DNA of 39,833 bases, from the NCBI GenBank assembly GCA_013375475.1, contig JABXKD010000022.1, forward strand, positions 1 to 39,833, read 5' to 3'. This DNA comes from Promethearchaeota archaeon (GTDB lineage Archaea > Asgardarchaeota > Lokiarchaeia > Sigyniarchaeales > SOKP01). The notes beneath the pieces were generated by a model that worked only from the letters and a program-made list of their open reading frames with translations, had not been told where the DNA came from and did not search any database. Below, piece after piece: positions 1-39,833 of this stretch (positions are counted from its first letter, which is position 1; every line of letters begins with the position of its first letter). The position numbers were made by a program, and so were the translations under genes.

Positions 1-55
1 CAGTAATTTTTCAAGACAATGGCATTATTAAGAGTATGCAATTAGCAGCCTGCCT

Positions 56-1216
56 TTAAAATTTTAAAGGATATTTTCGATATTTTTCGATCGCGGCTCG
101 CATCGCCATTATATTTTCCCAGGGGATATTTATGATATCGTGGGAAGGTCCTACAAAATAACCCCCACCTTTTCCGGCACTTTTTATAGTATTTTTCACA
201 TTTTCCTCAACATCTTTAGGAGTACCGTAAGTTAAAACTCCAGAAGAATCTAATCCCCCCATAAAGCATAACTTATCCCCTAACGATTCCTTAAGCCCAG
301 GCAAGTCCACACCCGCTGTTGCCTCTAAAGATTGAATACAATTCAACCCCGCATCAACTAAATCCGGTAAAAATTGATCTATTTTTCCACAAGAGTGTAA
401 GATTATGAACACACTCCTTTTTTTACATGTCTGATATATTCTTTTATGGTATGGAAGGATAAATTTACGGAAAACATCTAAAGAGAAAAAAGGATTTTCC
501 TTGTAACCTAAATCGTCCCCAAACATAACAATATCGACGCCCACTTCAGCTAAGCGTTTTAAAATTTCGATGTTAACTTTAGTGTATTCTTCCATAATTT
601 CATGTATAAAACTGGGATTTTTTCGTATATAATACGCAAAGCGAGTAAATGTAACCCCCCCTATCAAAAATTCAGAGAGATCTATGGGTAAATTTACCAA
701 AGGATAGAAATATGGGGCAACAGCTTCAACAAATCGCTCCCATTTTTGAGAAGAGTACTTAACTCTATTGTTAATCCACTCTATTGGCTTTCCATATCGG
801 TCCCAATAAGAATGTAAGATTTCGGGGGTTGTAAAATAACCTCCAACGTACCAGGCATATTCTAAACCGGTGTTTACTTGTTTTTCAGTTCTATATAATC
901 TGCCATCCATTCTATTTAAACGACAGTTTGGATATTCTGGAGGTGCATTTTCATATCTAACTTTGATTTTGGTTTCTCCAAAAGGATCCATCCTGAAGAG
1001 ATCAACGTTCCAAAAGCGTTGCTCCGTGATATAATGCTTAATATTAGTAGCTTTATTTTCTACAAAAGTGCGATATTTATCCATCTCTCCTGATTTTTTG
1101 AAAGCTTGGAACGAACTACCAGTTTGTTCAAATCCAAAATAGTGAATTGGAACCATATCAGGTTCGCCATCAAGCTCGAGAGCTTTAAAAACTCGTTCTC
1201 GTTTTGATAAAACCAT
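56..1216 (-). CDS. Uroporphyrinogen decarboxylase / MtaA-CmuA methyltransferase family protein
   Basis: 386 aa. C-terminal TIM-barrel motifs GDDLG, HSCG (Zn-binding HxC), FMGGLD, GTPKDV and GGGYFVGPSH are typical of the URO-D/CIMS superfamily. Confidence 0.8.
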   Translation of the reverse strand: MVLSKRERVFKALELDGEPDMVPIHYFGFEQTGSSFQAFKKSGEMDKYRTFVENKATNIKHYITEQRFWNVDLFRMDPFGETKIKVRYENAPPEYPNCRLNRMDGRLYRTEKQVNTGLEYAWYVGGYFTTPEILHSYWDRYGKPIEWINNRVKYSSQKWERFVEAVAPYFYPLVNLPIDLSEFLIGGVTFTRFAYYIRKNPSFIHEIMEEYTKVNIEILKRLAEVGVDIVMFGDDLGYKENPFFSLDVFRKFILPYHKRIYQTCKKRSVFIILHSCGKIDQFLPDLVDAGLNCIQSLEATAGVDLPGLKESLGDKLCFMGGLDSSGVLTYGTPKDVEENVKNTIKSAGKGGGYFVGPSHDIINIPWENIMAMRAAIEKYRKYPLKF

Positions 1217-1440
1217 AATTCAGTTGAAATCTGATTATTTTAAAAATAAATTGAAATATTGGGGAGTAGAGTAATTGTATGTTAAAAAATATTCCTCAAA
1301 TTAAGAGAAATTGGACTTAATAGTAAGTTTAATTAATTATCTTAATATCTTAATCACTCAAAAAATTAACATAATAAGATTTATATACATCTAAGACAAG
1401 ATAACTTAGTAATAACAAAACTAGGAGAGAGAAATATAAC

Positions 1441-2271
1441 ATGAAAAAAAATCAAGAACTAGACTTAAAACCAATTGAAATTGACACACCTCGCGCAAAT
1501 CGATATAAAAAATTAGTAAGATTATCTAAAATTCCTGGTATTAAATTCATTCTCAATCGATACATGGATATTAAGAATTCTAATGGTTCAGCAATTCCTA
1601 TAAATGTGTCACTGGGCACTTATGAAGATAAAGTACTTCCTTTGATTGTTACCGAACATTTTATCAAAAAAGCAAGTCATATTGTTTTAATGGATTGCGG
1701 ATGTCGGGTAGCGAATGAATGTGAGAACCATGACATTCATCTTGGTTGCACTTGGTTAGGGGAGGCTACAAAAAGAATTGACCTTGAAAAATGGAAAACT
1801 CATAATGCTCATGTCGGAACCGTAGAGGAAGCATTAGAACGAGAACGCTTGGCTTATGAAAACGGATTGGTTCCTCATTTAGGCAGGTTAAAGGGAGATT
1901 CAATACGATATGGAACCTTACCCGATGATGGTCATTTCATGTCGCTTTGTCACTGTTGTTCTTGTTGTTGTATTTTAAGTACAATGAAATATGGTTCTTC
2001 GGATCTAAAAAAAATTATAACGAAGATGGAAGGAGTAATGGTAGAAGTTGATAGTGAAGTTTGTGTTGGATGTGGAACTTGTTTTAAAGTTTGCATATAT
2101 AATGCGATGAAAATGGTGGATGGAAAAGCGTTTATTGATCAAGATGAGTGTAAAGGATGCGGACGATGTGAAAGACAGTGCCAAAATGATGCGATTTCCA
2201 TAAGGATAGACGATTATAACCGTGTTAATGAACTAATTTCCCGTATCGAATCTCACGTTGATGTGACTTAA
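1441..2271 (+). CDS. 4Fe-4S dicluster (ferredoxin-domain) protein with Cys-rich N-terminal region
   Basis: C-terminal CVGCGTCFKVC and CKGCGRCERQC, plus CGCR..C and CHCCSCCC motifs. SD-like AGGAG lies upstream. Confidence 0.8.
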   Translation: MKKNQELDLKPIEIDTPRANRYKKLVRLSKIPGIKFILNRYMDIKNSNGSAIPINVSLGTYEDKVLPLIVTEHFIKKASHIVLMDCGCRVANECENHDIHLGCTWLGEATKRIDLEKWKTHNAHVGTVEEALERERLAYENGLVPHLGRLKGDSIRYGTLPDDGHFMSLCHCCSCCCILSTMKYGSSDLKKIITKMEGVMVEVDSEVCVGCGTCFKVCIYNAMKMVDGKAFIDQDECKGCGRCERQCQNDAISIRIDDYNRVNELISRIESHVDVT

Positions 2272-2405
2272 ATCTATATGTTTAATACCCAAATATAACG
2301 TAATTATAAATTCTCTTCCCATATAGAGAAAATCTTATTATTAATTGGAATTATTAAGGTTTTAGTAGACTTAAAATTTTTTTTTAAGTTTCTATCTTGG
2401 AACTT

Positions 2406-3068
2406 TTAGTCAGCATTAACTCCTACAAATATTTCTTTGCGAAAGCTATCGAAAATAAACATCATTCCTATTATTAATAGTATAGGTGAAGTAATATTCA
2501 ACAGTTCTATTAAGAATATTTCTGATTTAAAAATACTTCCCATTCCAATAAGAATTACTCCTACAATAATTTTCAAGGATTTCTGTTTTGGCGTTCTTGT
2601 ATTTTTTAAAAGTATGAGGAACAATAAATAAGGAATGAATGAAGTCATAATCAAAAAATATAGCAGTATAATATTTGACAGACCTGAGAAATTTAAAAGA
2701 AGTATTATTATAAATGGGATAATTCCCACAAAATAATGTCTTTCGTAAGTTATCTTATTCATTACTTTCTCCAAATGTATGATTTTATTCCAAGAAGGAA
2801 AAAACAACATTAAAATCCTGATTCTAAGTAGTATATCGTAAGTAACGGAATCTATTGGTAAAGAGACTGAGAGAATTTTTATAAAATTTTCAATAGCTAT
2901 AATAAAAAAGAAGATTTCCCATGAAAATAAGTCGTTATAAAAGTGAAAGTCTTTTTCTTTAGAGAATTTCTTTGAAATGTAAAGCTTATTAATAATACTT
3001 AAAGCTATTAAAATAGAAAAAACTGCATTAACTAAAAATAATAATGTACCGATAAGTACGATATCCAA
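2406..3068 (-). CDS. Polytopic membrane protein (about 6-7 TM), unknown function
   Basis: 220 aa of mostly hydrophobic helices. Starts 2 bp after the stop of the SagB-like gene, so probably co-transcribed. Confidence 0.65.
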   Translation of the reverse strand: MDIVLIGTLLFLVNAVFSILIALSIINKLYISKKFSKEKDFHFYNDLFSWEIFFFIIAIENFIKILSVSLPIDSVTYDILLRIRILMLFFPSWNKIIHLEKVMNKITYERHYFVGIIPFIIILLLNFSGLSNIILLYFLIMTSFIPYLLFLILLKNTRTPKQKSLKIIVGVILIGMGSIFKSEIFLIELLNITSPILLIIGMMFIFDSFRKEIFVGVNAD

Positions 3069-3070
3069 TG

Positions 3071-4360
3071 TTATCCCTCTAATAAATGAAACAATACAAT
3101 TGGTACTAAATTTCCTTCAAGGGATACCCGCTCATTGTCTGCACGATTCACTAAATTATTTGCCGTCTTATTTATCTCCTGTTCAGCAGAATCGAGATTG
3201 AACAATGTTCTATATTTTGGATCGTCTGGATTTGATAATATTTTCTTTTTCCATTTCAAACCTAAAGCATTTGCTTGTAATTGTAGCCCCGCTAATGCCA
3301 TTCCAGCCTCAACTTCGGCCCAATACTTAAGATTCATAATTCTGTGCATTAATCCAGCACACGGTTTTTTTCGATCTATACATAATAGTATGGCATAATT
3401 AGAAAAACTAGTATCAAACTCCTTCTCAATCTCAGCACTGATAGGCTCAGAGCTAAATTGTCGCAGAAAATGGTCGTAGGTTATGGTTCCATTAACCTTA
3501 ATCCATCGATTTAACGCAGAATACCCAACTGGATTATAGACGTACGATCCTTCTGAGATTTCAGCCAGATACTTTACATAAACTATTGGATATATTGCAT
3601 ATCCCGCACATCCTGATGCGTGCACACGACCATAACCATTTTTTTCTAAAGTATCACGATTTCCATGGGTCGCATGATCAGTCTCTCCTTGACAAGCCCA
3701 GAGAAGTTGAGAGATTTGGTGTAAATTTGTGTGGTTTGGTACCTTTTCATCAACCAGATTAAAAATAACATCATCTAATGGAACACCTTTATACTTATTC
3801 TCATAGATTGCGCGGTCCTTGTAGCAAGCTGGAGTGTCGAGTAAGATCGTGCCCTCCTCTACCTTTTTTTGAAGAGGTTTTGCAGTATCTTCTACTAACG
3901 ATGCCCTATCTCTCTCTCGAACTGCTACCGAATATAAAAACGCATGATTTTGATTCGTTAAATTGTTAACGAGCTTATTCAATTTTTTAGGCGCTCTTGC
4001 CCGTTGTGATACACCAAGTCCAATACTAACCACTTTTAAAGAGAGATATTGCCACGTAATCCCTACCCGAATTAAATCCTCGAATTCAATAGATTCCTTC
4101 CAAAACAATTCAGGATAAACTTCCATACTAAATTTTGTTTTTTCTTTATCAGATAATCGAACCAAACCATCGCTATTATATTTGTATATCCCTCTAGAGT
4201 AATCGTCCCCATCTGGTAAAACAACAAATAGAGATTTTAAAGGTGCCGCTTGAAGTGTAGAGTTACAAATCTCTTCAACTACAGATAACGGCAAAATACG
4301 ACCCTCACCAGAGCAATCTTTTCTTCTTGCCAAACACTCTTGTAAACTCATTTTAAACAT
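3071..4360 (-). CDS. SagB/ThcOx-type nitroreductase-fold protein with two tandem domains
   Basis: MSLQECLARR..., ISQLLWACQG, RVHASGCAGYAIYP, GSYVYNP and EAGMALAGLQLQANALGL resemble SagB-type motifs. A degenerate first copy occupies the N-terminal third (RGIYKY...VGITWQYLSLKVVSIGLG). Confidence 0.65.
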   Translation of the reverse strand: MFKMSLQECLARRKDCSGEGRILPLSVVEEICNSTLQAAPLKSLFVVLPDGDDYSRGIYKYNSDGLVRLSDKEKTKFSMEVYPELFWKESIEFEDLIRVGITWQYLSLKVVSIGLGVSQRARAPKKLNKLVNNLTNQNHAFLYSVAVRERDRASLVEDTAKPLQKKVEEGTILLDTPACYKDRAIYENKYKGVPLDDVIFNLVDEKVPNHTNLHQISQLLWACQGETDHATHGNRDTLEKNGYGRVHASGCAGYAIYPIVYVKYLAEISEGSYVYNPVGYSALNRWIKVNGTITYDHFLRQFSSEPISAEIEKEFDTSFSNYAILLCIDRKKPCAGLMHRIMNLKYWAEVEAGMALAGLQLQANALGLKWKKKILSNPDDPKYRTLFNLDSAEQEINKTANNLVNRADNERVSLEGNLVPIVLFHLLEG

Positions 4361-4444
4361 GATATTATTTTAATAAATGCACCACATGTAAAAAATAGTA
4401 TTACACTATAATAATTTTAAAGAAAAAATTAAAATAAAATAAGA

Positions 4445-5533
4445 TTATTTCTGATCAGTTAAATATTCGTTCATTTCTACAAATGAACTCGTCCTAATTA
4501 ATGCTGCTTTTAAGAATTGAAATCCAATGTCATAAGTTGAGCCGTCTCCAGCTATATGGATGACATATGGCACTTCTCCGTTAAAGACATTCTTAGATTT
4601 TAGAATTTTATAGGTAGTACTAATAGCATCTGCGATTGTAGCACCTGATTCGAAAAGATGATGCACCCATGGCACTTTCCATGAAGTCACAAAGTCTTTG
4701 GATGTAGAAACTTCAGAGCAACTAGTATTATTTACATAAATAATATTATTTTCAGTTACAGCTGTGGCAGCAGTTGCTAATTGGTTTAGAACCATCCCAG
4801 CACCACAACCAGGACATAATCCATGACCTGGATGTAAATGTTGTTGAGGTTCTAAAGCTTTCCGGTTAACACGGTAAAAATCTACAGGTTTTTCAGCTCC
4901 AAATTGCTCAATCAAACCCTTTAATTTCAAATTTCGTTGCTCGGTGAGGTATATAATTTCATCTATCTCCCTTTCAAGGAATTTTGGCTTGAAAAGATGT
5001 TTAAACCGACCCATAGATTTAAGATATTCAACAAATTTCTCTTTATCAATATCTAATCCTCGATAATACGAGAAAGTTGGCACTCCATCTTTTACTCTAA
5101 TCGTATATAATGGCCAGTAACCGCAATCGGTAGCCATTTTTGAGATTTTCAAAGCATCGCTTGCTCCATGACGCCAGCCCCTCATACAGTCGGAATAAGA
5201 TTGAATAAAAGCTGATCCATCAGTTTTTAATGCTTCAGCTACTTTACCCATAAAATCATTAGGAAATGCTGGATTTGTCGTCGCTAAGAAAAGTGATTTT
5301 GTACCATAAAACGCAAATGGAGTAACTAAATCCTGTTTTACTCCAATCTTTCCAGGTATCTTTTCTCCTCCAGGTCCAGTAGTCGTTGATGCATATGGGG
5401 GTGTTCCACCTGACTCTTGAATACCTGTATTCATGAAAGCTTCGTTGTCATAATTAAAGAATAATACATTGCTTTTTCCATCTCGAGCAAGGATATCTTC
5501 AAACTTAATAATGTTTCGTTCTGGCTGAGACAT
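4445..5533 (-). CDS. porB: 2-oxoacid:ferredoxin oxidoreductase beta subunit, circularly permuted
   Basis: The N-terminal part carries YDNEAFMNTGIQES, SDCMRGW and GRFKHL, normally C-terminal. The C-terminal part carries GHGLCPGCG, NTSCSEV, WVHHLFE and GDGSTYDIG, normally N-terminal. Confidence 0.9.
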   Translation of the reverse strand: MSQPERNIIKFEDILARDGKSNVLFFNYDNEAFMNTGIQESGGTPPYASTTTGPGGEKIPGKIGVKQDLVTPFAFYGTKSLFLATTNPAFPNDFMGKVAEALKTDGSAFIQSYSDCMRGWRHGASDALKISKMATDCGYWPLYTIRVKDGVPTFSYYRGLDIDKEKFVEYLKSMGRFKHLFKPKFLEREIDEIIYLTEQRNLKLKGLIEQFGAEKPVDFYRVNRKALEPQQHLHPGHGLCPGCGAGMVLNQLATAATAVTENNIIYVNNTSCSEVSTSKDFVTSWKVPWVHHLFESGATIADAISTTYKILKSKNVFNGEVPYVIHIAGDGSTYDIGFQFLKAALIRTSSFVEMNEYLTDQK

Positions 5534-5534
5534 T

Positions 5535-6764
5535 TTAGATATCGACCCCCATTATTTTTTCTTTTGATTCCCTTACGCCAAGATACATATATAACTTACC
5601 TTTCATGTCATTGATAGATTCAATTTTCTTCTTTGCTACATCAAATTCATCTTTGGTTACATCTCGGCCTCCTAAACCAACAATGAAACTTCTAAAAATA
5701 GTTCCAAGCGGATATAAAGCTGAAGCAATTGACATTGAAAATGGTGGAAGCATTCCGTTTAAAGAATCGGATTTTTCTAGTATAATAAGTTTCTCGATAT
5801 GATGATCTTCAACTATCTTTTGTAATTGTTTATATGGAAAAGGTCGAAAAGTCCTAATTTTTATTAATCCTATATCCTTATTTTTTATCATCCAGCTGAT
5901 TATATTTCCACACATAGAACCCATTGTGACAAAAGCGGTATTAGAACTGTTATCTAAGTTATATGTTTCGATTAAATTATAATTTCGTCCAGTAGCTTTG
6001 CTAAATTCTTCAAATGTTTTTTCCATAATCTCTAATACTGGCTCTTTTGCTTCATCAAGTTGCTTTCTACCTTCCATAAAGAAGCTTGGAGTGACTATTC
6101 CCCCCCAAGTACCCGGTTTTTTAGTATTAATTGTATGTCTTGGCTTCTTGGGTGTTATTTTTCTTACTATTTCATCTGGAATCAAAGTTAGTTTTTGAAC
6201 TGAGTGAGATATAATAAATCCATCATGAACAAACATAGTCGGGAATAATGAGTCTTCCGAAATCATTACAGCTAAAATTGCTGCATCATAGGTTTCTTGC
6301 ACATTTTCTGACACAATTGTATTCCAACCTAGTTCTGAATTAGTTTGTGTAAATTCCCATGAATTCCATATTGATAAATTAGGTGAGTTGAATGCTCTTG
6401 CTGAAATCAACATTGTTAAAGGAACTCTCCATCCTACGGCCATTGGTAGGGCTTCAGTCATAAGTAGATATCCTTGAGAGGCTGTTGCTGTAAAAGTTCT
6501 AGCTCCAGCAGCACAAGCTGCGGTGGAATAAGAGATAGCTGCTAATTCTGATTCAACATTAACAAATGCCGCCTTTAATCTACCTTGATGAACCACATCA
6601 GACAAACCCTCTACCGATTGAGTTTGAGGAGTGATAGGAAAAGCACAGATAACATCAGGTTCAGTTTGAGTTACTGCTCCTGCTACGGCATAGTTTCCAA
6701 TCATGGTTGTTTCTATCGGTTCTCTAATTTCTTTAAAAAATACTTTCATAGGTTCAATTGACAT
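5535..6764 (-). CDS. porA: 2-oxoacid:ferredoxin oxidoreductase alpha subunit
   Basis: GNYAVA, FPITPQT, ESELAA, TATASQG, DGFIISH, FRPFP and GLGGRD. Start placed at ATG 6764 behind GGAGGT instead of the ORF-track start 6839. Confidence 0.9.
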   Translation of the reverse strand: MSIEPMKVFFKEIREPIETTMIGNYAVAGAVTQTEPDVICAFPITPQTQSVEGLSDVVHQGRLKAAFVNVESELAAISYSTAACAAGARTFTATASQGYLLMTEALPMAVGWRVPLTMLISARAFNSPNLSIWNSWEFTQTNSELGWNTIVSENVQETYDAAILAVMISEDSLFPTMFVHDGFIISHSVQKLTLIPDEIVRKITPKKPRHTINTKKPGTWGGIVTPSFFMEGRKQLDEAKEPVLEIMEKTFEEFSKATGRNYNLIETYNLDNSSNTAFVTMGSMCGNIISWMIKNKDIGLIKIRTFRPFPYKQLQKIVEDHHIEKLIILEKSDSLNGMLPPFSMSIASALYPLGTIFRSFIVGLGGRDVTKDEFDVAKKKIESINDMKGKLYMYLGVRESKEKIMGVDI

Positions 6765-6765
6765 A

Positions 6766-7767
6766 TTAATTACCTCCTTCTTGATCTTCTGGAACCGCAC
6801 ATGCTGCAGGCCCCTGTTTAAGTTTTTTACCAAATGCATTAACGGGACATATTTCTAAACAATTTAAGCATGATTTACAGTGAAAGCTGTCTATTCCTGC
6901 CATATGCCATAATCCATCGTCTCCTTTTTTTCGTACAATGGCAAAATCAGGGCATATATACCAACACTGTGCGCAGTCTGTACAGGTATCTTCATCCCAA
7001 ATTAGTTCCCATTCTCCCCAACTTCCCGTATTCACCTGATCACTACCAACGGAGATGATATCCTCATCGCAATACCACACTCCCGCTATATCTACTTCCT
7101 TATACCCTGGTAATCCTAATTCAACTTGTTGCCATGGAATTTTTGTATCAATTGTGAAATCAGGCTCAAGTCCCATATCATATACACAAGTTTCTTCAAT
7201 AGCTTGTTTAATTGCTTCAATGTTTTTTCCCGCTATTTCACCTTTAAACCGTCTTAGAATTGCATCAGATAATTCTTCTAAGGTAAAAATATAAGAAACT
7301 CGAATTAAAGCACCTAAAATGATAGTATTAGTAATGTTTCGACCTAATACATCTAATGCAATTCTAGTCGCATCGATAGTAGCGACATTAATATCCTTCC
7401 TTCCTACAGTTTGTTGAATACTCACTTGATCTAATGAGGTATTTACAATTAGCCATCCTCCTTTAGGCATTCCTGCTGTAACGTCTATTTCGCCCAATAA
7501 TGAAGAATCTAAGACAGATACGAAGTGGGGAGCATAAACTTGTTCATTGGATCTTATTAATTCTTCATTTGCGGATAATCTCACATAACTCTCTGTGGGG
7601 CTTCCCATACGCTCAGCACCAAATTTTGGTTGGCAAACACCATAACCATAAAATGCTTCAACGCACAAATTAGAAGCAGTTACCCCTCCTTGTCCTCCAC
7701 GGGCATGAAATCTTAAGTTAATCACATTGTTTTTTAATATTTCCTTAATATGTTCTGGAGTTAACAT
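6766..7767 (-). CDS. 2-oxoacid:ferredoxin oxidoreductase gamma-delta fusion subunit
   Basis: N-terminal gamma domain (HARGGQGGVT, FGAERMGSP, NTIILGAL) fused to a delta ferredoxin (TGSW, CTDCAQCWYICPD, CKSCLNCLEICP). Confidence 0.9.
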   Translation of the reverse strand: MLTPEHIKEILKNNVINLRFHARGGQGGVTASNLCVEAFYGYGVCQPKFGAERMGSPTESYVRLSANEELIRSNEQVYAPHFVSVLDSSLLGEIDVTAGMPKGGWLIVNTSLDQVSIQQTVGRKDINVATIDATRIALDVLGRNITNTIILGALIRVSYIFTLEELSDAILRRFKGEIAGKNIEAIKQAIEETCVYDMGLEPDFTIDTKIPWQQVELGLPGYKEVDIAGVWYCDEDIISVGSDQVNTGSWGEWELIWDEDTCTDCAQCWYICPDFAIVRKKGDDGLWHMAGIDSFHCKSCLNCLEICPVNAFGKKLKQGPAACAVPEDQEGGN

Positions 7768-8275
7768 CTTTTTTCAATTTTTTTAGTGATTGTGTATTTG
7801 AAATTATGTTATTGAAATTAAATTCTTTTTTATAATTTAATATTAATTTCTAAAACTAAAATTTTTAAAACAAATTTATTAAAAGCATTAAAATATAATA
7901 AAAAAGTGATAATTTTAAAAATTATTATTAATAAATTCCGCTACTTTACTTCCTACTATTAAAATAAATTGGATTTTTAATCCTTCAATTTAGATAATCT
8001 GAATAATTTTGTGCTTTTTTATTTTAACACTTTTTTATTCTTTAAAAAAATTTAGAAATTAAATGCTATTCAGAATCGAATGATAAATATAGACAAATAC
8101 TCCAATAATAGTATTTTTTCAAAGATTTATAAGATATAAAAAAAACCTAAATAGATGTACGGATTTCGACAACCATTAGCATTTTCTGATAATCCTATTT
8201 ACAATTAAAAATATATAAATGATCTATTTCCATATATTAATTAAAGGTACAATTAAATATATCTAGTGTAGATTT

Positions 8276-8701
8276 ATGGAATTTAAGATTCTTATCATTA
8301 CAACTCCGGGCTGCATTTTAAGTGAACAAATACTCACAGAATTGATGAATAAAAAGGATGGAAATTTACTAAAGATTTCAAAAGATGAAAATTTGGGCAC
8401 TTTAGATGTTAAAAGAATTATTTCTGCTATATTAGACGGTATTGATGGGATATTTATAATTATAAAGAGAAAAATAAAAGATGGTAAAAAATATTCTAAT
8501 TATGATTCATTTATAAAAGTTATAGTAGAAGCTAATAGAATATTAGAAAGAAGGGATTTTGGGGATAACAGGGTAAATTTTTGCTACTGGGCGGGTAAAT
8601 CTTCTCATGAATTAACCAAAGAATTTAGTCGTTTTTATAAAAGCATTAAGAGTTTAGGTTTAAATCCTCTAAATCAAGAAAAACTTGAGCTCCATGTATA
8701 A
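8276..8701 (+). CDS. Degenerate MvhD/FlpD-like protein lacking most [2Fe-2S] cysteines
   Basis: Aligns by eye with MvhD (KILII..GC; GTLDVKRIISAILDGIDGIFII; RVNFCYW; IKSLGLNPL). The MCSG and GCHxxDCHY cysteines are absent. Confidence 0.6.
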   Translation: MEFKILIITTPGCILSEQILTELMNKKDGNLLKISKDENLGTLDVKRIISAILDGIDGIFIIIKRKIKDGKKYSNYDSFIKVIVEANRILERRDFGDNRVNFCYWAGKSSHELTKEFSRFYKSIKSLGLNPLNQEKLELHV

Positions 8702-8781
8702 AAGTGGTTTTAATACAATTAGTAAGAGTTTTTTTAAAAAAATAATAAAATTTTACTATAAAATATAAACAGGTAGATAAA

Positions 8782-10218
8782 ATGATGATCTTAAATAATG
8801 GATATGATTTTAATTCTATAACTCGAAAAAAAATTTTAAAGGCAACTAATGAAGCATTAAATAATTACCATTACAGAACGTTATTTAAATCAGAAGATGA
8901 GATAGTTAAACATGGCAAATACGAGAAATCAGAGCTTCGTTTTATTTTAGACTCAATACTAGAAGTCGAAACTGCTCGTAAATATATTTTAGATGAATTA
9001 TATGATAAAATGCCATTATCATTAAAGGAAATCTTAAATCTTTTTGAATTTCCAGAAGAAAATATCATTAGAGATGTAATTTATTTAGTTGTACAAGGAT
9101 ATCTTGAAAAATTTATTGATAAATCTACAGGAAATTTAAGATATAGATTAATACAAAAAAAATTTAAACCCCAGAAGAATGTAATTGATACTATTTCAAT
9201 TATTCAAGAAAATAATTTATGTTGTCAGTGTGGTTTATGTTCATCAATTTGCCCGTCAGATGGAATTAAACTCACAAATAAAAATATCTTTGTTGATGAA
9301 ATTGTGTGTATTCGCTGTGGTTTATGTTATTATGTATGTCCTCAATCTTTTTCATTTAAAGATGAGATTAATTATTTAAAAAGCCAGAAATATGATTTAA
9401 GATACACTAAATATTTAGGCTACTATAAAAATATTTACTCCGCAAGAACACATATTCAAAAGATCTGGGATTATATTCAAGATGGCGGAATTGTAAGTAC
9501 TCTAATTTATTATATGCTTAAAAATAAATTAGTAGATGCTGTTATTACTGTTAAACACTCTAAAAACTTCTGGAAGCCTGAGATTGATATAGTTCAAGAT
9601 TTCGAAAAAATTAAACAAGTAGGAGGTACAATTTATACTCATACTCCTCTTTTATCAGTTCTAAATGAAACAAAAAATTACGAAAATATTGCTATAATAG
9701 CCCTTCCATGTAAGATTAATGCATTACAAAAGGGTTCATTATTTCCTGTAAGGTTACCCCTTTTTGATAACATAAAATATAAAATAGGACTTTTCTGTTG
9801 GGAATCTTTATCTTATAATAATATGTTTCAGTTTATTGCGAAGAATTTTGATGTTCCAATCTATGAAATAATTAAAATGAATATAAAAAAAGGAAAATTT
9901 ATTATTGATCTTGAATCTGGAGATGTTTTGGCTATTCCCTTAAAAGAGTGGTATAAATATGCATATAACTTCTGTAATTATTGTGATGATTTTACGGCAG
10001 AGTTTGCAGACATTTCAATAGCAGGAATTGGATCTAAAATAGGATGGTCTACCATTATTACAAGAAATGAAAATGGCGAAAATTTGTTTAAAAAAGTATT
10101 AAACGCAAATTTAATTGAATGTAGAGATTTAAAGAAAGGAGATCCTAATATAGAATTAATTGAGAAGGTATCGAAGAGAAAAATAGAAAGATGTAAATCT
10201 ATCCAATCTAATAAATAA
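8782..10218 (+). CDS. Coenzyme F420 hydrogenase/dehydrogenase beta subunit family protein (FrhB/FdhB-like) with N-terminal wHTH-like region and 2x[4Fe-4S]
   Basis: CCQCGLCSSICP and CIRCGLCYYVCP, then QDGGIVSTL, LPCKI, IGLFCWE, CNYCDDFTAEFADIS and GWSTIITR. Confidence 0.85.
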   Translation: MMILNNGYDFNSITRKKILKATNEALNNYHYRTLFKSEDEIVKHGKYEKSELRFILDSILEVETARKYILDELYDKMPLSLKEILNLFEFPEENIIRDVIYLVVQGYLEKFIDKSTGNLRYRLIQKKFKPQKNVIDTISIIQENNLCCQCGLCSSICPSDGIKLTNKNIFVDEIVCIRCGLCYYVCPQSFSFKDEINYLKSQKYDLRYTKYLGYYKNIYSARTHIQKIWDYIQDGGIVSTLIYYMLKNKLVDAVITVKHSKNFWKPEIDIVQDFEKIKQVGGTIYTHTPLLSVLNETKNYENIAIIALPCKINALQKGSLFPVRLPLFDNIKYKIGLFCWESLSYNNMFQFIAKNFDVPIYEIIKMNIKKGKFIIDLESGDVLAIPLKEWYKYAYNFCNYCDDFTAEFADISIAGIGSKIGWSTIITRNENGENLFKKVLNANLIECRDLKKGDPNIELIEKVSKRKIERCKSIQSNK

Positions 10219-10630
10219 AAATAATGTAATCAGCGGATAAATGTGAAAAAAGAAATATCCAACCAAAAAAAAAAAACAAATCTGAAGGAATTTCAAGATC
10301 TTAAATATGATTGTATGAATAAATTGATGGAGAATATAAAATTATTGAATAAAGAAAAAATAGACGCTAAGATTTTGCATAGGAAAAAAAGAGTAGGGGA
10401 TTAATGAAAAACTCTAAAAATTAATATTATTCTATCCTTACTCTAGATATTTTTTCGTTTAATAAAATATTTTTTTTTTTAATTTCTATCGCTTGAGAAA
10501 AAGAAAATAAATATTTTTAGATAAGTTTCTCCTCCGATATGAAAAAAAAATAGAAATTTAACTTTAAATAAACCTTAAATTTTATAGATTTTATAAAAAT
10601 TTACAATTTATTAGACATGTAATAGGAAAA

Positions 10631-10659
10631 ATGGGTTTTTTATACTGTTTAAAAACCAT
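10631..10659 (-). terminator. Possible imperfect hairpin/T-rich terminator after the por-hyd operon
   Basis: ggttttt...aaaaacc inverted repeat about 12 bp past the stop at 10671. The AT-rich context makes a chance match plausible. Confidence 0.25.
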
Positions 10660-10670
10660 ATTATACATTT

Positions 10671-12161
10671 CTAATATCCACATTTTGCTTTCAACTGATT
10701 CCATTGCAAATCAATTCTTTCTTGAATTTCTAGAATAATTGATTTGAATTTTTCACTAAATAGATGTTTAAATCTTCCCTGCATTTTTAAATATTCTTCT
10801 ATTTGAATTTTTTCTTGTTTTCCATCAGCGATTAATTTTGAGAGTCCAGTAATCCTGTATTTATTATTTTTAACTTCATAAGTAGGCCAAAAGCAAGTCT
10901 TAACGGCGAGCTTTGATAATTCAATAGTCTTTTCTGGATCAAATCTCCATCCTCGAGGGCAAGGTGAGATAACATTAATAAATTTTGGTCCTTTAATATT
11001 AAATGCTTTACCAACCTTTGCAATTAAATCATTATATAATCCTGGTGAAGTCTGGGCGACATAGGGTATTCGATGAGCAACCATAATTTCGGTCAAATCT
11101 TTAGGAAATTCTTTTTTGCCTGGAATAACAATACCCGCAGGTGAGGTGGTGGTTGATGCTCCTTTTGAAGTTGCACTACTTCTTTGAATTCCTGTATTCA
11201 TATATGCTTCATTATTAAAACATATATATAAAAAGTCATGTCCTCTTTCTACAGCACCAGATAATGCTTGAAGTCCTATATCATATGTTCCGCCATCCCC
11301 TCCAAATGCTAAAAATTTTATTTCATCATCTTTAATTCGACCTGTTCTTTTTAAAACCCTATAACAAGCTTCTACACCCGAAATTGTTGATGCTGCATTC
11401 TCAAAAGCAGAGTGAATCCAAGGGATTTTCCATGAAGTATATGGATATATCGTAGTGGCAACTTCAGTACATCCTGTAGCATTTGAAATAATAACAGGGT
11501 TATTAGTAGCATGTAATACTTGTCTGATAATTATCGATTCTGCACATCCAGCACATAACCTATGACCTGAAGCTATGCGATCTGGTGTTTTAGAGTATTT
11601 TTTAACTAGAAATTCAACTTCTCCTGTTGGACAAACTTTTACACATTCATTACAATTGATACATAGATCAGTTTCCATATTAAAAAGAGTAGTTACTTTT
11701 TTATCTAAACCCCTATCAGAAAAATTAATAGCATGAGCACCAACAATTTCATCGCACACTCTTACACATAAACCACATAGCAAACAATTCTCATGTTGTA
11801 AGGGAAATCGAGTTTTTTCAACTCCCATTTTTTTTGCTAGTTCTTTTATATATTTTACATTAGGGCATCTTGCGAGCATTAATTCAATAAGCATCTTTCT
11901 GATTTTTATAACTTCATTGGAGTTCGTTTTAACTACCATTTCTCCCTTGATTGGATAATTACACGATGTTACAAAACTAGATCTTCCTTCTTTAATTATT
12001 TCCACTGTGCATAGTCTACAACTACCATATAAACTCAAATTTTTATGATAACATAATGTAGGAATCATAAATTCATTTTCTTTTAACACATCAAGGAGAA
12101 TTCTCCCTTTTTCTACTCCTATATTTTTATTATCTATATTAATTTTAATCATTTTTCTCAC
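10671..12161 (-). CDS. porB: Fusion of a HydA/NuoG/HoxU-type N-terminal Fe-S domain with a pyruvate:ferredoxin oxidoreductase beta subunit
   Basis: aa 1-185: IPTLC..GSCRLC..TSC [2Fe-2S], plus [11 protein letters not shown] and [12 protein letters not shown]. aa ~195-496: [41 protein letters not shown]. Start is GTG 12161 (GTGA overlap) or ATG 12152. Confidence 0.92.
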   Translation of the reverse strand: [496 protein letters not shown]

Positions 12162-14005
12162 TCTTTTATTATCGCATTAAATTGACAAGAATCAATACAA
12201 ATTCCACATTTTATGCATTTATCCTGATCAATAATGTACAATTCTTTTTTTTCACCAGATATAGCTTCCTTAGGGCATTTAACAGCACATACCCCACAAC
12301 CCGTACAATCATCAATAATTTTAAAAATAATAAGATTTTTGCATACTCTCGCAGGACATTTCTTATCTTTTATGTGGGCGTAATATTCTTCCTTGAAATA
12401 CTTTAATGTCGTTAAAACAGGATTCGATGCGGTAGTACCTAAAGCACATAAACATGATTTTTTCATTACATTTGAAATTTCTTCCAATAACTCTAAATCC
12501 TTCTCTTCTCCATTTCCATCACATATCATATTTAAAATATTTAACATTTGTCTTATACCCTCCCTGCAGGGTACACATTTACCGCATGATTCATCCACCA
12601 AGAAATTTAAAAAGTATTTAGCAATATCTACCATGCAAGTATCTTCATCCATCACTATCATCCCCCCCGAGCCCATCATTGACCCTAATTTTGATAATTC
12701 GTCGAAATCTATTGATAAATCAATAAATTCCTCTGGAATACATCCTCCCGAGGGTCCACCTGTTTGAACAGCCTTAAATTTTTTACCATCTTTTATCCCA
12801 CCCCCAATTTTATAAATAATATCTCTTAGTGATGTTCCTAATGGTACTTCAACTAACCCTGTATTCTTTACATTACCAACTAAAGAAAATATTTTTGTTC
12901 CCGGATTATTTTCAGATCCTATAGCTTTGAACCAATCACTACCATTTTTTATAATAAAAGGTACATTCGCCCAAGTCTCCACATTGTTTAAATTTGTTGG
13001 TTTTCCGTAAAGCCCTTCTTCAGACATATGTATATATTTTGGAATTGGTTCTCCTACTTTTCCCTCTAAAGATTTAATAAGTGCACTTGATTCACCTGAA
13101 ACAAACGCTCCTGCACCTCTAAAAACTTTAATATCAAAATTTAGACCTGATCCTAAAATATTTTCTCCTAAAAGCCCATATTTTCTGGCTTGGTCTAGAG
13201 CAATATATACATTTTCTACTGCTAATGGATACTCCTCCCTTATATATATATAACCTTGATTTGAACCAATCGCATAGGCACCAATAATAAATCCTTCCAA
13301 TACTGAATGTGGATTACCTTCCATAAGAGATCTATTCATATAAGCCCCTGGATCGCCCTCATCACAATTAACAATTATATATTTGGACACGCCAGATGCA
13401 TTGCGAGTGGACTCCCATTTTATTCCTGAAGGAAATCCACCCCCCCCTCTACCCCGAAGATTTGCCTTTTTTATTTCTTCTAATACATCTTCAGGTTTCA
13501 TTTTTAAGGCTTTTATTAGAGCAGAATAGCCTCCTATAGCAATATAATCTTCAATTTTTTTAGGATTAATTTTTAAATTATTACCCAAAATAAGTCGTTT
13601 TTGATTTTTATAAAAAGGAATTTCTGATTCATGAACCAATTCTTCTTCATTCTCGGTATATACTAATCTCTTAATGATTTCTCCTTTTTTAATAGTTTTT
13701 GAAATAATTTCAAGAATATCTTCAGGTTTTACTTGAAGATAACAGAGTTCTTCTGGATAAATCACAACAATAGGACCTCTCTCACAAAAACCATGACATC
13801 CAGTTCTTTTAATATCTACTTTATCTGTTAATTTCTGTTCTTCAAGGATTTGATGGAATTTAGCCGCAATTTCATTACAACCATATGCTTGGCAACCCGT
13901 TCCTGAACATACCGTGATGCAGGACCTTTTAGGGTCGATATTTGCTACTAATTCATTTCTTAACTTTTGTAAATCATCAAATAAATTTAATATCATAATT
14001 TTCAC
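12158..14005 (-). CDS. nuoF: HydB/NuoF-type NAD(P)H- and FMN-binding subunit (bifurcating-type architecture)
   Basis: N-terminal [2Fe-2S] (CSGTGC..GCHGFC), LRGRGGGGFP, NCDEGDPGA, NNVET, GGPSGG, SCGKCVPCREG, H..CPARVC and C-terminal 2x[4Fe-4S]. Confidence 0.93.
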   Translation of the reverse strand: MKIMILNLFDDLQKLRNELVANIDPKRSCITVCSGTGCQAYGCNEIAAKFHQILEEQKLTDKVDIKRTGCHGFCERGPIVVIYPEELCYLQVKPEDILEIISKTIKKGEIIKRLVYTENEEELVHESEIPFYKNQKRLILGNNLKINPKKIEDYIAIGGYSALIKALKMKPEDVLEEIKKANLRGRGGGGFPSGIKWESTRNASGVSKYIIVNCDEGDPGAYMNRSLMEGNPHSVLEGFIIGAYAIGSNQGYIYIREEYPLAVENVYIALDQARKYGLLGENILGSGLNFDIKVFRGAGAFVSGESSALIKSLEGKVGEPIPKYIHMSEEGLYGKPTNLNNVETWANVPFIIKNGSDWFKAIGSENNPGTKIFSLVGNVKNTGLVEVPLGTSLRDIIYKIGGGIKDGKKFKAVQTGGPSGGCIPEEFIDLSIDFDELSKLGSMMGSGGMIVMDEDTCMVDIAKYFLNFLVDESCGKCVPCREGIRQMLNILNMICDGNGEEKDLELLEEISNVMKKSCLCALGTTASNPVLTTLKYFKEEYYAHIKDKKCPARVCKNLIIFKIIDDCTGCGVCAVKCPKEAISGEKKELYIIDQDKCIKCGICIDSCQFNAIIKE

Positions 14006-14448
14006 TTATACTTTTTTAGAATTTTATTTATTTTACCGGGACTCATATTTCCGTAATAATTCTTATTAACAATCATAACAGGACCTAATGCGCAACATCC
14101 TAAACAGTTAACACTTTCTAAACTAAATAAACCATCCTTTGATGTTTCCCCACTTTTAATTTCTAATTCCCTTTCTACACTTTCAAGTATTCGCTGAGAA
14201 CTTCTAACATGACAAGCAGTACCAAGACATACTCTTATATGGTATTTACCCCTTGGCTTTAGGGAGAAAGCTTTATAAAAAGTAGCAACTTGATATATAT
14301 CCAACATAGGAATTTTCATTTTTTCGCTAATAAGTTCTAAGGCATCTTTTGGTAGATAATTATATTTTGCTTGTGTATCATGCAGAACTGATATTAATTG
14401 GGAGGAGTCATGATCAAATTTTTCTATAATTTCCTTAATTTCTTTCAT
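14002..14448 (-). CDS. nuoE: HydC/NuoE-type [2Fe-2S] subunit
   Basis: VATFY, CLGTACHV and VNCLGCCALGP. Confidence 0.93.
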   Translation of the reverse strand: MKEIKEIIEKFDHDSSQLISVLHDTQAKYNYLPKDALELISEKMKIPMLDIYQVATFYKAFSLKPRGKYHIRVCLGTACHVRSSQRILESVERELEIKSGETSKDGLFSLESVNCLGCCALGPVMIVNKNYYGNMSPGKINKILKKYK

Positions 14449-14452
14449 ATAA

Positions 14453-15619
14453 TCACCTTACATTAAAATATTTTACGTAATTCTCTAGTTTACCGGTTTT
14501 AGAGATATCATTGATTTCATTGAAGATTTTTTCAATATCTTTAATGGTGGTATCCCTTCCTCCTAATCCATAAATAAAATTTACAATTTCAGCATCAATC
14601 TTTTTAAATACAGAACTTCTCACTTCAGAAAACAATGGACCTCCAAAACCTCCAAAACTATCGCTTCTATCCATAATTGCGATAACTTTAACATTTTTCA
14701 ATGAATTAATAATATCCTCCCTTGGAAAAGGTCTAAATAATCTTAATTTTAATAAACCCGCTTTTACACCCTTTTTTCTTATATTATCTATAGCAGCTTT
14801 TACTGTACCAGCAGTACTACCTAATATGACAATTGCAACCTCTGCATCATCAAGTTTATACTTTGTTAATGTATTATAATTCCTTCCCGTAATATCTCCA
14901 AATTCTTTTCCAACATCTTTTACGATTCTTAATGATTTTTGTAATGCTTCATGTTCCTGTTTCTTATGTTCCATATAGTAATCATATAAGGCTACAGGAC
15001 CAATTGTTATAGGATTATTAAAATTTAAGAGAGGATGTACAGGATTATAACTTCCAATAAAATTTTTTACTTCATTATCTTCTAAAGCATTATATCTTTC
15101 AACAGAATGAGAAACAATGAAACCATCAATACATGGCATAACAGGTAATCTAGAAATTTCTGCGATTTTTACAGCTTGTATAATATTATCATAGCCTTCT
15201 TGAACATTCTCACCATAGATTTGTATCCAACCTGCGTCACGTGCTCCCATACTATCCGCATGATCGCAATGTATATTTAAAGGCGCTGAAAGCGCTCTAT
15301 TCATTACGCCCATAACAATCGGGAGTCTTAATGAAGACGCTACATATAGTAATTCCCACATAAAAGCTAACCCAGCAGAAGCAGTTGAGGTTATAACTCT
15401 TCCACCCGCAGCAGATGCCCCAATGCACGCAGACATTGCAGAATGTTCAGATTCCGTAGCAACAAACTCTGTATCGACTTTTCCGTCTGCTACATATTCT
15501 GAGAATTTTTCAATCGCAATAGTTTGTGGTGTTATAGGATAACCTGCTACGACATCAGGATTAATTTGCTTCATTGCATATGCAATAGCACTATCACCAT
15601 TCATTGCTAGCACGTTCAT
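14453..15619 (-). CDS. porA: Pyruvate:ferredoxin oxidoreductase alpha subunit
   Basis: YPITPQT, ESEHSAMSA, NRALSAPLNIHCDHAD, DGFIVSH and GLGGRD. Confidence 0.95.
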   Translation of the reverse strand: MNVLAMNGDSAIAYAMKQINPDVVAGYPITPQTIAIEKFSEYVADGKVDTEFVATESEHSAMSACIGASAAGGRVITSTASAGLAFMWELLYVASSLRLPIVMGVMNRALSAPLNIHCDHADSMGARDAGWIQIYGENVQEGYDNIIQAVKIAEISRLPVMPCIDGFIVSHSVERYNALEDNEVKNFIGSYNPVHPLLNFNNPITIGPVALYDYYMEHKKQEHEALQKSLRIVKDVGKEFGDITGRNYNTLTKYKLDDAEVAIVILGSTAGTVKAAIDNIRKKGVKAGLLKLRLFRPFPREDIINSLKNVKVIAIMDRSDSFGGFGGPLFSEVRSSVFKKIDAEIVNFIYGLGGRDTTIKDIEKIFNEINDISKTGKLENYVKYFNVR

Positions 15620-15888
15620 TTTTCTACCTCCATAGTTATTGCTTCTTTAGGACATTCATTCGAGCATATTCCACATCCTTTGCAAAAATCATAATTTATT
15701 CCTTTTATTTTTTCATCCTCAATAATTATAGAGCCATCAGGACAATATGCCCAACAAACAAGACAATGAATACATTTCTCTTCATCTCGTGTAGGTTTTC
15801 TTGCTCTCCATGACCCTGTTTTATAATTTATTGAGTTACCGGGTTCAAGTATTAAAGCTCCTTCAGGTATCTCTTTCCATCCTTTCAT
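15616..15888 (-). CDS. porD: Pyruvate:ferredoxin oxidoreductase delta subunit
   Basis: KTGSWR, CIHCLVCWAYCPD and YDFCKGCGICSNECP. Confidence 0.95.
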   Translation of the reverse strand: MKGWKEIPEGALILEPGNSINYKTGSWRARKPTRDEEKCIHCLVCWAYCPDGSIIIEDEKIKGINYDFCKGCGICSNECPKEAITMEVEK

Positions 15889-16454
15889 TATTCCACCTCA
15901 ATATATGCTCTATTAACGGCATCAATATTTCCCTTAATAATTTTATCTGAGAATTTTTTTCCCAAAACTTCTCTAATTGTAGCTATTATGTTCTCCTTTT
16001 GTATAATCCCCGAAATTTTTGATAATGCAGCAACACCACAGACATTTGCCAAAGGTTTTCCAATAGTTTCCAGAGCTATTTTTGTAGCATTAATAACAAA
16101 GATTTTACCTTGAAATTTTGTTATTTCTCTTATTTTTTCTTTGGATAAATTAGTATTTACAATTAAAATTCCATCTCTTTTTAATCCTTCAGCTACATTA
16201 ATTTGCTCCAATAATGTGGGATCTAAAACGATAACAGCATCAGGTTCATATACTTGGGAATGAATGGTTATTGGCTTATTATCAATTCTAGTGTAAGCTT
16301 TAACCGGAGCACCCATTCTCTCGGGACCAAAATCAGGAAAAGATTGTAAATATTGATCCTCTTTGAGAGCTGCATATGCAAGAATTTCTGATGCGGTTAC
16401 CACTCCTTGTCCACCTCGACCATGCCACCTTACTTCATACATTTCTTCAACCAT
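15888..16454 (-). CDS. porG: Pyruvate:ferredoxin oxidoreductase gamma subunit
   Basis: EVRWHGRGGQGVVTA and FGPERMGAPV. TAATG overlap with porD. Confidence 0.95.
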   Translation of the reverse strand: MVEEMYEVRWHGRGGQGVVTASEILAYAALKEDQYLQSFPDFGPERMGAPVKAYTRIDNKPITIHSQVYEPDAVIVLDPTLLEQINVAEGLKRDGILIVNTNLSKEKIREITKFQGKIFVINATKIALETIGKPLANVCGVAALSKISGIIQKENIIATIREVLGKKFSDKIIKGNIDAVNRAYIEVE

Positions 16455-16754
16455 AATTTCTTAGTTTTTCAATAATAATTATGCATAATAATGATCATTA
16501 TAATAAATGAAAAGCACTTACATAATCAACAGAATTATACATAAAATATATTGATTTGCAAAAAATTTATGTTCAAATTTTATAATATATTTTAAAAATT
16601 AAGCATTATTACCGTAAGGTATCACACTCATAATTAGAATGTAATTATTAAGTTTCCATTTAAGATATAATTCTAATAACCTAAAATTTTGAAATCGTGA
16701 AATTTTTAGGATTTGTTAATTTTTCCTTATCATTAATTGTAGAGGAATTATAGA

Positions 16755-18113
16755 TTGTGGGACTCTAATTCTAACCAAGCTGGTGCTACAGATGAGGGCA
16801 TGAAAACTAAATCAAACCAAAATGAAACTATAATCACACCTGATTTTATTCCTATGATCCGGATTATCTTCTGGAATAGTATGGGATTCTTTTTCTTTTC
16901 ATTTTTAATCCCTTATGTCACAGTTCAATTATTAGGAGTCTCAAAAACAGAATTAGGAGTCGCTTTTTCAATACAGACCATAGGGGGTTTACTTAGTGCG
17001 CCCATAGTAGGTTTTTTAACAGACCGAGTCTCAAAGAAAGTATTAATCCTAATTGGCAGTTTTGGTCGTGCCGCTTGTTATATCCTTATGTATATAGGAA
17101 TTCTCTTTTCTTCTTTCGTGCTATTTACAGCAGGTATGTTTGTTTTAGGATTTTTTGTTGGATTTTTTTGGACACCATTAGATACATTGATATCTGAAAA
17201 ATCAAACAAAGATAATCGTTCTTTTGCTTTTGGAAAACGTGCTGGAATGATCGGAAAAGGAAACGCTGTTGGATCAATCATAAGTTTTATAATATTTTGG
17301 TTAGCGAATACATATGTTCCGGAAAATCTCTTTTTAGTTTATTGTCCTCTATTGTTATTTGCTGCATCAAATATATTTGGAGGATTTATGTTCCATATGA
17401 AAGTGGATGAAAAATTAACATATGATAAACATATATTTAATTTATTTCCATCTTCCGTCGAACCAAGTGTAGTCTCCAAGGAACCCGTTATATCTGACAC
17501 TCCTTTGAAGTCCAGAAATAATTTAGCGATTGGATTCTTCGTCGGTTTCAGTGTCTTAGTCCTTGCTTTTATGACTAGCAACATTAATCAAATGTTAGCG
17601 TATCCATTCTTTCAAGTGTATTTACACGACGAATTAGGGGTCCAAGATCCAACGCTTATAATGATAATCTATTTTCCGAGTCAAATTATCTCACTTTTAT
17701 TAGCACCTAAATTAGGCAAGATTGCTGATAGAATTAATCCTGTTTTAGGGATGGTTTTTGTGAGTAGTTTAGGTGCTTTCGTGACATGGTTAATAATCAA
17801 TTCAACATCAGGCTGGTTGTTTGGACTTCTTTTACTCTTCGACTCAACTTTTGCGTGGGGAGGTAACTTGATTTTACAAAATATTCTTAGTCGTATATCA
17901 AAAATTCATCGTGGAAAGGTTTTTGGCGCGGCACAATGGTTAAGCTTATTTGGTGCGGCTTTGGGACCTATAATAGGAGGATTTGCGTATGATAACATAG
18001 CTCCATTTGCTCCTTTCTTAATTTCAATATTTATCGAATTAAGTGTAATACCTCTTTACGCGATTGCGATAAAGACCTTAAAACCTTACATGACTGAAAA
18101 AGTAGATTTATAA
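16755..18113 (+). CDS. Major facilitator superfamily transporter
   Basis: About 12 TM with motif-A-like GFLTDRVSKK and GKIADRIN. The real start may be ATG 16800. Confidence 0.85.
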   Translation: MWDSNSNQAGATDEGMKTKSNQNETIITPDFIPMIRIIFWNSMGFFFFSFLIPYVTVQLLGVSKTELGVAFSIQTIGGLLSAPIVGFLTDRVSKKVLILIGSFGRAACYILMYIGILFSSFVLFTAGMFVLGFFVGFFWTPLDTLISEKSNKDNRSFAFGKRAGMIGKGNAVGSIISFIIFWLANTYVPENLFLVYCPLLLFAASNIFGGFMFHMKVDEKLTYDKHIFNLFPSSVEPSVVSKEPVISDTPLKSRNNLAIGFFVGFSVLVLAFMTSNINQMLAYPFFQVYLHDELGVQDPTLIMIIYFPSQIISLLLAPKLGKIADRINPVLGMVFVSSLGAFVTWLIINSTSGWLFGLLLLFDSTFAWGGNLILQNILSRISKIHRGKVFGAAQWLSLFGAALGPIIGGFAYDNIAPFAPFLISIFIELSVIPLYAIAIKTLKPYMTEKVDL

Positions 18114-18123
18114 CTTTGCATAA

Positions 18124-19095
18124 TCAAGCGTAAAAGCGCTTAACTATTCGACAGATAGCTAAATTGATCCATAAAGAAAGATTTTTATCTTTTCCTTTTA
18201 ACAATTTCAAGTCCCACATTCCGTTCTCTGATTGTTTATCTCTCAATGTCTCAAGTGCTAATTTTATTTGCGGATGAGTTATAGAAAAACTTAGATTAGA
18301 GAGAGAATCAAGCGAAGATACGATGTCAGTCCACCAAAATGGGAAGGATACCTTTGTCCAATATTCTACTCCTCTGCGATCGGGGTATTTATCAGATTTA
18401 AAGAATCGCGAAGTTAAAAGTTCAGCGGCTGCTTTTACAGACTCATTATTTTTATATTTAGAATGTGCAGCGAATGCTCTAATTACTATCCCAGTCACCA
18501 TATGGGAGAAGGCTTTCTTTCTATTAGGTTCAAATGTGATAGGATTTTTAACAACCTCAAGATATTTAGCGTTATTTGTTCGCATCGCAATAGCCCATCC
18601 TCCATCTTCTTGTCGCATAGATAGTAACCATTCAAGAATGCTTTTGACGCGGCGATCTTCACCATATCCCGCTTTAATTAATAATTCGGTTATTGCTGCT
18701 GTATAATTAGGGCTGTATTGAGTACCGTAAAATCCCCTAATATCTCCTTCATCCGTTTGACAAGAAAAAACGTATTCGGCAGCTCTACGGATCGAATCGT
18801 GTTCATTAGTGAAACCGAATTTTTCAATAAGAAAACCTAATTGTCTGTATGTCTCAAGAAGATTATAATTTTCTGGTTCATTTAATTTGGCTTTCCAAGC
18901 AGGGTACCTCCAACTTCCATCTTCTTGCTGTTTTTTAATAATCTTGGTGGCTGGTGGTAAAATCCATAATGTATCGAGTGGTTTAGGTTCTTCTTCCAGA
19001 AGATCTCGTTTAGTGAAAAATAAAATTACTTCATTTCTACTGGAAATAAGAGGGATCAAGGGATCATAAATGAAATGTTCTTTCCATCCTTCCAA
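18124..19095 (-). CDS. Prenyltransferase/squalene-cyclase repeat (alpha/alpha toroid) protein
   Basis: QW-like repeats QQEDGSW, CQTDEGD, RQEDGGW and KQSENGMW. Likely start is TTG 19095 (ORF track 19155). Confidence 0.65.
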   Translation of the reverse strand: MEGWKEHFIYDPLIPLISSRNEVILFFTKRDLLEEEPKPLDTLWILPPATKIIKKQQEDGSWRYPAWKAKLNEPENYNLLETYRQLGFLIEKFGFTNEHDSIRRAAEYVFSCQTDEGDIRGFYGTQYSPNYTAAITELLIKAGYGEDRRVKSILEWLLSMRQEDGGWAIAMRTNNAKYLEVVKNPITFEPNRKKAFSHMVTGIVIRAFAAHSKYKNNESVKAAAELLTSRFFKSDKYPDRRGVEYWTKVSFPFWWTDIVSSLDSLSNLSFSITHPQIKLALETLRDKQSENGMWDLKLLKGKDKNLSLWINLAICRIVKRFYA

Positions 19096-19246
19096 ATTAT
19101 TGCCACTCTCTATATAAAAGAAAAAATATGAGATATTTTCAATGGATATTGTCACTGAATAATCAACATTCTTATATTAATTCTATATTTTCATTGAAAT
19201 CTTAAAGATAAAAACTATTAATCTCATCTTTAATTTTAAATTAATA

Positions 19247-20677
19247 ATGGGGTCTGTAGAAAATAAAGACATCAAAGTAAAAGATATATCTTTTATTAAT
19301 AGTATTAAATCTATTGCTGTCATTGGAGCCTCAAAAAAGAGAGATTATTTCTTTTTAAGAAACCATCAATATATGTTTAAAGGCAGTTTATACGCAGTGC
19401 ATCCTAATGCTGAAGAAATATCAAATTTTCCAAAAGAAAATATGTACACTTCAATCCTTGATATCCCAGAAGCAATAGATTTCGCGTTTATCGCAGTTCC
19501 AGCAAAAAAAGTGTTAGAAGTGATGGATGATTGCGTAGAAAAAGGAGTAAAATTGGTCACGATTTTTACATCAGAGTTTTCAGATGCCGGAACAGAAAAA
19601 GGTGCTGAATTAGAAAAAGAGTTGTTAAGAAGAGCCAAAAACAAGGTAAGAATTTTAGGCCCAAATGGATTAGGGTTGTTCTACCCTAAGATAGGAGTCG
19701 CTTGGCGTCCTGAATTCCCAACAGATCTTGGAAATGTTGGATTTATTGCTCAATCTGGAGGGATATGCAACATTGCTATTTATTCCTCTCTTGAATTAGG
19801 AATTAATTTCTCAAAAGTTTTTTCATTTGGAAATGGTGCAGATTTAGATTTTGTTGACCTTCTCTCATTTTTAATAAACGATCCAGAAACAGAAATTATT
19901 TTATGTTATCTCGAAGGAATTAAAGAAGGTCGGATAGATACTCTTAAGACAATTCTAAAGGGTAACACCAAGCCTATAATAGTTCTAAAAGGGGGACAGA
20001 GTGAAATAGGAGCTATCGCTGCTAAAACTCATACAGCGTCAATAGCGGGGGATAACAAAATTTGGAAAAATTTCTTTCGTCAATTTAACCTCATTGAAGT
20101 TGATTCTTTAGAGGAATTACTTCATACAGCTCGTTTAATAGATTGTTATGGGTGTTTTAAACTGCAAAATTTGGCAGTTGTAAGTATATCTGGAGGTTAT
20201 GGGGTAGTTTTGGCTGATCTGATTGAAAAATCGGGATTACATGTACCTCCATTTTCCCCAAATATACAGCATGAGATTTCAAAGAGGTTTTTTATGGCAG
20301 GAACAAGCTCTAATAACCCACTTGATTTTGCTGCTCAATTTTTTGCCATTAATATTGTTAAAGAGGTTATTGATATAATATTATCAGACAACAATTTTGA
20401 TGGGTTAATAATTGATTTACCTGGATTTTATCTAAAATTGTCACCTCGGATAGAAAGTACTGAGGATTTTTTCAAGATTATGTTAGAGATCCTAAACTTG
20501 GGACATAAACATAATAAACCTTTAATTCTAATTATGCAGCATCTTACTCGCCCAAATACAATTAATGAGTTTCTTACGAAAATAAAAGAAAATAAAATAA
20601 CTATTTTTGGAGATCCACAAGAATTTCTACCATTATTGCCCAAAATTACTAAATATAAGATGAAGTCGAAATTATAG
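19247..20677 (+). CDS. ADP-forming acyl-CoA synthetase alpha-type subunit (CoA-binding plus ligase domains)
   Basis: IAVIGAS, ILGPNGLG, AQSGG, SFGNGADL, phospho-His motif AAKTHTASIAG, SGGYGV and NNPLD. No ATP-grasp domain. Confidence 0.85.
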   Translation: MGSVENKDIKVKDISFINSIKSIAVIGASKKRDYFFLRNHQYMFKGSLYAVHPNAEEISNFPKENMYTSILDIPEAIDFAFIAVPAKKVLEVMDDCVEKGVKLVTIFTSEFSDAGTEKGAELEKELLRRAKNKVRILGPNGLGLFYPKIGVAWRPEFPTDLGNVGFIAQSGGICNIAIYSSLELGINFSKVFSFGNGADLDFVDLLSFLINDPETEIILCYLEGIKEGRIDTLKTILKGNTKPIIVLKGGQSEIGAIAAKTHTASIAGDNKIWKNFFRQFNLIEVDSLEELLHTARLIDCYGCFKLQNLAVVSISGGYGVVLADLIEKSGLHVPPFSPNIQHEISKRFFMAGTSSNNPLDFAAQFFAINIVKEVIDIILSDNNFDGLIIDLPGFYLKLSPRIESTEDFFKIMLEILNLGHKHNKPLILIMQHLTRPNTINEFLTKIKENKITIFGDPQEFLPLLPKITKYKMKSKL

Positions 20678-20740
20678 TAGATGTAATCCCCTTATTATCT
20701 AAAAGTTCAAATTATTTAAGAAAAAGCAAAAAAGAAAAAT

Positions 20741-23092
20741 CTATTTTAAAGCTATTTTACTTACTTGCGAGACTATATCAGCAAATCTTTTTCCTTCTGC
20801 TGCAGATATCCATTCAATGACAAATCTCTCATCAGAAATTTTATTTTTCGTCATCCAATTTCTAATTTTTTTTTCTCGTTTTATGGCAAAGTCATTTCCA
20901 GAAATATAATGGCAATCTTGTGGATGACATCCAGTCAACATAACAGCTCCAGCTCCGCGGTTAAAACAGTGTTTAATAAAAGAAGGATTTACTCGTCCGG
21001 AACACATAGTTCTAACAATTCTTGTATTAGTCGGATACTGAATTCGACTTGTTCCTGCCAAATCCGCTCCAGCATACGAACACCAATTACAAGCAAAAAT
21101 TAACACTTTTTTTGAGGCATCCTCACGAAGAGCTATATCAATTTGTCTGAGAATCATGGCATCTGTAAAATTTGTCATGGTAATAGCATTTGTGGGGCAA
21201 TCTGCTGAACACGTCCCACAACCTTTACATAATACTGGAATAATGCGTGCAGGTGTTTTTTTATCTGGATCAACACTAATAGCACCGTAAGGACAACGAG
21301 ATACACAAATACCACAACTAGTACACTTATCTATATCCACAAATGCATATAAAGGTTCTACATGGAATTCTTCTTTTGAAAGCAAATTTCCACAGCGCCC
21401 AGCTGCAGCGCTTGCCTGGGTAACCGTGTCTCTAATATCCTTTGGTGATTCTGCGCCCCCAGCAATGAAGATACCATCATTTGGAGTATCTACAGGTCGA
21501 AGTTTAGGATGTGCTTCAATGTAAAACCCTTTTGAATCCTTAGCAATAGGAAAGGGAATAGATTCTGAAGAACCTTCGACTCCTATAGAAAGGACTACTA
21601 AATCAAAGTTTTCAGAAAGAATTGTTCCATTGCTTATATTTTCAGCATTAACTATAAGATTTTTGGTAATGGGATCTTCTTTAATTTGACCAGGACGCCC
21701 ACGTATAAATAAAACACCTTCTTCTCTTGATCGTGAATATAATTCTTCAAATCCTTTACCAAAAGCCCTAATATCAATAAAGAATATTGCAACCTCAACA
21801 TCAGGCCAGTGTTCTTTAATTAAAAGGCTATCTTTTATACTTTCCATACAACAGAAGTTGGAACAGTATGGATTAAATCTCTTGTCACGCGATCCTACAC
21901 AATTAATAAAAGCAACTCTTTTTGGCTTTTTAAGATCGCTAGGACGTACAAGTTCTCCATTCGTTGGTCCCGCAGCATTAATTAACCTTTCGAATTCAAA
22001 GGTTGTTATAATGTTAGAATAATTACCCCATCCATATTCTGGGAGTTTAGAGGCATCAAAAAGCTCGAAACCTATTGCGATAATAATGCTACCTACTTTA
22101 TAATTAAAAATCTTTTCGGAATCCTCATAATTTATGGCTTCTTTTTCGCAATCAGAAACGCATTTTCCACAGGTTAGAGGCGTGAGGCCTAAACAGTTCT
22201 TTTCATCAATTATATAACTTGCTGGGACTGCTTGTGGATATGGAATATATATTGCTTTTCTCCAACCTAAGTTGCCAGAATACTCATCAACAACGCTTTC
22301 AGGGCAGATTGCAACACAATCTCCGCACGCAGTACAGAGGTTTTCATCTACATAGCGTGGGTATTTTTTAATTGTGACTTCAAAATTACCGACATATCCA
22401 GATATAGCTGTAACTTCAGCATAAGAAATTAAATTAATATTTTCATGATTACCTACATCAGCCATTTTAGGCCCTAATATACAGATTGAACAATCCATTG
22501 TTGGAAAAGTTTTATCGATGAGAGCCATCTTTCCTCCAATAGTAGGTGCTTTTTCGACAAGGATAACTTCGTGATCATCAGCTAAATCTAACGCAGCTTG
22601 AATTCCTGCTACGCCTCCTCCAATGATTAAGACTCTTTGTGTAATAGGAACAACTATGTCATCAATTGCTTCTAATAATTCAGCTTTAGCGATTGCCATT
22701 TCAAGGATTTCTTTAGCCTTTTTAGTCGCTTCTTCTTTCTCTGAAAGATGTACCCAACTACATTGTTCTCGGATATTAGCTACTTCTACTAACGAAGGAT
22801 TTATTCCAGCTCCTCTTAAAAGTTTTTTCCATGTTGGACCATGTAATCTCGGTGAGCATGCTGCTATAACTATCTTCTCTATACCTTGCTCGTTAATTGC
22901 GTTTACTATTTCTACTTGCCCAGGATCAGAACACGTATATGTATTAACTTGAACTAGTTTGACCCTTGGATCTCCTTCAATTTCTTTTGCTAATTGATCA
23001 ATATCAACAGTTCCGCCAATATTTTTTCCACATTTACATAGAAAAATACCAATTTTTGGTTCGATTCTAGGTTTATCAGCACTTTCAGTCAT
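20741..23092 (-). CDS. hdrA: Heterodisulfide reductase subunit A fused to MvhD
   Basis: FLCKCGKNI, AACSPRLH, NIREQCSW, IGGGVAG, DKTFPTMDCSIC, CVGSRD...YCSNFCC, ferredoxin motifs, then an MvhD domain (CNWCSYAGAD, MCSGRV, GCHPQDCHY). Confidence 0.95.
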   Translation of the reverse strand: MTESADKPRIEPKIGIFLCKCGKNIGGTVDIDQLAKEIEGDPRVKLVQVNTYTCSDPGQVEIVNAINEQGIEKIVIAACSPRLHGPTWKKLLRGAGINPSLVEVANIREQCSWVHLSEKEEATKKAKEILEMAIAKAELLEAIDDIVVPITQRVLIIGGGVAGIQAALDLADDHEVILVEKAPTIGGKMALIDKTFPTMDCSICILGPKMADVGNHENINLISYAEVTAISGYVGNFEVTIKKYPRYVDENLCTACGDCVAICPESVVDEYSGNLGWRKAIYIPYPQAVPASYIIDEKNCLGLTPLTCGKCVSDCEKEAINYEDSEKIFNYKVGSIIIAIGFELFDASKLPEYGWGNYSNIITTFEFERLINAAGPTNGELVRPSDLKKPKRVAFINCVGSRDKRFNPYCSNFCCMESIKDSLLIKEHWPDVEVAIFFIDIRAFGKGFEELYSRSREEGVLFIRGRPGQIKEDPITKNLIVNAENISNGTILSENFDLVVLSIGVEGSSESIPFPIAKDSKGFYIEAHPKLRPVDTPNDGIFIAGGAESPKDIRDTVTQASAAAGRCGNLLSKEEFHVEPLYAFVDIDKCTSCGICVSRCPYGAISVDPDKKTPARIIPVLCKGCGTCSADCPTNAITMTNFTDAMILRQIDIALREDASKKVLIFACNWCSYAGADLAGTSRIQYPTNTRIVRTMCSGRVNPSFIKHCFNRGAGAVMLTGCHPQDCHYISGNDFAIKREKKIRNWMTKNKISDERFVIEWISAAEGKRFADIVSQVSKIALK

Positions 23093-23113
23093 ATTTTAAA
23101 TACTACCTTTAAT

Positions 23114-23980
23114 TCAATTATTAATTTTCTTATCTTGTGCTTTAATTCGTACTTGTTCTATTTTTTCGCTAAATCCTTCCCGTGTCTCCTCAACAAATTC
23201 CCCGCATATTATAATCCCTCTCTTGAAATCAAAAGTTGCTTGACTAGGGGCCCAATCAACTTTAATTTTAATTTGTTTTTTTAACCATTCTAGTATCTCT
23301 ACAGCATCGCCTAATTTATTTTTAGAACCATATTGAACAAAACAAGGGGCAAGCACTTCTATAAAGCTAAATCCTTGATTGTCTATAGATTTAAAAATAC
23401 TTTTTTGTAATCGAATTGTGTCATATCCAGGCCATCTAGCGACATATGTCGCTCCTGACGCCGCCGCTAGATTTACTAAATTGAAAGGAGATTCCACATT
23501 TCCATAAGGTGTTGTTTGAGTAATGTCTCCAATTTGAGTTGTTGGGGCTACTTGTCCTCCAGTCATTCCATATATATTGTTATTTATACAGAGAACTGTT
23601 ATCTCTACATTTCTTCTAGCAGCATGGATAAAATGATTCCCACCTATAGCAAAAAGATCTCCATCTCCCGATAGAACTATAACCTTTAATTTAGGATTTG
23701 CTAATTTTATACCCGTAGCAAAAGGTATAGCTCTCCCATGTGTAGTATGGAAGGCTGGTGCTTTAAAGCATCCACTTGATCGACCAGTACATCCTATACC
23801 AGATACTATGGCGTAATCTTTAGATGTAAGACCTCTTTCTTTTAAACAACTTGCAATTGATGTAATTACCGTTCCAATTAAACAACCCGGACAAAAAATG
23901 AATCGATTTAAATTTAACATATCATTTAAGGGGTGAGCAAGTGTTTCAGGGGGGATTGATGTTTGATCAGATGGACTCAT
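23114..23980 (-). CDS. korB: 2-oxoglutarate/2-oxoacid:ferredoxin oxidoreductase beta subunit
   Basis: FCPGC, SGIGC, HGRA, SGDGDLFAIGGNH and NNNIYGMTGGQ. Confidence 0.93.
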   Translation of the reverse strand: MSPSDQTSIPPETLAHPLNDMLNLNRFIFCPGCLIGTVITSIASCLKERGLTSKDYAIVSGIGCTGRSSGCFKAPAFHTTHGRAIPFATGIKLANPKLKVIVLSGDGDLFAIGGNHFIHAARRNVEITVLCINNNIYGMTGGQVAPTTQIGDITQTTPYGNVESPFNLVNLAAASGATYVARWPGYDTIRLQKSIFKSIDNQGFSFIEVLAPCFVQYGSKNKLGDAVEILEWLKKQIKIKVDWAPSQATFDFKRGIIICGEFVEETREGFSEKIEQVRIKAQDKKINN

Positions 23981-23983
23981 ATG

Positions 23984-25129
23984 TTAAACCTCCTCCATCA
24001 ACTTTTTATAAATAAATTTAGGACTAAAAGGAATGGTAGTAGGAATTGTAATGCCAGAAACAGTAAACAAATGTCGAAATCTCTGAACTTCTCTAATTAT
24101 CATTCCATTGTTCATTTCACAAACAATAACCTTTGATGCTCCCATTTGTCCAATTCTTTCCATTACTTCGTCAGGAAACGGCCATAGAGTTTTTAATCGG
24201 ACAAGTCCCACCTTATATCCTTTTTGACGTGCTTGCTCAACGGCTTCTGGCACGCCTCTTGCATTAATTCCATAGGCTAAGATAACGATTTCAGCATCAT
24301 CTAAATGTTTTTCTTCCCAATCATTAATTTGAGGTCTTGCTCTTTTAATTTTATCACAAAGCCGTTTGATTAGAACCTCTGCGGCTTCTGGAGTCATTTG
24401 AGGATTACCTTCTATGTCATGAGTCAAACCTGAAACATAAAATGAGTAGCTCGTTCCTGCTATTGCCATTCCAGGCACAAGATCATCATCAAAAGCTTCA
24501 AAAGGTTTATATTTCTCTGGTGGAACTTGAGGTTTTTTACGCTCTACTAATTCAATATTTGAATGGATATTAACGACTTCCATCATTTGCCCTAAAATTC
24601 CGTCTGAAGCGACAATTACAGGTATACGATATTTCTCAGATAAATTAAATGCTTGTATGGTAAAATCATACATTTCTTGAACTGTAGATGGGGCTAATAC
24701 AATTATTTCATAATCTCCATGAGAAGCGTATCTCGTTTGATATACATCTGATTGAGACGCATTTGTGGGTTGTCCTGTACTAGGGCCCCCTCTCATTATC
24801 GTGACGATAACCGCTGGTACTTCTAACATAATTCCTAAACCTATACTTTCAGCCATAAGTGAAAGACCGGGTCCTGAAGTTGCGGTCATAACTTTCTTTC
24901 CAGCATAAGAAGCTCCAAAACAACTTGTGATTGAAGCCAGCTCATCTTCCATTTGAACAAATGTTCCATTAACTTGAGGAAGGCGTCTTGACATGTAAGC
25001 AGCAATTTCTGAGGATGGTGTGATAGGATAACCCGCAAAATATAAACATCCTGCTGTAATCGCACCTTCTGCACATGCAGAATTTCCAGTAGTTAATATT
25101 CTTTTTTCTTGGATATTTGCATTACTCAT
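23984..25129 (-). CDS. korA: 2-oxoglutarate/2-oxoacid:ferredoxin oxidoreductase alpha subunit
   Basis: AGYPITPSSE, QMEDE, TATSGPG, RGGPSTG, LWPFP and EMNNG. Confidence 0.93.
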   Translation of the reverse strand: MSNANIQEKRILTTGNSACAEGAITAGCLYFAGYPITPSSEIAAYMSRRLPQVNGTFVQMEDELASITSCFGASYAGKKVMTATSGPGLSLMAESIGLGIMLEVPAVIVTIMRGGPSTGQPTNASQSDVYQTRYASHGDYEIIVLAPSTVQEMYDFTIQAFNLSEKYRIPVIVASDGILGQMMEVVNIHSNIELVERKKPQVPPEKYKPFEAFDDDLVPGMAIAGTSYSFYVSGLTHDIEGNPQMTPEAAEVLIKRLCDKIKRARPQINDWEEKHLDDAEIVILAYGINARGVPEAVEQARQKGYKVGLVRLKTLWPFPDEVMERIGQMGASKVIVCEMNNGMIIREVQRFRHLFTVSGITIPTTIPFSPKFIYKKLMEEV

Positions 25130-25409
25130 TGTTTATAACTTCCTTGTTATCTTTTTCCAAAATATATAATGAAACAGTAGGACATAACCGTTCACATTGT
25201 CTGCATCCTGCACACCCTTCAGGTTTAACCACGATCGCATAATGGAGCATGCGACTATTAAACTTATCTTCACTTATTTCTATTAAATCTTTTGGACAGA
25301 ATGACAAACATAATTCGCAACCATCGCATTGTTCAGAATCTATAATTATTTCATACTTTTTCTCGGGGGAAGGAGGTGGCAAAATAGGTGTTCGTTTAGA
25401 TTCTAACAT
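25122..25409 (-). CDS. korD: 2-oxoacid:ferredoxin oxidoreductase delta subunit (2x[4Fe-4S])
   Basis: CDGCELCLSFCP and CAGCRQCERLCP. Overlaps the korA start. Confidence 0.88.
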   Translation of the reverse strand: MLESKRTPILPPPSPEKKYEIIIDSEQCDGCELCLSFCPKDLIEISEDKFNSRMLHYAIVVKPEGCAGCRQCERLCPTVSLYILEKDNKEVINNE

Positions 25410-25602
25410 TTTTTAATCCTCTAATATACTTACACATCTGACTATATTTATTACTCTTATTCTTTAAAATAAAAGGTTCTCTTTTAAATTTGCTTTTTCG
25501 AAGCAGTAGTAGCCTACTAAATAGCGATTCCTTTTTGTGAAATTATCTTTTTGAGATATCATAAGTCTAATCTTTTTAGTTTTTGATAAAAGAAAATACA
25601 TT

Positions 25603-26169
25603 TTATTGAAATTGATTTTTTAATTCCTGATAGAGTGCTTGACCAAGTTGATAACTTTGAATATTGACTTCTCTAAACCGTTTTGGCATACTACTTAAAA
25701 CCTGGTTGTAGTAGTCTTCTTTTAAATCAATTTTCCTACTCTCTTTAAGATATTGTGAAAGGAATCCTAAACAAAGAATATTCGCACTCTGAGGTATTTT
25801 TTTTTCATCAGCTCGCCTCGTAATTGGAACAAGATGAAATTTTCCTTTCTGGATGATTTCCTCGGCGTTATTAATTGTATGCTCATCGATAAAAGAACGA
25901 GTTTTTTCATATATGCATTCAGAGGCGCGTTTGAATCCTTTTTGATCTATAGCAATAAAAATATCAGCATCTTTATCGCAGAATGGATATGAAATAGGAG
26001 TAGAGCTTAGAATAACGTCACAAAAAATAGGTCCCCCTCTAACGGAAGGTGTATAGTCAACTGTTAGTGTTGCATAATAATTACCAACCATTGCAACTCG
26101 AACTAATATACTTCCTAAAAATTTGATACCTTGTCCGCCGCGACCAGAAAATCGCAATTTTAATTTCAT
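25603..26169 (-). CDS. korC: 2-oxoacid:ferredoxin oxidoreductase gamma subunit
   Basis: FSGRGGQGI, YTPSVRGG and ANILCLG. Confidence 0.85.
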   Translation of the reverse strand: MKLKLRFSGRGGQGIKFLGSILVRVAMVGNYYATLTVDYTPSVRGGPIFCDVILSSTPISYPFCDKDADIFIAIDQKGFKRASECIYEKTRSFIDEHTINNAEEIIQKGKFHLVPITRRADEKKIPQSANILCLGFLSQYLKESRKIDLKEDYYNQVLSSMPKRFREVNIQSYQLGQALYQELKNQFQ

Positions 26170-26285
26170 GAGTTTCTCTAATAAGATATGTAATTGAAAT
26201 TTATTATGGTAAATAATTATAATTAATTTTACTAATTTTATATACTAAATACGAACACGTCCTCTTCTCCCTCTTTATCAGATTA

Positions 26286-26657
26286 CTAAATAGGTTCAAA
26301 AGCATAATCATAGACTTCTTTTCCATCTAAGTTATTGCTAATTTTTCTATAAACGGGTCTCATCTCTATTCCAATTTTTACTTGATCATTTGAATCGATT
26401 TGTCCGAGAACTTTAATTCCATTTTCAAACTCCAGAATTCCAAGTGTATAATGAGGCTTATCACGAAATTCTGCAGGCGGTGCTTTCAATATTGTATAGT
26501 TTAATAACTTAGCATTACCGGTTGCTTTAACTCTATCAAATTTTTCGTGCTTACAATTTAAACATCTAATATGGGATGAATGCTGTAAAAATCCACATTT
26601 TTGACATTTTTCCCACTCAATTTTTTCATCATTATTCACTATACTCTCACCTTTCAA
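26286..26657 (-). CDS. DUF35 family Zn-ribbon/OB-fold (acyl-CoA-binding) protein
   Basis: CQKCG...CLNC Zn ribbon, YTIL..PP.EF and OB-fold VKIGIEMRPV. Probable start is GTG 26639 behind GGTGA. Confidence 0.85.
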   Translation of the reverse strand: MKGESIVNNDEKIEWEKCQKCGFLQHSSHIRCLNCKHEKFDRVKATGNAKLLNYTILKAPPAEFRDKPHYTLGILEFENGIKVLGQIDSNDQVKIGIEMRPVYRKISNNLDGKEVYDYAFEPI

Positions 26658-26781
26658 TTCAAGATTATAGAATAAGCAAATGCTTAATATCGTTACGGAA
26701 AAACTTAGATGTTCTATACTTCTAAATAAAGTATTTAATAAAATAAGGTTGTTAAAAAAAATGGAGAAATTAAGCTTTTAA

Positions 26782-27063
26782 TTAGCGAATATGAAAATTT
26801 CTCTCAACATAAAAAGAATTCCTGACATTTCCTATAGGAATTGTTTCTTGAAGGTATCTTGGATTCAATTCAGTTTTCTTGATAATATTACTCAACTCAC
26901 GGTTGAGCCTTTCTAATTTCAGTATCTGTTTTTCGACTTTTTTTGAGTGTAGTAATGCTGGTGGAATGGTTTTCACGATAATGACTCTTTCTATTTCTTC
27001 CAAAGTAGCATCGTTAGGAAGTTCCCTTAATAAAGATATTATTTCTTGTTTTATAATTGCCAT
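26782..27063 (-). CDS. Small hypothetical protein with an antitoxin-like N-terminus
   Basis: AGGAG SD upstream. KQEIISLLRELPNDATLEEI resembles the LPDDxTLExI pattern of small proteins often found beside RelE/ParE toxins (recalled similarity, unverified). Confidence 0.5.
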   Translation of the reverse strand: MAIIKQEIISLLRELPNDATLEEIERVIIVKTIPPALLHSKKVEKQILKLERLNRELSNIIKKTELNPRYLQETIPIGNVRNSFYVERNFHIR

Positions 27064-27844
27064 TTTTTATCAACTCCTTTTTTATTTTTATTATAATTAT
27101 CTGCTTTTGTGGCTTTCTATTAAATTTGGAGCTTTTTTAAGATGGATTCGCCCTCAACCTCTATTAGCCCCATCTCTTGAAATAAACTTAAAGCTCATTG
27201 TACTAGATTTAAATATTATTAATGTCGTGTGATGGATGAAATCGATAGATTGATTTATTACATTCAATTAATTTCATCTGTGAAGTCCAAAATTTTTGTG
27301 ATTGTATATCATTCCAAGCTCTCTCTAGATTCTAATTTAATCTTTTTCCTTTACGATTTTCCTTTTTAATTTTTAGAGCGTCATTATTGTTAATACAGCT
27401 AAGCTTTGCAATAGACTCATATAAATCGGTTTCTACTTCTTTAAGTATGATATCGTCTGCCAAGCCTTCTAACTCGATATGAATACTATGCTTATTTTCT
27501 GCTTTTTTTTCGCTAATTTGAGCTATAATATTTCGCCCTCTTTTTTTTATTCGTTAAAAATAATAGTATCATAAATACATATTTAGTTTTTTCTAGCGAA
27601 CTTGAATTGGAGTCTTAAACTCTGATTGATCTATTCCTATAAAAGCGTGGAAATCTCAACTTGTAGGAATTGTATCCCTACGAAAAAGAAATAATATTAT
27701 AAATCAAATTGGAATAATATTAAATTATAGTAAAAATTGATTTAAATGAAATCCTCACTTTCCAATATTCTTATAAGAATAATTGGCGAATTAGGATTTC
27801 CATATAAATTTGCGGTTATAATATAGCAAGAGAAATGGTGATAA

Positions 27845-28939
27845 ATGGTTATGGACGACTTCGATAATTTCTTGTTAGTGTTAACTACATCTATAAGCGG
27901 AACATTATTGGCAATTGGAGGTATTATTACTTTTATTTATGCGATTAGAAAAAGAAGTCAACTTATACTTCTATTTTCTGCGATGTGGTTGCTATACGGA
28001 GTTTTTTGGTTTATGGATGCTGCAGCGCATTATTTATATTCGATAACCATTATGGCCTTAGCGATAATTCCGCAGTTAATAGCAGTTCCCTGTATTGTTA
28101 TCTTTATTGAGTTAGTAAGAAAAGAACATGTAAATCCAATAAAAATTTCAATTCTAGCGATCATTGAAGCGATTGTGTTTTATATCACTTTTTTTATGGC
28201 CCCCAATGATAATTGGGATGTAATAGCTGGTTATGGGGTTCATAATAAAGGTATCCTTCGGATTTCTCAAATTGTTTTTATTTTTTATTTTGTTAGTTTG
28301 TATTATATCTGGAGTTATCAGACCTGGAGAAAGGCACCAGCTTCATTGAAGCGGTTAACTAACTTATTATTTATCGGGAGTACTCTTTTTTCAGTTGTAA
28401 CAGCAACCATGTATGCACTTGGGACATTTATAAGGACTTTTAATTCAATGGCTTTTATAGTTCATAGTGTGGGTGCTACTACTAACATAATCGTAATATT
28501 GAAGGACCCTAGAATTATAAATATACTACCATTTAAAGCATACAGAATTTTAGTAGTTGATACAAATGATAGTGTTGCTTTATTTAAGCACGATTGGGCG
28601 AAAGTGGGAAAAGATGAGGAAGATATGTTTTCTATGATGCTCCAAGCAATTGGAAATGTATTGGATGACATTTTAAAAAAAGGTGAAGTACAAGAAATAC
28701 AGATGGATAGAGCAGTTCTTCTTATTCACCACGATAAAAACCATTCAATCGCTTCAGTTTTAATTGCTTCAAAATCGTCAAAATCGCTAAGATATGGTCT
28801 AAAAAGATTTAATGAGGAGTTTGTTGAATCTTTCCAATCTACCCTTGATAACAAACAAGATATCGGTAGATTTAAAGGCACAAGCAAGATTGTTGAGAAA
28901 ATTTTTGATTTTGTACCTAGTTATAAAGAATATTATTAA
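27845..28939 (+). CDS. 7TM membrane protein with C-terminal longin/roadblock-like domain (paralog 1)
   Basis: About 7 hydrophobic helices (aa ~10-220), then a soluble domain (YRILVVD...LF...FSMMLQAI...GEVQEIQMD..VLLI...SVLIASK...LKRFNEEF). Confidence 0.7.
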   Translation: MVMDDFDNFLLVLTTSISGTLLAIGGIITFIYAIRKRSQLILLFSAMWLLYGVFWFMDAAAHYLYSITIMALAIIPQLIAVPCIVIFIELVRKEHVNPIKISILAIIEAIVFYITFFMAPNDNWDVIAGYGVHNKGILRISQIVFIFYFVSLYYIWSYQTWRKAPASLKRLTNLLFIGSTLFSVVTATMYALGTFIRTFNSMAFIVHSVGATTNIIVILKDPRIINILPFKAYRILVVDTNDSVALFKHDWAKVGKDEEDMFSMMLQAIGNVLDDILKKGEVQEIQMDRAVLLIHHDKNHSIASVLIASKSSKSLRYGLKRFNEEFVESFQSTLDNKQDIGRFKGTSKIVEKIFDFVPSYKEYY

Positions 28940-28952
28940 AAGGAGCAAAAAA

Positions 28953-30026
28953 ATGGTTAGTCTCGATAACGTAGTATTAGTAACATCAGCAGCAATTGCT
29001 GGAATATTAAATTTAATATGTTTTTTACTGCTATTCACCTATGCAAGAAAAAGAAATAATCGCTTAGTATATTTATTTTCAGCAAATTGGTTATTTCAGG
29101 CATTGTTTTGGATTTTTGATGCAACCTCTCACTTTTACTATGAAGAATTGCTTATGTCTATATCAATTATTCCGCAATTGATAGGTGTTCCATGTCTCTT
29201 TATCTTCATTGATCTTATTAAGAAAGAACGAGTAAGTTCTGTAAAGATCTCTATCTTGTTTCTACTTGAGGTATTGTTATTGATTTTGAGTTTTTTACCA
29301 GGTGAGTTGCATGTAATCCCCGGTTATGGCGTCCATAGTGTTGGTGCTCTTCGGATTATGCAAATAGTTTTTCTGATCTATTATGTGATGACTTTTTTCA
29401 GTTGGAGCTATCTGACATGGAAAAAGGCTCCAAAAGAATTGAAGCAGTTAGTTAATTTTTTATTGTTCGGGAGTATTTTATTTTCTTTTGTAACTGCTTT
29501 CATGTATGCCCTCGGAGGGATTATTAAAGTTTTTAATTCTATAGGATTTGTCACCCACAGTCTCGGTGCATTATTTATGATTATCGTAATATGGAGGGAT
29601 CCTAGGATTATCTACATTCTACCTTTCAAAGCATATAGAATTTTAGTAGTCGATACAAACGCAGGAACGGGTCTTTTTAAATATGATTGGGCTGAGCTAA
29701 AAGCAGTTGATGAAAATATCTTTTCGATGGTTCTCCAAGCAGTGGGAAGCATATTGGATGAAGTCTTAAAGAAAGGAGAAATCCGCGAAATTAAAATGGA
29801 TCAAGCAGTTCTTCTTATTCAGCACGAAAGAAACTCACCTGTAGCATCAGTTTTAGTAACCTCAAAATCATCAAAATCGTTAAAATATGGGCTTAAAAAG
29901 TTTAATAGCGAATTCATAGAGACTTTCCAATCTCAGTTTGACGGATTATATGAAGTTAGTAGGTTTAGGGATGCTAAAAAACTAGTTGAACACATTTTCG
30001 ATTTTGTACCTGTGTATCAAGATTAA
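28953..30026 (+). CDS. 7TM membrane protein with C-terminal longin/roadblock-like domain (paralog 2)
   Basis: Colinear with paralog 1 (IIPQLI, GYGVH, DPRII.ILPFKAYRILVVDTN, SKSSKSL.YGLK, IFDFVP). Start is ATG 28953 behind AGGAG, not the ORF-track start 28812. Confidence 0.7.
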   Translation: MVSLDNVVLVTSAAIAGILNLICFLLLFTYARKRNNRLVYLFSANWLFQALFWIFDATSHFYYEELLMSISIIPQLIGVPCLFIFIDLIKKERVSSVKISILFLLEVLLLILSFLPGELHVIPGYGVHSVGALRIMQIVFLIYYVMTFFSWSYLTWKKAPKELKQLVNFLLFGSILFSFVTAFMYALGGIIKVFNSIGFVTHSLGALFMIIVIWRDPRIIYILPFKAYRILVVDTNAGTGLFKYDWAELKAVDENIFSMVLQAVGSILDEVLKKGEIREIKMDQAVLLIQHERNSPVASVLVTSKSSKSLKYGLKKFNSEFIETFQSQFDGLYEVSRFRDAKKLVEHIFDFVPVYQD

Positions 30027-30056
30027 TAAGAAAACAGATAAAAACGGAAAAATAAT

Positions 30057-30608
30057 TTAAACTTTCAAATCTTTATATTTTAAGTATAAATTTTCAATAA
30101 TAGAATTAAACGCTTCAACAACCCCTTGTCCGGTTTTTGCTGAAGTTATAAAATATCCAAGAAAATTATTTTCCTTTACGAGTTCAGCACATTTTGTTGT
30201 ATCAATTTTTTTCTCGTCTACTAAATCAACTTTATTTGCACAAATAACGACGGGTATCACTCCACAATACGAAAAAATATCTTTAACCCAATTTTGAATA
30301 TGCTTAAAACTGTCTTCTCCGAGTTTATTATATTCTAAACTACATACAACAATAGCCGCTCGACTATCTTTAAAAAAAGCTGGTCGTAGAAAATTGAAGT
30401 CGTCTTGACCAGCAATGTCCCAGAATAACAATTTGACTTTATCTCCTTCGATCTCTTTATCGTATACAGAAAATTGAGCCCCGATTGTTTTAATATAATC
30501 CTTAGTGAAGGTTTCATTCGTGAACTTTTGAATTAGAGAGGTTTTACCTACTCCACCATCTCCTATGACCGTGATTTTAAACCCAAATTCTCTAGCAAGT
30601 TCAGTCAT
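30057..30608 (-). CDS. Rab-like small GTPase (paralog 1)
   Basis: G1 GDGGVGKT, G2 YIKTIG, G3 WDIAGQ, G4 NKVD, G5 TSAK. No C-terminal Cys prenylation motif. Confidence 0.93.
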   Translation of the reverse strand: MTELAREFGFKITVIGDGGVGKTSLIQKFTNETFTKDYIKTIGAQFSVYDKEIEGDKVKLLFWDIAGQDDFNFLRPAFFKDSRAAIVVCSLEYNKLGEDSFKHIQNWVKDIFSYCGVIPVVICANKVDLVDEKKIDTTKCAELVKENNFLGYFITSAKTGQGVVEAFNSIIENLYLKYKDLKV

Positions 30609-30903
30609 TCAAATTCTCCGCTAATCATAAGAATTCTTATATATAATATATATTAGTTCCTTTTTTGAATTTAAAGCTTTAGTATGAATAAAATAAGTAT
30701 GAAGTTCCAAAAACCTAAGCATCGCATTGAATGCCAGTTGTAAATGAATAGAATTTAGTTTGTTGCTAACCAACCACGATTACTTTAGAATTTATTTCCA
30801 GTTTTTAATTCAATATTTTATGTGGAGTTTGATTAAAGTTTAGAATAAATATATATAAATAAACTCTTATATAATATATAGTGTATACACATCATTATAA
30901 ACT

Positions 30904-32832
30904 ATGCCTACACCTATTAATTTTCCTCCAGAAGAAGTTATAAAACCGATCTTTGGTAAAAAAGATTTTGAATTAATCATATTGTGGATGTTAAATAACA
31001 ACGAAGTGTGTTCGTGGTCTAATTTGAAGCAATTGGTCAAACCATCCACTCTATCAATTTATCTTAAGAACTTACAGGAAAAGGCATTAATTGTAAAAAA
31101 GGAGTTCAATCAGTACAGTATTTCCTCTAAAGGTAAAGACAGGTTTTATGATATATCTCAAGCTAAAAAAACAAAGAGAAAACTAAACTTTCCACCGGAT
31201 GTAATATTGTGGAAGAGAAATTACGACCATTGGATACTTTGGATGGTATATAACAATAGCTTTTGTAAATGGGCAGATTTTCTTAATCAACCTCTTTCGA
31301 TTAATAATTCTTCTCTTTCAAAAAACATGAATATCTTAATAGAGAATGATTTTGTTAGGAAAGAAAACAAGGAATATAGAATTACTCAATTGGGTAAATC
31401 AGAATATTCTAATATGCTAAGAGATTATGATTTAGACCGACAATCCATTTTGGAAGAAGAAGGTAAACGAATTCAAGATATTACTAAAAAAACGCTAAAA
31501 TTCTTCAAAAAGTTCAGAATAACAGAAGAAGAAACTAAATTCCGATTTCTTAATAACCTCTTACGGTTACCCTATGAAAGAGTCAAATCAAACTTAGATA
31601 GCGAAGAAGATTTCCATAAAATATTACTCTTTTTATCTATAAATCACCCTACGCAATACCCCAATTCTATATCAACAGAAAAGTTCGCATTAAAGTATCA
31701 GATGGAACTTGTGACTCTCGAGTACTATTTACATCAAATTGTTGAAAAACAAATCTATCCAACAAAATTTTTTAAATTGAATGCGGATTCTGCTGGAAAT
31801 TATTACCTACAAACAAACGAAAAGCTTGAACAGATATTAAACGCGATTGTCGAAGAACACATTACTCGATTTACATATTTAAATAAGCTCTACGAAGACG
31901 AAAAAGATAAAACCTATTCGCGTAGTTTAGAATCAGCTATTAATGCTATCTTAAAAGAAGCTTGCGGAAATCTCTTTAAACAAGGGATATGTGGGGCTTT
32001 ACGGAGATTTTTACCAGACTATATCGACTATCTGGCCTATAAAGTGGAAAAAGAGAAAAAACTATTCGATGCATACGATAAGTTAAAAGGTTTAATATGG
32101 CACGAAATCCTAGTCTATAGTTCAGAAAAGAAAATCGCACAGAAATACGAAAACTACGAAGAAAGTATACAAGAGATTAACGAAGCTATAAGTTCAAATC
32201 CTGAGGATTTTGATCTTTATCTTTCTAAACAGAGCGTGTTGATTTATTTTAACAAATATGATGAAATTTTAAGTTTCTTAGACGAAATTATTAAAAGATT
32301 TCCTAACGAACATAAAAATGTTGAGATTAAAAGGGCATACATTCTAAAGGAACAGAGAAACATCGAAACTGGTCTCGAAATTATCAATAATCTTATAGTA
32401 AATTATCCAGATGATAAAGATTTACTTGTTTATAAGGCATATTGGTTACAATATTTAGCTAAAAAAGAAGAAGCTATTGAGACAATTCAAGAATTAATAG
32501 AGGAGAATCCCAATAACGGAATGTACCACGATACATACGGAGAAATGTTAATGTCTTTTCAAGATTATGCTACCGCTAAAAACGAATTTCTTGCGTCAAT
32601 TGATATAAGCTCCGAGGACTGGTACATCTTCCAAACTTACATTAAATTAGGAATCTGCGATAAAGAACTAGGAAATTTAGAACTTGCTCTCGACAATTTG
32701 AATAGAGGAAAAAAATTGATGGAAACAAGCAAATCTGAAGAAGAAACCAAACAAAAATGGCTCCAAATTGCAAATCTATTTCTCGCAGAGATTGAACTTT
32801 TGCGTCAAAGTAAAGGTAGTTATAGCAAATAA
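30904..32832 (+). CDS. Double winged-helix plus TPR repeat protein (paralog 1)
   Basis: Two internal repeats (NFPP...ILWM..NN..C.W...S.LS..L..L.......Y.I...GK), then C-terminal TPR motifs (NPNNGMYHDTYGEML, TYIKLGIC). Confidence 0.8.
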   Translation: MPTPINFPPEEVIKPIFGKKDFELIILWMLNNNEVCSWSNLKQLVKPSTLSIYLKNLQEKALIVKKEFNQYSISSKGKDRFYDISQAKKTKRKLNFPPDVILWKRNYDHWILWMVYNNSFCKWADFLNQPLSINNSSLSKNMNILIENDFVRKENKEYRITQLGKSEYSNMLRDYDLDRQSILEEEGKRIQDITKKTLKFFKKFRITEEETKFRFLNNLLRLPYERVKSNLDSEEDFHKILLFLSINHPTQYPNSISTEKFALKYQMELVTLEYYLHQIVEKQIYPTKFFKLNADSAGNYYLQTNEKLEQILNAIVEEHITRFTYLNKLYEDEKDKTYSRSLESAINAILKEACGNLFKQGICGALRRFLPDYIDYLAYKVEKEKKLFDAYDKLKGLIWHEILVYSSEKKIAQKYENYEESIQEINEAISSNPEDFDLYLSKQSVLIYFNKYDEILSFLDEIIKRFPNEHKNVEIKRAYILKEQRNIETGLEIINNLIVNYPDDKDLLVYKAYWLQYLAKKEEAIETIQELIEENPNNGMYHDTYGEMLMSFQDYATAKNEFLASIDISSEDWYIFQTYIKLGICDKELGNLELALDNLNRGKKLMETSKSEEETKQKWLQIANLFLAEIELLRQSKGSYSK

Positions 32833-32931
32833 GTTTAATTTACATGCAATCTGTAATTTTTTAATTATAAAATATTAAAAATTCTCAAAAATACATTACA
32901 TTAATTATTAAAAAAGATATAAAATGAGGGA

Positions 32932-34203
32932 GTGAACAGTAACTTGATAACAAGCGAGCTTGTCCATGATGAGAGAATACGAGAAATTATTAATTCAGAT
33001 TATAAAAATGATGATTTCGTGAATTTAATGCGAAATATTACTCAAAACGCTATTGAAATGAATTCTTTTTATAAAGAACACACAACTAAGGAGAATTTCA
33101 ATTTAGATGATTTGAATAAAATTGACGATTTAGCTTTAATTCCTACCGTACCTGGTATTCTTTTCAAAGAATCAATGGGCCACTATGAAAAACTTTTAAA
33201 AATTCCTTTAGAATCTCCTGAGTTTGAGCTATGGAATGTTTCCTCTTGTACTTCAGGAGATCCGTCCTTAGTCGGCCGCTCAAAAGATGATATTGAACTT
33301 TTAGCGAGCATGACTATTAAATGCATTTACGAATTCATTCCAATTCCAAAAGATGAATGGTTTAACACTATTTCATTTGATTTCGCACCAAGCGTGACAT
33401 TCTTAAATAGGATTGCCATGAGATACACAAAAGTTAGACCTATCAAATTATACGGGAGTATCCTCCATGAAATATCTACAAGAATGTCGAACCCGAAATT
33501 CTTAATTAAATTCTTTCCACTTAAAGCACTCAAGGCAATGATCGAAAAGCGAGGACTCGCGGGTGCTTTTGGAATAAATACAAAATATGTTTTTAACCAA
33601 GTAAGAAAAAATTTAGAAAAACCAAAGGATAAGCAAAAGCATATCTCGTTCGGAGGAAGCATTCATTTACTAAATACATTTATGAATACAATCATGAAAG
33701 AAAGAAACATTAAATTCGACTTACCTGATAGTGTAGTAAATTTTGGCGGCGGGGGATGGAACGGACACAAATCTCAGTTGAAATATCCTCCCATAGATAA
33801 AGCCAAATTTGTTGCTGATTGTGTAGATTATTTTGGTACTAAACCTGAGAGAATCACGGATATGTTTGGTTTTACTGAAACGCCGATAACTTTTGGTAGT
33901 CACTGGTCAGATAAGCATCAGGATTTTATATTTCATTGCCCTTCTCAAGCACGGATCATAATTAGGGATTTAATTTCTCAAGAGCCATTAAGCAACGCCG
34001 GTGAAAAAGGTTTTTTAGAAGTTCTTACTCCATTTGGTGTAGCCGCGTCCGTAAATCACGCTGTAACGGTTAATGATTTGGTAGAAATAGTAGCTAAAAA
34101 TAAATGTCCGGAGTGTGGATATGAAGGTGACACATTTCTTGTTCATGGTAGAATTGAGGATAAAAAGGGTCTCGGATGTTCCTCAATACTAGAATGGATT
34201 TAG
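32932..34203 (+). CDS. LuxE/PaaK-like acyl-protein synthetase (ANL superfamily)
   Basis: P-loop SSCTSGDPS, GGGGW, DMFGFTE, GFLEVLTP, D..., GRI and C-terminal GCS (candidate acylated Cys, as in LuxE). Confidence 0.75.
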   Translation: MNSNLITSELVHDERIREIINSDYKNDDFVNLMRNITQNAIEMNSFYKEHTTKENFNLDDLNKIDDLALIPTVPGILFKESMGHYEKLLKIPLESPEFELWNVSSCTSGDPSLVGRSKDDIELLASMTIKCIYEFIPIPKDEWFNTISFDFAPSVTFLNRIAMRYTKVRPIKLYGSILHEISTRMSNPKFLIKFFPLKALKAMIEKRGLAGAFGINTKYVFNQVRKNLEKPKDKQKHISFGGSIHLLNTFMNTIMKERNIKFDLPDSVVNFGGGGWNGHKSQLKYPPIDKAKFVADCVDYFGTKPERITDMFGFTETPITFGSHWSDKHQDFIFHCPSQARIIIRDLISQEPLSNAGEKGFLEVLTPFGVAASVNHAVTVNDLVEIVAKNKCPECGYEGDTFLVHGRIEDKKGLGCSSILEWI

Positions 34204-34279
34204 CCAGTTAACTAAGAACTTTCAATAAAACAGAAATTCTTCGTTTTCTTAAAGTAGAATAGACTTCCCGCCTATTAGG

Positions 34280-34699
34280 CTAAAGAGCATCTGCTCGTTT
34301 TTCTATTAATTCCATTTTTTCAGATATTGTTTTAAAACGATTAGTTTTGATTCTAACGGACATATCTTTCCAGATTGAGCGGTAGTGGTAAAAATATTCT
34401 GAAATTTCAAGTGCATCTCCAAAAAGTACTTGATAATTCTTAATAACCTCTATCTTTAGATATAAGGGCAATAATTCAAACATCTTGATATCATATTTCT
34501 CATTAAATACGCCAAAAGTATCTTTCCAAATAGTAATATTCTTAATTTTATTTTGATGTTGAGTGATAATTGCAATATCAATATCTGATTTATAAGGAAT
34601 ATAATATTTCGAAAGGAAACTCCCATAAATAACAACTTGATAGTTTTTCAATTTTGCTAAATCCTTTCTAATCTTATTTAGATAGTTGAAGGCGTTCAT
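34280..34699 (-). CDS. mntA: Minimal nucleotidyltransferase (MNT) antitoxin
   Basis: YGSF...SDIDIA, YDIKMFELLPLYLK and VLFGD. Overlaps the HEPN gene by 26 bp. Confidence 0.85.
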   Translation of the reverse strand: MNAFNYLNKIRKDLAKLKNYQVVIYGSFLSKYYIPYKSDIDIAIITQHQNKIKNITIWKDTFGVFNEKYDIKMFELLPLYLKIEVIKNYQVLFGDALEISEYFYHYRSIWKDMSVRIKTNRFKTISEKMELIEKRADAL

Positions 34700-35087
34700 T
34701 AATTAATTCCTCGATAAGTGAAACAAACTTTTTCAAAATCTCAACAAAATGTACTTTTTCTTTAATAATTTGTTCTTCTTCGATTTTATTGTACCTATGA
34801 ACCAAAGCATTTCGTAGCCCATTTAAACGCCGAAGCTCATTCGAATAATCTCTTGAAAATATATCCAGTGTCTCTAATTCATCAATATTAGAATAATCAT
34901 CTTTAACAGTAATGCCTAAATCTTTGCATAGCATAGCAACTACATCCATTGCAGCATCAACTGAAATCTGAAGTCGATAAAATAACGCATCCAAAAAAAA
35001 GATATTTTCTTCAACATTATTGGGTAAGACGGTTATTCTATCTACTATAAATTCTAATTTTCGACGGTATTGATCAATCCGCTTCAT
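34674..35087 (-). CDS. hepT: HEPN (DUF86) RNase toxin
   Basis: RNALVHRY matches RX4HXY; also LQISVDAAMD. Confidence 0.88.
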   Translation of the reverse strand: MKRIDQYRRKLEFIVDRITVLPNNVEENIFFLDALFYRLQISVDAAMDVVAMLCKDLGITVKDDYSNIDELETLDIFSRDYSNELRRLNGLRNALVHRYNKIEEEQIIKEKVHFVEILKKFVSLIEELINERLQLSK

Positions 35088-35288
35088 GAGCCTTACTTTG
35101 GAAATAATTGGAAAACTTTTTGTTTCTCATTAAGATAGAAATCTCTCATTTTATTTATATTAATATCTAATAAACAAGTATTTCTGTTATATTATTTGTA
35201 GTTGTTTCACAAAGAAAAAGATATAAATTATAGACAAAATGGAAAAATCTTGCTTAAACAAAAGTAAATTTCCTTCTTGGATTAATAA

Positions 35289-35515
35289 TCATATCCTTTC
35301 TATAAGTATTGAGATTACATTGTTTCCAAATCCTCCGAAATTGCATGTGATGCCCGTTTCAGCGCGATCAAATTGTCTTTTAGCTGTTTCTCCCCTTAAT
35401 TGCCAGACTAATTCTACAACTTGAGCTACACCCTTGGCTCCAAGTGGATGACCTCTTGCCTTCAATCCCCCGGAAGAATTAATAGGGATTTTCCACCAAT
35501 CTCGGTAATCTTATT
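35289..35515 (-). pseudogene. Thiolase (SCP2/archaeal type) C-terminal remnant with a 1-bp frameshift
   Basis: Manual translation: ..KITEIGG / KIPINSSGGLKARGHPLGAKGVAQVVELVWQLRGETAKRQFDRAETGITCNFGGFGNNVISILIERI*. No start and no N-terminal ~300 aa. Confidence 0.85.
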
Positions 35516-35531
35516 CAATATTAAGCTTCCT

Positions 35532-36074
35532 TTAAGATAAGTGCTTATATGTATTATAAAGCCTTTTAATAATAGTATTAAATGCTTCATTAACTCCTTC
35601 ACCGGTTTTAGCGCTAGTTCTATAAAACCCAAGGAAGTTGTGCTTATCTACTAATTTTTGGATTTTAGAATCATCAAAATTGTATTGATCCACTAAATCT
35701 ACTTTATTTGCAAAGAGAACGACCGGAATCTCACCACAGTATTTTGAGATATCATTATACCAATCAAATATGTGATTAAAACTTTTTTTTCCAAAGTTAT
35801 TATCTTCCAGAGAATAGATAATTACAGCCGCATCACTTTTATTGTAAAAAGAGGTTCGTAAAAAATTAAAGTCAACTTGGCCAGCAATATCCCAAAATAA
35901 TAATCTAATTTTATCCTCATTAATTTCTTGATCAAATACGAAAAATTGTGCTCCAATAGTTTTAATATAATCCTGCTTAAAAGAGCCTTTTGTGAATTTT
36001 TTAATTAGTGAGGTCTTACCGACCTTTCCATCACCGATGACAGTAATTTTAAACTTTAATTTCATTCCAAACAC
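35532..36074 (-). CDS. Rab-like small GTPase (paralog 2)
   Basis: GDGKVGKT, YIKTIG, WDIAGQ, NKVD and TSAK. Colinear with 30057..30608. Confidence 0.93.
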   Translation of the reverse strand: MFGMKLKFKITVIGDGKVGKTSLIKKFTKGSFKQDYIKTIGAQFFVFDQEINEDKIRLLFWDIAGQVDFNFLRTSFYNKSDAAVIIYSLEDNNFGKKSFNHIFDWYNDISKYCGEIPVVLFANKVDLVDQYNFDDSKIQKLVDKHNFLGFYRTSAKTGEGVNEAFNTIIKRLYNTYKHLS

Positions 36075-36402
36075 ATTTAAGATTTACTTTTTAACGGAAT
36101 GAACCGGGTATATATTTGGATTTACGAAAAAGAAGTTAAGTTCATATAAAAGGTTTTTTAATAAGATGGTGGATTTCTTCTAACTATGCCTTATTTTTAA
36201 GTATGTTTCATCTATAATTGCAAAAAGTTATAAAAACTCCATGCCTTATTTCGGCAGACCAAAAAAAATTCGGTTATTGACTATTTCTTGGATACCAGCT
36301 TTATACAAAAATTATGGTTTTCTATACTTATAATTGAAATCTTCAAAAATATTTAAAAAGGAGAATAATAAAAAAATTATTAATTAAGACTAAAAAGCAT
36401 TC

Positions 36403-36606
36403 CTATAAATTTTTCAAACCAAATTTGAATTTTTCAGGATTTAGATAATAATATCCTTCTGATTTTTTCCATTTCTTAAGCAATTGTGCCTTAGTTTCTT
36501 TAATTTCTTCTTCCAATGTGAAAGGAATCCGTTTTTGTTCAACAGGGAGTTCTTCCATAAAGATTTGTTCATTTTCAAAAACAGGTTTTTTATAAGCTTC
36601 AACCAT
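36403..36606 (-). CDS. Small hypothetical protein
   Basis: 67-aa ORF with ATG start in an otherwise empty intergenic space; protein-like composition. Confidence 0.5.
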   Translation of the reverse strand: MVEAYKKPVFENEQIFMEELPVEQKRIPFTLEEEIKETKAQLLKKWKKSEGYYYLNPEKFKFGLKNL

Positions 36607-36776
36607 TTCTTTTACACCATTATTTTTTTTTACTTAATAGTAAAATGATTATTATTGCATATATAGTCTAGTTTGGTGAAGTATAGATGGAGTCTTGGAT
36701 TTACTATGGATCATAAACTATAAATAGAATTTTACTTACTATTATCTTAAGGCTCATTAAATAAGGAGTACCAAGT

Positions 36777-38726
36777 GTGGTATCTAAATGTAATTATCCT
36801 CCTGAAGAGATTATAAAACCTATTATTGGCAAACCTAATTACGAATTTATCATATTATGGATGTTAAATAATAATGATGTATGCACATGGGCAAACCTGA
36901 AAGAAAAGATTACTCATTCCACATTATCAAACTACCTAAAAAGACTTAGGGATAAAGGCTATGTTGAAAAGAGAGTATACAATCAGTATCAAATTACTTC
37001 TAAAGGCAAGGATAAATTTTATGAACTATCTGAAACAAAGCAAAAAATTAAAAAAATAAATTTTCCTCCCGAAGCTATACTTAGAAGGAGGAATTATGAT
37101 CACTGGATTCTTTGGATGGTGTCTAACAATAATTATTGCAATTGGTCCGATTTTTCTGAGCTTCCTCTTTCGATCAATCAATCTTCTTTATCTAAAAATT
37201 TAAATTCGTTATTAGATAAGGAGTTTATTAGGAAGGAAGAGAAAAAGTATAGGATCACTCGATTAGGTAAAACTGAATATTCAAATATGCTAAGATTGTA
37301 TGATTTAGATAGACAATCAATCTTAGATGAAGAAAATAAACGGATAAAGGAAATTACTAAAACCACAAATACCTTCTTTAAAGAGTATAAAATAGAAGAT
37401 GTTATTATTAAATTCCGGTTTTTAAACAACAAATTGAAGCTACCATTTGAACAGGTCAAATCCACTCTAAAAAGTGAAGAAGATTTTGATAAAGCTTTAC
37501 TTTATCTCTCTATAAATCATCCAGATCAATTTCCTTATTATATTTCTCCAGAGGATTTTTCTAAAAAATACGACCTCAATCTGATTAAACTTAAATTTGT
37601 TATTCTTTGCATTGTTGAAGAAAATATTTTTCCAATAAAATTTTTTAAATTAGATTTACCTAATGGAAATACATTTTATTTTCAAGTGAATGGGAAATTA
37701 GAACGGATGCTTAATGTAATTGTGGATGATCATGTTGTTAAATTCACATATTTAAATAATTTAAATGAAGAAATTTCTGAAGGAATCCCTCCATTAACCA
37801 TGGAAAGTATTGTTAATGCAATTCTAGAGGAGATAATTGATAATATATTTAATCCTGGTTTAAAAGCTGCTTTAAAAGCATTCTTACCAAATTATATCAA
37901 CTACTTAGCTTACAAAGTTGAGAAAGAGAGGAAACTACTCGATACTTTTGACAAATTAGAAGGATTAATATGGAGAGAAATCCAGAATTATAGTTTTTCT
38001 GAAGTACAAGAACAGTCTGATAAAATATTTGCTCTTAGTTCTTATTTAGATCCTTCAAAGAGCTTTGAAGACAGTTTAGAAGAAATCAACAAATCCATTG
38101 ATCAAAATCCTAAAGAAATTGATTTATATTATATTAAAAGCCAAATTTTTATGTATTTTGATAAGTATAGTGAAGCTTTAATCCTTTTAGATGGTATGGT
38201 CAAAGACTTTCCTCAAAATGAAAAAAATCTCAAAATGAAAAAAGCATCTGTCCTTAAAAGAATGAGAGATCTTGAAGGGGGATTAGAAATTATTGATGAA
38301 TTAATCGGAAAGTACCCTGAAGACAATGATCTTCTTAATTATAAAGCGGTTTGGTATCAATACTTAAATAAAAGGGAAGAAGCCCTCGAAATTATCCAAA
38401 AACTCATAGAACGAGAGCCAGATAATGGGATTTATCACGATTCTTATGGTGAAATTCTTATGGCTTTTAATGACCACGAGCTAGCTATAGATAAATTTCA
38501 TAGGGCATTAGAGCTAGATCCAAACAGTTGGTATATTTATCAAACTTACATTAAACTTGGAATTTGTTATAGGGAGCTGGATGATTATGGAAAGGCGCTT
38601 GAGCATCTAACGAAAGGTGAAGAACTCATAGATCAATCTTCGAGTGAGAGCGATACAAAACAGATGTGGCATTCTTATGCTAAACCCTTCATAGAAGAGA
38701 CAAAGGTGCTTCTTGAAGATTTTTAA
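36777..38726 (+). CDS. Double winged-helix plus TPR repeat protein (paralog 2)
   Basis: Colinear with 30904..32832 (RNYDHWILWMV, YDLDRQSIL, YLAYKVEKE, YHD.YGE.LM). AAGGAG SD before GTG. Confidence 0.8.
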   Translation: MVSKCNYPPEEIIKPIIGKPNYEFIILWMLNNNDVCTWANLKEKITHSTLSNYLKRLRDKGYVEKRVYNQYQITSKGKDKFYELSETKQKIKKINFPPEAILRRRNYDHWILWMVSNNNYCNWSDFSELPLSINQSSLSKNLNSLLDKEFIRKEEKKYRITRLGKTEYSNMLRLYDLDRQSILDEENKRIKEITKTTNTFFKEYKIEDVIIKFRFLNNKLKLPFEQVKSTLKSEEDFDKALLYLSINHPDQFPYYISPEDFSKKYDLNLIKLKFVILCIVEENIFPIKFFKLDLPNGNTFYFQVNGKLERMLNVIVDDHVVKFTYLNNLNEEISEGIPPLTMESIVNAILEEIIDNIFNPGLKAALKAFLPNYINYLAYKVEKERKLLDTFDKLEGLIWREIQNYSFSEVQEQSDKIFALSSYLDPSKSFEDSLEEINKSIDQNPKEIDLYYIKSQIFMYFDKYSEALILLDGMVKDFPQNEKNLKMKKASVLKRMRDLEGGLEIIDELIGKYPEDNDLLNYKAVWYQYLNKREEALEIIQKLIEREPDNGIYHDSYGEILMAFNDHELAIDKFHRALELDPNSWYIYQTYIKLGICYRELDDYGKALEHLTKGEELIDQSSSESDTKQMWHSYAKPFIEETKVLLEDF

Positions 38727-38895
38727 TCATAGAATTAAAAAAATATTTACGAATATATATTAGAATAACTCGATACGATGCGAATTCATAACTTATTTTA
38801 AATTGTGGTTATTTACTTAACTTGAATCGTTAGTTGTATATTTAGAGATATTTTATTAGAAATTTGTTATTAATTAATAAAGAGTTCAAATAATA

Positions 38896-39780
38896 ATGAA
38901 AGAGTTTAAAGATAAGGTAGCAGTAGTTACCGGTGCCGCAAGTGGAATCGGTCGTGGTTTAGCAAGAAGAGCTGCCAGAGAAGGTATGAAAGTTGTATTG
39001 GCAGATATCGAAAAAGACGCTCTAAATCAAACTGAAGAAGAATTGAAGAGATCGGGAGCAAATGTAATATCAGTAATAACTGATGTTTCTAAGTTAGAGG
39101 ACATTGAAAATTTAGCTCGATTGACAATAAATGCATTTGGAGAAGTTCACATTTTATGCAATAACGCCGGAGTGGGTATGGGAGGGTTTCTTTGGGATTG
39201 CACTTTAACTGATTTTAATTGGGTTATAGGAGTGAATTTATGGGGGGTAATCCATGGGATTCGCACATTTATTCCCATAATGCTAAAGCAAAATAATGAT
39301 TGCCATATAGTAAATACCGCCTCTATGTCAGGATTAATAACGGGAGAAGCTGCAAATGGAATTTATAGTATTACTAAACATGGAGTAGTAGCGCTTAGTG
39401 AGAGTCTGCGTACAGCTTTTCCCTTAAGGAAGAGTAAGATAGGTGTTTCGGTCGTTTGTCCTGGGATTGTAAACACTAGAATTACCGATTGTGAGAGAAA
39501 TCGGCCAGCAGAATTATGCGGTCCAAATTATGAACGAAGCATGGAGAGGTTCATAAAGCGTTATCCTAAATCCGAAGAAACCGTAAAAGCTTATACAAAA
39601 ATGTACGAAACAGGGACATCTCCCGATCAAGCAGGCGACATCATATTTGAGTGTGTCAAGAAGGAAATTTTTTACATTTTTACAGAAACGGGAATCCATT
39701 GGAAGGAATTTATGAAAACGCGATTTGAGGGCATTTTAAAGGATTTTGACCAAAATAATTCTATATTAGAGAATTTATGA
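38896..39780 (+). CDS. Short-chain dehydrogenase/reductase (SDR)
   Basis: TGAASGIG, NNAG, NTAS, catalytic YSITK and CPG. Confidence 0.93.
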   Translation: MKEFKDKVAVVTGAASGIGRGLARRAAREGMKVVLADIEKDALNQTEEELKRSGANVISVITDVSKLEDIENLARLTINAFGEVHILCNNAGVGMGGFLWDCTLTDFNWVIGVNLWGVIHGIRTFIPIMLKQNNDCHIVNTASMSGLITGEAANGIYSITKHGVVALSESLRTAFPLRKSKIGVSVVCPGIVNTRITDCERNRPAELCGPNYERSMERFIKRYPKSEETVKAYTKMYETGTSPDQAGDIIFECVKKEIFYIFTETGIHWKEFMKTRFEGILKDFDQNNSILENL

Positions 39781-39833
39781 GGGTATTAATTAATTCTTTC
39801 TACGATTGTAGATATAATATTATTACCAAATCC

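What the first reader, a model, noticed from the sequence alone, without database searches (positions are those of the whole stretch)
4445..5533. Circularly permuted TPP-binding beta subunit of a 2-oxoacid:ferredoxin oxidoreductase
Seen: the normal PorB in this window reads GHRLCAGC...[38 protein letters not shown]...SPCPRGW. This ORF has the halves swapped. It starts (aa 22) at NVLFFNYDNEAFMNTGIQES, runs through SDCMRGW and GRFKHL, passes a linker (aa ~210-230), and ends with GHGLCPGCG (C240/C243), TSC (C272) and GDGSTYDIGFQFLKAALIR. The cut falls inside the GDG-X24-27-NN TPP/Mg motif: GDG is at aa 329-331 and DN at aa 29-30. All four proximal [4Fe-4S] cysteines (116, 240, 243, 272) are kept. 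The ORF is intact and begins 1 bp after the porA stop. Inference: a functional natural circular permutant; I know of no described OFOR example.
Basis: seen in the sequence. Interest (0 to 1): 0.85.

Follow-up and report, generated by a model that had tools for sequence, protein, structure and literature searches.

The report
Circularly permuted OFOR beta subunit
This gene encodes the thiamine-pyrophosphate- and iron-sulfur-binding beta subunit of a 2-oxoacid:ferredoxin oxidoreductase whose two halves are in swapped order, a rearrangement conserved across one class of Asgard archaea, apparently undescribed, and enough to make standard annotation call the protein hypothetical.

Summary
Window 4445-5533 (minus strand) is an intact 362-aa ORF. 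Its residues 20-193 match the C-terminal half of PorB-type beta subunits, and residues 225-352 match the N-terminal half. The break falls between the GDG helix and the strand that carries the DN of the TPP/Mg motif.

It is not a misassembly:
- 131 of 400 genomes of the phylum carry the same order, including five single-contig genomes. All but one belong to the window's class.
- 104 of 104 full-length relatives give two reversed HMM domains, against one domain in 47 of 47 normal betas.
- Contigs from other runs bridge the junction.

Evidence that it is functional:
- The four cluster cysteines, GDG and YDN are invariant in 17 of 17 diverse members.
- dN/dS is 0.03-0.08.
- It sits in a gamma-delta / alpha / beta operon with a co-distributed alpha ortholog.
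- A complex model with alpha scores 0.81 against 0.00 for the best control.

Six literature searches found no description. The substrate and the route by which the permutation arose remain unknown.

Side finding: in five relatives the gene carries 30-31-nt hairpin inserts at or near codon 37/38, with stops or frameshifts. They look like BHB mini-introns.

The parts
4445..5533 (-). Circularly permuted PorB-type beta subunit (cp-beta), 362 aa plus stop
   Evidence: two homology blocks in reversed order; invariant cofactor residues.
5477..5533 (-). New N-terminal head, aa 1-19. The AF2 model predicts a short strand (6-10) and helix (11-15).
   Evidence: Not aligned to the normal-beta HMM. Secondary structure. 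Moderately conserved.
4955..5476 (-). N-half, aa 20-193, equivalent to the native C-terminal half. It holds the strand with Y28-D29-N30 (second part of the TPP/Mg motif), the TPP loop, C116 (fourth cluster ligand) and GRFKHL.
   Evidence: HMM positions 121-282 of 301. 9bt4_C residues 119-284. VIA Z 9.8-11.9 to PFOR domain VI and PorB over 172-187 residues.
4862..4954 (-). Connector, aa 194-224. It comprises the remnant of the native C-terminal helix plus about 18 new residues that join the old C-terminus to the old N-terminus.
   Evidence: Unaligned. AF2 predicts helix 187-211 and strand 212-221 with block pLDDT 78-92. L207 and Y220 are invariant. Bridged by contigs X3 record 10 (4704-5039) and X2 record 2 (4803-5039), each with 0 differences.
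4478..4861 (-). C-half, aa 225-352, equivalent to the native N-terminal half. It holds C240-x2-C243, C272, and G329-D330-G331 with its helix.
   Evidence: HMM positions 7-125. 9bt4_C residues 6-115. This half supplies the predicted alpha interface, residues 262-358.
4445..4477 (-). New C-terminal tail, aa 353-362, plus stop
   Evidence: Low model confidence. Residues 355 and 357-358 are listed among the alpha contacts. One relative (L032) has a TAG 13 codons before the end.
5535..6764 (-). Alpha subunit (POR_N + PFOR_II), 409 aa from the Met at residue 26 of the 434-aa ORF
   Evidence: Pfam. PorA_Arch 310 bits, below the 550 cutoff. All 9 alpha orthologs found in the 10 distant loci align from q26. 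Co-distributed with cp-beta.
6766..7767 (-). Gamma-delta fusion subunit (POR gamma domain + two-[4Fe-4S] delta domain), 333 aa
   Evidence: Pfam POR plus Fer4 families. PorC_KorC 154 bits, above the 81.1 cutoff. Adjacent in 8 of 10 distant loci.

Best explanation
The ORF is the functional TPP- and proximal-[4Fe-4S]-binding beta subunit of a three-gene (gamma-delta, alpha, beta) 2-oxoacid:ferredoxin oxidoreductase of the POR/VOR type, in a naturally circularly permuted form.

The ancestral N- and C-termini are joined by a connector of about 18 new residues. New termini were opened in the connection between the helix that follows GDG and the next beta-strand, which ends in D-N. In sequence, the canonical GDG-X(n)-NN motif is therefore split between the two ends of the protein. 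In the fold, both parts are expected to meet again at the cofactor edge of the sheet. The cut itself lies in a crossover connection on the far side of the sheet (inferred from the alpha/beta topology and the model's secondary structure, not measured).

The protein pairs with its own alpha ortholog through what was the native N-terminal half.

The permutation arose once, at or near the base of the window's class of Asgard archaea, and has been kept under strong purifying selection since.

Shown: the reversed order, its conservation and distribution, selection, the operon, and co-occurrence with alpha.
Inferred: cofactor binding, catalysis, the heterodimer, and single origin.
Unknown: the substrate and the route of origin.
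For: Reversed order:
- Two reversed homology blocks meet at one point.
- 104 of 104 full-length family members give two reversed domains that together cover HMM positions about 4-298 of 301. 47 of 47 normal betas give one domain.

Conservation and selection:
- C116, C240, C243, C272, G329-D330-G331 and N27-Y28-D29-N30 are invariant in 17 of 17 members down to 54% identity.
- dN/dS is 0.061, 0.028, 0.041 and 0.081 in the 4 of 13 pairs where dS could be estimated. The other 9 are saturated at synonymous sites (pS 0.76-0.88) with pN 0.067-0.086.

Distribution:
- 131 of 400 genomes of the phylum carry it. By family, G000 not counted: f1 107/134, f2 1/1, f3 12/14, f4 4/4, f5 1/3, f6 2/2, f7 2/2, and a single hit outside the class.
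- The alpha ortholog is in 129 of 400 genomes. 123 have both, 8 have cp-beta only, 6 have alpha only.
- The operon is adjacent in 8 of 10 distant loci. In the other two genomes, orthologs of the missing subunits lie elsewhere.
- The cp clade is monophyletic, 17 of 17, support 1.0, stem 1.07 substitutions per site.

Structure models:
- AF2 model: pTM 0.84, mean pLDDT 74.8.
- Complex with alpha: ipSAE 0.81 against 0.00 for the best of 3 controls. That mark was reached by 58 of 80 solved complexes and 2 of 110 mismatched pairs. The runs agree in at least 98% of contacts, and partner pLDDT is at least 85. Related complexes are solved, so the pass may partly reflect likeness to them.

Assembly:
- Junction-spanning contigs occur in other runs, including a 369-nt contig of a relative in a metatranscriptome library.
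Against: - No biochemical data exist for any member.
- The protein fails NCBIfam's PorB equivalog cutoff (202 bits against 405). It passes Pfam TPP_enzyme_C only marginally (26.4 against 21.9), on one half.
- AF2 confidence is low (under 50) for residues 31-43 and 47-68, the loop after the DN motif that should contact TPP. This loop may order only in the holo-complex.
- Sequential structure aligners cover only about half the model (TMq 0.41; 172-187 aligned residues). Simultaneous superposition of both halves was therefore not demonstrated.
- The long stem branch allows for a functional shift.
- Related genomes are not independent samples, so the co-distribution counts overstate the support.
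- Contigs X2 and X3 come from the same study as the possible source run.
Confidence: 0.85

Rival explanations
1. Assembly or binning artefact: a chimeric or mis-joined contig produced the swapped order.
For: The window comes from a 288-contig metagenome-type assembly with 6.41% contamination.
Against: - The same collinear 360-365-aa protein occurs in 131 of 400 genomes, including five single-contig genomes (G135, G138, G143, G189, G279), and in about 100 independent protein clusters from several sources.
- Contigs of other runs cross the connector with 0 differences.
- dN/dS is far below 1.
Confidence: 0.01
2. A conserved but non-catalytic, OFOR-derived subunit. The fold and clusters are retained for electron transfer or scaffolding, but TPP chemistry was lost or changed after the permutation.
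For: - Long stem branch (1.07 substitutions per site).
- Sub-threshold scores to every equivalog model for both alpha and beta.
- Low model confidence in the TPP loop.
- The genome already has three normal PorB-type betas and a KorB-type one, so redundancy would permit neofunctionalisation.
Against: - Every residue class expected for TPP/Mg binding is invariant: GDG, the YDNEAFxNTGIQ block (F33 to Q39 apart from position 34), and T50-T52.
- The partner alpha is 79% mean column identity across the class, with an invariant E71-S72-E73 block.
- The predicted interface pairs alpha 71-75 with beta 295-343, as a PYR-PP cofactor interface would.
Confidence: 0.1
3. The permuted order arose several times independently, or spread by lateral transfer, rather than being one vertical class-level event.
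For: - One hit outside the class (G075, family f16, 85% identity, truncated).
- NCBI labels include Thor- and Hermodarchaeota at 83-84% identity.
- In G276 a mini-insert lies 7 nt away from the site used in its own genus, which shows the region is dynamic.
Against: - One well-supported clade with the same breakpoint in 104 of 104 members.
- Identity falls with taxonomic distance: genus 82-93%, same order 51-63%, other families of the class 52-58%.
- The out-of-class cases are near-identical to in-class sequences, as contamination, mislabelling or recent transfer would give.
Confidence: 0.04

Closest known systems
PorB, beta subunit of four-subunit pyruvate:ferredoxin oxidoreductase (solved: Methanosarcina acetivorans PFOR, PDB 9bt4 chain C)
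   Same: Best sequence match among solved structures (E 7.1e-46). Same TPP motif elements and the same four-Cys pattern. Same operon partners (gamma, delta, alpha). Best NCBIfam family (NF008819).
   Different: The order of the halves is reversed. About 18 residues of new linker, a 19-residue head and a 10-residue tail are added. It scores half the equivalog cutoff. Gamma and delta are fused. Substrate unknown.
Oxalate oxidoreductase beta subunit (Moorella thermoacetica, PDB 5c4i, 5exd, 5exe)
   Same: Second-best solved relative (E 2.7e-42; VIA Z 10.3 over 173 residues). OOR also has a fused gamma-delta-type subunit, and the window's gamma-delta hits OxalOxreddelta over residues 52-313.
   Different: Normal order. 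All scores are far below the OOR equivalog cutoffs (179 against 590 for beta, 147 against 500 for alpha), so nothing points to oxalate as the substrate.
Domain-order 'circular permutation' among ThDP enzyme classes (PP-PYR-CFX in dehydrogenases and transketolases, versus PYR-CFX-PP in decarboxylases and PFOR)
   Same: The term is used for ThDP enzymes, and the same 213465 PP-domain sheet is involved (passages read in bioRxiv 10.1101/2021.03.21.436335).
   Different: That rearrangement reorders whole domains. Here the cut lies inside the PP domain, between the helix and the strand of the phosphate-binding repeat, so sheet half 4-6-5 comes before half 2-1-3 in sequence.
Fe-S-domain-fused PorB/PadI-type beta subunits (for example window ORF 10671-12161)
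   Same: They show that PorB tolerates changes at its N-terminus. This ORF is the closest in-genome paralog (40% and 36% identity in the two blocks).
   Different: Those are end-to-end fusions with the normal internal order.

Membership tests
OFOR beta subunit (PorB/VorB type) | ThDP/Mg motif GDG...(N/D)N within a TPP_enzyme_C (PP) domain | tested here: met
   G329-D330-G331 and D29-N30 are present and invariant in 17 of 17 members. Both align to the motif positions of normal betas, but in reversed sequence order. Pfam PF02775 scores 26.4 bits against a 21.9 cutoff, on one half only.
OFOR beta subunit (PorB/VorB type) | Four Cys ligands of the proximal [4Fe-4S] cluster (CxxC...C......C) | tested here: met
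   C240, C243, C272 and C116 align to the conserved Cys columns of 9bt4_C, 5c4i_C and the 47-sequence normal HMM. They are invariant. That these columns are the cluster ligands is recalled from PFOR structures and was not checked in a call.
OFOR beta subunit (PorB/VorB type) | Collinear full-length match above the curated equivalog cutoff | tested here: not met
   NF008819 PorB 202.2 bits against 405. NF008818 166 against 405. OxalOxredbeta 179 against 590. Each matches in two stretches. The failure is explained by the permutation.
OFOR beta subunit (PorB/VorB type) | Encoded with, and binding, an alpha (PYR) subunit plus gamma and delta | tested here: met
   Operon with 1-nt spacers. Adjacent in 8 of 10 distant loci. 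123 genomes carry both alpha and cp-beta. The complex model scores 0.81 against 0.00 for the best control; that is a model, not a measurement.
OFOR beta subunit (PorB/VorB type) | CoA-dependent oxidative decarboxylation of a 2-oxoacid with ferredoxin reduction | not testable with these tools
Natural circular permutant (general definition) | Two homologous segments A-B versus B-A covering the whole domain, with a single breakpoint | tested here: met
   HMM positions 116-298 are followed by 4-131 in 104 of 104 members. BLASTP blocks meet at subject residue 311.
Natural circular permutant (general definition) | Same 3D fold, shown by non-sequential superposition | tested here: inconclusive
   Only sequential aligners were available. 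Each covers one half. Model coordinates could not be accessed for a permutation-aware alignment.

The most novel reading that the evidence does not exclude
This would be the first natural circular permutation inside the PP (diphosphate-binding) domain of any ThDP enzyme. It is fixed as a class-level trait of Lokiarchaeia-type Asgard archaea and defines a lineage-specific OFOR. Its new termini (the tail contacts alpha in the model) and its long stem branch would reflect a changed substrate or partner.

In addition, several lineages interrupt this same gene, at or within 7 nt of the NTG|IQE codons, with 30-31-nt BHB-type mini-introns that must be spliced from the mRNA. That would extend archaeal protein-gene splicing beyond the crenarchaeal cbf5 case to Asgard archaea.
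Probability: 0.35. Interest if true: 0.85.

Novelty: new variant of a known kind. Interest (0 to 1): 0.65.

Why it matters
1. Protein evolution. The GDG-X-NN motif is the signature of all ThDP enzymes. A conserved enzyme family in which the motif is split between the two chain ends shows that the PP fold tolerates a break at the crossover between its two sheet halves. It also provides a natural template for engineering split or permuted OFORs.

2. Annotation. NCBI names these proteins 'hypothetical', and many of the relatives listed carry no precomputed Pfam domain. Metabolic reconstructions of Asgard archaea can therefore miscount their 2-oxoacid oxidoreductases. These enzymes are central to the proposed amino-acid-fermenting, syntrophic lifestyle; that link is recalled, not checked here.

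3. Taxonomy. The trait is a clean molecular marker for one Asgard class.

4. The mini-inserts in the same gene may be a route to finding mRNA splicing in the closest archaeal relatives of eukaryotes.

Tried and rejected
Duplication-relic hypothesis. I asked whether the head (aa 1-23) and tail (aa 345-362) are vestiges of the duplicated helix and strand expected from a tandem-duplication and truncation origin. HMMER alignments overlap by only about 5 HMM positions at the median (N-half from 121, C-half to 125; extremes 116 and 131). In a few members the tail was aligned to the strand-DN region. Profile-profile hhalign placed the head on the native N-terminus (E 0.061, probability 0.9%) and the tail on the EYLKLQG region (E 0.094). 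Neither is significant and neither is at the predicted place. The route of origin is left open.

Split-gene intermediates. Seven single-stretch half-length hits begin near the breakpoint (P0181, P0222, P0223, P0226, P0248, P0249, P0256). At least P0222, P0248 and P0256 lack a start Met and look like contig-edge fragments.

Structure searches. Foldseek and VIA confirm PFOR and PorB as the nearest folds but cannot test the permutation.

Promoter and terminator scan. It found no more than shuffles give and uses a bacterial consensus. Not informative.

Neighbouring genes. No match to the SagB-like 429-aa ORF, the 220-aa membrane ORF, or the FlpD-like and FrhB-like ORFs was found in any of the 10 distant loci. 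They were dropped from the system.

Mini-insert as a mobile repeat. The pattern search in 5 genomes found the hairpin-bearing element only inside the cp-beta gene. The 2 other matches, both in G163, are not hairpins. Rejected.

Sequencing runs. Holes in contig cover are not interpreted. X7 is an RNA library, but its contigs are 6-9% different from the window and could include DNA. This is a weak hint of transcription in a relative, not proof.

Supplementary files were not requested; supplements of Asgard genome papers could hold annotations of this gene that I could not see.
Full report
WHAT IS THERE

Window 4445-5533 holds one intact ORF on the minus strand, 362 aa with an ATG start. It is the last gene of a tightly packed three-gene unit on that strand:
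- 6766-7767: a fusion of an OFOR gamma domain (Pfam POR) with a two-[4Fe-4S] delta domain.
- 5535-6764: an alpha subunit (POR_N + PFOR_II).
- 4445-5533: the ORF in question.

One nucleotide separates the alpha TAA from the beta ATG. The long 434-aa alpha ORF overlaps the gamma-delta gene. All 9 alpha orthologs found in the 10 distant loci align from its residue 26. The real alpha is therefore 409 aa, which again leaves one nucleotide after the gamma-delta stop.

THE PERMUTATION IS REAL

BLASTP against the normal PorB-type beta in the same window (10671-12161, minus strand) gives two strong HSPs in reversed order. They abut at subject residue 311:
- q24-196 to s311-485 (40%, E 3e-32)
- q232-352 to s195-311 (36%, E 8e-24)

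The two closest solved structures show the same reversal:
- M. acetivorans PFOR beta, 9bt4_C, E 7.1e-46
- M. thermoacetica oxalate oxidoreductase beta, 5c4i_C, E 2.7e-42

I built an HMM from 47 stand-alone normal-order betas. They came: 52 candidates of 285-345 aa starting with Met, of which 5 were dropped for lacking an N-terminal CxxC followed by GDG. Against this HMM:
- All 47 normal sequences give one domain.
- All 104 full-length family members give two domains in reversed order. These are 103 proteins plus P0122. From the 120 listed I dropped 16 proteins under 340 aa and one of 343 aa.
- The N-half covers HMM positions 116-123 to 281-298. The C-half covers 4-10 to 120-131, out of 301 positions.

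Nothing of the core is missing. For the window protein the blocks are aa 20-193 and 225-352.

WHERE THE CUT LIES

The native chain runs: strand, GDG, helix, turn, strand, (D/N)N. The new C-terminus follows the helix (...GDGSTYDIGFQFLKAALIR-TSSF...). The new N-terminus precedes the strand (...NVLFFNYDN).

The AF2 model predicts strand 323-328, helices 330-333 and 337-349, and strand 21-30.

A preprint on ThDP-enzyme repeats describes the PP domain as a 213465 parallel sheet whose fourth helix-turn-strand repeat binds the diphosphate (passages read). On that description the cut separates the helix and the strand of repeat 4. This is the crossover between sheet halves 2-1-3 and 4-6-5, so the permuted chain makes 4-6-5 first and 2-1-3 second. 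The motif is split in sequence, but the break should lie away from the cofactor edge of the sheet. That last point is my inference from alpha/beta topology. I could not access coordinates.

The old termini are joined by a connector. Its helix (187-211) continues the native C-terminal helix. Its remaining ~18 residues include a predicted strand (212-221) with block pLDDT 78-92 and invariant L207 and Y220.

NOT AN ARTEFACT

- One search found 247 relatives. Most of the 120 listed are 359-368 aa, 54-95% identical and 97-100% collinear. They come from NCBI, JGI, ENA and Logan, and several are on contigs over 100 kb.
- In one-genome-per-species sampling, 131 of 400 genomes of the phylum have a match at E <= 1e-40. 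Five are single-contig genomes.
- Contigs assembled from other runs cross the connector (nt 4862-4954) without a difference: X3 record 10 (4704-5039) and X2 record 2 (4803-5039). These runs are from the same study as the possible source.
- A 369-nt contig of a 94%-identical relative in a metatranscriptome library of another study also crosses it. An 885-nt contig there bridges the alpha/beta boundary.

DISTRIBUTION AND HISTORY

Hits fall in families f1 to f7, all in the window's class (G000 not counted): f1 107/134, f2 1/1, f3 12/14, f4 4/4, f5 1/3, f6 2/2, f7 2/2. No other family has a hit except one genome, G075 in f16. Its copy is truncated and 85% identical to the window protein, which suggests contamination or recent transfer.

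HMMER read 1.84 billion 50%-identity cluster representatives. Only one further full-length collinear representative appeared (P0122, 55% identity), plus seven fragments. The other listed hits are normal-order (135 with two stretches) or half-length (7). Only the best 150 of 1216 hits are visible, so independent permutants at low score cannot be excluded.

I made a FastTree of 67 sequences over 287 columns. The cp halves were re-ordered inside the script for alignment only. The tree puts all 17 cp sequences in one clade with support 1.0 on a long stem (1.07 substitutions per site). The sister group is unresolved (support 0.16).

The window genome also has three normal PorB-type betas and a KorB-type one. 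The cp enzyme is therefore an additional paralogous OFOR.

EVIDENCE FOR FUNCTION

- Across 17 members down to 54% identity, mean column identity is 73%. C116, C240, C243, C272, G329-D330-G331 and N27-Y28-D29-N30 are invariant. So are the block from E31 to Q39 apart from position 34, and T50-T52.
- Nei-Gojobori dN/dS against 13 relatives is 0.03-0.08 in the four pairs where dS can be estimated. The other nine are saturated at synonymous sites while pN stays at or below 0.086.
- The gamma-delta / alpha / cp-beta order is kept in 8 of 10 loci from other genera and families. In the two exceptions the orthologs lie elsewhere. In G279, gamma-delta and alpha are about 540 kb away. In G129, gamma-delta is on another contig.
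- The specific alpha ortholog (E <= 1e-100) occurs in 129 of 400 genomes with the same family profile. 123 genomes have both, 8 have only cp-beta and 6 have only alpha. At least 7 of these 14 discordant matches lie within about 300 nt of a contig end.
- The alpha-plus-cp-beta complex model scores 0.81 against 0.00 for the best of three controls. That mark was reached by 58 of 80 solved complexes and 2 of 110 mismatched pairs. The runs share at least 98% of contacts, and partner pLDDT is at least 85. The interface uses beta residues 262-358 (the native N-terminal half, the GDG helix and part of the new tail) against alpha 37-108 and 206-228. Related complexes are solved, so the pass may partly come from likeness to them. 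It supports binding but does not show it.

WHAT REMAINS OPEN

Substrate. Alpha and beta score best to PorA and PorB but far below every equivalog cutoff: alpha 310 against 550, beta 202 against 405. VOR, OOR and phenylglyoxylate models score lower still.

Route of origin. Only a few HMM positions are covered twice, and profile-profile tests of the head and tail as duplication relics were negative.

3D proof. Foldseek and VIA, both sequential aligners, superpose only about half of the model on PFOR domain VI or PorB: TMq 0.41, and Z 9.8-11.9 over 172-187 residues. That is what a permutant should give, but it is not a positive test.

NOVELTY

Six full-text searches combined circular permutation with ferredoxin oxidoreductase, OFOR, PFOR, 2-oxoacid, thiamine diphosphate, archaea and Asgard. 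None returned a paper describing this. The only use of the term for ThDP enzymes was for whole-domain order.

Sources name the protein 'hypothetical protein' (NCBI) or 'beta subunit' (JGI), with no remark on its order.

I file it as a new variant of a known kind.

SIDE FINDING

Five relatives interrupt this gene at or close to codon 37/38, inside the invariant MNTG|IQES block.

- G163, G274 and G273 carry a 30-nt in-frame insert with a TGA.
- G159 carries a 31-nt, frame-breaking insert at the same site.
- G276 carries a different 31-nt insert 7 nt downstream.

Each insert holds a 7-9-bp hairpin. Between G163 and G273, three of the nine stem pairs differ by compensatory double changes.

In G276 the minimum-free-energy fold is a near-canonical hBHBh' motif:
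- a 7-bp exon-exon helix
- a 4-bp central helix (UCCA/UGGA)
- a 3-nt bulge on one strand, and a 4-nt bulge facing a single A on the other
- a 9-bp intron hairpin

The cuts needed to restore ...GIQESGG... fall inside the two bulges. This matches the BHB definition read. The other four inserts fold into relaxed versions.

The element is not a genomic repeat. Eleven of the 16 short protein clusters start at an internal Met downstream of this site and run to the native C-terminus. That is what gene callers would produce for interrupted genes, although contig ends could explain some of them.

Spliced protein-coding genes in Archaea are known for crenarchaeal cbf5 (abstract start seen in the search listing, PMC2738675). 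A 2026 preprint reports heavily intron-interrupted tRNA genes in Asgard archaea. Its one 'protein-coding' passage concerns neighbouring genes, and 'mRNA' does not occur in its text (passages read).

No RNA evidence was obtainable here.

Noticed in passing
L029 (G163), L030 (G274), L031 (G273), L033 (G159), L034 (G276). The site corresponds to window nt ~5420-5423, codons 37/38 of the cp-beta gene. The window's own gene has no insert.: 30-31-nt inserts with an in-frame TGA or a frameshift interrupt the invariant MNTG|IQES block of otherwise intact cp-beta genes. Each has a 7-9-bp hairpin, with 3 compensatory pair changes between G163 and G273. In G276 the fold is a near-canonical bulge-helix-bulge whose bulge cuts would restore the reading frame. 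These are candidate BHB mini-introns in a protein-coding gene of Asgard archaea. They are not a genomic repeat.
   Followed up: partly
Proteins P0090, P0091, P0092, P0097, P0101, P0107, P0108, P0110, P0112, P0116, P0119: Eleven of 16 short family clusters start at an internal Met (equivalent to M95, about M99, M117, or just after residue 80) and run to the native C-terminus. Some are on contigs of 17-148 kb. This is consistent with gene calls truncated by the upstream insert. Their context could not be fetched.
   Followed up: partly
window 10671-16454, minus strand: A second OFOR cluster. POR gamma (15888-16454), a short frame with a CxxC ferredoxin-type motif near 15684 (not analysed), and alpha (14453-15619) are followed by a NuoE-like 2Fe-2S protein (14002-14448), a NuoF-like FMN/NADH module with extra Fe-S domains (12158-14005), and a PorB fused to N-terminal Fer2 + Fer4 domains (10671-12161). 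The layout recalls NADH-dependent phenylglyoxylate dehydrogenase, though PadI scores 218 bits against a 700 cutoff. It may be an NAD(H)-linked or bifurcating POR.
   Followed up: partly
window 23114-26169, minus strand: A third OFOR set of the KorAB type: beta 23114-23980, alpha 23984-25129, two ferredoxin-type CxxC motifs (in one reading frame) near 25214-25328, and gamma 25603-26169. That makes three OFOR systems within 40 kb.
   Followed up: no
window 3071-4360, minus strand: A 429-aa ORF directly downstream of cp-beta has no Pfam hit and only a sub-threshold SagB-family dehydrogenase match (TIGR03605, 35.9 bits against 78.4). No match to it was found in any of the 10 distant cp-beta loci.
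   Followed up: partly
protein P0226 (representative, 413 aa): A normal-order PorB fragment with a LAGLIDADG_3 homing-endonuclease domain (40.5 bits) ending immediately before ...[10 protein letters not shown]. This is an intein-like insertion at or next to the GDG motif.
   Followed up: partly
proteins P0181, P0223, P0249 (representatives): Half-size PorB-like proteins that begin, with a Met, at or just before the strand-DN element, which is near the cp breakpoint. They could be naturally split betas or truncated gene calls. Their context is unavailable.
   Followed up: partly
G075 (family f16, another class): C23:772-2799 and C29:1440-2636: This is the only genome outside the window's class with the system. 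It has two alpha copies at 85-86% identity and a truncated cp-beta at 85%. Contamination of the bin or a recent transfer is likely.
   Followed up: no
L032 (G123:C221): The cp-beta ortholog has an in-frame TAG 13 codons before the usual end (...RAG*WGIQN...), and family-like sequence continues after it. This could be a truncated tail, a sequencing error or recoding. It suggests the new C-terminal tail may be dispensable.
   Followed up: no
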